Shown: one piece after another, positions 1 through 64,000 of the stretch
Layout of the letters: every line of letters starts with the position of its first letter
Numbering within the stretch: the stretch's first letter is position 1
Assembly (NCBI GenBank): GCA_977020255.1
Contig: CDROCS010000001.1
Span: 434,001 to 498,000, forward strand
Length of the DNA: 64,000 nucleotides
Source: Obrimoposthia wandeli
Taxonomy: Eukaryota
Reading direction: 5' to 3'
Position numbers and translations under genes: made by a program
The notes under the pieces: model-generated
The model's database searches: none
Told to the model about the DNA's origin: nothing
The model's input: the letters and a program-made list of their open reading frames with translations, nothing else

Positions 1-235
1 GGCCATTGGCCAATCACCTGATCTTACACCACCTGGTTTCTTCTTGTGAGAGTTCTCAAATGTGTTGTGTGTGCTTCTAATCCCCGATCTTTTGATGAAC
101 TGAAACAAATTATGGGACCAAATTTCAGAGGAAACTGGCAGGAAAGAAGAAGTGTTGCAGTGTTAGAAGATTTAGAGACTGCGTTGAGGCTAATGATCAT
201 TACTTCTGTGTATTGTTTAATGAAACTGTTAAATT
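1..235 (+). mobile_element. Tc1/mariner transposase C-terminal remnant
   Basis: Reads ..SPDLTPPGFFL*..LKCVVCASNPRSFDELKQI, a degenerate WPxxSPDLxPxD(FFLWG)LK motif. Confidence 0.7.
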
Positions 236-949
236 AAAATATAATGTATTTTTGAAACTTTGTTAAAAGACTTTAAGCGGTTCGGTTACTTTTTGGCAAA
301 CTGTTGGAATATTCGCTCGATAGATAATAAATCGAGTAATTTATAAAGAAACATTCGCTTTCAGGGTGAAATTTTAGTTGAAAGTCGAGTCATTTTTCAG
401 AGCATTTAGGAATAATCTATAAAACCAACCGCGTTGTAGCAGAAAACCCATTTTCTTCTTCTGATTTCTACCGTAAGCCTGGGAAAAATGGAAGCAGTAA
501 TAAGTGGAAAATATATTTGGGCACTTTCTCCTTGATTTATTCAATTATTCAGAGAAATATTAATAATCTTTTTGACAGATTTATTTCTATTTAATCAATT
601 ATTGATTCTTTTGATTAAGAAAAAATTTATATAAACATATAAGAACGAGCGAGTTTTGAATTGTTCATTTGCAAAAGTACAGATTGCCGAAAGAAATAAT
701 TACTATATAAATATAATGAATAAGTACCGTATTTCTACGCGATTAAACCCTTCTTAAATGTCAGTTTTCTCAATATAACACAGATGTTTCTTGGGGCCGC
801 GACGTTATTTGGGAATTTAGTAAAATCGGTAGTATCAATTCACAGACTACTCCACTCTTTAGTTTTTGTAAAACCTACATCTTCTTTTCAAATCGCTAGC
901 TCACGGTTTCCTTTTTTACTGTGTTAGAAAAAGGTAAAAGCTTTGACGA

Positions 950-1435
950 GAAATTGCATCTGAAATCCTAATGTTTGATGAGTTGTCCAGATTACTTAGT
1001 GAAGACGAGATAGAACTGACTGTTTTCGAAGAGCTGGTACTGAAATGACTTACAACGATACTTTTTGGAAGTAGAAACTGGATGCACATCAATAAGTGTA
1101 GGATTCATTTCATGCTAAATTGTTGGAGACTAAAGATCTGATTTTGAAATACCAAGACAACTTCATTGGTATTCAAAATCATTTTACACCGAAGACTCGT
1201 TTCCAGTAAGTTTGGATGAATTTTGGATGAGCACCTGTGGAAAATTTAAAAATCTTTCAAACAAAGCTGTAGAACTGTTGATGAAATTTGTGTGAGAGTG
1301 GATTTTCTCAATTCTTGTACATGAAAAATAAATCTAGAAATAATTTGCATGTGAAGTATGATCTGCACTTGAAACTTTCGAACCGAAAAACTGATATTGA
1401 CTACTTGTGTATACAAAAGCAAAATCATTATTTAC
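950..1435 (+). mobile_element. hAT (Charlie/Buster) transposase C-terminal dimerization-domain remnant
   Basis: KAVELLMKF/CESGFSQFLYMKNKSRNNLHVKYDLHLKLS..KQNH across a frameshift, matching the CESGFS..K.R..L....DLRL.LS motif. Confidence 0.7.
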
Positions 1436-1709
1436 AAAATTATTTAATAAACTAATAAAAATGTTGCGTAAATTTAAATATTTATTAGAAAAAAAGATTA
1501 TTAAAGTACTTTGAGTTTATGAAAATTTTTTGATTAATATTTATTTTAAATGGTTGTTAAATGGTTCTTTAATATTTTATTTAATAAAAACCCGTTAAAT
1601 TAATTTTTTTTTAACTTTAACAAAAACTAACAAATTAATTTGGCACAAATTAAAATTAAAAAATATTATTATTTTTGAAATTACAAGTATTTTTATTTTT
1701 CACCAGGAC

Positions 1710-2155
1710 CCCTTAACTTATACATAATCATAAGGGTATGGTTGAACTCAATTTTGATAGACAAATACAACCATGTAATAAAATTATTTAGTTTGTTCCA
1801 AATCTGATCCTTAACTTGTGGACGACCCTAAATTTTTTACATGATTAAACGCACAATATTTTGACAATCACAACCATGTACTTAAAACTTTGAAAATCCA
1901 ACTTTTTTTACCCTTTCATCTATGGTCATACCATATGGATGAATTTATGGATGAATTACCCTTCTAAAGATTCCAACCATGGACGACCACAACCCCTTTG
2001 GTATATTGGCCAACCATAGAGGGTCACGACGATACCTTCAACCCTCCATAACCTTTCTCCTCCAGACCCTTATGGTGTGGCAAGCCACTTTGTGAGATTG
2101 ATGGTGTGCGCACATGGGGAGGTCAAGTGTTCTAGACTCCATCCTTCCACCTACT
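1710..2155 (+). repeat. Solo Maverick/Polinton terminal (TIR) fragment
   Basis: Colinear similarity to the right TIR at 49.5-50.3 kb (aacttgtg.acgacc, caaccatgtactt, ggacgaccacaacccc, ggtgtgcgcaca). Ends in the same terminus, tctagactccatccttc.acctact. Confidence 0.85.
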
Positions 2156-2519
2156 ATAATTATTATAAAAATAGTGCTGGACGCCATAATGACGGAATAT
2201 TCAAGGTTATTGATTTGGAAAAAACTTGATGCTAGTGCAATGAAAGCTAAAATAAGTAAGATAACATGAAATAAATTAATTGACAGTACATCATATTATA
2301 AAACACTTTAAAAATATATAAGGAATAAGGCCAAGTGTGGTTTTCTTATGATTGAAATAGAAAGTCTACTATCATAAAATGAGAATTAAAATCAACAAAC
2401 CCAAAATTGATCGTGCACTGAAGTTTCACCGAGAAATAAATCTTTCACTTAATTATTATAAAGTAAAGTATAAAGAAACATTTGAAGAAAATAAATTTAC
2501 TGCAATACTGTAATATAAT

Positions 2520-2810
2520 TAATAGGAAACATGGACGAAGTTTGAACGAGTTTCGACATGCCAAGTAAGTTTACATTGGATCGAAAGGGTACTCAAAATT
2601 TCATGATTGTCAAGATAGCAAACTGTCGCAGAAATGTAGTTTCATATCGGTATTCTGTGTGATTGCTGATGGAGATTAATTACCATCTATGTCAATATTC
2701 AAATGAAAAACCATTCCTAGGGAGAAATTTCCAAAAGGAATTATAATTCTCATTAAAGTTATTGGAAAGGGATGGTTTAGTCATGAAAGTTTGAGTCAGA
2801 GGTTGGACAA
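2520..2810 (+). mobile_element. pogo/Tigger-type transposase remnant
   Basis: GNMDEV...FDMP, and DGD*LPSMSIFK*KTIPREKFPKGI, typical of DDE_1 pogo transposases. Confidence 0.7.
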
Positions 2811-5800
2811 AGTATAAATAAAACGTAAAGGGGCTATTTTAATTTTGAATCTGTATTCATTTATGATTCATGTCCAGTTCTTCTCGTAGAAAAAAAAGAA
2901 TAGTAAATCATCTTTCAACCTCTTGGTATAAATCGTTTTAAAAATAAAATTCGCAATGGGTCGAATAATGTGATGATTTGTGGATTTCATGAATATACAA
3001 GGTCCGGTAAAAAGAACGTATATATATATATATATCAGAATATGATATTTATTTTTAATTTTACTGTATACAAAAAGGCAGATATTATTTCTGGTATTAA
3101 AATATTCAGGGGTGACGGATGAAGACGTTGAAATGATGGTGAGTCTTCGATTGAGTTTGAACAAATGGATGTTAATTTTGTAGGTTTTGAAAAAAATATA
3201 TTTCTGATTAAATATTTTATTTGTGTGTTTAGTTAGGAGAGAATTCCCCTTTTTTCGTCTAGTAACGTGCACACTTCAACTAAACACTGGATTTTTTATT
3301 TTATTTTCAAATAAAATGATTTTTCACATTTCGACACAAGTACCCTATATTCCATACGTTATAGTTCCCGATTCTTACAGTGTTTCCGTTTTATTGACCA
3401 CAAAAATCGGATTAACCCTAATTTAATAAAAAATCATTTTTTACATAACAATAAAATAAAAATAAAATAAAAATAAGATCGATACCTGAGAGAAGAGAGT
3501 GTCACATGCAGTGGAAAATCCCAGATCAATAGTGACTCCAAACACGTTGATGACCTACATAATGGTTGAGCTTGTAAGTCACGTGAGTTTACAAATAATT
3601 GCAATAATATACACGTTACATAATTAATTTAATCAGCTACACTGGAGAACAAAGCTTATATTACATTAATTCTTTTTTGGTGTGGGGAATTCAAATTTAC
3701 AATTTCTTATTTTGCAAATCTACAGTTGATTTTTTATGAAATGTAAACGCCTCTTGGTCCTTTTAGAAACATTAAGGTCAACCAGTTGTAAAATGAGACT
3801 AAAACAACTGTATGATCAACATTTTTATTTATTTATCCACAAAATGCGTGTGGGCATCACAATATACATGGAAATTGAAAAATGAATTAGATAAACTTAT
3901 CAGTTTACTGAGTTCAGAGGGAATTGAGTTTGGCACTCCCTTTGTAACCAATATCGGAAAAGGTCACAGCATTCTAGAAGCAGAACTCCATAGTTATTTG
4001 GCTTTTTACTACCAATAAAGGTTGTATAATTGCATAACCCTGACAAAGTTCTCGTCAAGTAGCAGGTCATAGAACTTTAATAGAAATAAATTTTTATTGA
4101 ATTTGCTTAAATACGAAAATACCTGAGCAGGGATTTATCTGTAAATTTAACTAAAATACATTATCGCTGATAAATGTTTAATTCCTAAAAGATAATGTGA
4201 AATTGACGAAGTTTTTGCCATCTGTCAGGGAAAAAATACTTCCTTCTAATCTATTTAATGAATTGTCATATTAAGTGAGAAAAATCTCAGTGAATAAAAT
4301 AAAATATATCCTACGTCACTGAAACGTAGAGAAAACAAAAACACATTTTGACGAATCATTGTAATATTATGAGTGCTTATCAATTATTAAATAATTCATG
4401 GTTTCCAGTACCAAAACCCTAAGCTAACGCGTAAAAAACGAAATTTAAAAATCAAATGCGAATATACAATAGGAATAATTACGTTTAACGGGTTATGTGC
4501 AGAAAAATACGATTATGTATAGATTATAAATAAAATTGTATATAACTTTTAAACATTTGATTGTTTCCGAAATTTGTTTGTAACTTGCTTTAAAAAATCA
4601 TGCCTTCCAGATATGGTTTTAGCCTGTCTCCCCGTTGATAAGTTTGTAAAAAAACATATAAAAATTGATAATTTAGTTCTTTTAAATAGTTTCATAACTT
4701 TATTCTGAAAACTCTTTTGAAAACAATTTTAGCTGAACTCTAGACCTTATGTCACCCTTATCAAAATATCAGTTACGTTGTGAACTTTTTAAGCGAAAAT
4801 AAAAAATTATAAATTTGCTAATCATATATATTATTAGAATTTAAAATACTATAACAAAAATTGATTTATCCATCCAAAATTCTCTTTTAGTTTTCTTGAT
4901 TTTTCTTTTATTTATTATAACCATTAGAATGCCTTTAATAATTTATAGAAAAATATCTCAAAATCCCGATGAGATGTACGAGATGTGAATAACATTTTCG
5001 GGATAAGCAACACATTTAGACTAGAAAAATGCTATGACGTTAAAGGGACGAAATAAAAGTTATTATGTTATACACAGTGTTTCTTATTCAAACAAATCCA
5101 TTTATAGATTTCTATAATACGTTTTAATTTTTTCGAGAGCAAATTGATTATATAATTATTTACTGAGATAAGCGCTGTATCGCAACGTATTTGCAGGCTG
5201 TGTAGCGACCTCGCCGTGGTTGTAGAGATTGCAACAATTAAAATAATCTCTTCCAAATGCCCGCCTCCATCTATTATTTGTCGTGATGCGGTAACTATTT
5301 TTAGTAGCACAATTCCCCATGTGTCGTCTGGCCAGGTTTGATGTAATCAATAATCCAGACTATGCGTCTCCATATAATCACATCAGAAACTCCCCTATCG
5401 TTGTTCGAGGTGGGATGCGAGTTTGTTGACAGATTCCTATCGAATATTTACCCAACTCCGTCCTGGATTGTGGTGAGGTATCGCGATATGGACCGAGGAG
5501 GGGGAACGTGGCCCGAATTACGACTCACCGACTTCGAGTCAGCATTCGAAAGTTATATTCGGTTAAAATGAAGTTGACGAAAAAAATCGTTTGATTATAC
5601 CGAGTTTTGGTATATATAGAACGGAATTAAATCATGAGTTGAATTTTCTTTAAAAATATAGGGCTCTAATTTTAAATGCGTGCTAAACATTTGCAAAAAT
5701 TATTTTTCACATCATTTTGAAATTGAAATATTTTCAATAAAATAAATATAGTTAATTAATTAAACATTTTTCTAGCATTTCTTTGGTGTAAATTCAAACT

Positions 5801-8255
5801 TATTTTGAGCTCGCACGGAAAGCATTGAGTAGTACAATATTTTACCGGTATCTATCTATAAACAAAGTTTCATTCAATTCTGAGCATTCAAGTTGTAAAC
5901 CTTTCTGACCAGCGTTACTAGTGCTTTTTTAATATTAAATCAATTACAAGCGACTACAATGCCTAGCAAAAATAACTTATATCATCCCTTCAACGAAAGA
6001 TATGTCAGCTTAAAACAAAAATATATTTTAAAAATTGGGAGCTATCAATTTTGCCAGAAGCACAAATTTTAAACACAAAATACCGATTTAACGATCTACA
6101 GATGACAAGAAATTGAAGTGTGCCCTGAAATTACAAATATTTAAAAATAATAAAAAGTGCCTTTGCAGCTTGTTGTTGTTGTAACGTTTTGAATGATCCA
6201 TATTTCCGGTTTTTACGATGTAAAATATGTACGACAAAAAATCAGAAAAAAAATTCCCCAATCAGAATACAAAATTATTCCAAAAGAAATTCAGCTGGTT
6301 AACTTTTTCTTGTCTTAATTTTGAAATATAATTTCCCAAAAATTAGGATATTCATGCACCCTTGTCATTCGAATTGTTTGTGTTTCGATTATTTAATTAG
6401 AGCACAATGAATATATATGTGAACTACAGCATTACCCTAGAATCGAAATTAAACGGAATTTAAATGTTGAAATTCATCTTCTTTACCAATTTTTTGGCGA
6501 GGGAAAGTTTTCCTTTGACGCTGAAGAAAATGTAAAACATTACCTAATTGCGCAAAAATGGAAACTTATAAGACTAAATGACTAATAACACCACTAAAAA
6601 AAACGGAGCTTCAGTAAGAGAGCAAAATAATAATCGGGTTCTAAACAAAGTTTAATCAAAACTGTTAAGATTGACAAGCAACTCAGATTAGAACCATATG
6701 TTTTCTTTATATCTAGAAGCACATGAACTTATTCTAATTTGAACACTTGATAATGTTTAAGAAGTCGTATGATTTTTTGTGCAACATTTAATATCGAAAA
6801 TAATTTATGAAAACTATTTAAAAATCCCGCCCAATGGCTTTTGAATTTCACCTAGTGTTAAAATTATTCGGAAGGGATGAATATATACGATTATTTTTCT
6901 GTCAACGACTTCAAAAATCTCGATTATAAAGTATTCAGGCATTTCAAATATAGATTTTCTTTAAATAATTATGTAAATAATGCAAATTTTGTTTAAACAT
7001 ATACGTATTTTTTTAACCATAATTTATCGGATTTTCACTCATTTTTAATGTAAATACTAAAGCAGAACATTGATTATAAAGTACAAAAATCGACGTCTCA
7101 CCGTATTAGCGAGAGCCGCAGCATCAAATTCGGATTTTGACAGGTTTCCACAGATGATTATGGAGATAAGGGGGTTCGCGAACCGAAACATTGTCATTAA
7201 AACCTGAAAGATTGATTCGCATATGTAGATTAAATAATAATATTCTTGTTTGAATTAATATACGTTGTAAATGCTGTCCTATTGATTTGTTCCTCTTCTT
7301 AATGCTAGTTTTCGAGAAATGGAGTCTCGTGCGAATGTTTATAACTTAAATGCTTTTTTGAAATTTTCCTGAGCTATTTTAGTAAGTTTTATTTTAATCT
7401 TTAAGCAGTTGAACAAAACTATTTTAGCAATTCTTTAAGCGTTTCAAAAAAATCAAATGTCTATGATTGAAATTGATTATGTGACTTGGCTTTTTGGTAG
7501 ATTTTTTAGATCATTTACAAAAAAAATACACTGATTTCATTTGGAACAATTATAGATATGTATTTGAAATTTATTCATATCATCCCAGCCTGTCATATGA
7601 TTTATAATTCAGTTCATTGATCGATATCTGAATTATGAAGTTAAAACAATTTTTAAATGCAAATAAACTATATATTTTGTCTTGAAAGATAAACATCATA
7701 AAGGAGCTATGTAAATCATAAAATTATCAATATACTCATAAAATTAGTATGAATTATTTCTTGTAGTTGTCAGTTACAACTAACGTGGATAGAAATGGGT
7801 TAATGTTATTAGGGATGACTTTGATATTCGATTTAATTATTTCAAGATGGGAAAAAAGTGAAGTACTCATCGTTTCCGTTAAAAATAAATGTAGACCCAC
7901 GCTTTATTGCTGGTAAAATATCCGAAGTGTTAAATATGGAGATTTTAACATTGAAAGAACATTTCCTCCTAAGTACTCATGCTAGCAAAGAGGATTTCCT
8001 GAAACTTTGTTTTTCAAAATATACACCTGGACATAAAAAATGAAAATAAGTATATCCTTAATTGTTGATTTTAACCTTTAAATAGGTTGAAGTTCCTTTT
8101 ATCTATGATGATTAGGAGTTCTGGAGTTCCCAAAGTAGGTTCTGTGGAACCCTGAGGTTCTGTAGACACAACCAGGAGTTCCGCGAGCCGAAATTTTAAT
8201 AATTTTATTTTACACAATTAGCATTAACGTTACTTGCATCTGCCCACTATAACTA

Positions 8256-8388
8256 CCGTAAATTCGCATGTATAAGGCGCATCTCATAAAAAGCGGAATT
8301 TTCGATATGAAATACACGTATAAGGAGCAGGGGTGTATAAGGCGCAGCACCTAATTTATTTATAAAAAATGTACATGCGAATTTACGG
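8256..8388. mobile_element. pogo/Tc1-mariner-type MITE (133 bp)
   Basis: TIRs ccgtaaattcgcatgta / tacatgcgaatttacgg with a TA duplication on both sides. Confidence 0.85.
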
Positions 8389-10686
8389 TACTTAATAAAT
8401 ACTTCATTAGTTAACTTTAATTTTTTTATTCATTTTTCAATATAAATAAGTTTTATTTTTGTTCTTCACTTTATGCTTTTAAGTATTTTTAAATAGGTAT
8501 TTTTATTCGTTTAAATAATACCAAAGGGTTCTCAGCCAAAATCTCAATGTGTAAATTAAATTAAATAACGCCAATAAAGCAAGTGTCTATTTCGAAAGAA
8601 GACAAACCCAGACAACTTTTTATGAAATTTTACGGTGAAACTCATTAGCGTTTGACTCGGGGCAAAACCAAAATTGACAATACCAAGAGGGGTTTATCTA
8701 CTGTCTCTAATCAGCCATGTTTATAATTAGATCCTCTCTAAAATACTTGCTATCTTTCATCTGATCTTTTTCTTGCACAAAATCAATTCTTTGGTAGTTT
8801 TTATATGATTGCGCGTTAGTTAAGTGGTCCTAAGTCTATTTTAGTGATCAAATTTCATAAATATCTCCCAAATCATAAATCGATAATTATTTAAGCTTTT
8901 TACTATCTATAGTTGTCAATAGTCAGATTGGATTATTTTATTTTCGGAGATAAATTACAAACTAACCAGTGGCAGCGTTAATCTCAATAGAAGTTTCAGT
9001 TCCGTGAAATATGATATCTTGATTCTTCTACTCAAACTTTCTAAAATGAAAATATGTATTATGTAGGTTATTGAGAAAAAATGCAAGTTTTATTAAGAAT
9101 TAATTTTGAAATTGAAGCGGTAAATTGAACTTCGAATTTTAGTGAATTATTTAACGTTATTGATTAAAAATATTATTTTATAGTATACGACACTTGAAAT
9201 TCTACATTAAAATATCATAATTATTTTTCAACATTAAATAAAAACATATTTAAAGAAATTTTAATTTAAAAAATAGTAATAAGTAATAATCGTTAAATAA
9301 TTAGATTATGTTCACAAATTGTTACGATATTTTTAATTCAACATACTCTTAGCGGTAAATATTTTAGATTTTAAAAATTAATTATAAATTTTAGAAGTTT
9401 ATAGATTTATGTATTCAGCTATTTTCAGTGTAGTTTCTCTGTTTACTGAACGGTTTTAAAACCAAGTCAATACTTATTTGAACTATTTTAAAAATATAAA
9501 TCAAATTTTCAAACATTCTAGCCATTTCTTACCAATTTTAATCTTCATTGAACATGACCATCCATAAAGAACCTCTACATCAATTTACTACTCTATAACC
9601 ATCGTGTAACCTTCAGATGAAAGTCTAATGAAATATTTTAAGTTTCGAGTGAGTTTAAAAACAGATTTTTGTCAAAAGTTTTAATAATAGTTCTTTGTTC
9701 CTTGTCTGCATTTTGATTACTCATATTATCTCACTCCAATCTGCATTTATCTTGTGCAGCATCTAATAGTGACTTTTCATCTAATTATTTGTCCATTTTA
9801 AAAATTTTGAAGTTAATGAATCTTATTTATTTTGATAAGTTAAAAAAATAAATTAAATTTGATTCTAAATCTGTGGATACAAATTTATAGTCCAAGAATT
9901 TTGAGTTATAGTTTTAAGTAACTAAAATGTAAGTGTTAAATGAACCAACGTAATAGTTACATTTATTTTAGTAAATTCTATATGCGACTACCTATTTACA
10001 GTATTGAAATATATTATTTGTGAACCAGTTTTAATTTTCGAATCATGGATTTGACTACTGGAAGAGGCTTGTTCGATGGTATTTTGCCAATGATAACAAT
10101 GTCATCGGTCGGTATGTTGATCAACTTTTTCTTTGTTAAAACCACTACTAGAGCTCGATTACAAAATAAATTTTCCCTAAATTATGTATACAGATTTATT
10201 TATATACCACCCCATTAAATGTAATATTAAGTAATAAAGGTAACATTTTCGAGTTGCTAAGTTGTGTACAACTGATTGAATTTTTGTCACCACTCTAAGC
10301 AAAATCCATGCGAGTGGTCCATTATTTTGGTGACGGAACTGAATCCTTTCTAACCCAACTAAAAGGAAGAAAATAGTAGCCCAGTCCGCTTTGCCTCTTC
10401 GCTTAATAGTTAGAAATAATATAGTGACCTCTCGAATTCAAAATAAGGGCTCATCCATTTGCAAATTTAGAATTTTCATCGCATTATTAAGATATTGAAA
10501 TCTTTCTAAACATTAAGCTGAAATGCTTGGCTCAAGTTTGCAACAATGGAATCTATAAGAATCCAATACTAGCAGTTCATGTTTTATAACAGATTGTACA
10601 TATTAATTAATTGTTATAAATAAATATACTAAATAACGATTCTAAAGAAAACGTTAAATATGGAAGACAAATAGGATTTATGTTTA

Positions 10687-10990
10687 ATGAAAAATTCAAG
10701 GTTACGCATTCTAAAGCACCCAGAAACGCATGATGTCAAAAATCATCCTGGTAGGCCAAAAATATTTCCAAGGTGTGAAAGAAGCATAATCATCAAATCT
10801 ACTCAGAATTCCCAGAAAAAATATTGTGGATCCTTTAGTAAAACAGCGGTGTCATTATCTGAAGAGTTTCAAACGACCATACCTAATATGACTATTAAGA
10901 GGATATTTGGTGTATCAGAAGTTGTCAAATTGTTAAAACAAAAATATGACCAAATATAACTAAGTAAGATCAACATTTGCCAAAGAGCAT
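10687..10990 (+). mobile_element. Decayed Tc1-like transposase N-terminal (HTH) fragment
   Basis: PGRPKIFPRCERSII resembles the Tc1 GRPR motif. Further weak Tc1-like pieces occur near 12.2-12.4 kb. Confidence 0.4.
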
Positions 10991-13025
10991 TTCGAAACAC
11001 GTATCAATTTTGCTGAAGTCATGTATGTAAAGAAGTGTGTTAAATCACTGTTTATCTTAGAGAAAAGTGTTAACCCATATTTGCCCAAGTCGGAAATTTT
11101 AATCATAATTCAACCACAATGGTGACGAAATGTTCTTGGTAATAAGCTATTAAGGTAGTTAAACAAATGAAAACTAACAAAAATAAGAAACCACGTTATT
11201 TCTGACTATATTACATGATTAAAAAACAAAATACTTCAAATCTACGGCCTCTACACATTTTTAAATTTTTTGGTGTTAGTTTAAACTGACATTGTCAAAT
11301 ATAGGTTAAAGATGTAGAATATATCGAATAGAGAAAATTTCATAACGATGATAAATAGTTCATTAAATAATCTGATCTTTCAGCAGCATAACGTATCTGT
11401 CCGTACAGCTAAAGTTACTAAACAAGTCCTTAACAGAATTCAAAGAAATATATTTGAATGACCGGTGATTGGAAAGTTCATTGGACAAATTGTGTCATAA
11501 AGTCAACATAAATAATAAACAACGAGATAACAAGAATAATCAATGGAAAAAATCGTGAAGGAATGGAAGAAACTTCTTTATTCGATAATTCTAAATATAG
11601 CTGAAAGTCTTCCAAGAAATAAATAGTTTTAAAGAAATATCAATCACTACCATTTTAATAAATTAAAATTTTGGGCTAATTCTTTGACTTAATTTTTAAA
11701 TATAAAATATATCATAGCGGTCAAATATTTTTATTACATTGAAAATCAACTTTTAAAAATATTAACTGTTAATAGTTGATTGTGAGGGAATTTTGAACAT
11801 GGATATTTTTAATGGCGGTTTTTATATGGGTCAAAATGTTTTTTAGTTCGAGTTAATAAAACTGTGTGAAACTTATTTTTAATTCTGATGAAATTAAAAT
11901 GTTACTGTATTTGAGTTTTCTGAAATGATTAATTACGCTTTTGAAATTACATATTTTAAAATAGACAAACTTTTTTAAACTTTTCGATATGTCTAGAATA
12001 ACTATAGATCAAAGATTAACAAAAATACATGAAAATTGCTAGGATGCAGCAAAAAGAGATACTAGATCAAACAAGGGCTGTAAAGAGTATTCAAGGACGG
12101 AAAATTACATAAATGCTACGAATTGAGTTTTTTAATTACAAAAGACTGGCAAAAGGTTTATTTGGGAGAATTTGTAAAACAGTATTTTTTAAACAATGCA
12201 AAGCACAAAAAAATAATATAATTCTGCAGATCCATTCACATTGGAATGTAAATGAATGGAAAATTGTTGAGGTACGTGTTGAAATAACTTGAAAACGTCG
12301 AATTGATATTAGACGGGCTGACGGATAGAAATCAAATTTAAATCTGTAATAAAAGTTCAGTTTACATTAAAAAATCATTTTATAATTTGGTGTTTCATAA
12401 AAGGTGATTAAATTGGGGTATATTTCTTTATAAACCTCCACTTAACAGTGTTTCATTTTGCACAATTATTGATCATTATTTTATTACGATTCAGTGAGAC
12501 ACAGGGGGTTCAAATTTAATTGTAAAATAAGAATGAGTTTTGAAAATGTCTGACCTATTTTTAGATTGAGCTTTTTTTTTAATATTTTCTAAAGATACTT
12601 GACACCAAGTCAGTTAATTTTCCTATCTACAAGGCGTTTATAATTTATCATTTATGTTAGAGCATTAAATCGTGTTATTTTTAAGCGTTTTTTATAATTA
12701 TTGAGATCAGACATAACCTCGGGACCAATTTTTTAATAAACTTCTTATTCATCTCGAATAACTAATATATATTTAAGTATATGTTTGTAGGTTTTACTTT
12801 GTTTTACTGCTTTTGATAAACTATAATATTTAATTAAAGACTATTTTTATAATCGATATGATCAATATGTTTTAAGTGTAAAAATAATTCAAATCCTTAA
12901 AACTTCATTAATCAAAAAATAAAATTATTTCGATAAATAATTAATAAAAATTGAAACCAATATTTAAACTATATAAAATATAATTTAATTTGCTTAACAA
13001 TCTATTATAGAAAATTGAATATATA

Positions 13026-13930
13026 CAGGGTGATTAAAAACGTAAGAAACATTCATTTACTTTTTTTACAAAAACTTAGAATGTGAAATAAATTTTATTG
13101 TTTAAAAAATCTTACGTTTTAGGATATTTAACAGCATACATTTTAATACTGCTATTTCAAGAAAGAATTTTACTATATTAAACTATATAAAAATTTTACA
13201 CTCGAAAAATGAATAAAATATGCATCCAAGAAACAATAAAAACTATTTAATATTATTTAATGTACGGAATATTGCCGATAAATATCGTTAGGACATTTAA
13301 TAAAAGAAAAGGGACTCCAGAAAAAATTCATTCACAACATCAACAATGATCAAAATTGTGGAAAGGTTTCAGAAACTGAGAATTTAGTGATAAAATAATC
13401 AAGTGGTCATAAGAGGATCCCACAAGAGAATGCTGCAGTTAAATCAGTCGCAAGAAATGAAATCATCAGATTTTGATAAAAAAATTACAAATTGGCTGAA
13501 ATATAAAATTCTTGAAGACGTTTCTTTAATTGATCGAATTTTGTGAACAGATGAATTTGAGGAATGGATAAATTTGGAGATTTGAAAACACACGAATTTT
13601 TAATAGCTCCTCTTCACTCGGAAAAGTAACCGTGTGGTGTTGATTTATAAATGCTTAATTTTCTTAGAAGTGGCCAAAAATTCCAAGAGTCGAAAGAAGA
13701 ATATTAATATTTCTACAGAATGATGCCTCAGCTCCTATTAAAAATAACTGTACAATACTCGGCCGAAAAACATCGAAAGATTAAAGGTGCATATTCGAAG
13801 AGAAATACCCAATATTAATGGAGAAATCCTCAAATATACTGTACAATGAACCACATACTAGCCACATTCAACAGCAAAAAGAAAGGAAACCGCACAGTGT
13901 ACATTATCTTGTAGAAAGGGTGCATTTTTA
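13026..13930 (+). mobile_element. Decayed Tc1/mariner element (maT/rosa-like)
   Basis: Begins TA-CAGGGTG. Internal DRIL*TDE and PLHSEKVTVWC motifs. Confidence 0.6.
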
Positions 13931-13973
13931 GAAGTAATAATGGACAACATATATAACATGTGTTGTAATGATT

Positions 13974-14086
13974 TTTTTATGAAATGAAACTCTAGTACTT
14001 GCAGTTTCTTTTTATGAAATGAAACTCTAGTACTTGCAGTTTCTTTTTATGAAATGAAACTCTAGTACTTGCAGTTTCTTTTTATG
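13974..14086. repeat. 35-bp tandem repeat x3.2
   Basis: Three identical units tttttatgaaatgaaactctagtacttgcagtttc plus a partial unit. Confidence 0.95.
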
Positions 14087-15672
14087 TATAAGTCAAACAA
14101 ATTTATCTGATCTTCATGTTAATATAATGATAAAAATATTTCTACACCTTTTATCAGTTTGTACATAGTTTTATTAAAAATTCATTATTGCAAAGTTGAC
14201 AGCATTTTGAACCTGAAAATATGTCATTGGAATTTATTTAAGACTGATGGTGAATATATGTGTACCAAAAACTAAGAACCTTAAAGGGTTAATACAATAA
14301 ATTGCTGAAGTTCTATGAAATAAAATTGAGGCACTGTCTTTGGGTTTCAAATTTTACTTTTTTCTTTCAAATATTATTATTTTAACATTATCAATTTAAG
14401 ACAAACTGAAATTTTAATGAAAATGGTTCTTTTCTCCCTAAAGAAAAAGCCACTTCATACTGACAGCAGAGTTTAATGAAAATCGTAAACCGATATTAGC
14501 AGTAACTCATTTAAATGAAAACTTTTATTTTCTGTTGTAAACCCATTGTTAGAAAATTTTGCACTTTCAAATCCATAGCTTCTTGAAATATTAATCTTAA
14601 GGACTTTCCGGACAGATATGAGTTTAAAATCTTGAAAGTTTGGGGCTTCTAATCTAAGAATTGAACAAATTTATAAATATCATTAAAAAAGGTAATCGTA
14701 AAAAAGCATAATTTATCATTTAATTTTAAAATAATAATTTATTTAATTCACCAAATAATAAGTGTATAAACAATCAAAAACGTTCATTTAAATTGCAAAA
14801 TATGAAATGGACGGTTGGAAAATGTAGTAGACTTCACACTTTGCATAATTTAATTAAAGAATTTGGTAAACAAAAATATTGTGATCTTTTACCATGTCAC
14901 AAATGATTGGTCAGACTGAGAGATGTAAATTAATAGAAAATTTTACCTTTCTGTCCGTTAATTGAGTACTTTTATTGAAAATATAAATACAATAATTTAA
15001 GAAGTACACCATGAAAATTTCAGTGAGAGAGAAATAATAATTCACTTACCTCGAATTTGACCTTGGCTGCAAATATTCTCTGTTTCTCCAGTTTCATTAT
15101 CGGTTTTGCTAAATCAAGAGTTTTAAATTATAGCACCATTTTATAAGACGTGTAGCTTACAGGGATACAGACCTCATTTTGATCCCACCGAGATTTGCAC
15201 AATAATTATTAGAGCTAAACATTTTAAATTATATACCGATTTGGGAAAAATGCTTTTGCTGCTGTTACTTTAAATAGTATTTTCAAGTTATAAAGCAGTA
15301 GTGCCTACATTTATTTAGCTCAACGCACCCTTGACACGTAAAATATTGATGAGCTGTCCATGTGCATCAACGTTGCATATACTCAATGTGTTCCATGAAA
15401 TGTCTTCTAAGGCATAAAGATACTGTCATAATTAGTATTAACATCTTTCATTTTTTAAAATTATCTATATAAGTATGACCTACATCTGTGTAATCAGTTC
15501 ATTAGTTTTTAATGACGCAAAATCAATTTCGAAAAGATTTACGACTTCCCCAGGAACTTCAAATCGAAAATAGAAGTTACATACATGGATTTTTGGTAGC
15601 TCGTTGACGATCTTGGTTCTCCTTGACCCGGGTCGCTGAATTTAAACATCGTTATTTGAAAATGTTTGTTGA

Positions 15673-16381
15673 ATTATCTGACATTAAACTTTTTGGAGAT
15701 TAAAAAGTCTTTATCTACACACTGAAACAAATAAAACAAACAGAAAATAAACACATTTTTTAATTTTCCTCAAAGAATTGTGAAACATTTCACTGGATCT
15801 ATGGTGAATCTTTCTTCGCGTAAATAATAACCAAATCAGGAACAATTTCTACTCTAATAAAAAGATCACGTAATAAATAATCCGATTAACTCGGTAAACA
15901 GAAATATTACAATTCATAATGTCACTCACTGAAATTGATTATAACGAAAACTCATGGCTTCAGAAAGTAATAGCGGATAAGTCATTGATTTTATGTCACT
16001 CACTGAAATTGATTATAACGAAAACTCATGGCTTCAGAAAGTAATAGCGGATAAGTCATTGATTATCTGACATTAAACTTTTTGGAGATTAAAAAGTCTT
16101 TATTTACACACTGAAACAAATAAAACAAACAGAAAATTAACACAATTTTTAATTTTCCTCAAAGAATTGTGAAACATTTCACTGGATCTATGGTGAATCT
16201 TTCTTCGCGTAAATAATAACCAAATCAGGAACAATTTCTACTCTAATAAAAAGATCACGTAATAAATAATCCGATTAACTCGGTAAACAGAAATATTACA
16301 ATTCATAATGTCACTCACTGAAATTGATTATAACGAAAACTCATGGCTTCAGAAAGTAATAGCGGATAAGTCATTGATTTT
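15673..16381. repeat. ~320-bp direct duplication (15673-15992 / 16062-16381) with a ~70-bp sub-duplication between
   Basis: Near-identical copies starting attatctgacattaaac and ending gcggataagtcattgattt. Confidence 0.9.
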
Positions 16382-18711
16382 AACACACGAATCGTTATAT
16401 ACATCTCGTATGTATCATCTCGTTGAAGTGCGTCATTATCTGTGAAGTGCGCCGGCCATCGGGTGTTTTGTGAAGTGGGCATGTGAAACTGGCCGATTCC
16501 ATAACCTGAAAAGAGCCCTTCCATAGTCTGAGATCACAAGTCACAGTCCATTCTCACACCTTCATCATGATCCGATAGTCGTCTCAGATCACGTAAATAT
16601 AAAGTTCGACTTTCGTTTCAGACACATTTAATGTCTTTTCACGTTATTTAGAAGATAAGAATCTGCCAAACAATGGTCAGGAACACAATTTGAGTAATGT
16701 CTAATAACAAGACTCGCGTAATTAATGATTTTATAAAGTAATCTTTGTTCAATATTCAATTTTCAGATAGTGGCCTAAGTTGTCTAATCTTATCTTTCAA
16801 GCTAAACTGCTATGCATCATGTCAATATTATTAGCCTAGCATGACAATAATCCCAACTGGACACCTATGAATATTAAAGTAATCAATTTTTATAAAAACG
16901 GTTATATTTATGAAATTTATATCTAAAATTTTGCATGTAAGTCATTAATAAATGAGTTATGCTACTTTTTCATAAAACGAAAGTTAGTAATTAATGTTTT
17001 TGAATAATTTTGAAGTTCAAATTAGTTTCTGGAACATTTTTTTTAAATATGAAAAACTCAACAATGTATTTAAACTCTTTAAAATAACTTTTAAAATAAC
17101 TTAAATAAGCATATTCAGTAAAATCTCATAACAAAAAATATATTTTTTTTAACACATCGATTTCTAATTTTTAATAAAATAATTTTAAATTTTAAAAAAT
17201 ATATTTTGAATTTAATTTTTTTCTAACTTTTAAACATTTTTAATACATTATTAACAATATTTACTATTATTTTAAAGTCAAGCTTTTCTCAAGAATAATT
17301 ATATGGATTGTATTAAATAATTAATTTCCTACGATAACAACTTTTTTGTATCTAGAATTATTAAATTAATTTTCTTTTTTTCATTTACTATCCATATTAT
17401 TCATGTATCTCCTCCCATTTAATATCAATATATTTATGAAGGTTAGATTTTGAATTTTACTAAATTTTTTTGTTGCTAAACAACGGGTATTTGTATTGGT
17501 GTAAGTTGGTTGGAGCCTCTCTTGTATTAAGAGATTGAGAGAGGCTCGATGGGCTGAAATGTGATTGGGAATTTTTTAATTTTAATATAAAAGTTGGAGA
17601 AGATTTTTTGTTATTTTGATGACTAAGGTGAAACAATAATCCTTAAATGCAAAATACCGTCTGACTCCGAGGGTACAACAACCAATGGTAGATCTTAGAA
17701 GAAACCTTTTGATGATTAGTTTTTCAAACCCCATTTTTCTGAATTAACGCACTGAGTAAATATTTAGTTACCGCCAATAAATAGTTTAAAAATGACCTAA
17801 GAGTAGATCTATTTGAAAATTGTATTTTACTGCTATTGATAAATGCTGAGATTTTCTTTTGAGTGTTTTCAATTTCTGAAATGAACAATAAACAAAAACA
17901 TAGACAGTTGTAGAGTGATAGAAAACAATTCATTTCTAAAACAGTTTTCTCTTTACAATATAAAACATCATAATAACATTTCAAAACAATTTTTATTTCA
18001 CTCTTCAATTCATTTTTATGTATTTCTAAAACCAGAATTCCAGTCTGTCTAGCTTCTTGTTTCTGATGTCAATTCCTACTTGACGACAATCAAACAAATT
18101 CAACAGGATGGGCACAAAGTCCAGATAATTCAAGTTTTATTTTGATAATCATCGTATCTATACGTATATATTGGTAAATTTGTTGATTTAATATTTTACT
18201 GGATCACTTTATCACCCTTATCCCATGTTTACTGGATAAAAATTAAAATTAAATAAACTACATAAACAAAATACTGAAACATTTAATTATTTTTAGATTA
18301 TATAATTTATTTGAATTAATTGTATTTCTATTTGCTCCTTTGAAACCGTAATCTGTTTAAAGAGACCCCGTATTCCTTTGAGAAACCGACAATTTTTTTA
18401 CTAATGGTAAATTAACTTGACTTTCATGGATCGTTAGAAGCAACATAAATATAAATCAATCTTGTTACGCTGAGCTTTCATCATTCAAATATTTGGAAGA
18501 TGAGTGAATGACCTAAATATTTGGAAGATGAGTGAATGACCTAAATATATAGAAAAACAGTTCGGACAATTTTAAATCTCGGTCAAGGTGATTTTTATTA
18601 AATCTTCACATTGTTTTTTTTTCTGGGAGAGCCAGAGATTTTAGACCAAAGATTTGTTAATAATAATATATTGATTATAACGTATTATCTAATAAATCTG
18701 TGATTTATCAC

Positions 18712-18900
18712 TCAACAAACGCTTCCTTTTTCATTATTGCTGGTATTAATTTTATATAGTAAAGTCCTCAGCTGTTTCTTGTGTATCTCGAAATGACAAG
18801 AGTTTCTTGTATTCATCGGTAGATTGTTGTAAAGATTGGAAACATAAAGTTCAAATATTGCGAATTTTGACCAATCTGCAGTCATTGTTGTTGCTCCTAA
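18712..18900 (-). mobile_element. LINE (CR1/L2-like) ORF2 3' end remnant
   Basis: LYNNLPMNTRNS...HKKQLRTLL resembles the LWNxLP..IR....FK..LK terminal motif. Confidence 0.45.
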
Positions 18901-19524
18901 AATAATTATTTGGCTTTCGTGAGAGAATACTGTTATTGATTGTTTTTGAATTTTCACTTGTACTAACCCTTTTCTTTCAGTTGAATATAAATCTGACAGC
19001 TTTGTTTGCAAGAGATTTAATTTATAAGCTGGAATATTAAACAGTAAAGAATGTTGAAAATCCAGTCTTGGTAATCACGTGCGTTAGTATTTTAATAAGC
19101 TCTCCGTTAACCAAATGGAATATAGTAAGTGTATATCTTCTCGGAATTGGCAGGTAAATTGAGAATCTTATACAATTTTGGCTCAAACGATTTCAGCTGA
19201 GCAAATCGAGTGCGTGATTGATACCAGAAAAATTTCTCAATTTACCCATAAATACGGATAATTTTGATAATTTAAAAAAATTGAATTTTGAAGTAGTGAA
19301 CTTACAGGTATCGAATTCATTTGATGTTCCAGTTGTCAAAGTTATTTGATCAAAAGGAAAGGTCAAATAGAATAATATTATACGTACCAGCAATTTGGAC
19401 AGAATACTTCACTTATAGACGGCGAATGATATTTTTGAACATTTGAGAGAAAAGGATTGGAGAATGATGGTTGTGAGGTTTAAATATAATTATAATTAAA
19501 TACTACATTAAATTATTATGTTTC

Positions 19525-20777
19525 TAGAAAACCAAAGGATTTGTTTAAAAGAATTATTTTTATCTATTTTCAATAAATGTAAGTTTTAAATATTATAAAA
19601 TATTAAAATTTTATTAGATTTAAATTATGACGCCACAAATTTCTAATTTTCAAAGGCAAGTAATTATTTTATTTAAAGAAGAAAATCCTAAGTGGGGACT
19701 TGAAAAATGTAAAAGCATTTTACCCCAGTTTTTTAGTAAAATAACTGAAAATCAGTTTTATGCAGCATGTGTTCGGTTGAAGACGGAAGGCGCAGCGATG
19801 GCTAAAAAAAGAAAGAAAGGATCAGGAAGTTTAAAAATAATAACTACTCCAATGAAGCAGGAAATAAAAGCACTGGCTGTAACCCCTGTAAGCAGTCCTC
19901 GTCATAGGCATAGCAGCCAAAGACAAATTGCTAAAAAATTAGGAATATCAAAGACATCAGTCTTTAGAGAATTACGAATATGTTCTCTAAAATGTTATAA
20001 ACGTATACAATGTCACAAACTGACAGAACGTCACAAAGAAGCTCGAAACTTGAAATCAATTAACTTGCTAGAACGTTTCCAACATGAGGATTTATGGAAA
20101 AAAGTTTGGTTCTCTGATGAAGCCTCATTCAATATCTCTCCTCCAATAAATAGTCAAAATGAACGCATATACAGAGAAGTTACGGTGAAAACCGATATTC
20201 CAAACGAAGAATTAATTGTTGAAGTTGATCGACAGCAGCCATCAATAATGATTTATGGTGCAGTATCGTGGCATGGAAAATCACAACTAAGATTTATTGA
20301 AGGCTTCGCTGAAGTACCGAATAATGTTGGTTCTTCAAAAAGAAAAAAGAAAACAGTTAATCAGCATGTGTATCGTAATGAGATGTGCCCCCCAATGTTC
20401 CAAGACATAATCAACGTAATGGATGGTGAATCGTGGATGCGACTATTTCATGGCTTCAAGAGAATGTACCAAGTTTAATTATGCCACTTGATTGGCCCTC
20501 AAAAAGTCCAGACTTAAATGTTATGGACTATGCTATTTGGGGAATAGTGCTACATGAATTGCAGTTAGTACGCGAAGAGGTTTCCACAATCGATGAACTC
20601 AAACTATTTTTAACGCAAGCTTGGGATAATATTAGTCTGGATACCATACGAAAAGCTACATCATCATGGATAAAACGTCTTCAAACATGTCGGGATAATG
20701 AAGGAAAACATTTTGAACATTTATTATAAATGTAAATAAATTTATTTAAATCCTTTGGTTTTCTACGGACCACCCTG
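19525..20777 (+). mobile_element. maT (DD37D-type) Tc1/mariner element, one small internal deletion
   Basis: Right TIR aaatcctttggttttctacggaccaccctg-TA; left TIR truncated (tagaaaaccaaaggattt). The transposase has an HTH, WFSDE and WPSKSPDLNVMD. The segment ATISWLQENVPSLIMPLDWPSKSPDLNVMD aligns gap-free to the maT DD37D spacing, but the QQD second Asp is deleted. Confidence 0.85.
19627..20729 (+). pseudogene. maT transposase (frameshift at ~20445)
   Basis: ORFs 19627-20478 and 20433-20729 join into one transposase. Confidence 0.85.
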
Positions 20778-21525
20778 TAGTATGTTTGCAAGATTGATTG
20801 AATGAATGTATGAGATGCTCAACAACTGAAATATCCCATTATATCCTCAGTCGAAGGTCAAGGACAAAAGAAGAAGCAGGAACTATCTGTCGTGTGCTTT
20901 TGTTTAAATATAAAATTAAAATATGAACGTTTGACTTGAAATGAAACTAACAGTGGTATTTATTTATTGACGACTCTTCAACTATTTGGAAAGCAGCATT
21001 GATGTATATAGAGAAAAAACTTCCAACAAACAAGATGCATCGGATTTTTGATCACAGGAATAATTTCCAACTCTTCGTCGGAAATTTTTTATTGATAAAC
21101 ATGGAGAAATACTTGGAGTAAGAAATGCATAATTTAGAAAGTCGATTTGGAGAATACAATCTATCTTTAATTGTGAAAAGGACGGAATTGGGATGAAATG
21201 TTTATTTTATTCATTAATGTTCATTTTAGTTAATATATGACATTTGCATTTGTAACAAAACAGAAACTTATTCGCTTCTTATAATTTGGAATTTCTATAC
21301 ACAAAAATCATAACATTTAATGAAAATTTGCCAAAATATATTATCTATGCAACATTATCTACAAAAATAGTCTTGGCTCTATTGCTTTTCCTAAAAAATG
21401 AAAGAGCAACGTTATCAGTGAATTTAAATAAAATAGTAAATCATTTTTTTCTTAATAAAATAACATAATTATCATCATGTATCTTATGCTATTTCAATTA
21501 CAACTTCATGAAAAATCGAATATAT

Positions 21526-21900
21526 ATGGTGTGTCTAAAAAGTTCCCGGACTGACCTAATATCTTTAATCGCAAGACACTTAAACCTAAATTTTCTTTTG
21601 CGAATAAAGGTTCATATTATTAGTAAAAATATATATATATAAAATAATTATTTTAAATAATATATTTAATCAATATTTCAGTTTATCTAGAAACATTATC
21701 TTCAATTGTCGCGAAATGCAATTATGTAAAATATATTACTGATCTTATATACTTTTGGAATTTAAAAGAGGCGTATCTGCAACAGCAATTCATAATAATC
21801 TACAAGAAATTAATTTATATGGATGTCCCAGTCAAACAACTGTATTTGAATGGTATCGTAGATTTAAAAATAGAAATGAATAAATAAACCAAACCAAGCT
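21526..21900 (+). mobile_element. Decayed mariner (DD34D-type) left end
   Basis: TIR-like ggtgtgtctaaaaagttcccggact, followed by HTH remnant GCPSQTTVFEWYRRFKNRNE. Confidence 0.6.
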
Positions 21901-22641
21901 TTCGCAATTATGCAAGGTCACACACGTCTTTAGAGACTTCACAGTTTTAACAAAGAAGAAAAGTTTTTCTAATAAAACAGGCTCCATATAGTTCAGATAC
22001 AGATTTATGCGATCGCTGGCTATTTAAAATTTTAACATGTAAATTTAGAAAAATACATTTAAAAGCAATCATGAAATGATAGATTGTTCGCGCCAAGTCA
22101 TGAAGTCTCTTGAGGAAAATGAATACTAGAATCAATTAAAGAAACTTTTTCTGACGAATCTGACGGATCAGGTACAACAACATTTTGAACTCTAAATAAA
22201 AATGTGATATATTTAGATATTCCTTTAAATAATTTACAAAAAGAGTTGATATATTTATGGAAAAATGTTACTTTCACTTGAATAGCAAAATCATACATTT
22301 TATTATGCTTTAGTAAACAGACATGTGAGTCACCCTCTATATAAATGACACTCACAATAGCAATCTTTTGTTTCTTTATTGCTTTTCCATCTACTATGAG
22401 CAAATGTTAGTTATTGATTTCGGTAGTAAATCAGGGAAAACGAATATGTAAAGTACCGGGATTGTCCTCAACTTATTCTAAAACTTTAGATGGGTACGAT
22501 GTGTGACTTTGTGAAACTGTGTACTCAACTATGATCAGACAACCCAAGTATAAGGTATAAACTATATATTGTCTATTCTTTAATACTGTTACAATAAATA
22601 TAGTACAAAAATTCTTATTTGGGTTATCTGGATAGATTATA

Positions 22642-22703
22642 GCCATAATAGTTCAGTGGTAGAATGTACGACTTGCAAGTTGTGAGGCCCGCAGTTCAAT
22701 TCC
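22642..22703 (+). pseudogene. tRNA-derived pseudogene / SINE head
   Basis: A box tagttcagtggtaga, B box gttcaattcc and an anticodon-like stem acgac-ttgcaa-gttgt. No 3' acceptor strand. Confidence 0.65.
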
Positions 22704-23584
22704 ATTAAACTAATTTTCTCCCGAGCATAACAATACAAAATATCTAAGAGAACTTTTAATTGAAATTTTATAACTTTTGATGACTTGCCCAAAACACTTA
22801 TATTTGCGCTTGAATAATTTTATTGTAAGAACAGCAAGAAATAAAAATAGCAGAGAAAGATTCGTCTCCCATTTCCAGTTCTGCTAATCTATTGATAGTC
22901 TTAAAGTCAGTAAAAAACGGTGTTTAAATTTTAAAACTGGGAATAATTGGAAAGAAAAATTAGAATTTAAGAGAATTAAATAAAGGAGAAAATGTCGATC
23001 AAAGCACGTATGTGTGCGAATGTTCATCGGCATGCCAACAAATATACGGTCGAGTCAGCTGGAGTAATTGACGTTAAAATTACTGCAAATCAAAAACAGT
23101 TTTACTGTTATATTGTGTCACTGTGAACGGGAATAAACTTTTATCTATGGCTATCTTTAACCGTAAAACTATTCCAATGGAAATGTATGCACACGAAATA
23201 GTAGCATATGCAAATGAAATGCGTTGTGTAAATGTAGGCGTTTTAAAGAAATGGTTGTGTGAAATTGGAACAAGCAGCCTTGTTTTGGAACGGAATTAAT
23301 TTGATGTAGATAATCACATGCTGAATAATAAAAGTAAGCATGTGATTATCTAATAAAATAAAGTTAAATATTAAAATATTTTAAATAATAAAATAAATTA
23401 AATAGTAGTAATTGTAGTAATAATTAGGATGACGATGATGGGTAGGCAATGAAAATAGTGGTGAAGTTCTTTAAAAGATTAGTTGTTTTAATATTTAACT
23501 TATGACCTTGAAAGTGAAGGTGACAAAAAACAAGTTGCTAATGAAAAAAGAAATTGATAAATCTATTGATGTTGATATGAAAGT

Positions 23585-23760
23585 TTTAAAAAGAAGATGA
23601 ATCGATTTTATGTTGATCGTTTAATTGTTGACGATCGTGTTAAGAAGATGGACGAATTACAATTATTCCGAGGTGATATTGTTCTTATCAAAAGAAAGAA
23701 ACTCAGAGAGACGATTTGTATCGAATTATTAGATGACACTTATGTAGATGGAATAATGAA
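23585..23760 (+). pseudogene. VCP: VCP/p97/CDC48 N-domain pseudogene fragment
   Basis: [38 protein letters not shown] compared with VCP [38 protein letters not shown]. The SVVSLS segment is missing and no continuation is found. Confidence 0.8.
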
Positions 23761-25989
23761 GTATGATTTATCTTGCGTTATTATCAAAAATAAAGTTCTA
23801 GCTTTTATATGCCTTCCATTGTTATCGGCACCCCAAACTTGGATCATTTTGATCAAAAAAGTCTTCTTCGGCTTTTAAACTCAAATATTTTCTTATTTTA
23901 GACTCTTAATAGATAGAGCTTACGATAGTCTCTTATATTGCTGCAATTTCAGTTGGTGTGACCAAAATTGCTTCTATCACTGGAAATTTCGGTTAAGAAA
24001 AGTTTTAAATCAAAAATAAACAGGAAGTGAATGATAAGTGAGGAAACTATCGATGTTTTGAGAAACTTTATTAATAAGAATAAAATCTTATTTGTTCAAT
24101 TTGGTAATTTATTTCACTGTATATTTTGTTATTTGAATTTTATCATTTTGAAAAGTAGGAAAAACAATCATAAAGAAAGATAAAATAATTAAAAAACATT
24201 ATACAAAATGTTTTTAGATTGCTAATATATGATAAATTCAATTTTTCCTGGAATATCAATTTTTTCTTAACTTACAAATTAAATTATATCTTCCTCGATA
24301 TAGTTAAAGTTTTTAAATTCAAAATCATTTATAATTTATAATACTTTTGATAAATTAATTTGACGATTTTTAGCGGTTTTTCTGTCTAAATAGAGACTAT
24401 TTTTGAGAGTGCACGGTAAAGCACTATCTACATTAAAAACCGTTTAATTCCGCTCGTGTAAGTTGGAAACAATGTTTTAAAAAAAATTGAATATTTATAA
24501 ATGTCAAGCTGAAATACTTGACTCACGTTTACAACAACGGAATCTAATGGAACCCAATACAAGTATCCCATCTTTCCATAACTGTTTCGTTTTGATCTGC
24601 AATCGGGATTTTATCTCAAAATCCCGATGATATGGAATTGTTTATTAGCATTTTCGTCATAAGCTAACACAATTAGACTACATACTATTTCCTTAAAGGG
24701 GAAAATGAAAGTTATTATTTTTACTTGAAACAATTTGTCACACCTTGGTCAGACATAAAATCTTTTAATACAATAAAATTGAAGCATACTGATAATAGTA
24801 CCAATAACTAAACTCATTTCATCGATATTTTGGCCTCGGCGATAATTCCTATGGGGAATTTTGAATAAAGAAATTGGCAAATCATCATATTTTCTTCCCA
24901 TACTATTATTATTAAGATTGAGGGACACAGTATCAGGTGGTAATTGATTTTGGGGTAATGTGATTCAATTACCATAATGTGTTGACAATATATTTCAGGA
25001 TACAGAAGAATTTCGAATGGAACTTTGTAATTTATATCATTAGAATATTTACTAAGTATTATTTAGCTATTTTACGTATGAATTTCTTCTTCTAAAACTA
25101 ATGGATTTTAGTTTACCTTGAAATACAATTTTTGTAAATGTAAAAATATCAAGATATTTACCTAAAATTTTAATTACCCATTACATAGTTATAAATTTTA
25201 TTTGAAGTTTCTAATTTCTTTTCTCTTATTTCTACATTTGAATGAATGTTTTTCTTCCACTTCATTTTGAGGCCTGTGGGGTAGTGTAAGAATTCGAGCG
25301 GCTTTAAACTGCGAGATTTTGAGCTTCGTCTCTTTTAACGCGATGTTTTGGATTTATTTTCAACCTTCAAGTCTAGAGAGGGCATTCGTAGGGGGCGAGG
25401 CGAGAAAGATTGCAGGGAGATTATTGCGAAATGATTACCAAGATTGAAATTTTAGGAACATTACCTCCAGGGGTGAGAGTTGGGTGATGTTGAACGAATA
25501 TGTTTGCATCAGCAGAAGTTCCGAGTCTGACAAGTGTCGGGTGGCTTCAGCATAGGCTTCTAAATCTACCTGTCCACGTACTAGGAGGTATAGGGACGAT
25601 ATGGCTGAGGTCCAGGGGATGTAAACCCTGTGAGCACTTGGATAACGAATGGGTGAAGCATTCATAAGCAGGACATTGAGTAGTGGTCAGAATGAGAATT
25701 CATGACTTCGATTCATTAGCCCTGGGATGTCACCACGGCGAAGACTTAGTACATATGGCAAGGTCTCGTTTTGTTACGGTTGGGGTATAAAGTGCGATCA
25801 CTCGATAAAATTATAGGTGATATTTTGCTACTAGTTCAGATCTTAGGATCATGAAAAAGCGTAAGATACAAAGTAGAAACTCTATTACCCAACAATGTGA
25901 AGTCCGGGGTGAATTGGAAGAAAAGTGGGTTAAACCACGTGACTTCGTTCGCAATTTGGCATAGGTCACTAGTGACTACAATAAAGATT

Positions 25990-26100
25990 GAGTCAAAGTT
26001 ACTCCCACCGTTTACCAGCGCTTAATTGAATTTTTTTCACTTTGACATTCATGGCTCTGGGCAGAAATTACATTGCGTCAAAACCGGTTACCAGCCGTTG

Positions 26101-26131
<31 letters not shown>

Positions 26132-26363
26132 AATCTAGACCATGCCAGTTCTAGGTTGATTGTGAGTTCCAAAATGACGATAGCTGTCCCGAAGATCAGC
26201 CAGCATAGCTAGCACCGCCCATCACCAGACTCGAAAAAGTTCCGTCCGGAAATCGCCAACTCCCGAGAGAGCCAACTTTCTCCAGACAGCCCAATTCCAA
26301 ACCCAGCGATTTCTTGTACAAGCCCATTATGAACAACCCCTAGAGCCAATTCTTTTTCCGAAG
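25990..26363 (-). rRNA. 28S rRNA gene fragment (dispersed, diverged)
   Basis: Plus strand reads gagtcaaagttactcccaccgtttacc..ttgacattc...ctgggcagaaattacattgcgtcaa...gcaatgctttgttttaattagacagtcggatt...tagagccaattctttttccgaag, the reverse complement of conserved eukaryotic LSU sequence flanking D8. Confidence 0.85.
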
Positions 26364-26613
26364 GAGGGGCATCATCAACAAGCCGTTTATCGTGGACAAC
26401 ATTTCCCTTTGGTTTTGAAATTGATTACTTTTATTTTATTTTCCCCTTTATTCGTTGTGAACTATTTTTATGTTTTCTATTTGATTTTTAAAATAAGTAA
26501 GGGTAATTATGAAAGGAATTACCAAGTTCTTGGACTGCATTTCTGAATCAATATTATTTTCCAATTAACTGATTGTTTATTGAAGTCTCTCTATGAAATA
26601 CAAATGTCTAGAG

Positions 26614-29172
26614 CAGGGTTTCTCAACGGGGGCCCTGGGGGGCCACACAATTTGCCAGGGGGGCCACACGAGCCAAAAAAAAAAAAATTAACACCCCTGT
26701 TTTCACTGGGTTAAACACTTCGATGGCTGCACACGTGTGCCACAAATAAATGTTTGACATGGAATAAAAACAGAGTATAGACTTCTAGATACATATGGAC
26801 GCGACGCGTCAACTTATTGCGTGGGCGTACCAGCCCAATGAGGGCCGACGGTAAAACATCATAATATGCCTGTGCAATAATATCATCGCGCTACAAAAGT
26901 TTGTGTGGCGGATGTGGCATGTGCATAATCATCATCCTGAGTAATATATGGACTAAAATCAGTAATCGTGTTGTGTCTCAGCGTGTGAAGAGAAGAGTGT
27001 CACACTTCATGTGTACATGCCCAAAATACGCTGCCATTGTAAAATGCTACCTACCTAACTCACAAACGTGCACTTGTGTTTGTTTTGAATGAGTCAGTGG
27101 TTGATTTCTTTCTTCTTGTTTGTCATTCACCATATCTGAATGTACACACATAGGACCTTGTTTTTCTAATTGTCTTTTTGCTCACGTTACCCTTGTAAAC
27201 AATTTTCATTTCTGATTTTTAGTTGACAATGAGCAGCAAGAAAAAGTGCAGACAGTATAATTGTGATTATTTACGTTTCGGATTCATTGCAAGCCAAAGT
27301 AATTCTCAACTTCCTGAGTGTATTGTCTGTAACACTGTGCTCTCCAATGACTCAATGCGACCATCAAAACTTGAGGCTCATCTCCAAAAGAAGCATCCTG
27401 ACATTGCAACAAAACCGCGCGCATATTTTACTCAGCTTCGTGATCAGAGGACAACAGCCTCAACCCAATTGCGAAAATTTGTGGTTCCTCAGAACTCTAC
27501 TTCTGGCTTAACAGCATCATATAAAATTGCATATTTAATGGCGAAACGTGGTAGAGCGCATACACTGGCAGAGCAGTTGATTAAACCTGCTATCTTGGAA
27601 GCATTTAATGTTGCCAATGTATCAAATCCACAGTCAGTGCTCGCATCGATTCCTCTCTCAAATGACACCATATCGCGACGTATTTCTGATATGGCTGCAA
27701 ATGTGGAATTCATCGTCACAAATGATCTTCACAATTCACAATTCTCATTGACGCTTGATGAAAGCACATTTTAGAACCAAGCGGTTGTTTTGGCATTTGT
27801 CCGTTTCGTCAAGGATAGACAACTCAAGGAAGAGTTGTTGTTTATCAAAACTGTGGTAAACACGACAGGCGAATCTGTGTATAACACAGTCTGTAAGTAC
27901 TTCGAGGATCATGGTATAGACAAGAGAAACATGATATCCATTTGCACTGATGGTGCCCCATCTATGGTGGGTAAAAAGCAAGGTGTTGTCGGTCGCTTTC
28001 TGCAAGACAGGACCATCTTTACAATGCACTGTGTACTTCACCGTGAGAATTTGGTCGCGAAAGACTTGGGCGGAACAACTTTGATGGATTGTCTTAAAAT
28101 TGTTGTCTCAGCAATTAACAAAATAAAGGCAAGAGCTTTACAAGACCGCCTTTTTCGTGAAGCTTGTCAAGATGAGCACTTTAAATGCTTGCTTTACTAT
28201 ACCGAAGTACGGTGGCTCTCGATGGGAAACTGTATATCGCGATTTGTCGCTCTTTTTGACAGAGTTGTTGAATTCTTGAGCGAAAGAGATGCTAATCTCA
28301 CAAACAAACTGATTGAAAGCAAAAGCACCATTTTATATCTGGAGGCAATATTTGGAAAACTAAACGAGCTTAACATGGTTATGCAGTCACAAAATTTCAA
28401 TATTGTTAATGCCAAGCGAATTATCAAATCATTTATGAACAAATTGATCGTTTGGGCAGCAAGTATTCGTGCTGGTAACTTCAGTCATTTCCCAAAATTG
28501 GCCAACGATGTTTGCAATCCAGATTTGCGAGACATCATTTTAGTGCACTTGGAAGTCCTGTATACAAACTTTCAGCTAAGATTTGAGGATTTAATTGTGT
28601 TGACTGTTCGAGCATATATTGATTGTCTTCACGTCATGACAGTCGATCAAATCATCGATTTTCCCGAGAACATTCAAATGGAGTTATGTCAAGTTCTCGG
28701 AGATGACAAAATGATCAGCATGTCAAAGCAGAATTGGGTGGCAGCATGGCTGGAAAATTCAGAAATTTATCCGGAAATTTTCAAGAAGGTTTATCCCTTT
28801 ATTGTTAATCTACCGACGTCGGTGTTAGCTGAGAAGGGGTTCTCAGTTGTCCTTCATTCGTTCACAAAACAGCGGATGAATCTCAAGTTGTGTGACAATG
28901 CAGAAATCCGTTTACGACTTTCTGAAATTGCTCCAGATTTCACTACACTTGTTGGCAAACGCCAAGCGCAAGGGTCACACTAAGTTAGTGTCACTAATAT
29001 TTTTTAAATATAGTTTTCTCATTGATTATCTTTTTGAATGTTTCCATGACAGAATAGTATAATTGAAAACAATACGTATACGATGTAATCTTTTTGTCCA
29101 TAGTAGAGGGAGGCCACAGCAATTTGCTGCAAACTAAAGGGGGCCGTGGTGAAAAAAGGTTGAGAAACCCTG
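26614..29172 (+). mobile_element. hAT Buster/Charlie DNA transposon, full length
   Basis: TIRs cagggtttctcaac / gttgagaaaccctg with a perfect 8-bp TSD GTCTAGAG (26606-26613, 29173-29180), matching the NTCTAGAN target. Confidence 0.97.
27229..28983 (+). pseudogene. Buster-type transposase (ZBED5/SCAND3-like) with a single in-frame TAG at 27772-27774
   Basis: BED finger CIVC..HLQKKH, LDEST, CTDGAPSM, HCVLHRENL, TEVRWLS, LAEKGFS. ORFs 27223 and 27790 are in the same frame. Confidence 0.93.
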
Positions 29173-29180
29173 GTCTAGAG

Positions 29181-29510
29181 GGTCGGACTCTAATGTTGAA
29201 ATGATCCGAAACAAGTGCGTCCTGTATCGGAGGGGTATCGTCAACAAGCCGTTTATCGTGGACAACATTTCCCACTCATCATAGTGCTTCGCCTGCAAAC
29301 GTCTGATAAGAGTCTCTGCTCGCGTTTCACCAGTTGGCCAAGGTATATTTTGTCCTGGATCCCACATACCATCGACCTGCTTGATGCGACCGAAATGTTC
29401 CACTAGTACATCAGTCTCTTCACACACAACACGGAGACTACCTGACCTTTCTCGTATGTCCTTTCTCCTGGCGTCATCTTGGGTCTTGTAAACAGTTCGC
29501 GCCTCCGTGG
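29181..29510 (-). mobile_element. Possible non-LTR retrotransposon (R2/RLE-like) post-RT fragment
   Basis: Open frame TTEARTVYKTQDDARRKDIRE...KHYDEWEMLSTINGLL weakly resembles the linker before the CCHC/REL domain. Confidence 0.3.
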
Positions 29511-32500
29511 TTTAGCTATGCACTTTTTATATTTTTCAAAGTTTAAAGCTCGGATTTAGAGAAAACTTTGCAGATAAGTAGTTATGGTAGCTTCTGATCT
29601 GTTGTCAATGTTTCAACCAAATTGGGAATATTTCACCTCAAATTCAACATGACCAGGAATTTTGATATTTCTGAAACATTAATTCAATTTCCAATTTCCG
29701 ATTGGAGCTTCCACGCATTCGACTCACTTAAAATTCGGAAGGAAACAAATTATGGATTCTTTGGCCACACATACCAAGGTCCAACTAAATACAAGAACTT
29801 TCGGATATATTTGAAACATATAAAAGGAGTGGAAAATTTAGTTTTCAGTTTTTTTATCGGATTTAGTACTTTGAAATGCGAAAAAAACTACATAAATTTC
29901 CAAATTTGAAGTATTTTCTATGCGTGGAAGCCCCAACCGGAAATTGGGATTTAGTTTATGTTGCAGTGATATCGAAATTACCCGTAGTCTATTTTAGCTA
30001 TTTCGTCGAAACTGAAACAGGCCAGGAACATTCATACCTACTTGTATGCCAACTTTTACTTAAATCCTACGATTAGCTTTAAAAGATATCAAAGATATTC
30101 GATACCGGCTGATAAAATGACGTAACAATGACAGCTAATTCTCACAAGGGGTACCATAAATTGGCCATTCAATCAGATAAGGCAGGACGCAATATTCTAT
30201 GTGCTCTGTTCAACTCTTCTGGCGAGCATTTCCAACTAATAGTATACAGACACTTGGCAAAGAAGACGAGCACAAGTCTGTATTGTCCTGGTGTCCGATA
30301 ACCCTACTCAAACCTCAACTTAGAGAACTTTGTCCAAATTTAGTGACAAAAGTCTGCAAAGTAAAGCTTTGAAGTGAATATTATCACCAATGCTCGTAGT
30401 TGAGTAGTCATTGAGCAACTATATGAGTAGAAATAAGATAAGGAAACCTTTGCGACAGAAAAACCTTTGGCTGTTGTCGTGTTTGATGTGATTTTTATCT
30501 TTTAAATATATTGTTTGACAAATATTGTAATGTTACAATTTTACATTTAACCCATTCAGGCTTGGTTTTACTGACCTTTTTGTTCAAATAAGTATTTTAT
30601 ACTTAAATGTAAACTTAGTAACACTTTAATCGAGTATGTACTGTTTACTGTGGCGATTTCTAAACTTGGAGGAATGCCACGGACTAGTGCAAAGGGAGGC
30701 ACGGAAATTTTAACAGAAATATAATTTCCATAACCTATAAATTAAAAATATATGTATATATACGTATTTTTGCCTCATTTTTGTATAAATAAAATTTTTA
30801 GTCATTCTAAAAATGTGTTTGTGCTACTTGATTTAATATAGGGAGAAGCGCCAATATTAGATCTTTCTCAAAGAGAGGCGTAGTATCGACAAATTATGAA
30901 ACTTGACCAGAGTAAAATACACACGCCTTATATTTCCTCGGTTTACAGAAGTTGTTAAAGTGTGGGGATTCCCGCACTGTCAACTCTTAGCAGGCATATG
31001 TGATATTATCTCTATATGATATTCAAATTCAGAAATTAAAGAATCGAATTTGGAACGCCTTTCAAAAATTCTCTTTTATTAGACATTTTTACACATTTTT
31101 AAATTTAAATCAAATTTTAAAAATGATATTCGCTTGACCTTTCTCAATTTATGTATATGTTGTGCATAATGCATCAAAGTTGTTGGTAACTGAAGCATAT
31201 GTTCATGACAACTTCCAGTTTATTCACTTTTTTATGTTTCCTAACATTATGTTGAAAAATTTAACGATGAAACTTGCACAAAATGTTTCCAACATCATTC
31301 TGATCACTGTAGAAGAAACATTTCATTTCATTCATAACATAGCCAGTGAAAGGTTTGTTGGGGTTTGAAATTAAGTACAAAAGTTAAGTCTTTATTGAAC
31401 AACAACGTTCATACAAAATAGTTAATAACTAATACTTGAAGTTAAAATGTCTTGAATTCAAATTCAAGAGGCTAATATTGTATAATTCATTATATCTAAA
31501 ATATTTAAAATTCGTAAAATAAAAAGTCTTGAAAAATCCCTAATTAATATGAAGTCAATTTTATCTAATTATACAATTTTTGTAAATAACTTTACAAAAA
31601 ACAGATATATAATAAATTTGATACTACTCAATGATGTTAAATAAAATATCGGATCAAGACATATATCACGAGTCAAAAAATAATATATTAATAAAAGGTT
31701 ATTTTAAAAATATTGAGTTTCTTAATTAAATCATTGATTAATTAACTTTCAAAGTTGAATAACTTTTGATAGGAACATCTGATAAATATAAACTAAACAA
31801 TAAATTGATCATTTAAAATTATAAAATCGACGAAGAATGATTTTGTGAGTATATCACATTTAAGTACAATTTTTTATATTATAGGATGCTATTATAGTGA
31901 GAAATGGCACGATGAAATTAAACAAATAATGGCATTTGTATATTATCTGTTTGAAGTTTATGTGGGCACTTAACAATTTCTTGTATAGAGTTTGACAAAA
32001 AACATGATCTTCAATAAAGCCGGTGTTGAAAATTATCTCGTAATTACAAACAATGTTCTAAAAACTCATTATCTCTGACAGCTCATAAGCATACCAATCA
32101 ATCTCAAAAAACATATGGTTCCACGAACAATCGCAGGGCTTTGATTTATTCCTTGATTTATATTACCACTTTAGTAAGATCCAACCAGTTGTATAAATGT
32201 GAAAGAGAACAAATTTATCAATTTTGAGACGTTGAGCTACTTAATATTGGGAATTTAATAATATTTGTATTTAAATAAATCTGAATTACATTTGGTTTCT
32301 TTTGTAGAACTCAATAGATTTAGATTAACATTATATTTGAGTTATTTGTGACTTTTTCCAATATCTTCACCCAAGTTTGTGTTTTCATTCCATCTTCAAG
32401 CTAATTTTCCCATCCTTTTCACTTCACTAGTAATTGTAACAAATTCAATAAAACAGACATCGCACCTTTCCCTTTCTCACTGATGATAAATAAACAAACA

Positions 32501-33239
32501 TTCTCTATGACAGATGTGTAAATTGAAAGAATCTTATTCAAACAAATAGCTATTGTTGTTGAGAAAATCTAAAGATATTGTCATTTATTTTTAGTTAGAA
32601 ACACCAAGGACGTCGTGAGAATAGGATGATGTGGAGAATGATTGTCAGTTCCCATTTCATTGCAGGATAGTGCGAGAGAATTAAGAATGAATTTAATTTT
32701 ATACTTGAGTTAAATATATCGAATTTTGAATGCACGGACCTGGTTAGTTTATTGAATATTGAATATGTTTCTTTTTGACATTTTTCAGTGGTACAAACAT
32801 CAAATTATTTGGCTGTAGTTGCATCATTCCTCAGATTGACTAAATAGTGATCCACTGTTTTTGGTTGGATTTCACTTTCTTTGTGTACATAAGGGGTACA
32901 TTTCAAAAACCCTAATACGAAAATAATTTCTCAGTCGACGCATCACCTCTTCCGGAATCTTTTTCATCTTCACGCTCAGATTACGGGATCTTCTTTTAAC
33001 CTCAAAGGTTAAACAATATTTAACATCTAACCAAATCCCAGCTCTTTATTTTAAGCTCATCGAGCTATTTTTATACTGAAAGTTGAAATAATTTCAAATA
33101 ATTTCTTTTTTCTTGGATGGTCTGTTTTCTTTTATAAGTTTTATTGTAGCCCCAATATGTTGTGATTCAAATGCAGGGGATCTAAATTTAATGTGCATAA
33201 GAGCTGTATTCGTTTTTCTGCACAAAGAATCTGTGTTAT

Positions 33240-33960
33240 AATTGATGACGCTGTCTCGGGTCCCGAATATTTAAAATACGGTGTTTCTCATTTGTCGATT
33301 CTTGGTCTGATTCTATTTTGGATTTAAACTTCGTCCATCGTAAAAAAATATCATATTCATTTTTCCCTGTATGCTGATGACACATGACTTTATGTTGACG
33401 ATGATTCTAATGATTAAGAAATCACATTTTTTGAAATGGAAAATATAAATTATTTGGATCTAAAAATAATATAAACCGCATTAATGAAAGATAATTTTAT
33501 AAAGTTGTTGAAAATATTATTTATTTAAAAACTAAAATAAATAACATTGGTTGCGTCCTCGTATAAGGAAATTCCAAATTAATGAACTGATAAGAACATG
33601 CACCAGTCATATCAATAAAATTCCTACGATTCTAACGCATGCAATTATGACATCACGACTTAATTTTCAAAATTTTAAATAGTTTAATATTCCAGCTCAT
33701 CAATTAAATACCCTACAGAAACTTTTGGACAAAGCCAACAGGAATATTTTCAAAGTAAAGAAATGTGCTAGTACAAGTGAATATTTGATGAAGCTGCATT
33801 GGCTGCTGATCAATGACAGAATTGAATTCAAGATACTACTTATAATCAAAAAACTATTATCTTACAAAAGTCCAAATATTCGTCTGATCTTCTCGAGCTT
33901 GATATTAAATTTAAGCGCTATATTAAATATATCATTGTTTTTTGTTATTATAATAATAAA
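33240..33960 (+). mobile_element. L2/CR1-type LINE RT remnant
   Basis: LYADDT*LY (RT motif) at ~33370 and LMKLHWLLINDRIEFKILL (LHWLP..RI.FK motif). Confidence 0.75.
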
Positions 33961-36900
33961 AAATCCGTATACTGAATAACTGTAAATATATTCATTAAAT
34001 AAATAATGTTTGTTTAAATAATGACAATATAAATTTTTCGCATAGAACTTTTATAAATCAATATATTTACTGTCAACCAGAATTGCATTTGGAAGAGTTA
34101 GTACCACAATCCAGCATTTCTCTGACATTGGCTTGTCGGCCTTAGTTATATCTGACTATACGATAATGTTTACCATGAAGTAAGAGATAACTGGCACCTA
34201 CATGGCAAAAAAAGAAAAACAGGTTTTTCTTCATCAATGGTTGAAATTAATTTATCTTCCGAAAGGTGGGCACTTTCAAACAATAGCAAGTTTTAATTAA
34301 ATCCCAAATACTTCGACTCAACAACACTGTTACAGACAATATAAAAAATGAAGTGTTATTTTATTAAAAATAATAATTGTAACATGATTGCGATGTGTAA
34401 TTTACTAATTTTTATTCACTTTTGGTTGCTATATCTTTGACTATAACAAAAATATATTTAAAATAGAGTCAATATCTAATAAACCTATGAATTAATATTT
34501 CAAAGCATTTCCTATGCACATTTTATTCTTCTGATAGGGTCTAAAATAAAACAAATCAAATTTATTCGAATAATTGTGAAAATTTGAAGGAATGTATTTT
34601 GAAAGAAATGAAGTAGAAAAATTTAATTTGAAAATTACACCAAAGAAATGTGTAAAAATTAACGGAAAATGAGAATAACGACTCAAAATCCTTTAAACAA
34701 GAATGTTAACATTTTTTAGTATAGAAAATATAATTTAAAAAATACACCACGCTTACCCACTATATAAACCCCATTATTAAAAGGAAATGGACAAGTGGAG
34801 TATTCAATGAGTAAAATAAGCAATCAGCAAGTGAGGGTAAACCAAAAAAAAACAATTTTAATGGGTTTCCTGAAGATGCCCACTGAGTAGCACAATCAGG
34901 TGCGTCAATATCATTGGGTCCGCTAACATTCTTACTCTCAACGTGGCTGGCCCTCTTCAAACACGATAGGTAAATGGATTGGAGTAATGTAGCGTGGCTA
35001 GGCAGTATAGTGTAACGTTGTTAAGTAATGTAGTTTAGTTAGTTTAGCAGAGTAAACTTAGTTTTGATCATCGTCATCATCACCAATATGGACTCTCGAA
35101 ATTGTTTACCATAGTTATTATTGTAGTTTGGATTATTTTGTATTATTTAAATTTATGTGCTTTGTGTAAAATTATTAATAAAGTAATTTCATTTTGTTCT
35201 TGAAAGCCTAACATTCATAAAATTTTAAGAAGAGAAATATATATGGATCTATTAGAATTATTTTTTACACTTATAAATAAAATTATTTAACTTCATTATT
35301 GTTCGAAAAAAACTTTTTAAATGTTTTTTGTCTGTTAATTTTTTCATCAAATGATGTTTTTATATCAGAATTATCTATTTTATTAAAATTACATTTAGCA
35401 ATTTTATATAAAGTTTATTACACAAAATTGTAGTAAAAAAAATCTTTGAAAAGAATAAATCCGTGAAAAATGTATTTTCCCTTAAATAAAACATGGTTAT
35501 TGTTGAGTTAATGGTTTCTTGTTTAAACATTTTTATTAGTAAATTTAAATGGGGTTGTGGTTGAGTCCATGGAATTATACTGCAGTTGCTTTTTAATTCT
35601 TAATAGATTATGTTCATTAGGCACCTTAATCTGGCCTCTGGAATGTTTTGAAGTTGACAGGTAAGAGCTGCTTTAAAAAAACTGTCAGATTATTTATTCC
35701 AGTCAGAAATTTAATCTGTAAACTCCAGTGACAGAAACGTCTGCTGAAATCACGCCAAACATCAGTAGCTGGGGGTTGCTATGAGCAAAATTCGTAGATA
35801 CCCCTGTTGTTATAGACTTCATGGGGCAGATCCCACCCCGTTCTTCCATTCCCACAATTGGGAGGACAGCTACTGACATTAAATTGTTAACTGTATATTT
35901 TTGAAACACCCATAAAAATAAATGAACTTTTTTATATTAATATTATTGAAGAGGTTAGGTTGTACAGTTGTAAATGTAGCACAAAATTTATCTGTGGATA
36001 GTAACCTTACACTGTCAACCTCAACTTCAAATGTCACGATTGAAATCCCTGGCATGATACCCGAAGCAAAGGTGATAGCTAGCGAAGTGTATAATATAAC
36101 GTTACGTCTGGACAATCATTAGAAATATGAGTTAGCTTGACAAGAATATAAACGATGATATTAGCCTAGTTAATTTTAAAACCAATTTTTCATGTTTCCC
36201 TTTGGTTTGACATCTGACTTTGATATTAATACCGCTCAATTTCCGAAAGAATGAATTTTGACACTAGAAATAAAGTTTCACAAATCCCTAACTAGGCATG
36301 CAAATGTATTAATGCATGGAATTTTCGACTCTGAATTTCGAATATCGAAAAAAATACGCGTGATTCCATGAAGTAAGTTTATTTTTCATGTTATAATTTA
36401 TTAATAGTACTGTTCAGGTTAACAAAATAGCTAGTTAGCTGCTTGGACCGCAATTTGAAGGTGTATACGGGGTTAGCATAACTACCAAAATTGGTTGTCG
36501 GTTGTGAATACTGATACAGCAATATGCCTGTAGAACATTAAATGGCGCTATTTGGGAAATCGAATCACAAAGAAAACAGGTACATTACACAAGCCTTGAT
36601 CTCAACACCCATTGACAACTAATTGTAGTTCTTTATGTATTTTGCGGCTTTGCTATCAAATCTTTTAATTTGTATGTTACAGTATGTGTTGAATTAATAA
36701 ATATTAGTGTTTAGAAAGCATCTGACCGAATGAATACTATGTAACCGTAAGGACGTCGTAAGACCTATATATGTTTGAACTATAAATAATTTGTAAAACT
36801 TATTTTATTTATCTTGTGGGTTACAATTTTTTGCTATAATCAGTGAATGAATGCATATAACAAAACAGTACTTATAAAAATGTTGATAAATAAAATTTCG

Positions 36901-37469
36901 ATATTATTGATAATATAAGATAAGATTATAAGACAAGATAAGATAAGAAAACTATATTCATAGTAAACACATGCAGGGAATTAAATTCCCTGTAACAATA
37001 CGCCGTAAGCCGTCTTCTACTTCATGTTGGACCGATGAATGTTCCAAAGGAAAATTTCGCATGTTTTTTTATTAATTTGTTGTGTTCGTAATATAATATA
37101 TATTTAAAGTTTTTTTAGAGTTGAAACAAATCGTATCATATGTTGGTATGTTTATAAGCTTGAAAATATCCAGATAAAAAATGTGGCATTTTTCTAATAA
37201 TTGGGCATCAAGGGCTATTATCTGAATTATTAGCTTAATCGAGATGTCAAAACCAGGGATCTGCTTGGGAATATAAAAAGGCAACTTAAACTAGATGAGC
37301 AAGAAAAACCAAAGGATTCATTAAACGAATTTGTAACGCATTCAAGTACATCAACAACCAATATTAAAATATGCGACGAATCCAACATAACAGTTAAATT
37401 GAACACACCAAAGAAGAATCACAGAAGAAATTTGCCAATCCAAGCAGTAATGTTGAAATTTCTTTACCA

Positions 37470-38340
37470 ATGTAGCTGGACTATCATGAACTATCGCCAG
37501 ATCCAGCAGAGTGGATAAACATTTCTGACAATATTAGACAAGTTTTGGTAAAACGTGGTCCTATGCAATTATCAGAGTATAAATTTTCTGTTAATGAAAC
37601 AGATTGACATTTTTCTGTATCTCATTATATTCGTTGTTTGCCAAATGGGAAAAAATTGTTACGGAATGGCTAATTTATTTAAAATCGAAAGATTGTGTAT
37701 TTTGTTTAACGTGCATTTTATTTGCACCTGAATAAATAATTGGACGATAAATGGTTATGCATCTGGGCACATTTATCACGCGTGTTAAAATGTCATGAGA
37801 TATCCTCAGCTCATTTTGATAGTTTGAAAAGGTAGGGGAAATAAACTTGAGGCTTAAAACTGGAAATACAATAGATGCTTCTCAATAAAGTACACTGATT
37901 TATCAAATTCAAAAGTAGTAAGACATATTAAAATAAACTAAAGCAGTTTTGCAATTTTGCAATTTTTTGCGTCGCAATTACTTGCTATTCGCCGATCAAC
38001 AGATAAATATTTTTTATTTTTTACCTGTTGCAGATACTTTTGGTGAAGCATTAACAAATAATGTTATTGATGAATTGAATGCGTTTGAAATGCCAATAGG
38101 ATATATGAGAGGACAGGGTTACGACAATTGTTCCAATATGAGAAGAAAGAATTAAAATATAATTAAGCAAATTAATCCACGAGCTTCATTTATACCCTGT
38201 GCTTGCAATTCCCTAAACCTACAATTATGATGCAATACAATTCAGCTTCTTCTGGAGAGACCACTTATTTCTTCCACATAATTCTAAACATTTCTATTTT
38301 TCTGCGTTTATTAGTCGTTGGAATGTGTTTAAAAAGCTTA
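37470..38340 (+). mobile_element. hAT (Tip100/ZMYM1-like) transposase remnant
   Basis: PDPAEW...KRGP, FCLTCILF, MRGQGYDNCSNM, FIPCACNSLNL and SRWNV motifs with frameshifts. Confidence 0.8.
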
Positions 38341-38357
38341 CTACAAAATAAATTTTA

Positions 38358-38572
38358 TGTTCCATAATAAAAATCAAAGACATCGACAAGAATTCACTTT
38401 TATTCAACTTTCCAAACACTACTACTACAAATCCGAATACATAAACAAACTATCACATGCCTCCACGTAGTCTGACAGGTACGCTGGTCTTCTCCTCACT
38501 TCTTGGTCTGTCCTTTTTCCTAAGATGGGACATATCTTCTGCTACTTCATTGTCAATTTCAATACAAGCACC
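38358..38572 (-). mobile_element. Internally deleted Gypsy remnant with 100-bp 3' LTR (38358-38457)
   Basis: Minus strand encodes GACIEIDNEVAEDMSHLRKKD (like RNase H GIVVEIDGSVVEDFSWLRKED at 52.65 kb), fused to RPAYLSDYV (like RPAYLDDYV at the pol end, 53.94 kb). It is followed by a TG...CA LTR. Confidence 0.75.
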
Positions 38573-39340
38573 AGTAGGTAGAAGGATGGAATCTAAGCCA
38601 CTTAACCTCCCCTGTGTGCGCACACAATGTTAAAGGGTGTCACACCATAAGGGTGTCTTGCCACACCATAAGGGTCTGGCTCAGAAAGGTTAGGATAGAG
38701 GAGGGGGAGGGGGGAGGGGGAGAGGGAAGGGTTAAGTGGCTTAGTATCCATCCTTCTTATGGCCGACTAACATAGCCAAGGGTTGTGGTCGTCCATAATT
38801 CAAAGGGTCAGACTCAGTTTTGACTTGAAGCTTTGAAGGTATAATTGAGGTCAACTATGGTTGACCATCACATCTAAAGGGTCATGGATGTCCATAAATC
38901 AAAAGGTCAGGCTAAAAACAAAATCAAGTTTTAAATATCAAGGTTTTAGTACGTGGTTGGAATCATCTTTAGAAGACGAATTCATCCATAAAGGTATGGT
39001 CGTCCATAGATGAAGGGTTAAAAAAAGTTGGAATTTCATAGTTTTAAGTACATGGTTGTATTTTTCAACATATTACGAGTTTAATCATGTAAAAATTTTA
39101 TGGTCGTTCACAAGGTAAGGGTTAGATTTGGCATAAGTTAAGGAATTATATAGTAATTAATCAATTATTCTATGTGAAAGTTAAAGTTCACTCTTATCAG
39201 TTAAGGAATGTATTACGTAATAATACACACACTATTATATGCGAAAATTTAGACCAAAGTTTTTTCCCAGGCTTACACATCTAAAGAATTATGGTAAAAT
39301 TTATTTAAATAACTTAAATTATATATTAAAATAAAAATAA
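38573..39340 (+). repeat. Maverick left TIR
   Basis: Reverse-complement match to 49267-50303, with substitutions and repeat-number differences. Confidence 0.93.
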
Positions 39341-39379
39341 GAAAGAAGTCAGAGAATAATACAAAATTAAACACTTGTA

Positions 39380-42300
39380 TTATGTAATTTCATAATGTCC
39401 ATAAGCGCGGCTTCTATTTTTCTCGATCCAATAGCGTTTGTCATCTGATGAGCTGAGAGCAGTCTTTTGTATTATGATTGTGTTTGGATGGTGATTTATT
39501 GTTCCAAACTTATTTTGTGGTATAGTATATGTATTACCGTTTTCATACAGTCTAAATATGTTTGATGTACAACCGTTGATCCATTAAGATTTACTCCTTT
39601 TGCTATATTATTTTCAAAGTCATCTTCAAACTTAAGTGAATAACATTTACAAAGTAAGAAGATCCATTCTTTATACATTCTTCCTTCCGATTCATCTTTA
39701 AATAAACCTATTTTACTATTAAATTTATTAGAATACAATGGATCATTCACATTATAATTTTACGTATCTAATGCTCCATCTGCAATCATTTGAGGTAACA
39801 ACTGATTTCTTAAATTAACACCTTTACATTCTAAAAAGAATGAATCAGTATCTCATGCAACTATATTAATTGAACAATTAAATAGTGATCTATAATTTTG
39901 TAAATCATGATACTGAAGAGTATACATTCGTAATTTGCTAAGGTCTAGTACAGCTTGACCTATATAGTTTGGTCGATCGAGACAAATAAGGTATTTTCTT
40001 AATAAAACAGCTATTAAATTATCATGAATTTCAATTGTTCGTTGAAACATAGGTTTGCTAATATATGTAATTAATTTTGTAGAACTAGTGCAGATGCAAA
40101 GATTCAACCGTTTCTTAACATTTTCAACGGTCTTTCCATGCAAACTAACATTTTTAAGTTTATAAAAATCTTTGTCACATTTATTCGTTGCTTGTGATCT
40201 CATTTCAGAATTATATTCTATATATTCTGCGAATATCTTAGCCTGAGAGAATTTTACTGCTCGATGAATAATTGTTATCACTACTCCTAAACTAACATGC
40301 ATCTGCAATAGTCTCCAATGAATAACGTAATGACTTTTTGGCGAATATGTCATTAAAAGTTTTTCAACTTTTTTTAGCATGTGGACATTTCTTCTCTGGA
40401 GCTATAGGAAGATCGTCTAAAACGTCATGAAGGTTTTCTAGTATTACCAAGTCTACCTCCATAACATAACTATATTCAATATGTTCCATGTCCACATTTT
40501 TCATTTAATGCAATATTTTGTTTAATTTTATATCATCAAGAATCCATTCAAAATCTCCTTTTGGTAAAGGTTGATCAAGAGCCCATCCATATTAATTTTT
40601 AACATATATATATAAAAAACTCGTTTCTTCGTCAGCGACTACATGATGCTTATTGATAAATGTCATTCCTCCACGTATACATGAAGAAATCATGTTGTAC
40701 ATTTCAGGATCCTGCATCAGTTCAACCTTATGTTTTAACATTTTTAAAGCACTTGCCCAACTCAATCCAGGAATGCTAAAAAGGTTAAGTGGTTCTAAAC
40801 CATCTTCACTGAGAGCCTTTCTACTGAATGTTTGAAACGCGTCAGCTAATAAATATACGTCAGTCTTTAAATAAACTAACATATAGTCCATCATATTTCT
40901 ACAATTGGTTATTTTCCAAACATTTTGTGCTTTTTGATATTCAGTGTCTGTGATTTTATCATTCCATTTTACTGGTAAACTTAACTTATTCTGGAGAACA
41001 TTTAATGATGTAGGAAAATTATATGGGAATATTCCTTTGTCATCAATGAGTTTAGATGGAAAAACTGATCTTGTTAATGGAATAGTTGGTAATTTACTGG
41101 CTAAATTCTACAAAGATGATTGTAAAAATTGTAAAGAATCTATAAATATCAGAGTTATTTGACCTTAATCTTACAATCATTGCTTGAAATTTTTCTGTCG
41201 ATTGAATTATATTATTTATATCCCAGACAGTAAATTTATTCAATGCATATTTTAAAATATGATGTAAATCATAATCTCTGAGATTATGAAATACAATAGG
41301 TAAAGTTGGACATAGTTTTCTTGATAAATTACATTCGATACTTGCCAGTAAAGTGATCTTGATCTTTTACATATTTTTCAGATGATTCGTGACATAAATA
41401 ACATTCATCGGATTGCTAAATGCACGAATCTCTGCATTTGTTAAGGGAATCATTACGTTTTTAAGAGCATCTAAATACCATGGCAAAACCTTTTCTTTAG
41501 CCAAGTTCTATATTGACTGAAGAAATTTAACTATGCAGTCATCACCAACATTATGTTGATACTGGGTTTCAATTTTATCTGTACTCATAAATAACATACC
41601 AAATGCGACAGGCATATGCTTTTGATGATAACTCTCGTCTGGTACTAATACAGATTCAAAATCAGTGTAAACGACATATTTCGGTGATATAGTTTTTGAA
41701 AAATCGTTGAATTTAACGTACTTATTCTTAGGCATAGTATTCATTGTAGTGCTTTCTTGATTATAGTCACATAAAGCTTTATGCTTTTCTAATGACAAAT
41801 CGGTTTTGAAACCATGTAAACACTTTTCACACCATTTTCTGCTAATTCTAGTCGTTCCAGTTCGAATATTTAATAGTCGGTTAAGACATCTTATTCCTAT
41901 ATAATGAAACCGTTCCTTGGATTCTAGTAACAATAAATTAACTATAGTTCCTTCCTTCAGTTTTGATTTGTATGCAACATCGATATAAGGATTCTTGATA
42001 ACATCAGTTTTTGATTCTTTTTCACTTACCCCATTGAATATGAATGCATTTATTATTATACCAGAATTTTCCCGTTCAAATTTTGATATATTTGATATTT
42101 TCATAGGCATGTCTTTAGTATTATATACAAAATCATTTAAAAGTTTTTCATAGTTGCTTGGTCTATTTCTATGTGATTCTATTTCATTATATTTAAGTAT
42201 TGATAATATTGCATAAATAAAGCAAAGATTATCAGAGTTTAGAATATTTATGACAGCTTTAGATTTTGTAAGAGAATTTGGTGATTTAATATATGAATGA

Positions 42301-43053
42301 CCTGGCAATGCAAAAATTTGACTATATTTAGTAGCAATAAATGCGTATTCAAGTATGTTCATCAATTTCCAACCACTACCTTTTTCTGAATATTCTTCAA
42401 CTTTATTTTCCATTGTATCTTCCATTTCTGAAATTATAGCATGTGAAAAAATCATTGCTCGATGCGAAGCATACCATTCTTTAGTTTCTCCATCATTCTT
42501 TTCAAACCTCTTTCTAATGATGTATTGAATCTTTGCATTTCCCATTAATTGTACTATTCTTTCTAGTTCGTTTAATAATGAATCTGGAACCTTAAGACTT
42601 ACAAGATTGAGATGATCTACTTTCATGAATATCGTTGAATAACTATTTTCTAACGATGTTTTAGTCTGTATATTGTCATTTATTTTACGATTTCGTGACG
42701 GAGTAGGAGCTGGAATTACTATGCTTGATGGTTCATTAATTATATCAGTTCTTTTGCTTAAAACCGGTACTTTAAATAATGTTTTCTTACTACCATTTTT
42801 ATATTCTGTTAAATGACTAACATGACTATAAAGTAAGTTGTCATCAAAATTTTCAGTTACTTAAACATTGTGGACATATGTAATAATTTACCCTTTTGTA
42901 TGAATAACCATAATAATTTTTCATGATATCATGACAGACTTGAGGCTTAAAATGTGTTTCCGATGAACAATAATTTGAATATGTTTTGCATATACTCATC
43001 TGATGATTTGATTGGTATTGAGATATTGATTGATTTGATTGGGCTTGAGACAT
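39380..43053 (-). pseudogene. Protein-primed family B DNA polymerase (pPolB) with N-terminal zinc finger and EndoVII-like insert
   Basis: FHNLRDYD (Exo II), YLKTDVYLLAD (Exo III), mutated motif A YIYVKN*YG, KLKNVSLHGKTVEN (B), *DTDSF (C), and C-terminal KTALSSSDDKRY..YGHY. Many stops and frameshifts. Confidence 0.95.
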
Positions 43054-43134
43054 TGATTAATTTGTATACTGAATAAAAAGAAGAAAAAATATATAAATAT
43101 ATTTAAATACAATAATTTAATTATTTTACTTACA

Positions 43135-43611
43135 ATGTTAACAAATATTAATTATAAAGAAATTTGATTAGATGATGTAACCAAATTAAAAGTTCGAACA
43201 CGACCAGAACAATACGTTTATAAAGCCAAAGATTATTCAATACTTATTTTTAGAAATAAGAAATGCAGGATTATGGGATGTAAGGTTCCTATTAAAAATA
43301 TTTCTTACCCTTTAAGAATAAATATACTCAGTATTCAATCAATTACGGTATGTGAAAATTTAGATCAAAGTATCAATCTATTTAAATTATGGAATGTGTT
43401 ACGTAATAAATGTTCATTTGACCCTGAGGTTTTCCCAGGTTTTAGATTAAATATTTTCAATCCATTGTGTGTGAATATTTTCACATCTGGAAAGGTCGTA
43501 ATCTTAGGTCTTAGAAATTTAGATTTTCACAACCAAGTTAACGATATCATGACATACATTAATAAAAATAATATAAATACGAAAGAATTTCTAATTAAAT
43601 CATTCAATTAA
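43135..43611 (+). CDS. TBP (TATA-binding protein)-like protein, two repeats, one premature TGA at 43165
   Basis: Repeat 1: LTNINY...LIFRNKKCRIMGCK. Repeat 2: IQSITVCENLDQSINLFKL..SFDPEVFPGFRLNIFNPLCVNIFTSGKVVILGLR, compared with TBP [54 protein letters not shown]. Confidence 0.85.
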
Positions 43612-43613
43612 AA

Positions 43614-43991
43614 ATGTCTTATAAAGCAGTTCAAAAGTATTACGAGTATGATATGTTCTTCTTGACATCTGCATGGATTCATCCAATGACTATGCCAGTG
43701 ACATTATCGAAAACTTCGTACAATTTCCGAGTCTCTGATTTTGACAACAAAGACATTCAGCAATTCAATGATGTCATCAAATATTTTAAGATTGACGTTG
43801 AACTTGAGAATGAAGATATATTTATGCGCGAAGATAAGTGCAAATTTTATGATTGTTTCGGAACAAAGATTTTGGATATTCAAGAAGATGGAAGAAGTTG
43901 GATGCTCGAAATAAAAATTCTCAGATATAAAATGAATGAAACAACTCTCATCTGGAGGATTCATACGGCGACCGAATATTTTGATGTTTAA
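43614..43991 (+). CDS. Maverick accessory protein of unknown function (125 aa)
   Basis: Intact ATG ORF starting 2 nt after the TBP-like stop, with protein-like composition. Confidence 0.7.
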   Translation: MSYKAVQKYYEYDMFFLTSAWIHPMTMPVTLSKTSYNFRVSDFDNKDIQQFNDVIKYFKIDVELENEDIFMREDKCKFYDCFGTKILDIQEDGRSWMLEIKILRYKMNETTLIWRIHTATEYFDV

Positions 43992-44075
43992 TAAATATTT
44001 AATAAAATTTTGTTATTATTATTATAAACATGTACTTATTCTGATATATTTAATTTATTTTAATATTCATATATA

Positions 44076-44705
44076 ATGTTATTAACTAACAATTCGACTT
44101 TTCAAGTAGTAGGTCCAAGTGGTTCAGGAAAAACTTTATTTGTTTGTAAATTATTAAATTCAAAAATATTTAAAAATAAATTGAATAAAATATATTGGCA
44201 TCAAGGTGGTGACGGCGAAGATGGTTTAACAAACCAAGAATTTAATAAAATAAAAAACATTAAGAATATTAACGGTTTTGATGAAAATTGGATGACAAGA
44301 CTCGTAAAAAGTGATGTAATTGTTATTGATGACTTATATCAAGAGGCTAACAAAGAATCTGATTTTAATAATTTATTTACAAAAATTGCAAGACATAGAG
44401 AAGTTACTGTAATTTTAATAACCCAAAATTTATTTCATCAAGGAGGAAATCATCGTACTCGTAATCTTAATGTACATTATTTGATTTTATTCAAAAATCC
44501 TAGAGATCAAACAGTGATAGATTTTATTGCTCGTCAAGCATTTCCTCATAACAAGAGTTGTTTAATTGATGCGTTTCATGATTCTACATCTTTACCTCAT
44601 GGTTATTTATTTTTAAATTTTACTCAATCATATCCTGATGATTTAAGAATTGTTACTGATATATTTAACCGTAATGGTATTACAGTCTATAAACAAAATA
44701 AATAA
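44076..44705 (+). CDS. A32/FtsK-like packaging ATPase
   Basis: Walker A GPSGSGKT, Walker B VIVIDDL, plus RHREVTVILITQNLF and RNLNVHYLILFKNPRD. Confidence 0.95.
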   Translation: MLLTNNSTFQVVGPSGSGKTLFVCKLLNSKIFKNKLNKIYWHQGGDGEDGLTNQEFNKIKNIKNINGFDENWMTRLVKSDVIVIDDLYQEANKESDFNNLFTKIARHREVTVILITQNLFHQGGNHRTRNLNVHYLILFKNPRDQTVIDFIARQAFPHNKSCLIDAFHDSTSLPHGYLFLNFTQSYPDDLRIVTDIFNRNGITVYKQNK

Positions 44706-44946
44706 TAATAAAGTTTAAAATAAAATAAATTTTAAAAAGAGTATTCTTAAACATAGTAAAAGGACAGATAAAGATGAAGTTAAAAAATTAATAAACACTG
44801 TATTATATGATCGTAATAATATTGAATTTTCAAAACGTTTACCTTCTTTCAAAACCTTAGTTGACGTATCAAAAACGAATAAAATGAAAATGTTGAAATC
44901 ATTTCCAATTTATGTAGTTGATGATTTAATAAAATTCAGTAAATGA

Positions 44947-45720
44947 AGGATTCAAGTATATTTTTTATTTAGTCGTTTTGCAAGGGCAGTTGGTATTAAA
45001 TCAAAATCGGGTATTGATTTATTACATGCAATAGAATCTTTAATTGTTGATGATGTACCAGTAAATATCCAAACCGATGAAGGTAAAGAATTTTTTAATT
45101 CACACGTTAAGAAATTATTTAAAACTGAAAATATCAATCATTATTCAGTATATTCTCAATATAAAGCTGCAGTAGTTGAAAGATTTAATAGAACGTTAAG
45201 AGAACGGTTAAAGAAATATTTTACTAAACAAGGTAATAAGAAATGGGTGAATGTATTACCAAAAATTATTTATGCTTATAATAATTCTAAACATAGAGGT
45301 TTAGATGGTTTAAAACCTGAAGATGTATATAATAAAAATGAATTTGATATTTTGTTGAAACAAAATCCAAAAGAAAAGAAAGTTAAATCTAAATATAAAA
45401 TTGATGATTATGTTCGAATATCAAAAATAAGTACAAGTCCATTTATTAAAAATTTTAATCAAAATTGGAGTGATGAGGTTTTTCAAATTCATGATATTAA
45501 TTATAAACAAAATCCAATAATGTATATTTTAAAAGATATTGATAACGTCATCATCAAAGGAAAATTTTATAAACAAGAGTTACAATTAATTGATAAACCT
45601 AAACTATATCGAATACAAGAAATTTTAGAAACTAAAGGTCGTGGTAAGAATAAACAATATTACGTAAAGTGGCACGGATACTCTGAACCTTCTTGGATAT
45701 TTGCTTCTCAAATTGAATAA
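44947..45720 (+). pseudogene. RVE integrase with C-terminal chromodomain, 5'-truncated
   Basis: FSRFA..IQTDEGKEF..KAAVVERFNRTL and chromo YRIQEIL..YYVKWHGY. The N-terminus and first catalytic Asp are deleted. Confidence 0.93.
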
Positions 45721-46728
45721 TGTCAAAATATATTATTTTACCTAGTAATAGTTGTCCAAGTACTCAACCTAACAATACAGCCAATCAATTTACTAGAGGA
45801 AAACTCTCTAAATTTAGATGGTGAATGGGAGGTTGCCTTGACTGAATTTGTATTTAATTATACTCCTTTAACAATACAAACTAATTCAAAAATACTTTAT
45901 AAAACAGAAAAGATAGAAATGAAAACTTTCGATGTATCTTTTGCAATTTTAAATGGATTAATTTTTAATAATTTAAATAATGTTTTCAATTTCAAAATTA
46001 CAAAGGATCAAAAATTAGAAATAAGTACAATTAACAGTATTCATCGAATGTTGTTAAAATTCGAATCTTTAGAAGAATCAAAAATTATAGGTTTTAATGA
46101 AATACAAAAAATTTCTAGTCATGTTATAACAAGTGATGAAATTGTTGACATAAATAAAAATATTCATGCTAAAATGAGAATTACAATTTATTCTTTAGCT
46201 GAATATGAATACGAAATAAAATTTAATCAAAATTATTTGATATAAGATAGTTCTTCATTATGTAATATTATAGCCAGTAAATGTAATGCGATTTTTAAAA
46301 GCTGTAATATAGATTCAAACGGATTATTTGATATTTTAATAAAGAAAAATGTAAAATCAGTTTTATTTGACGAAAAACTTGCATCTTTATTAGGTTTAAA
46401 TAATGTTTTCTTTGAGAAACGAATTAAAGGTTTTCAAGAACCAACACTTTCTAGCTCATATAATCAAATGTATATTTATACTAGTTTAACAGATTCTGTC
46501 TTAGTAGGATCTGATTATGTTCCACTGTTAAAGTCTATTTGGTTAAAATCATTAAAATATCGATATGGAGATGTAGTAAATGTTAAAATTGATAATCCAA
46601 TGTACTTGAAAATGAGAGATTCAAGTATTAATAGAATCGAGGTAAATATACGTGATGATTCTGGTAATTTAATTCCATTTTCATATGGAGCAAAAACTAG
46701 TTTAACTCTTCATTTACGTAAAGTATAA
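45720..46728 (+). pseudogene. Minor capsid (penton/PZ) protein
   Basis: ILPSNS..NT.NQF..LDGEWEVALTE at the N-terminus and MYIYTSL..VG...PLL..IRDDSGNLIPF..LTLHLRK at the C-terminus. Frameshifted. Confidence 0.9.
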
Positions 46729-46756
46729 ACAATATAAATATATTTAAAATATAAAA

Positions 46757-47158
46757 ATGAATACATCAATTATAAAATTTTATAGCAAAAGTCAACAGGG
46801 CGGTGAACTTCCCTATTTCATTGGTAAGCAATATGGATCTGGTTGGTTTCAAACTATTTCTAGATGAGCTATTCCATTTATTAAAAAAGCTGGTTTATCA
46901 GCAGCTACAAGTGCTGCCAATGCAATTGGCGAAACGGTAGGAACTGCGTTAACAAATCCAAAAAACTTAATTTCATCTCTCAAAGAAAATACAATCAAAG
47001 AAGTCGAAACTTTGATTCCAAAATTAAAAAATAATGCTGTTGAGAGTTTAAATAAAGTCGCAAATTGTGTTGAACAAAATGGAAAGGGTCTTAAACGTAA
47101 AAGAAATCATTTAAATAGTATAAACAAACGTCTTAAAGGTACTATTTTCCAAAAATGA
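46757..47158 (+). pseudogene. Core/PW-like protein with GxG/xGG protease-cleavage-type motifs
   Basis: QQGGELPYFIGKQYGSGWFQTISR*AIP..QNGKGLKRKR, with one TGA at 46865. Confidence 0.7.
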
Positions 47159-48374
47159 CTAGTATAAAATCTGAATTGTGTATTTTCGATAGACCACTAC
47201 CTCAAGTAGTGATTGAAAATTCAAGTTTTGAAGAAATATTTCCAATCAATTCAATTACTGGTGGAAATTTAAATGACATAGAATTTAATATTCATGCATC
47301 TGAAGAAGATTATCTGGATTTGAATGATACTTTGTTAAATATTAAATTAAAAGTTGTAAATGAAGATGGTACTGATTTAATGAAAGATAACGATGTAACT
47401 CCAGAGAATTACATGTTTCAAACTTTGTTTAGAGATGCTATTCTAACACTTAATAATGTAAAGGTTGAAGGAGGAAATGGAACGTATACTCATAAGGCTA
47501 TATTCGATACTCTTTTGAATTTTAGTAGTGATACCAAGTATACTAACCTTGAATGTTCTGGGTATGATGATGATGCAAAAAATCGTAAACAATGGATTAC
47601 TGAATCTAAAATATTTTCATTGTGTAATTCAATTAGATTAGATTTCTTTGATCAACCAAAATATTTGATTCCAGGGATTAATGTTCATTTGAGATTTATG
47701 AGAAATCAGCATAATCTTTCGCTCTATTCAGAAACTTCAAAACCAATTATTCAAATTCTAGATGCTAGATTGTATGTTAGAAGAGTAAAAGTTGATTCTT
47801 CAGTAATGATTGGACATCAGTTAGGTTTGCAAAGTCAGAATGCAGTTTTGCAATTAGAAAAACTCAGTTAGTAACATATTCAATTCCTCAGGGTTCTTTG
47901 GAACTTAATAAAGATCAAATATTCGGAGACTATCGTTTACCCAAGTTCATTTTGATTGCTTTCAAAGATACACCTCAGGGGGGTAAGGAATACAAAGTTA
48001 AATCTTCTACGTTCAATACATTTAATGTTTCAACAATATCATTAGCTAGAAATACAGATTATCGAGAAACTTATAATCTAGATAATAACAATTTTTCATT
48101 AGCATATATGCAGTCAATTATTCGAAATATGAATATTTTAGATAAAAACTTGAATAATGGTATCAGATTTTCTGATTTTAAATCAGGAAGTTCGATTTTC
48201 ACTTTTCTATTAGCACCAGATTTTGATATAAACACTACTCAAGTGCCTAAAACTGATAATTTAAGACTTGAAATTAGATTTAATTCTCCTTTGGTTGTTC
48301 CAACAAGTGTTTTGATTTACGGAATATTTGATTCCGAAATTATGATTACGAAAAATAAAACTGTGATTGTATGA
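47155..48374 (+). pseudogene. Double-jelly-roll major capsid protein (PY)
   Basis: KSELCIFDRP.PQ.VIE..IEFNI....YLDLNDT and LEIRFNSPL...LIYG.FD. Frameshift at ~47865. Confidence 0.92.
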
Positions 48375-48447
48375 AGTAAGCTTATTGTATATTATATTCT
48401 TTATTTAAATTAGTACTTTAGAAATTTATAAATCCGGAAAAATATTA

Positions 48448-48747
48448 TTGAATAACAAATTTAATGGAGTATATTCATTGGATAAAATTCCATCATTAAA
48501 ACCCGGAGGCTACATTATCAATACTCATACTTCAAATCTACCAGGCGAACATTGGATAGCAATATTTGTTGACAGATTCAAGATTCGAGTGTTTGATCCT
48601 TTTGGATTCTATTATCCTTCAAAGTTGGTGTCTACACTTGAAAAAGAAAACATTCCAGTCTACTATAATCGAGTTAAATGTCAGAATCCATTAACTAAAA
48701 ACTGCGGACCTCTGAGTCTTTTATGGTTGAAACTTCAACACAAATAA
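48448..48747 (+). CDS. Adenain-like cysteine protease
   Basis: FNGVYSLD, INT...PGEHWIAI, FDPFG and CQ....NCG (His/Asp/Gln/Cys). Confidence 0.9.
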   Translation: MNNKFNGVYSLDKIPSLKPGGYIINTHTSNLPGEHWIAIFVDRFKIRVFDPFGFYYPSKLVSTLEKENIPVYYNRVKCQNPLTKNCGPLSLLWLKLQHK

Positions 48748-48797
48748 TTTTAAGTATAAACAAATATATCATTATAGTATTTCATTTTATTTTTCAA

Positions 48798-49250
48798 ATG
48801 GCTTTTATTGATTTAGAATGTTTTATTGATAATAATGGAGAATATATTCCAAAGGAATTATGTATAATGTATGTGAATGATATGACTTGTCCATTTCATT
48901 ACGTGTTTAAAAATCAAATACCATGGAGTAGTTTATCATTTACAGTTAAAAGAAAAATCTATATTTGATAAATCATCATCATCAGTTATCCTGGTTTGAA
49001 GGTGAAAGCTCTGATATTCATATTGATGATGTTGAAACAATATTCTATGTTATGGATTCTATTGATGGAAAGAAAATTAATTTAGTGAAACGAATGTTTC
49101 CAAATTTGAGAATTGTGAATTATAATAAAAGTTTCAAAAATTTAAAGAAAATACCAAAAAAATATTCGATGTCCGTTTAGAAAACACGGAAAACATTGTG
49201 CTTATTTGAAATGTTTTTCTCTATGTATTGATTATGTAAATTGTATATAA
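48798..49250 (+). pseudogene. DEDD/DnaQ-like exonuclease-fold accessory protein with C-terminal Cys/His cluster
   Basis: MAFIDLECF..YIPKEL..HQLSWFEG..CPFRKHGKHCAY across two frameshifts. Confidence 0.55.
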
Positions 49251-49266
49251 ATATATTTATTAAGGA

Positions 49267-50303
49267 TATTTTATTTTAATATATAATTTATGTTATTTAA
49301 ATAAATTTTACCATATTTCTTTAGATGCGTAAGCCTGGGAAAACTTTAGACTAAATTTTCACATAGAATAGTGTGTGTTATTACGTAATACATTCCTTAA
49401 CTGATAAGAGTGAACTTTAGCTTAAATTTTCACATAGAATAATTGATTGAATACTATATAATTTCTTAATTTATGCCAAATCTAACCCTTAACTTGTGAA
49501 CGACCATAAAATTTTTACATGAATAAACTCGTAATATGTTGACGAATACAACCATGTACTTGAAACTATGAAATTCCAACTTTTTTTAACCCTTCATCTA
49601 TGGACGACCATACCTATATGGATGAATTCGTCTTCTAAAGATGATTACAACCATGTATTCAAACCTTGACATTTAAAACTTGATTTGGTCTATATCGCGA
49701 CCTCTTCATATATGACCGACCATACTTTATGAGTGACTTCGTCTTCTAAAGATGATTACAACCATGTACTAAAACCTTGATATTTTAATTTTTTTTTTTT
49801 TAGTCCGACCCTTTGACCTATGGACGACCACAACCCTTTAGATGTGATGGCCAACCATAGTTGACCTCAATTATACCTTCAAAGTTTCAAGTCAAAACTG
49901 AGTCCGACCCTTTGATTTATGGACGACCACAACCCCTTGGGTATGTTGGCCGACCATAAGTGGTCATGACCATACCTTCAAACCTTCAAGTCAAAACTGA
50001 GTCCGACCCTTTGACCTATGGACGACCACAACCCCTTGGGTATGTTGGCCGACCATAGGTGGTCATGACCATACCTTCAAACCTTCATAACCTTTTTGAG
50101 CCAAACCCTTATGGTGTGGCAAGACACCCCTATGGTGAGGCAACATATACCCTATGGTGTGACACCCTTATGGTGTGACATTTCTATGGTGTGACACCCT
50201 TGTGGTGTGACACCCTTTAACTTGGTGTGCGCACACCACCCTTTAACTTGATGTGCGCACACAGGGGGGGTCAAGTGATCTAGACTCCATCCTTCTACCT
50301 ACT
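49267..50303 (-). repeat. Maverick right TIR with three ~99-bp and several ~17-bp internal repeats
   Basis: Units starting agtccgaccctttga at ~49802, 49901 and 50000. acaccc.tatggtgt units at 50105-50215. Confidence 0.93.
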
Positions 50304-50336
50304 ATCGTTCTCCACGCCATCTTGGATTTAACTACA

Positions 50337-50348
50337 AGCTATTTCGGC
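50337..50348 (+). promoter_or_regulatory. Putative primer-binding site complementary to nt 1-12 of tRNA-Phe(GAA)
   Basis: AGCTATTTCGGC directly after the LTR end. Its reverse complement GCCGAAATAGCT is the 5' end of human/Drosophila-type tRNA-Phe. Confidence 0.7.
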
Positions 50349-50349
50349 T

Positions 50350-51032
50350 ATGAAGGAATTGGAGACCATCAGCATTTTCGATAGGATGTCGAATGTGGAT
50401 GAGTGGATTATTGAGATCAAATTGAAGGCCGATCTGCTTGGACTGGAGAAGAAATTAAGTTCAATTATTCCGCTGAGAATGAAAGGTGAAGCCTTAATGA
50501 TGTTTACGAATTTAGAAGAAGACAAAAAGAAGGATGCAGAATCAATTATGAAGCGATTAAGAGATACCTATGGGATGGGTCAGCTCGAAGCGTTCAAGCG
50601 ATTCAGTCAAAGGAAGTGGCACCTCGGAGAATCAGTCGATCGGTTCGCGTCGGAATTGAAAAGTTTAGCATCAAAGATTGGTAGGGGAGATAACATTGTA
50701 AAACTAGCGCTAGTCGCTGGCCTGCCTTCAGACACTTCAGAAGCTCTGGAAATTTCGATGAAGTGTGGAAACTGTTCCTTAGAGCAAGTTATAGCTGAAA
50801 TCCGGACTAGGATGACAAAACAAATTGGAATTGAAGGTATCTTCCAAGTTGGAGCTGTCGCAGTTCATCATAGAAAAAGAATAATTAATTCAGGAATCAA
50901 ATGCTTCCGATGTGGAGATGAAGGCCATGTTCTAGAAACTGCTATGTGGAAGAAAAACGCAGATGCTACATATGTTATATAGTTGGTCACTTGGCGCCAT
51001 TATGTCTCAAACGAGAATCAAAAAACCACTAA
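50350..51032 (+). pseudogene. gag with two CCHC knuckles (frameshift at ~50930)
   Basis: CFRCGDEGHV/RNC and CYICYIVGHLAPLC, ending at TAA 51030-51032. Confidence 0.85.
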
Positions 51033-53960
51033 GGGAGTCCGTATGTGCCAGCAGCTCTCCCAATGATAAGGCGTATATTCCAACTGTCATCATCAATGTT
51101 GGAACTAAAGCTTTGAAAGCAATGGCTGATACTGGATGTTCGAGATCTATTCTTTCGGATGCGTTGACAGTCAAAGAATTAATCTCAAATTTTGATCATC
51201 ACATTAATTAATGAACGGAAAAAGTGTAAATTCGAGGAAGTGCATGGAATGTGAAGTTAATTTAAATGGACGTAAAATTCGACTAAATTGCATCGTTTCT
51301 CGTATAGTACCTGGCTATGACATGTTGTTGGGAATGGATGCTGTCAATATACTTGGTGGAATTTGGGTAAGTGGTGATGGAAAGAATGTTAAGTTTGGCC
51401 AATTCACTGATGTATGTGTGGTATCAGATTCATCAAATCCGGTTGGAGTTCATTATCATGTGAATGTGCTTCCGGTCAAACGGTTCTCTTTAGAACCAAC
51501 AATTGATTGTGCGATGGAAGAAATAGTTGGATGTGGTTCCACAGTGAATAGTACATTCAAGTCAAAGGATGAAACTTGTGTACATGAAAGAGGAATGAAG
51601 AATCCCATTCAGGGAGAAGTCGGGGATGTCGTGGATAAGGATTTTCATGCAAAGTTCGAGAATGGAAGATGGATCGCGAGATGGCAATGGAAAGAAGGAA
51701 TCGTGAAGCCAGCTCTACAGAACCAGGTGAGTCAATATCGGGTAAAGAACGAGATACTAGATCAATTTGAAGAAGAGATTGAAGAATGGATAGAACAAGG
51801 TTGGCTGAGAAAGTATGATGGTGAGCACACTGGTATAATACCTCTCGGCCGTTCTACAGCAAAACAAAGGAAAGGTTCGTCCTGTGATGGATTACCGAGA
51901 GCTTAACGATTATGTTTCAAGCCATACAGCTCAAAGGGAAGTATGCGGCGAAAAGCTGAGAGAATGGAGGAGATTGGGAGACAACTTGAGCATTGTGGAT
52001 TTAAGGAAGGCTTATCTACAAATCCATATTGACCCAACTTTGTGGAAGTATCAGGTTGTAGTTTACAAAGGAGTTAAATACTGTTTAACGCGTCTTGGTT
52101 TTGAACTCAACGTAGCTCCAAAGATTATGTCAGCAATCGTAAGGAAGGTTTTGTCAATGGATCAGACGGTGGAAAGTGAAACAGATTCTTACGTAGATGA
52201 TATAGTTGTTAATAAAGAGGTAGTATCTACTGAAGAGGTTATCAATATGTTATTAAAGTACGGTTTAGAATTGAAGCAGCCAGAAAAGCTGAATGGTGGT
52301 AGAGTGCTGGGACTGCGAATTCATCAAAACCAAAATGTGATGGTATGGAAGCGTGACAATATACTGGCTAAAGTGAATGACAATTTAACGCGAAGGCAAA
52401 TGTTTTCTCATTGCGGTCAGATGATTGGACACTTTCCCAAAGCTGGATGGTTGAGACCGGCGTGTAGTTATTTGAAAAGATTGACAAACGGTATTAATTG
52501 GGAAGACAACGTCGAGAGTAAAATCGTTGAAAAGCTGAAAGAAATTGAGGAACGTGTTTCGGAAAACGATCCTGTGCGAGGAGTCTAGAAAGTGACTGAT
52601 ACGATTGAAGGAACAGTATGGTGTGATGCTAGCAGTCTCGCAATGGGAATCGTAGTGGAAATTGATGGTTCGGTAGTTGAAGACTTCAGTTGGTTGCGGA
52701 AGGAAGATGAGTCCTCTCATATCAATTTGGCAAAGTTAGAAGCAGTTGTCAAAGGACTTAATTGTGCGATCAAATGGAGGCTGTCGCGAATTCTTGTTTA
52801 TACAGATTCGTCTACGGTCCGTGGCTGGGTAAAGTCAATTACATCTGGAGACAAACGAGTAAAACGCATAGTCTTGGATCGGCATTATCGCATAGGCGAC
52901 TGAATCTATTGAAAACCATAATAGAAGAATGCAGACTAACTGTTAATATCAGGCTAGTAAAGTCAGCAGGAAACAAAGCTGATGAGCTTACCAGAGTGCC
53001 CCAAAAATGGCTCAATCGTGCAAGCGTGGGATGCAGTAGCGTAATCGGCAATGAAGGAGAAATATTGGCAGTACACAACCTGAATAATCTAAAGTGTCAG
53101 TATCCTGAACTCAATGTGAAACGAGAAGAAGTAGCAGCTGTCGTAGAACGCTGTTTTAAATGCAAAAGTATAGATCCAGCACCAATTCGCTGGGAACATG
53201 GTGAGTTATCAGTTGATGCGAATTGGAGTCGATTGGCCTGTGATGTAACCCATTATTTAGGGAAGTGTTACTTATCCATTATCGATTGTGGACCAAGCCG
53301 ATTCACAATATGAAAGTTGCTCAATGATGAGACACAGTATTCAGTGACTACCGCCATGACTGATGTCTTCAGAGAACGTGAGTTGTTGATGGATAATAGC
53401 CCAACCTTTAAGTCACGGCAATTTCACAATGCTTGTAGATCATGGAAGGTCAAGTGTGTGTTTCGATGTGCTTATCGACCATCAGGAAATGGGATAGTGG
53501 AACGTGTTCACATAACCATCAAACGAATGGCTACCAGAAGTGATGCAGATGTCCGTGACATAAGTTTTTGGTATAATGCTTCTCCGAAATGTAGTAACAA
53601 GGACCATTCTGTTCCCGTACGAGAACTGTTCACATACGAATGGCGACATCCAAACGTTGAACCAAAGTTGTCGACATTTCAAAACATTACAGGTTACAAC
53701 ATGGATCAGGCTGTATTTGTCAAACCTCCCAATGCGCGTTGCACATTAGTTTGGCCTAAGGGAGTAATTACTGGTTTGAGTGGAGCAACGCAGGTAGAAA
53801 TCGACGGAGTTCCTCGACACGTGGCCGACGTCAGACCGATTCCAATACCACTACCAGAACGGCCAGAGACAATTGCGGATGTATGAGAAGAAGAAGTCGC
53901 TTCCGATGATGCCAGAGAATGCCCATACGGCGACCGGCATATTTAGATGACTATGTGTGA
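51020..53960 (+). pseudogene. pol (PR, RT, RNase H, IN), several frameshifts and stops
   Basis: ADTGC (PR); DYRELN, DLRKAYLQ, YVDD (RT); WCDAS..HINLAKL (RH); CFKC, ACDVT, MDN, GIVER (IN). Confidence 0.93.
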
Positions 53961-54630
53961 TCTAGAGATCAAGGGGGATTGTTGTTGGATGTTTGTTTTA
54001 ATATTCGACAATCCGTAAAACGGCAGAATTTGAATATATCGTTCTCCACGCCATCTTGGATTTAACTACAGTATTTATTCCTGTATATACATTTGATTCA
54101 CTGTAAATTAACTGAAAACTTAACTGTCATATAACTAAATCTATAATGTGACATATATAATTGATAACAATCTCGAGTGATCTTGTACAGAGAAAGAAAA
54201 TACATGATATCTCAATATTCTAGCTATTCACCTTTAATATTTATACTATTACATATATATAACTAAATAGATAAATTTAACAACTACACACAACTGTCAA
54301 CCCAACAAAAAGCCCGAAGTTAGAGAATCGATTATCACCAGCAATTAACCGATCTATTACTGCTATCCGCCAATTCCCACAGTGCAAGAACTCAAGGAGC
54401 GGGTAAATAATATAAATAGGAATCAAAATTGATTCCCCAATCACACACAGAAATTTTGAGCTATACTTCTGAGACCACGGATCTGAGACCACGAAATCCG
54501 AGCAATACTTATGAGACCACATAAATCCGAGCCTCCAAGTCTGAGTTAAACTATTGGCGAGGAGTGTGCAGTGTCGAGTTTTGTGTCGTTGGAGACGTGT
54601 AGAGTTTGGACGTATTTCGTTTTATATTAA

Positions 54631-55560
54631 CCCATTATAACCCAGGTTCACAATTTTTTGAATTTTTAAATGATTTTTCCAACAATATAGTTTAAAAGGC
54701 GAGGAAACATTTTGTACTAGTCAGAATTAATTTACCTCAAAAAATAACTGAGATATGGGGTGATCTTATATGAGATCACTGAGATAATAAGGTACTAAAT
54801 GTATAGTTAATTCAAATAAAAACACCAATTTTTAAAAATGTATTGACGAGCTATTACATTCTGTGGTACGGTAAAAACAATCGACACACAAGGTGATATT
54901 GCATTTTGAGCAATATTTTCTTGGTTGTGAAGAACAGGGCTTGTTTTGACATCTTTTTTGATGATCCCGTTTTCTTATAATGTGACCTTTGGAGTCGAAT
55001 CGAATACTTGGTTCATTTTTTGATGGTCCGGGTACTGATTTTTTTCGACCAAGCTGACATCTAGGACTTGCCAATTTTAAATATGACATGGTAACAGCTC
55101 TTCTAAAAGACAACAAATCAATAGATTCTTTTGGATTATCATGTACAAATTTGTAAATTATTCATGAATTTACCACTGCCATATAAATAATACGAGTAAA
55201 AAGAGGCCAATACCACTTGAGTATTTATTTACTAACCAATCATGTTAGTCAACACCTCCCATGTAAGCATTATAGTTTTTCAATGTATTTGGTTGAGAAA
55301 CATACCATCTTATCTTTATGTTTTTTGCCAACGTTGTACTTTTCCTAATGGCTCTAGTGTGTCGTAATTAGTCCAAACAATTACCTATTTGTTATCAAGC
55401 CATTTAACAATTAGAACTTCCTCATTCGAGTCAAATCTATAGTCGTATGACCCCCTTTTCTGTTTTTCATTTATTTTGATTAGATCAACGGACAATTATT
55501 TAATCTATTTTCACGCATTGTCCCAGTTAATATGGGATAATAAAAACGTATTATTGAAAA
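54631..55560 (-). mobile_element. piggyBac 3' half remnant with right TIR
   Basis: TTAA-CCCATT terminus at 54627-54636. YMGGVD, KWYWPLF and Cys-rich tail RFD..GH..RC..C..C.KC..LC..CF. Confidence 0.88.
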
Positions 55561-58500
55561 TGTATCAAATTTAAACGTGTATTGAATTTTGTATTAGTAA
55601 AAACTTATTATTGAAAACATATTGAATTTTGTATTAGTAAAAACTTATTATTTAAAACGTATCGAATTTAAACTTAGCTAAGTTTGTATTATTGACTGTA
55701 TTATTGAAAACCTATAACATAATTGTCAAAAGAGTTTGATTGTCAGATAAATTAAGTAAGAAGACACATAACGTATTTGTCGAAGAAAATAACGTAATAT
55801 AGTCGAATAAGGGTCATCCCATTTTTCGGTGTGTTAGAAATAATCCCATTGTTGTTAGACGTCTTACTCATTAATTGTTAGACCATTTTAGTTGTGTTAT
55901 CGTAATAAAGTATTTCCTACCAACCGACTAGTCAATTTTCAGTCACCAACCGTATCGACGTGAACACCCTAACACATAGGTTGGCCGAGAGACAACCACG
56001 TGACGATACTCTACGCGCTGGGATATTTGAGGATTGTTGTGTCTCAGTAATAACGGAGGAGTATCGTTAGCGTCTCTGGCTCATTTCTATATATTCTGTC
56101 TAACTTTAACGTCTAATGTTTGAGTCCACATAACACCACATTAGTTTTGGATCCCCCATCAGTTATTTTGTTAACACAACTCCTTGAACACACCACAATA
56201 CAATAGTACAAAAAACCTTCAGATCTGAGACTAGAATTAAATATGACAAACTTAGATAGGCTACATCTATCCGTAAGCCCTATCCTTACAGATCTCACGT
56301 TGATGGTCTCCATACGAGAATCTTATCGAAGAGTTTCAATTAGAAATTAATTAATTAGAAAATTGATTAAGAAATTTTCATATAACAAATCGAATAATAA
56401 AATATTTAAAATGTATGCTCTAAATATTTATAACAATTTATCAATGGATATAAGAAACTGTAACAATGTTGAAAAATTCTAGAAACAGCTAATGACTTCA
56501 CCATTCAAGAATATATTACAATAACTAATATGTACCCTGAAAAACAGGAACGCTGATGAATAATAATTTTAAAATGTATTAAATATTGCTAAATGTAATA
56601 TATTTTTTTATAAATATGTTAGATTAAGGAAAAATAAATGATAGCAATTGTTTATACAAAAAAAATTACCTTTGAAAAATACAAGGTCGAAATTAAAATA
56701 AAATAAATGAGTTTTAAATTAAAAAGAGTATATATCGAATAAATTGAAATCTTGAAGTTATCAAAAGATTATGTAGTTATATAGCATGAAAATGTGAAAA
56801 GAAGGTACGACGAGAAAATCAAATCACAAAAGTAAACGGAGAAAACGAAAATCTCGAAAATAACCAAGAATCCTTCAACTTGTTAGTCAAATTGGACTAC
56901 ACAGAGCCACACAGGGATCACATGGATCAATACAGACCGACATTGACGTTACGGAATTGTGAAAGCAAAGTGGAGGCGGATCAAGCGAATATGGACTGCT
57001 GATATGGAGCAGATAATAATCGGTGAGAACTAAGTGTTCAATAAGTTATTGTTAAAGTCTCCGTACATATTAATTTAAGTATTGTAAAAGTTTCAAGCAT
57101 ATAATTGCAAGTTGTTGTAAAAGTTCCGAATGAATATAAATTCGAGTTATTGTAAAAGTGGCCGAAATAGTGCGACCTACGTAGTTAAAGTAATAGCGAT
57201 AAAGTAATAGCGAATTATCAAAGCACCAATAAGTTAGAGCTGTAAGAGTGAATAATAGTGGATAGTGTCAACCTACTGTTGTGCAACATTGTAGTTGTTT
57301 TATAAGATTTCACCCTTGATTTCAAATTAAATACAACATTGCAACCTAACCAGACAAATACCATTTTGAAATAATCCCTCTTGCAGAAATTGTTAAGCCC
57401 ACAAATCTATAGACTAGTCAAGAGCTAAACGGTGCTTCAAGCCCCGGTGTATTCAGTGGATTGTTAAGCCCTGGTATATTGGAGGAGCATCGTTAGTGTT
57501 GCTTGGCTTCGGCTCTGTTTAACATATGTCGGTCTAGGTTTTAAGTAAACATATTGTTTGGATAGATTTCATACCAGACTAACCGGCTAAATACTGCAAC
57601 CCTAAACTAACTATCCTGTACACAACTCTTTGCACATATCATCAAAAACATCAAAAAACATCTGAAAACTTTCAGATTTTAAGACTAGAATTCAGTAAAA
57701 TAAAGAAAAGGTAGGCTACATCACTACTGAACTCACATTGGGGCCTCCGGAAAATTATCTAGTTTAATAAAAAACTCAACAAATAAATCTTATATAAAAC
57801 TGCTTTTACCTTTAAAAAAACGTTTCAGAAACATTAAACTTAAGTATGTAACAAAATCTTGCAAAGAGATTTCTGAAAGCATGTAAACATGAAATTGGGA
57901 TATAAATTTTAATTCAAAAAAGTTACAATATTGTTAAGTTACCGTGTTTACTCCAATAAATCCCATTATTACATTTCATATGTTTACATATAACTTGGGT
58001 TTTATTAAAACCCGGGTTGGATACCTATAAATATAATATTTTCAAAGTGTTATAAAAGCATATACAGTGTTGGTAATGATTCAGAATTCAATATATTTAA
58101 TAATATTGAGATTCTCTGTTTTGAAAATATTGCACAAATTAACAACAAACTATTTCAAAATGAAAATTACGCAAAATATAACACTGTCTGTGCAAAGGAA
58201 CTACTGTCAATTTTGTAACCCTAAACTTGCACATATAGTGATTTGGAAACAGCAGTATCAGTAACACCTTTATACTATAAATGTTTTAAAAACAATATAT
58301 TCACTTAAATCAAGTTGATATTTAATCATTTTCACATTATTGCATACAAATATAAAAATAAATTCAAATGTAGAGTATATTCTAATCATCAGAATTTAAA
58401 AAAATAAGTACATAAACGATACAAAATAAATAAATATATAAAAAGTAAGTGTTATATATAAAAATATTCGGTGTTGCTTTATCTGAATCTCTGAATTCCG

Positions 58501-59214
58501 AATTCATATTCGACATATTAATAGGCCGTATTTTTGGGGTTGTATTGTTCATTTACTTTTTTTATAATTACACAAAATTTCAATAATAATTGTTTATAAA
58601 TTATCATATAAAATTAATGTTTCAAAACATTTTTAGAAACTTAAAATTTAAAGAATTAAAAACTCAGATGTGCAGTCGATCATCATTCTTAAGTTCAAAC
58701 TCAGAACTTCAGGCTGATATCAATGTCAATAATTTGTATTTATACATATAAATTTATTGAAAAATTATAAACTTTAAATTTAAAGCATTAAAAACTTAGA
58801 TGTGCAGTCGATCATCATTCTTAAGTTCAAACTCAGAACTTCAGGCTGATATCAATGTCAATAATTTGTATTTAAACATATACATTTTTTGAAAAAATTT
58901 ATTTTCTGAAATTTTAGTTTTATAGCAATTACAATGAAGAATAAATTACCTATAATTTATTTTAAAATTATTTTTTTGTTATAGAATATAATTCACATTA
59001 TTGTCACTGGTAAGGTATTTGAAATGTTCACTTGTTAGAATTTTTCTTTTTAAATATTAAATCTTGTTGCACTTATGTATTTATATGTTTAATATCAAAG
59101 ATTATATCAAATAGTATAATTTATTGTTCTATTCTATTTATTATATCCATCTTTTTAAAATTCGGTGTTGCTATATTTGTTTAAATAATTGGATTTTAAC
59201 GAACAAATTTTTAA

Positions 59215-60991
59215 ATGATGAAAACTTGGGACAAACATGTAGCAGAATCTGTGGAAAATCTAAGATGGGATCTTGTTGAAGAAAGATTGATGAAAAATTT
59301 CAAAATGAATCCAAATAATCTTTTGTTGACTAAAGAGAAAAAAAAACTTCGTGATGAAGAAATGCAAAATAAACCATTGGATGCAAATGCTTTTGACTTA
59401 TCAGACATATATATTGCCGAAGCACCCAGTTCTTTACGCGAAAAGAAGCGCATAAATCGTGAGATAAAACGCTCCAATCTTCAGAAGTGGGGTGATATGC
59501 CACTACAAGAAGTAACAGATGATATCAAAGCATTCCATACGCGCTCAGCATGGTGTAAAAAGACACCATTCCGAAAGGAAAATCCTCTTAAACCATTTGA
59601 GTACTTCCAGGTGGATTTTTAACTTTTAATATTGAATTAATAAAAACATTTTAGAGAGGCTCAATTCAAAATTCTAAGTTTAATCCTACCGATAACATAT
59701 CCAAGAAGGACAGAAAAGGTGATATTGTCGATCATCTGTTGAAGAGTTCACAGATCATAACGTGAGTTTATTTTATTTAGTTTGGTATATCTTTGATTTA
59801 ACATTTACTAGCATCCTTACGATTTATATATGGGTACTTTTCATTATTAAAATAGAGAATGTAAAAATGTGTTTTGTACATTTGACTCATCTCAAGGATG
59901 ATTTCAATTAAGTCAAATGTGATTAATATTATAATAATATATTTTAAATGGATTATGTGTTTTACTTATCATACAACGGATAATACAAAATACATAAATG
60001 TTTTTGTTGCCGAAGTTTGATTAAAATAAATATAGACTAGCTTCATTATCACTATATACGATATATCTATCCTAAAGATTAATAATTATCAGAAAGTAAA
60101 AAAAACATAAAATCATTTTAAGTTCACAAAACGAAGCATAATTTCTCGATGCATACTTTAATTGTTCTTGTATTAATATGATTGTATTATTCTGATATAC
60201 TCAAATTTTATATTGAAAACAATTTTCGGTATTTATCAGAAATATCCAATGCAAATAGTTGTAATATCATTTTAATTCTTTAATAAAACTGAATCATAAA
60301 TACAATTTATAATAGGAAGTTTTCAAGAACATAGCTTTATTGGTAACGATTTGTAAATCTTTTTAATTTATTCACTTTGCTCTCAAAATCTAGAAAAATC
60401 TCTAATTAATTATAAATAAAATGGTATTCGTTGTAACCTGTACCTGGGAATGATTATCCAACAAAATACTAACGTAACTTGCTAAACTCAAATTGATTTT
60501 TTTTTATAATTTTTTTTTTTTTAAATTTATAATTTACTCAAAACAAGAATTACAGATAAATATATATCGGCTTATAACAGACTTTTACCTCTTTTTTCAC
60601 AACAAATGTTTTGTATGAACAAATTTTTTTCCAAATAAGCTATTTTTGGCATCTACGATTTTCATATTTTGGTTAAGGCGCAAGGTCACACTTCATTTTT
60701 TTGACAAATATTTAATGTTTTTTTGTAGTTGGACAATTTTATGTTAGGTTTCGTTCGTAGTTTTTGTTTGAAAAAAAATTCATTGTTATTAGATTACTTA
60801 TCAAAAAAATTTTCTTAATTATATTTCAATTTAGAAAAGAGAAGAACTTCATCAAACGAAGAAAGGAACATGAGAAGTTGAAGAAAGCACAAATTCAGAT
60901 GACCAAAAAACTCCGCAATAACAAAAAATCAATGTCGAAGATTTTAAGAAATGAAAAAGGCAGTAAAAAGACTCTGAGAAATATGAAATAA
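59215..60991 (+). CDS. DNTTIP2: FCF2/DNTTIP2-like rRNA-processing protein; exons 59215-59610, 59655-59761, 60835-60991 (~219 aa)
   Basis: KWGDMPLQEVTDDIK..EYFQ|RGSIQNS..ISKKDRKGDIVDHLL matches the Fcf2 domain pattern (KW..P..E.T..PKYFQ.GTI..RI.KK.RK.TIV.ELL). GT-AG introns of 44 and 1073 nt keep the frame (phases 0 and 2). Confidence 0.72.
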
Positions 60992-61589
60992 ATTTTTACA
61001 TTACAAAACTTAATATATGATTAAAATCGTTTACCTTGGAGTTTCTGTAACATTTAATTTATAGTATGTTCTATCAATTTCGTATTCATTTAAATTAATG
61101 TAAATACATTGAAGCAATTATTAAGACAAAACAATTTTATAATATGTAGTAAATTATTACAAAAAAAGTATAGTGGCATAATATAAATAAGTACATTTTC
61201 TTTATATATACTATAAATATGGTCTATTTGAGAATTTGGTTTCAGTTTAATTAATAAATTAATCTGAGTTGCTCACAGTCGGGTAGAGAAAATCAAACTT
61301 AATTGATCGTTTTCAAACTTAATTTTCCCTGTTGGGAGCTTTTCATTCAATCGGTGGATGTTGCAAACGTTCGCGAAGTCATAATTTGACATTGATATAA
61401 GTGAGGATACGAAAAGCTTTGTATACTCCAAGTTTTCATTCAGTTTCAGGCAAAAAAATCTCCTAAGACAGATATACTAATGGAGTCACAAAATACACCG
61501 ATGACCGGCAAGTGAGGAAACAACTCTGGAGAATTGCAGGACTGTCTAAACATAACCTTTAAAAAATAGATCTTTGTTATTTTTAAATT

Positions 61590-62860
61590 TAAAAACCCTT
61601 AATAACAAGTGGTATATATATATATATCACCCAAAATTTAAGGCTCCTATTGGAACTTTTTATGATCATAAAGATTCGATATTTCAAATATCAAGGTTGA
61701 GTATAATCCAAGTCTTCAAAATGGCGAATGCAGTCATGGAGGATTACAACAAAATTTAGACTTGAACTAATCTCCTTAGTAAGTAAACGAATCCCGGAAT
61801 GCAGATACTTTTGGAGTTTCCTGGCCCAAGACGTAAATGAAAAAATTCATTCAAGCAACAGACATAAATGAGTGGGTAGGGTATACTGAGGCTCACAAGG
61901 AGTTACAGATTGTGATAATGATGAAATAGTAATTTGCATTAAGAAATGTAATGTTAATACCGTACTCGCGACGATAACAAAGGAATCAGGGCCAATCTCC
62001 ACAACCAGATCACAATTGCTCGGAATGAGCCTATAAATCAATGATAAGCCAGGATCTGTGATTTATGAAAATGTTACATCTGATACGGACATTAACAGGT
62101 TTATCCTAAATGGTAAACTCACTCATAAAACATTATACTTTATACACAAAGCCCAAAAAGAGCACTTGGGCGTAAAAGCCCTATATAGTAAGCGTGGAGT
62201 TAACTGTTGTCGATATGAGTGTAAAAGAGACAACAAACCATCACCAGAGACTGTATCCTATGCTCTAGTACAGCGGTTCCCAACCTTTCTGGTGCGGTGA
62301 CCCTTTGATTTTTTTCGTTTTTGTCTAACTTGGTAGAAGATGGGTTAATTGACTATTATAATTAGAGAATAGTGATATTACCGCGAGCATACAACACAAG
62401 GACATTCGGTATCATAAAACAACTTTTTAAAAGGCCTTGCTGCCTAAGGTGACTCCAGACAATGTGTCAGGCGACCCCAGTTGGGGTCGCGACCCACAAG
62501 TTGGGAACCGCTGCTCTAGTAGGATGTTAAAGAATACATAAATGGAAAGTAGAGAGGCACGATATGGGTGTTTGAGAAGTATATGCAATACTTAAACTTG
62601 TCCTAAATAACGGAGAAACTATTCCCATGAAGGAAAAATACTACGGTAATAGACAGAAGTGTCAATGTTTAGACCAGATATAACTGTAAAAGGTAGAACC
62701 TGCACCCTCTATGTGGAAATTAAAGTTCACTTTGACAGTATTATGAGTTAAAATAGTAGTTATAGCAAAGCAATGAACAAATATCAGTATCTAGTCGAGA
62801 CTACTCAAAAAGAAAATAGAGACTATATCAACTTTTCCAGACTTACAAATATTCAGCTGC
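61590..62860 (+). mobile_element. R2/NeSL-like (RLE) non-LTR retrotransposon 3' part, decayed
   Basis: CRYEC...ETVSYALV[MITE]GC...ERHD, then FRPDITV..LYVEIKV..KAMNKYQYL (CCHC remnant plus PD-(D/E)xK REL domain). Confidence 0.75.
62271..62513. mobile_element. hAT (Charlie-type) MITE, 243 bp
   Basis: TIRs cagcggttcccaac / gttgggaaccgctg with an 8-bp TSD CTCTAGTA on both sides. Confidence 0.93.
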
Positions 62861-64000
62861 AGAAAATAAGAAAAATAAAAAAAATCGCAAGTAGTCATAT
62901 AACATGCTTGTGTCCAGTGGAATTGCTTTAAACTACGTATAGTTTCATAAACTGTAAATACAATACCTGATCGAGTAGATACCCTGACTGCTGGCAAGTT
63001 GGAGAGAATTAAAAAGGGGGATATTATAAAAACAAAATGACCGAATTAAAATTTCTTACCAATACTTTATGAAATAAATTTAAATGCCAGAAAATATAAT
63101 ACTTACCTTTCCAATACTCCAAAAGGCTGTCACAACCTGGGAAACCATTAAGCAGTGTCATACAAACAATCTCCTCTGGAGATAAATCAGTCTTACATGA
63201 AGTAGAAGACACCTTTCGGTGTATTGCTATAGGGATATATTAGTACATACAAGTGTTTACTAGAATATAGTTTTCTTATCTTCTGGCGATCGGCGAGTGT
63301 TGTTTAAACCAAATTTATTGGGGAAATAACTTACTAACTTTAAAAATTGCCTCAGATGAAAATTAGGTAATCTAAAATGAAGTTTTTTATTGTAATTGAT
63401 TGCTTATTCTGGCTTCACGAGGAACACATTGGAAGTTTATGTGCCTGTTAGTAATGCAAAGTACTTATTTAGATTAAAAAGTGTGACTTTGGCAAAATAT
63501 ACCTTATTCGGCGAATTAATTTATGTTGCAAAATGATGTTTGGTTCATTAAAATACAACTTATTATTGCATTGAAATTCCTCTATAAAGTTTTATTTGAC
63601 TAAAATGGCGTTTTTGTAAATTATTTCACATAAAGAATTTGATGATTTTTCAATCAAAGATTATAAGTAGTATTTTATTTTGCATATTGAAACATTTTAG
63701 ATTCTCAAAAATAAATACATGATACAAAAATTATTTACAAAAATATATATTTGTCTACAAAATTAATTAATATTTTTAAACTATTTTTTTGGATCAATGT
63801 ATATCTTGTTCATGTTGATTTTCGTAAAGAATTTATTGACAATTATTTTCAACGTTAGTTTTCTATCTAATAATTTTTATTTTTTAAATAATTTTTTTAT
63901 TTTTAATATTTATTTCTCAAAGTAATATTTGTGTTACTTTCAACGATACAGTTTACAATTTATAAATTATTAAATTAGTTTAAAAAAACGAATATTTACA

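Follow-up and report, generated by a model that had tools for sequence, protein, structure and literature searches.

Terminal repeats, gene content, and copies of the element

The window (by which we mean the whole 64,000-nucleotide stretch of Obrimoposthia wandeli DNA analyzed here) contains a Maverick element of 11.7 kb that carries a TBP-like gene and is bounded by terminal inverted repeats (TIRs) with arms that are 86–96% complementary (Table 1). A broken pPolB gene lies back to back with a rightward cassette in the order TBP-like gene, ORF2, ATPase, small ORF, integrase, putative minor capsid, pX-like, putative major capsid, protease, and DxE ORF, the latter presumably exonuclease-like, with the capsid, pX, and exonuclease labels resting on position, mutual likeness, and recall and not on library matches. 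It had been predicted from the sequence that the TBP-like gene opens the rightward cassette, and it is indeed the first ORF there, inside the TIRs. The last codons of the ATPase gene (YKQ) spell another TATAAAC, at 44688. Mavericks/Polintons have a 6-bp target-site duplication; here it is absent, as the six bases next to 38573 do not match those next to 50303. Another terminal-repeat fragment of this Maverick family stands isolated at window positions 1737–2157, and a broken LTR-retrotransposon-like stretch with RT and RNase H matches (50332–53886) starts 29 nt to the right of the element. DNA-transposon transposase-like fragments are found at 19624–20729 and 27223–28983, both with weak HTH and Spin-doc zinc-finger matches, and at 37937–38367 and 54832–55161, which we take to be hAT-like and piggyBac-like, respectively.

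Table 1. Features of the Maverick element, in window coordinates, and loci of the interruption found in related TBP-like genes
Feature	Position	Strand	Basis
Left terminal inverted repeat, starts AGTAGG, inner edge approximate	38573..39340		Repeat comparison
pPolB, broken	39496..42860	-	PF03175 E 4.9e-7 on one piece; pieces match whole L055 polymerase
TBP-like gene, broken copy; repeat 1 reduced, repeat 2 complete	43135..43611	+	PF00352, sister-copy fold, family columns
C-terminal stirrup FDPEVFPG: acidic pair at TFIIB-contact positions and first Phe of repeat 2	43417..43440	+	Family columns
ORF2, 125 aa	43614..43991	+	Conserved near TBP-like gene in several elements; no family match
TATAAAC, candidate late promoter word, 53 nt before ATPase start	44023..44029	+	
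A32-like packaging ATPase	44076..44705	+	PF04665 E 9.6e-6, above cut-off
Small basic ORF piece upstream of integrase (136-137 aa in sister copies)	44719..44946	+	
Retroviral-type integrase and chromodomain, 5' part missing here	44947..45720	+	rve/chromo weak, below cut-off; E 3e-48 to L055 integrase
Putative minor capsid gene, broken	45721..46728	+	Position and likeness to L046/L050 ORFs; no library match
TATAAAC before small pX-like ORF (46868-47158 piece)	46724..46730	+	
TATAAAC, 36 nt before putative major capsid start	47119..47125	+	
Putative major capsid gene, frameshifted	47155..48374	+	Size, position, likeness to L046/L050/L055 ORFs; no Pfam match
Adenain-like cysteine protease	48409..48747	+	PF00770 E 0.002, below cut-off; likeness to other elements' ORFs
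TATAAAC (48755) and broken conserved 150-aa ORF with DxE motif	48755..49180	+	No library match
Right terminal inverted repeat, ends CCTACT	49269..50303		Repeat comparison
GT..AG interruption in TBP-like genes of other elements	L050:376-415; L126-L128, L131, L134, L139-L141, L144, L152		

The TBP-like gene consists of an ATG, 158 codons, and a stop, with a single premature TGA at codon 11 (43165–43167), in agreement with the 158-codon frame and one premature stop of the original prediction, and the window copy is a dead allele. The motifs that had been named (LIFRNK, EVFPG, and NIFTSGK) are found in the protein, with LIFRNK at residue 37, FDPEVFPG at 95, and CVNIFTSG at 112. The Pfam family PF00352 matches residues 66–130 only, well above its curated cut-off (44.7 versus 22.9 bits; E 1.2e-11), so the sequence search detects repeat 2 alone. 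A PDB sequence search with the window protein returned archaeal and eukaryotic TBPs (best E 2.7e-14).

Open copies of the gene are present elsewhere in the host genome, which is AT-rich, spans 1.35 Gb, and has intron-bearing TBP and TFIIB genes of its own. A 23-base word from the TBP-like gene occurs 294 times in the genome and a control word not at all. The best 150 scored matches, a set that is biased to the best, are all 90–100% identical to the post-stop frame of the window gene, and eight of them contain an internal stop. Thirty loci were fetched and 29 were readable from the ATG, namely the window copy and 28 sister copies, all 28 of which are open, 181–184 aa long, and 98.7–100% alike; as they were chosen by best protein score, the open-frame count and the within-family variant counts are biased. 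The window copy is about 96% like these open copies. The 181–184-aa frames of the young sister copies (L002–L030) overlap the ORF2 start, and the window frame and most relatives end near 145–160 aa. Two further Maverick families in the genome carry a TBP-like gene with about 51% and 38–49% identity, respectively, and host TBP paralogues match over short stretches only (30–40%). As to these, the genome contains at least five TBP-type genes (L116/L117 on G000:C238, L118/L121 on C968, L119, and L120, the last two on C60 and C1092); two are arranged head to head, one has exons spread across 8 kb, and two are intronless and divergent, one of the latter with a Maverick pPolB fragment 0.6 kb away.

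ORF2 represents a conserved family of about 120 aa that lies beside or near the TBP-like gene in seven aligned elements (the window, L037–L040, L045, where it is duplicated, and L143). Several members look intron-interrupted at the 5' end. Searches of Pfam, PDB, and Atlas gave no match for ORF2, and an OB-fold is our guess. The inner right TIR (49378–49455) is 81% like nucleotides 43330–43409 of the TBP-like gene, and together with a stretch of the left TIR (39152–39223) the range is 75–81% (E 1e-14). Such a stretch occurs in at least one terminal repeat of all six sister copies inspected, often in tandem, and a 23-nt word of it is fully identical in three of the six; no such match was seen when 10 kb of sequence from each of the other two families was compared, although these regions possibly do not reach the repeats. 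It could be a piece captured from the gene, a binding site common to both, or an origin of antisense RNA.

The TBP-like gene of one metagenome element, and that of 10 out of the 12 third-family copies that were checked, is interrupted by 38–41 nt with GT..AG borders, at the same glycine codon of repeat 1 (Table 1), and the frame of the host canonical TBP runs uninterrupted through this site. That two lineages share the position of the interruption suggests transcription by Pol II and splicing, and we infer from the sequences that it is a spliced intron. Several database proteins of the family start at a Met just after this site, and these annotated starts are possibly due to this intron. A 1.9-kb stretch of an element of the intron-bearing family (L141:3400–5300) drew about 1% of all contigs from four runs of one sample, which indicates a very high copy number of that family. 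Among the matches listed, the contigs of these runs had no joint across the interruption, which speaks neither for nor against expression.

Fold, ancestry, and functional surfaces of the TBP-like protein

An alignment-based structure model was built for L005, an open sister copy that shares 93% identity with the window protein; the model reached a pLDDT of 91.5 and has the two-lobed saddle of TBPs. Foldseek aligned residues 1–150 with TBPs (best E 2.5e-9) and returned 44 matches at E ≤0.001, of which all those listed are TBPs. VIA comparison with five TBP chains gave Z scores of 11.4–13.5, compared with 6.5 for the next unrelated row; the best alignment covered 145 residues at an rmsd of 2.7 Å, and the ten-strand saddle resembles cellular and archaeal TBPs (1mp9, 5fur, and 7o4i) with Z 13.1–13.5. 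Sequence identities to such TBPs are 19–24% in the structure alignments. The best viral structure match in BFVD was the Heterosigma akashiwo virus TBP (E 1.1e-7). The presence of both TBP repeats, which had been read from the sequence, is borne out by PF00352 for repeat 2 and by the structure for repeat 1, but the latter is not complete: canonical TBPs have two helices in each repeat, and the model has the strands of both repeats and no helix before residue 82. In the model, repeat 1 is therefore reduced, with the strands kept and both helices lost. The longer subtype L055 has a helix-2 span of 34 residues and by alignment retains more of this helix.

Searches for relatives yielded 17 close proteins and 85 loci, and at least 55 clusters at E ≤1e-30 among 50%-identity representatives, with the best 150 matches listed. 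The alignment comprised 212 rows of at least 125 aa after 16 near-duplicate or broken loci had been dropped by hand, and the 188 rows that fill 75% of the core were used for the tree. One clade with a support of 98 holds 125 of these 188 rows (106 proteins and 19 loci), and in an IQ-TREE analysis of 63 rows, the 26 chosen family members fell together outside the crown eukaryotic group (SH-aLRT 97). AU tests rejected neither a grouping of the family with the host TBP (p 0.42) nor with the divergent host paralogue (p 0.63), and no donor is singled out by them. On these trees, the Maverick TBP-like family is one old clade, in agreement with the original view that the gene is not a recent host capture.

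Analyses of selection and linkage had been proposed along with this view. Among 24 coding sequences, synonymous sites are saturated in 156 of 276 pairs, and in the 25 least saturated pairs dN/dS is 0.13–0.47; by this measure of the sequences, the family is under purifying selection. Hallmark Maverick genes adjoin 9 of 24 family loci in metagenomes, two of the nine being near-identical, and none of 61 other TBP loci, so that homologues are flanked by Maverick genes in other genomes as well. With any element-type gene counted, the numbers are 18 of 24 versus 0 of 61, and the 15 family contigs without a hallmark gene are all 3.4 kb or shorter. L055 is an 18.4-kb element with open ORFs, and in it the TBP-like gene directly precedes the ATPase gene. 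Relatives of the ATPase or capsid were not found in the viral contig collection, nor was a TBP match found in the phage collection. One viral contig (L032:857–2569) encodes a 570-aa protein with an N-terminal divergent TBP domain that forms a long branch next to the Maverick clade.

The functional surfaces were assessed by counts over the 125 family rows, with the yeast DNA-facing positions as tabulated in PMC12529657 (Table 1 therein). As in cellular and archaeal TBPs, N69 (115 of 125), F116 (124), F190 (124), P191 (105), and F207 (125) are retained, whereas the F99 column, which lies in a poorly aligned stretch, is P in 119 of 125 rows. Three of the four intercalating Phe residues of canonical TBPs are hence kept, each in 124–125 of 125 rows, and the retained Phe residues include those that had been claimed from the window sequence. 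The hydrophobic DNA face of cellular TBPs has given way to polar residues that are fixed in the family, with the swaps V71N (98 of 125), V122R (124), T124M (125), N159S/T (124), V161T/S (124), and L205N (125). An R is found in 99 of 125 rows at a further column, to which we assign the position number I194. Most of the 63 other TBPs have the usual residues at the rewritten columns.

The acidic pair with which canonical TBPs contact TFIIB, numbered E186/E188 by us for the family, is present: the first position is acidic in 121 of 125 rows (113 E and 8 D) and the second in 124 (123 E and 1 D). The acidic stirrup residues are written E184 and E188 in the accessible part of PMC12529657, and that of PMC7221094 describes C.L3.2 and C.L3.4 as the acidic pair that contacts TFIIB, the same contact being used by Brf1/Brf2, and N-lobe helix 2 as the element that docks TFIIA, TAF1, Mot1/BTAF1, and Brf1/2 via a basic patch. 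In the Maverick family, the helix-2 span of repeat 1 has at most 28 residues in 87 of 125 rows and 22 in the short form, compared with about 35 in other TBPs, and the median number of K and R residues in the span is 3 versus 7. The protein as a whole has about 145–185 aa and lacks an N-terminal extension, and its repeat-1 span of 54–111 residues (mostly 65–75) compares with about 91 in cellular TBPs, from which the short form further differs in having neither helix 1 nor helix 2 of repeat 1, besides the loss of F99. Judged from the family columns, the protein would thus combine a new DNA face with an intact TFIIB dock and no regulator dock. A TFIIB family match was found neither among 18 window ORFs nor among 14 ORFs of L055, with several small ORFs being familyless, so that a very remote one is conceivable.

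The candidate promoter word YATAAAC

In the regions upstream of ORFs from 23 loci, TATAAAC is present in 23 of 103 cases (shuffle mean 1.5, maximum 7 of 200) and CATAAAC in 12 of 103 (0.9 in shuffles), and 18 of the 35 YATAAAC sites are located at −40 to −31. In ten elements with a total of 81.5 kb, the cassette strand has 86 such words and the opposite strand 8; of the 86, 32 lie 20–62 nt before a start, where 3.4 are expected. The word is biased toward certain gene classes: in a count in which some rows are internal starts of broken genes and PolB starts are mostly uncertain, it precedes the ATPase in 9 of 9 cases (two rows being one family), PLA2 in 2 of 2, the major capsid gene in 4 of 6, the pre-integrase ORF in 4 of 6, the DxE ORF in 3 of 6, the minor capsid gene in 2 of 8, the integrase in 2 of 9, the pX-like ORF in 1 of 5, the protease in 0 of 3, ORF2/SSB-like genes in 2 of 12, KilA in 0 of 2, and PolB in 0 of 7. 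Several virion-module genes thus lack it nearby. "Late" is a loose label for this class, as the exonuclease-like gene has the word in 3 of 6 cases. The conserved YKQ at the end of the ATPase is encoded by TAT AAA CAA in 8 of 8 cases, one further copy being without YKQ, for which codon usage gives 0.10–0.61 per element.

The TBP-like gene itself is not preceded by YATAAAC within 65 nt in any of 25 cases, and when true starts and 100 nt are considered, 1 of 22 has it; the true-start check leaves L141 and L143 to the by-class count, where both are negative. A canonical TATAWAWR lies upstream of 8 of these 22 genes. Counted by eye, 13 of 22 TBP-like genes (L036–L054) have the word TCAT[A/T] no more than 25 nt before the start, often with a canonical TATA further up, and it is a possible initiator of an early class.

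A second Maverick group in the same genome, with a PF21738-type capsid, served as control. In 10 loci of 18–20 kb, searched about 10 kb to each side of the capsid gene, this group has no TBP gene of its own, and the sole TBP match lies beside an ATPase that is 70% like that of the window and belongs to a neighboring insertion. YATAAAC precedes 0 of 38 assigned gene starts in this group, which as one lineage of damaged copies in one genome amounts to one contrast and not 38. In these TBP-less elements (L156–L175), T-rich runs ending in TTTAAAAA directly precede the capsid ATGs, and TTTATAAAAA is found about 30 nt before most PLA2-type genes.

A proposed early-to-late switch and its alternatives

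We consider it probable, from sequence comparisons and structure prediction, that the TBP-fold protein is a late-gene promoter factor that uses host TFIIB and Pol II. The idea of a promoter-recognition factor of the element's own had already been put forward in the original prediction, and it is now supported by the fold, the linkage to Mavericks, the purifying selection, the rewritten DNA face, and a word that tracks gene class and the presence of the TBP-like gene. In the proposed sequence of events, the TBP-like gene would be expressed early, from an ordinary host-type promoter and by the host machinery. The protein made from it is predicted to recognize YATAAAC through the polar saddle, at sites some 35 nt upstream of packaging and capsid genes, and to hold host TFIIB with its acidic stirrup, by which RNA polymerase II would be recruited to start at these genes and switch them on. 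The lost repeat-1 helix would free the protein from host TBP regulators, and the Maverick genes would be split in time into an early and a late set. The full version of this idea, for which we see somewhat less than an even chance, is that a nuclear virus-like element of 12–18 kb runs a one-protein early-to-late cascade by means of a TBP of about 145 residues, which has its own DNA code, YATAAAC, lacks the helix gripped by host TFIIA, TAF1, and Mot1, and plugs straight into host TFIIB and Pol II.

The protein might read the word and yet initiate with another partner, either a viral one such as ORF2 or another small ORF, or a Brf-type adapter together with Pol III. The acidic contact is shared by Brf1/Brf2 (PMC7221094, in its accessible part), several exons of this genome look Brf-like by eye, the familyless ORF2 accompanies the gene in the seven aligned elements, and herpesvirus TBP mimics act within a viral complex (PMC12529657, likewise). 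However, Brf1 also needs the helix-2 patch of the N-lobe, which is shortened or lost here, and in most family loci ORF2 was not detected beside the gene. T runs terminate Pol III, and the downstream genes are long, protein-coding, and full of T runs. Initiation with such a partner is, in our view, unlikely. Similarly unlikely is a decoy or repressor that sequesters host TFIIB or blocks promoters, with the word being read by host TBP or a forkhead protein. Solved structures show TBP bound to TATA variants (e.g., 1qn3), and TATAAAC might be close enough to a TATA box for host TBP to read; the forkhead consensus RYAAAYA fits ATAAACA, and the base after YATAAAC is A in 32 of 45 sites. It would also suit a decoy that no functional surface is kept better than the acidic pair and that one DNA-contacting Phe is lost, but the DNA face has not decayed and is instead fixed at new residues, as the near-invariant V122R, T124M, and L205N columns illustrate. 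The word, moreover, is locked in strand and distance, unlike enhancer-type sites, and absent from the TBP-less group in the same host. The decoy, which had been offered as an alternative in the original prediction, is therefore the weaker of its two readings.

It is rather improbable that the word is a 3'-end signal for polyadenylation or termination, or a by-product of stop codons, and that the protein acts elsewhere, for example on the terminal repeats in replication or packaging. TATAAA is a poly(A) variant, the inner TIRs share an 80-nt stretch with the TBP-like gene, and 26 of the 86 sites have a stop no more than 20 nt away, with the internal TAA itself serving as the stop in 12 of these, which leaves room for a 3'-end role. 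The vicinity to stop codons is also explained by the dense packing of the genes and the TAA inside the word, and of the 32 start-proximal sites, 13 are near a stop and 19 are clear of one. Against such a role, the presence of the word goes with the kind of gene that lies downstream, as it precedes the ATPase in every case whichever gene lies upstream, and it is missing before the TBP-like gene even when a same-strand gene ends just upstream. In the window, a separate AATAAA closely follows the ORF2 stop and lies ahead of the word. Finally, one could regard the gene as a captured host TBP that decays without function, given the broken window copy and the AU tests that do not reject a grouping with host TBPs. 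This is very improbable and largely refuted by the family columns and the sister copies: more than 100 distinct family rows share the invariant residues, dN/dS is well below 1, and the readable sister copies, although chosen by best score, are without exception open.

Viral TBP-fold factors are already known from large DNA viruses and herpesviruses. Large DNA viruses (Nucleocytoviricota) mostly encode their own RNA polymerase. Their TBPs have, like the Maverick protein, a viral TBP fold without the N-lobe regulator patch, but according to the accessible part of PMC7221094 they are mostly accompanied by a matching TFIIB gene and keep C.L3.2 in about 40% of cases, whereas the acidic pair is kept in 97–99% of the Maverick family and the scanned ORFs include neither a TFIIB nor an RNA polymerase gene. 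The herpesvirus example is KSHV ORF24, a viral TBP fold for the private late-promoter word TATT, and as far as the accessible text of PMC12529657 goes, it resembles the Maverick family in retaining Phe residues and in having polar residues at V122, T124, V161, and L205. Unlike the Maverick protein, which is a bare mini-domain of 158–184 aa with the acidic pair, ORF24 has 752 aa and several domains, belongs to a viral complex, is devoid of the acidic TFIIB residues, and was modeled as incompatible with TFIIB (PMC12529657). The likeness between the two is probably convergent.

In its TIRs, pPolB, integrase, ATPase, protease, and capsid-type ORFs, the element resembles the Mavericks/Polintons described as adintoviruses in the accessible part of Starrett et al. 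(2021; PMC8502044). The main text of that paper contains "TBP" once, as a label in the legend of its Fig. 5 on polinton-related MELD viruses, without analysis, and this may or may not be the Maverick family; no such label was seen in the text of Supplementary Fig. S2 with the animal adintovirus maps, and no promoter word is described in the parts available. VLTF3 is a transcription factor reported from some polintoviruses, and the accessible text of a coral polintovirus paper and of a 2026 PLV framework preprint gave no matches for TATA, TBP, or TFIID. No description of the Maverick TBP family or of YATAAAC was found in the open literature, which was in part covered by listings, and the adintovirus legends were the sole link found there between a TBP gene and a polinton-related virus. 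The original remark that no TBP described from a Polinton was known to its author has to be qualified by the label in the legend. A Maverick-borne TBP family with a matching candidate promoter word is apparently undescribed.

The one-protein cascade, if true, would add a third viral route to taking over initiation, beside the TBP–TFIIB–polymerase set of giant viruses and the multi-protein mimic of herpesviruses. A promoter factor with its word would also bear on the open question of what activates the virion genes of Mavericks and whether these elements live as autonomous viruses. Expression of the TBP-like gene would then mark the switch from a silent insert to a particle-making state, and the word would predict which ORFs without known function belong to the late class. 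The protein would represent a natural minimal TBP with changed specificity, in which the TFIIB dock is kept and the regulator dock dropped, and as such it would test which TBP surfaces Pol II initiation needs and provide a candidate orthogonal promoter system. On the practical side, the automatic annotation in JGI names labels the family genes as ordinary TBP, and we therefore would like to caution that such labels hide Maverick TBP genes.

What the first reader, a model, noticed from the sequence alone, without database searches (positions are those of the whole stretch)
50331..50352. Gypsy primer-binding site complementary to the 5' end, not the 3' end, of tRNA-Phe
Seen: the LTR end (..TTTAACTACA, fixed by identity with the 3' LTR) is followed with no gap by AGCTATTTCGGC, then T-ATG of gag. 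There is no TGG-type PBS. Established: tRNA-Phe(GAA) of human and Drosophila begins GCCGAAATAGCTCAG, so this is a 12/12 complement of nt 1-12, extending 5 nt beyond the acceptor stem, with nt 12 adjacent to the LTR. Known priming modes are tRNA 3' ends, anticodon-cleaved half tRNA-iMet (copia, Ty5) and Tf1 self-priming by an 11-nt 5' piece cut by RNase H. Inference: priming by a 12-nt 5' tRNA fragment, effectively Tf1-like cleavage in trans. I am not aware of this mode being described. The host tRNA-Phe is not in the window.
Basis: partly seen in the sequence, partly recalled or inferred. Interest (0 to 1): 0.88.

Follow-up and report, generated by a model that had tools for sequence, protein, structure and literature searches.

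The report
Retrotransposon primer site matching tRNA-Phe 5' end
A very small, high-copy animal LTR retrotransposon carries, where the primer-binding site should be, a 12-base perfect complement of the first 12 bases of the host's own tRNA-Phe; relatives in other hosts keep the same site, which points to a way of starting reverse transcription that I could not find described.

Summary
Window 50303-54070 holds a degraded copy of a compact LTR retrotransposon. The family is 3.87 kb long, with 91-nt LTRs, 5-bp target duplications and more than 2,000 candidate copies.

Directly after the LTR's terminal ACA come AGCTATTTCGGC, one T, then the gag ATG. The host's tRNA-Phe(GAA), a 24-gene tandem array, begins GCCGAAATAGCT. 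That is a 12/12 complement, bounded by the LTR edge on one side and by tRNA nt 1 on the other.

- **Relatives:** six lineages from other sources (43-55% Pol identity) keep a 12-mer at the same spot, AGCTA-NNN-[C/T]GGC. The flanks are not conserved. The variable bases fall at acceptor-stem positions 4-6, and two variants match real tRNA-Phe genes found elsewhere.
- **Sister clade:** it carries the ordinary TGGTGCCGAAACC, the complement of the 3' end of the same tRNA.
- **Absent:** no TGG-type site and no self-complementary LTR sequence.

Best reading, inferred and not shown: the first 12 nt of tRNA-Phe, cut after U12, prime minus-strand synthesis, like Tf1 but in trans. My literature searches found no description of this mode.

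The "Gypsy" label is doubtful. The host match of the variant sites was verified only in this genome.

The parts
50303..50336 (+). Remnant of the 5' LTR: the last 34 of 91 nt, ending ...TTTAACTACA
   Evidence: Identical to 54037-54070. All other genomic copies start matching the query at this base. Full 91-nt LTRs with 5-bp target duplications are seen in other copies.
50337..50348 (+). Putative primer-binding site AGCTATTTCGGC, a perfect complement of nt 1-12 of the host tRNA-Phe(GAA)
   Evidence: The predicted RNA duplex is -20.6 kcal/mol. The site is kept in copies and, as AGCTA-NNN-[C/T]GGC, in six relatives.
50350..50982 (+). gag ORF of 210 aa, starting 1 nt after the 12-mer
   Evidence: There is no Pfam hit in this copy. 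gag of relatives carries a weak zf-CCHC hit.
51211..53886 (+). pol, broken into five ORFs by stops and frameshifts; domains in order: protease, RT, DUF7047, RNase H (RVT_3 / PF00075 type), H2C2 zinc finger, integrase core
53958..53971 (+). Small hairpin TGATCTAGAGATCA directly 5' of the polypurine run
   Evidence: Kept in relatives, with one compensatory change in L118.
53971..53978 (+). Polypurine tract AAGGGGGA, 1 nt before the 3' LTR
   Evidence: The same motif is found in L052, L054 and L060.
53980..54070 (+). Complete 3' LTR, 91 nt, TGTTGTTGG...AACTACA

Best explanation
The 12-mer is the element's primer-binding site, and it pairs with the 5' end of the host's tRNA-Phe(GAA) rather than the 3' end. 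tRNA-Phe is taken into the particle. Its acceptor stem and the start of its D stem are unwound, as Gag chaperones do for ordinary primers. Nucleotides 1-12 then anneal to AGCUAUUUCGGC right next to U5. A cut between U12 and C13, at the U5-side end of the RNA:RNA duplex, leaves a 12-nt RNA whose 3'-OH faces the last base of the LTR, and reverse transcriptase extends it into U5-R. The most likely cutter is the element's own RNase H, as in Tf1; a host nuclease is the alternative. Later, plus-strand strong-stop DNA copies the 12-nt primer to its natural 5' end, which regenerates a 12-nt site without needing a modified-base stop. Shown: the complementarity, its exact boundaries, its conservation, and the link to tRNA-Phe across the clade. 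Inferred: packaging, annealing, the cut and the extension.
For: - **Exact match:** a 12/12 complement to the host's own tRNA-Phe, bounded by the LTR edge and by tRNA nt 1. LTR edges are fixed by 5-bp target duplications.
- **Conservation in relatives:** six relatives at 43-55% Pol identity (L053, L054/55, L056, L057/58, L060, L118/119) have, directly after the LTR end (ACA in five lineages, ATA in L060) and 1-80 nt before the gag ATG, a 12-mer with the pattern AGCTA-NNN-[C/T]GGC. Neighbouring LTR and leader sequences are unrelated.
- **Position of the variation:** changes fall only at tRNA positions 4-6, in the middle of the acceptor stem. G1-C3, A7 and U8-U12 are fixed.
- **Variants match real tRNAs:** GCCGGGATAGCT and GCCTAGATAGCT are the 5' ends of real tRNA-Phe(GAA) genes found in other public data. 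In this genome the only GCC-type tRNA-Phe is the AAA variant, which its element matches.
- **Sister clade:** two lineages of a clade with 98/98 support carry, 2 nt after the LTR, TGGTGCCGAAACC (L120) and TGGTACCGAAACCCG (L059). These are complements of the 3' end of tRNA-Phe. The wider clade is therefore tied to this one tRNA.
- **Alternatives absent:** no canonical TGGTGCC site occurs anywhere in the subclade's contigs apart from one stray hit. No complement of 8 nt or more of the 12-mer occurs on the same strand.
- **Enzyme intact:** the RNase H DEDD residues and the RT YxDD motif are invariant in 12 relatives.
Against: - No experiment or read data shows a 12-nt tRNA-Phe piece joined to cDNA. 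No RNA runs exist for this organism.
- The host match of the variant sites is verified only in this genome. The hosts of the other contigs are unknown. The GGG-variant tRNA-Phe genes I found may come from plants or mosses rather than from the elements' hosts. If those hosts have the AAA tRNA-Phe, their sites would carry 2-3 central mismatches.
- A 12-bp primer duplex is short, though Tf1 works with 11.
- Known abundant 5' tRNA fragments are 14 nt or longer and would have an unpaired 3' end here.
- All copies examined in this genome are broken, so current activity is not shown.
Confidence: 0.65

Rival explanations
1. The 12-mer does bind the 5' end of tRNA-Phe, but only to capture or position the tRNA, or it serves as another cis signal such as packaging or dimerisation. 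On this reading minus-strand synthesis is primed by something else not yet recognised.
For: Conservation and tRNA complementarity show constraint and pairing, not priming. Retroelements are known to make extra tRNA contacts outside the primer site (Ty3 bipartite site, HIV-1 contacts; established knowledge).
Against: The 12-mer sits exactly where the primer site must be, flush with U5. No other candidate site exists: there is no TGG site, no complement of 8 nt or more to the tRNA-Phe 3' end in three copies, no TGGTGCC in relatives, and no self-complement. In the window family only 13 nt separate the LTR from the gag ATG.
Confidence: 0.17
2. The primer is a ready-made host 5' tRNA-Phe fragment, produced by a host nuclease before packaging. 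It is not a full tRNA cut by the element's RNase H after annealing.
For: 5' tRNA fragments are common in animal cells (reviews). The sequence data cannot tell who makes the cut.
Against: Described 5' fragments are 14-35 nt long and end in the D loop or the anticodon loop, so their 3' ends would not pair with the LTR's last bases (ACA versus the CUG that would be needed). The cut predicted here lies at the end of the RNA:RNA duplex, as in Tf1, which points to the element's enzyme. This rival is a variant of the main reading and differs only in one step.
Confidence: 0.12
3. Tf1-like self-priming: the 5' end of the element's own transcript folds back on the site.
For: The site lacks TGG, is 12 nt long and abuts U5, as in Tf1.
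Against: No complement of 6 nt or more of the site exists in the 91-nt LTR. None of 8 nt or more exists anywhere on the same strand of eight contigs from six lineages.
Confidence: 0.02
4. Chance resemblance, or an inert relic of tRNA read-through during an ancestral replication cycle.
For: Read-through of plus-strand synthesis into the primer tRNA would place the reverse complement of a whole tRNA next to the LTR. Its last 12 nt are exactly this 12-mer, so a deletion could leave it behind. This may be how the site arose.
Against: A relic would not stay 9/12 invariant at 45-55% protein identity while all flanks diverge, nor vary only at tRNA positions 4-6. The chance of a 12/12 match at this exact junction is about 1e-6 to 1e-5.
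Confidence: 0.03

Closest known systems
Tf1 / sushi-group self-priming (S. pombe Tf1; Levin 1995, cited in PMC7472051 ref. 19; described in PMC5006619)
   Same: There is no TGG site. A short (11-12 nt) RNA:RNA duplex lies flush with U5. The primer is the 5'-terminal piece of a longer RNA and must be cut at the end of the duplex. Plus-strand strong-stop can run to the primer's natural 5' end.
   Different: Here the RNA is a host tRNA acting in trans, not the element's own transcript. No LTR complement exists. The element is not a chromovirus and lacks the Gypsy-type RNase H signature.
copia / 1731 / Ty5 priming by a cleaved 5' part of initiator tRNA-Met (established knowledge)
   Same: A 5' portion of a host tRNA, produced by cleavage, serves as the primer.
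   Different: In those elements the site pairs with the 3' end of a fragment of about 39 nt (the anticodon-stem region) of tRNA-iMet. Here it pairs with the extreme 5' end (nt 1-12) of tRNA-Phe, and the cut would lie in the D stem.
Canonical tRNA-Phe 3'-end primer sites (sister lineages L059 and L120 here; mouse IAP and some ERVs, from established knowledge)
   Same: The same tRNA species, and the same position next to the 5' LTR.
   Different: The opposite end of the tRNA. The canonical site starts TGG and lies 2 nt from the LTR. The site here starts AGCTA, lies 0 nt from the LTR and ends at tRNA nt 1.
Dictyostelid Skipper elements with a polypyrimidine stretch in place of the primer site (PMC5006619)
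   Same: An LTR-element clade that lost the TGG site and for which non-canonical priming is proposed.
   Different: Skipper has no identified primer. Here a specific host RNA matches perfectly.

Membership tests
LTR retrotransposon with Ty3/Gypsy gene order (Metaviridae in the broad sense) | Direct LTRs ending TG...CA, with short target-site duplications | tested here: met
   91-nt LTRs, TGTTG...CTACA. Exact 5-bp duplications in 7 of 8 full copies.
LTR retrotransposon with Ty3/Gypsy gene order (Metaviridae in the broad sense) | pol order protease - RT - RNase H - integrase | tested here: met
   Pfam hits in that order in copies and relatives.
LTR retrotransposon with Ty3/Gypsy gene order (Metaviridae in the broad sense) | Gypsy-type RT-linked RNase H (Pfam RT_RNaseH / RT_RNaseH_2) | tested here: not met
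   0 of 12 relatives hit these models. All 12 hit DUF7047 and RVT_3, and 5 hit RNase_H PF00075.
LTR retrotransposon with Ty3/Gypsy gene order (Metaviridae in the broad sense) | RT closest to Ty3/Gypsy RTs | tested here: inconclusive
   In a profile search of solved structures, PR-RT is nearest foamy-virus and HIV RTs. Integrase is about equally near MMTV and Ty3. No reference phylogeny was possible with these tools.
BEL/Pao LTR retrotransposons | Pao-type protease (Peptidase_A17) and DUF5641 | tested here: not met
   No hit in 12 relatives.
Canonical tRNA 3'-end-primed LTR elements | A site starting TGG, 0-5 nt after the LTR, complementary to a tRNA 3' end | tested here: not met
   No complement to the tRNA-Phe 3' end in the copies. 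No TGGTGCC in the subclade apart from one stray hit.
Tf1/sushi self-priming elements | Site complementary to the first bases of the element's own transcript, within the LTR | tested here: not met
Tf1/sushi self-priming elements | Primer released by an RNase H cut at the end of an 11-12-bp RNA:RNA duplex abutting U5 | not testable with these tools
   The geometry fits: a 12-bp duplex flush with the LTR. The RNase H DEDD residues are invariant. The cut itself needs biochemistry.
copia/Ty5 half-tRNA priming | Site complementary to the anticodon-stem region of tRNA-iMet | tested here: not met
   The only significant complement is to nt 1-12 of tRNA-Phe.
Proposed: elements with a primer site for the tRNA-Phe 5' end | 12-mer flush with the LTR that is the exact complement of nt 1-12 of the host's tRNA-Phe | tested here: met
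   Met for this genome.
Proposed: elements with a primer site for the tRNA-Phe 5' end | Site changes track the host's tRNA-Phe acceptor stem in other hosts | tested here: inconclusive
   The five site variants differ only at tRNA positions 4-6. The GGG and TAG variants exist as real tRNA-Phe genes. The hosts of the relatives could not be examined.
Proposed: elements with a primer site for the tRNA-Phe 5' end | The 12-nt tRNA piece is physically used as the primer | not testable with these tools
   No RNA or raw-read runs exist for this organism.

The most novel reading that the evidence does not exclude
A widespread animal clade of ultra-compact (3.7-4.4 kb) LTR retroelements, with named hosts so far a cnidarian and an insect plus many environmental samples, starts reverse transcription from the first 12 nucleotides of tRNA-Phe, released by a cut in the D stem. 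It changed ends on the same packaged tRNA relative to a sister clade that uses the tRNA-Phe 3' end. That would be a fourth mode of minus-strand priming in LTR elements, after tRNA 3' ends, cleaved tRNA-iMet halves and self-priming.
Probability: 0.55. Interest if true: 0.9.

Novelty: new variant of a known kind. Interest (0 to 1): 0.8.

Why it matters
How reverse transcription starts is a defining step of retroviruses and LTR elements, and only three modes are established. A site for the 5' end of a tRNA would add a fourth.

- It would show that an element can switch ends on the same tRNA.
- It would explain why standard annotation tools, which look for complements of tRNA 3' ends, report no primer site for this clade.
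- It gives a possible biological use for very short 5' tRNA pieces.
- It predicts that host defences based on 3' tRNA fragments, which target ordinary primer sites, would miss these elements, while 5' fragments might target them.

The idea is directly testable by comparing host tRNA-Phe genes with resident elements, and by simple biochemistry.

Tried and rejected
- **Self-priming.** No complement of the site occurs in the LTR or anywhere on the same strand in eight contigs. Rejected.
- **A second tRNA contact.** A 10-nt complement to tRNA-Phe nt 16-25 lies at element position about 809 in this family. It is absent from all relatives, and words of 10 nt or more arise in 35 of 200 shuffles. I treat it as chance.
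- **A hidden canonical site.** TGGTGCC is absent from the subclade apart from one stray hit inside gag of L118 that does not fit.
- **The near-match at window 29996.** AGCTATTTCGTC is not next to an LTR end. Chance.
- **Expression or primer evidence from reads.** Only four runs hold the sequence, all as contigs and of unrecorded type, none on record as RNA. I therefore did not use read laying.
- **More relatives from IMG/VR.** None found.
- **Literature.** Nine searches and three papers read gave no report of a site for a tRNA 5' end. Searches for the variant tRNA 5' sequences as text found nothing. The library misses most subscription journals and cannot search phrases containing a prime sign, so absence is weak evidence.
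- **More DNA from this genome.** I could not read other lineages of the clade in this genome and did not try to obtain them another way.
- **Direction of the switch.** The tree leaves the 5'-site lineages as an unresolved comb around the 3'-site clade, so 3'-to-5' is assumed from the general rule and not shown.

Full report
**What is in the window.** Reading 49900-50700 shows TTTAACTACA (50327-50336), AGCTATTTCGGC (50337-50348), a single T, and the ATG at 50350 that opens a 210-aa ORF. The stretch 50303-50336 is repeated exactly at 54037-54070.

Downstream ORF fragments carry DUF7047, an RNase H of the RVT_3 / PF00075 type, and the end of an integrase core. Before the second repeat lie a small hairpin and the purine run AAGGGGGA.

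This is a degraded LTR retrotransposon of about 3.77 kb. Its 5' LTR is only a 34-nt remnant abutting tandem repeats.

**The family and the exact LTR edge.** A DNA search of the whole genome (1.35 Gb, 6,912 contigs) found 2,120 first-look candidates. Forty were scored, at 95-97% identity, and every one starts matching at window base 50303. A protein search found 3,127 candidates.

Twelve copies fetched with flanks give a 91-nt LTR, TGTTGTTGG...AACTACA, and full elements of 3.66-3.88 kb. Target-site duplications of 5 bp are exact in 7 of 8 full copies and 4/5 in the eighth.

The LTR/leader junction is therefore fixed independently of the window copy. The two LTRs of a copy differ at 1-8 of 91 positions, and every copy I read has stops, so the family is not young.

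**The host tRNA.** The genome has 24 tandem tRNA-Phe(GAA) genes with a period of about 355 nt on contig C1316. The gene reads GCCGAAATAGCTCAGTTGGGAGAGCG...TTTTCGGCA.

No other GCC-type tRNA-Phe 5' end exists in this genome. The two other genomic hits to the Phe-type D-arm word ATAGCTCAGTTGGGAGAGCG begin GGGGCC and GGGGTT.

The 12-mer is thus the perfect complement of nt 1-12.
- On the LTR side it cannot extend: tRNA C13 would need G, and the LTR ends in A.
- On the other side the tRNA ends.
- The predicted duplex is -20.6 kcal/mol.
- Of 42 5' junctions read (some loci overlap), 30 have the exact 12-mer followed by T and 4 more have it with another next base. The rest differ by one or two transitions.
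- Five of the 42 share AGTTATTTCGGC, which would keep a G10-U wobble.

**Relatives elsewhere.** A full HMMER search with a 439-aa open piece of pol found 2,361 relatives. A second search listed about 900 Pols of roughly 900-1,000 aa, nearly all on contigs of 3.7-4.4 kb. Two have named hosts, Hydra vulgaris and the leafhopper Macrosteles quadrilineatus.

Atlas clusters with the same domains are eukaryotic, mostly arthropod.

I could fetch DNA for six lineages at 43-55% Pol identity. In each, directly after the LTR end (ACA in five lineages, ATA in L060) and 1-80 nt before the gag ATG, there is a 12-mer of the same pattern:

| Lineage | 12-mer | Reverse complement (tRNA sense) |
|---|---|---|
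| window family, L057/58 | AGCTATTTCGGC | GCCGAAATAGCT |
| L053 | AGCTATCACGGC | GCCGTGATAGCT |
| L054/55, L060 | AGCTATCCCGGC | GCCGGGATAGCT |
| L056 | AGCTATCTAGGC | GCCTAGATAGCT |
| L118/119 | AGCTATCGCGGC | GCCGCGATAGCT |

The LTR ends and leaders around it are otherwise unrelated. Read as tRNA, all five variants are GCC[G/T]NN-A-TAGCT. The invariant part is G1-C3, A7 and U8-U12. The variable part is positions 4-6, in the middle of the acceptor stem.

**Do such tRNAs exist?**
- A scan of JGI metagenomes found 56 contigs with GCCGGGATAGCTCAGTTGGGAGAGC. ARAGORN calls them tRNA-Phe(GAA). Their 3' strand is TCACGGC.
- A scan of IMG/VR found one eukaryote-type tRNA-Phe(GAA) beginning GCCTAGATAGCT.

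So three of the five site variants equal nt 1-12 of real tRNA-Phe genes.

The caveat is plain. Only for this genome do I know that element and tRNA share a host. The GGG tRNAs may come from plants or mosses.

**The sister clade.** Two more distant relatives with long gag-pol proteins (about 42% identity, also carrying DUF7047) have an ordinary site 2 nt after the LTR.
- L120 reads ...GCA TC TGGTGCCGAAACC.
- L059, with two identical LTRs of about 500 nt in a chromosome assembly, reads ...ACA TC TGGTACCGAAACCCG.

Both are complements of the 3' end of tRNA-Phe; L059 has one mismatch. In a maximum-likelihood tree these two fall in a clade of eight with 98/98 support, apart from all lineages with the 5'-type site. 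Those lineages form an unresolved comb.

The wider DUF7047 clade is thus tied to tRNA-Phe, and one part of it uses the other end. This makes a chance match or a different unknown primer very unlikely.

**Rivals tested.**
- **Tf1-type self-priming:** it needs a complement of the site at the transcript's 5' end. None of 6 nt or more exists in the 91-nt LTR, and none of 8 nt or more on the same strand of eight contigs.
- **A hidden canonical site:** absent.
- **A second contact to the D arm:** specific to this family and within chance.

**How it most likely works.** The geometry is that of Tf1: a 12-bp RNA:RNA duplex flush with U5, from which the primer must be freed by a cut at the U5-side end of the duplex, here between U12 and C13 of the tRNA.

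The clade's RNase H has all four DEDD residues invariant, as are the RT YxDD motif and the integrase HHCC and DDE residues.

Extension from U12 would copy the short U5-R. Plus-strand strong-stop would then copy the primer to its 5' end and recreate a 12-nt site. All of this is inference from sequence plus the known Tf1 and copia precedents.

A plausible origin is read-through of plus-strand synthesis over a whole primer tRNA, followed by a deletion. That would leave exactly these 12 bases next to the LTR.

**Classification.** The gene order is that of Ty3/Gypsy, but none of 12 relatives hits the Gypsy RNase H models or the Pao protease. All 12 have DUF7047 followed by a cellular-type RNase H.

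A profile search of solved structures puts PR-RT nearest foamy-virus and HIV RTs, and integrase nearest MMTV and Ty3. I therefore call it an LTR retrotransposon with Gypsy gene order whose superfamily placement is unsettled.

**Novelty.** Reviews and surveys I could read list tRNA 3' ends, self-priming, and unexplained cases such as Skipper; cleaved tRNA-iMet priming (copia, 1731, Ty5) I add from established knowledge. None mentions a site for a tRNA 5' end. The library is incomplete, so I rate this as a new variant of a known kind and not as certain novelty.

Noticed in passing
window 53958-53971; L054 about 3970-3983; L053 about 3753-3766; L118 about 3625-3637: A 5-bp hairpin (TGATC-loop-GATCA) sits directly before the polypurine run in all lineages. 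L118 has GAAC/GTTC, which is a compensatory change. It may help define the plus-strand primer.
   Followed up: partly
pol of the clade (window 51884-52903; P0001 residues 377-575): The RT is followed by DUF7047 and then a cellular or retrovirus-type RNase H (RVT_3 / PF00075, DEDD intact), not the Gypsy-type RNase H. This recalls the connection-plus-new-RNase-H layout of retroviruses. Whether DUF7047 is a degenerate RNase H was not tested.
   Followed up: partly
whole element; L041-L052: The element is extremely compact for an apparently autonomous LTR element: 3.87 kb, 91-nt LTRs that must hold U3, R and U5, and only 13 nt between the LTR and the gag ATG. Relatives sit on 3.7-4.4 kb contigs but can have longer LTRs (about 570 nt in L054, about 220 nt in L118).
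   Followed up: partly
G000 contig C1316:378.6-386.8 kb (L001-L010): tRNA-Phe(GAA) is present as a head-to-tail array of 24 genes with a period of about 355 nt (the four read in L001 are identical).
   Followed up: partly
window 49515-50262: Tandem repeats (99-nt units x3, 16-21-nt units x5, 26-nt units x2) directly abut the truncated 5' LTR. They replace its first 57 nt.
   Followed up: no
L019, L020 and three other junctions in G000: A sub-family carries AGTTATTTCGGC, which would pair G10 of the tRNA with U. It also shares LTR and gag variants, so the wobble was propagated. That suggests the site is inherited from the genomic RNA rather than reset from the primer.
   Followed up: no
L062-L117 (metagenome contigs): tRNA-Phe genes with the 5' strand GCCGGGA have the 3' strand TCACGGC, which gives a G5-A68 mismatch in the acceptor stem. 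The perfectly paired partner would be GCCGTGA, which is the variant implied by L053's site.
   Followed up: no
window 43135-43611: Another first-stage note places a Maverick/Polinton element a few kb upstream of this retrotransposon. I did not examine it.
   Followed up: no
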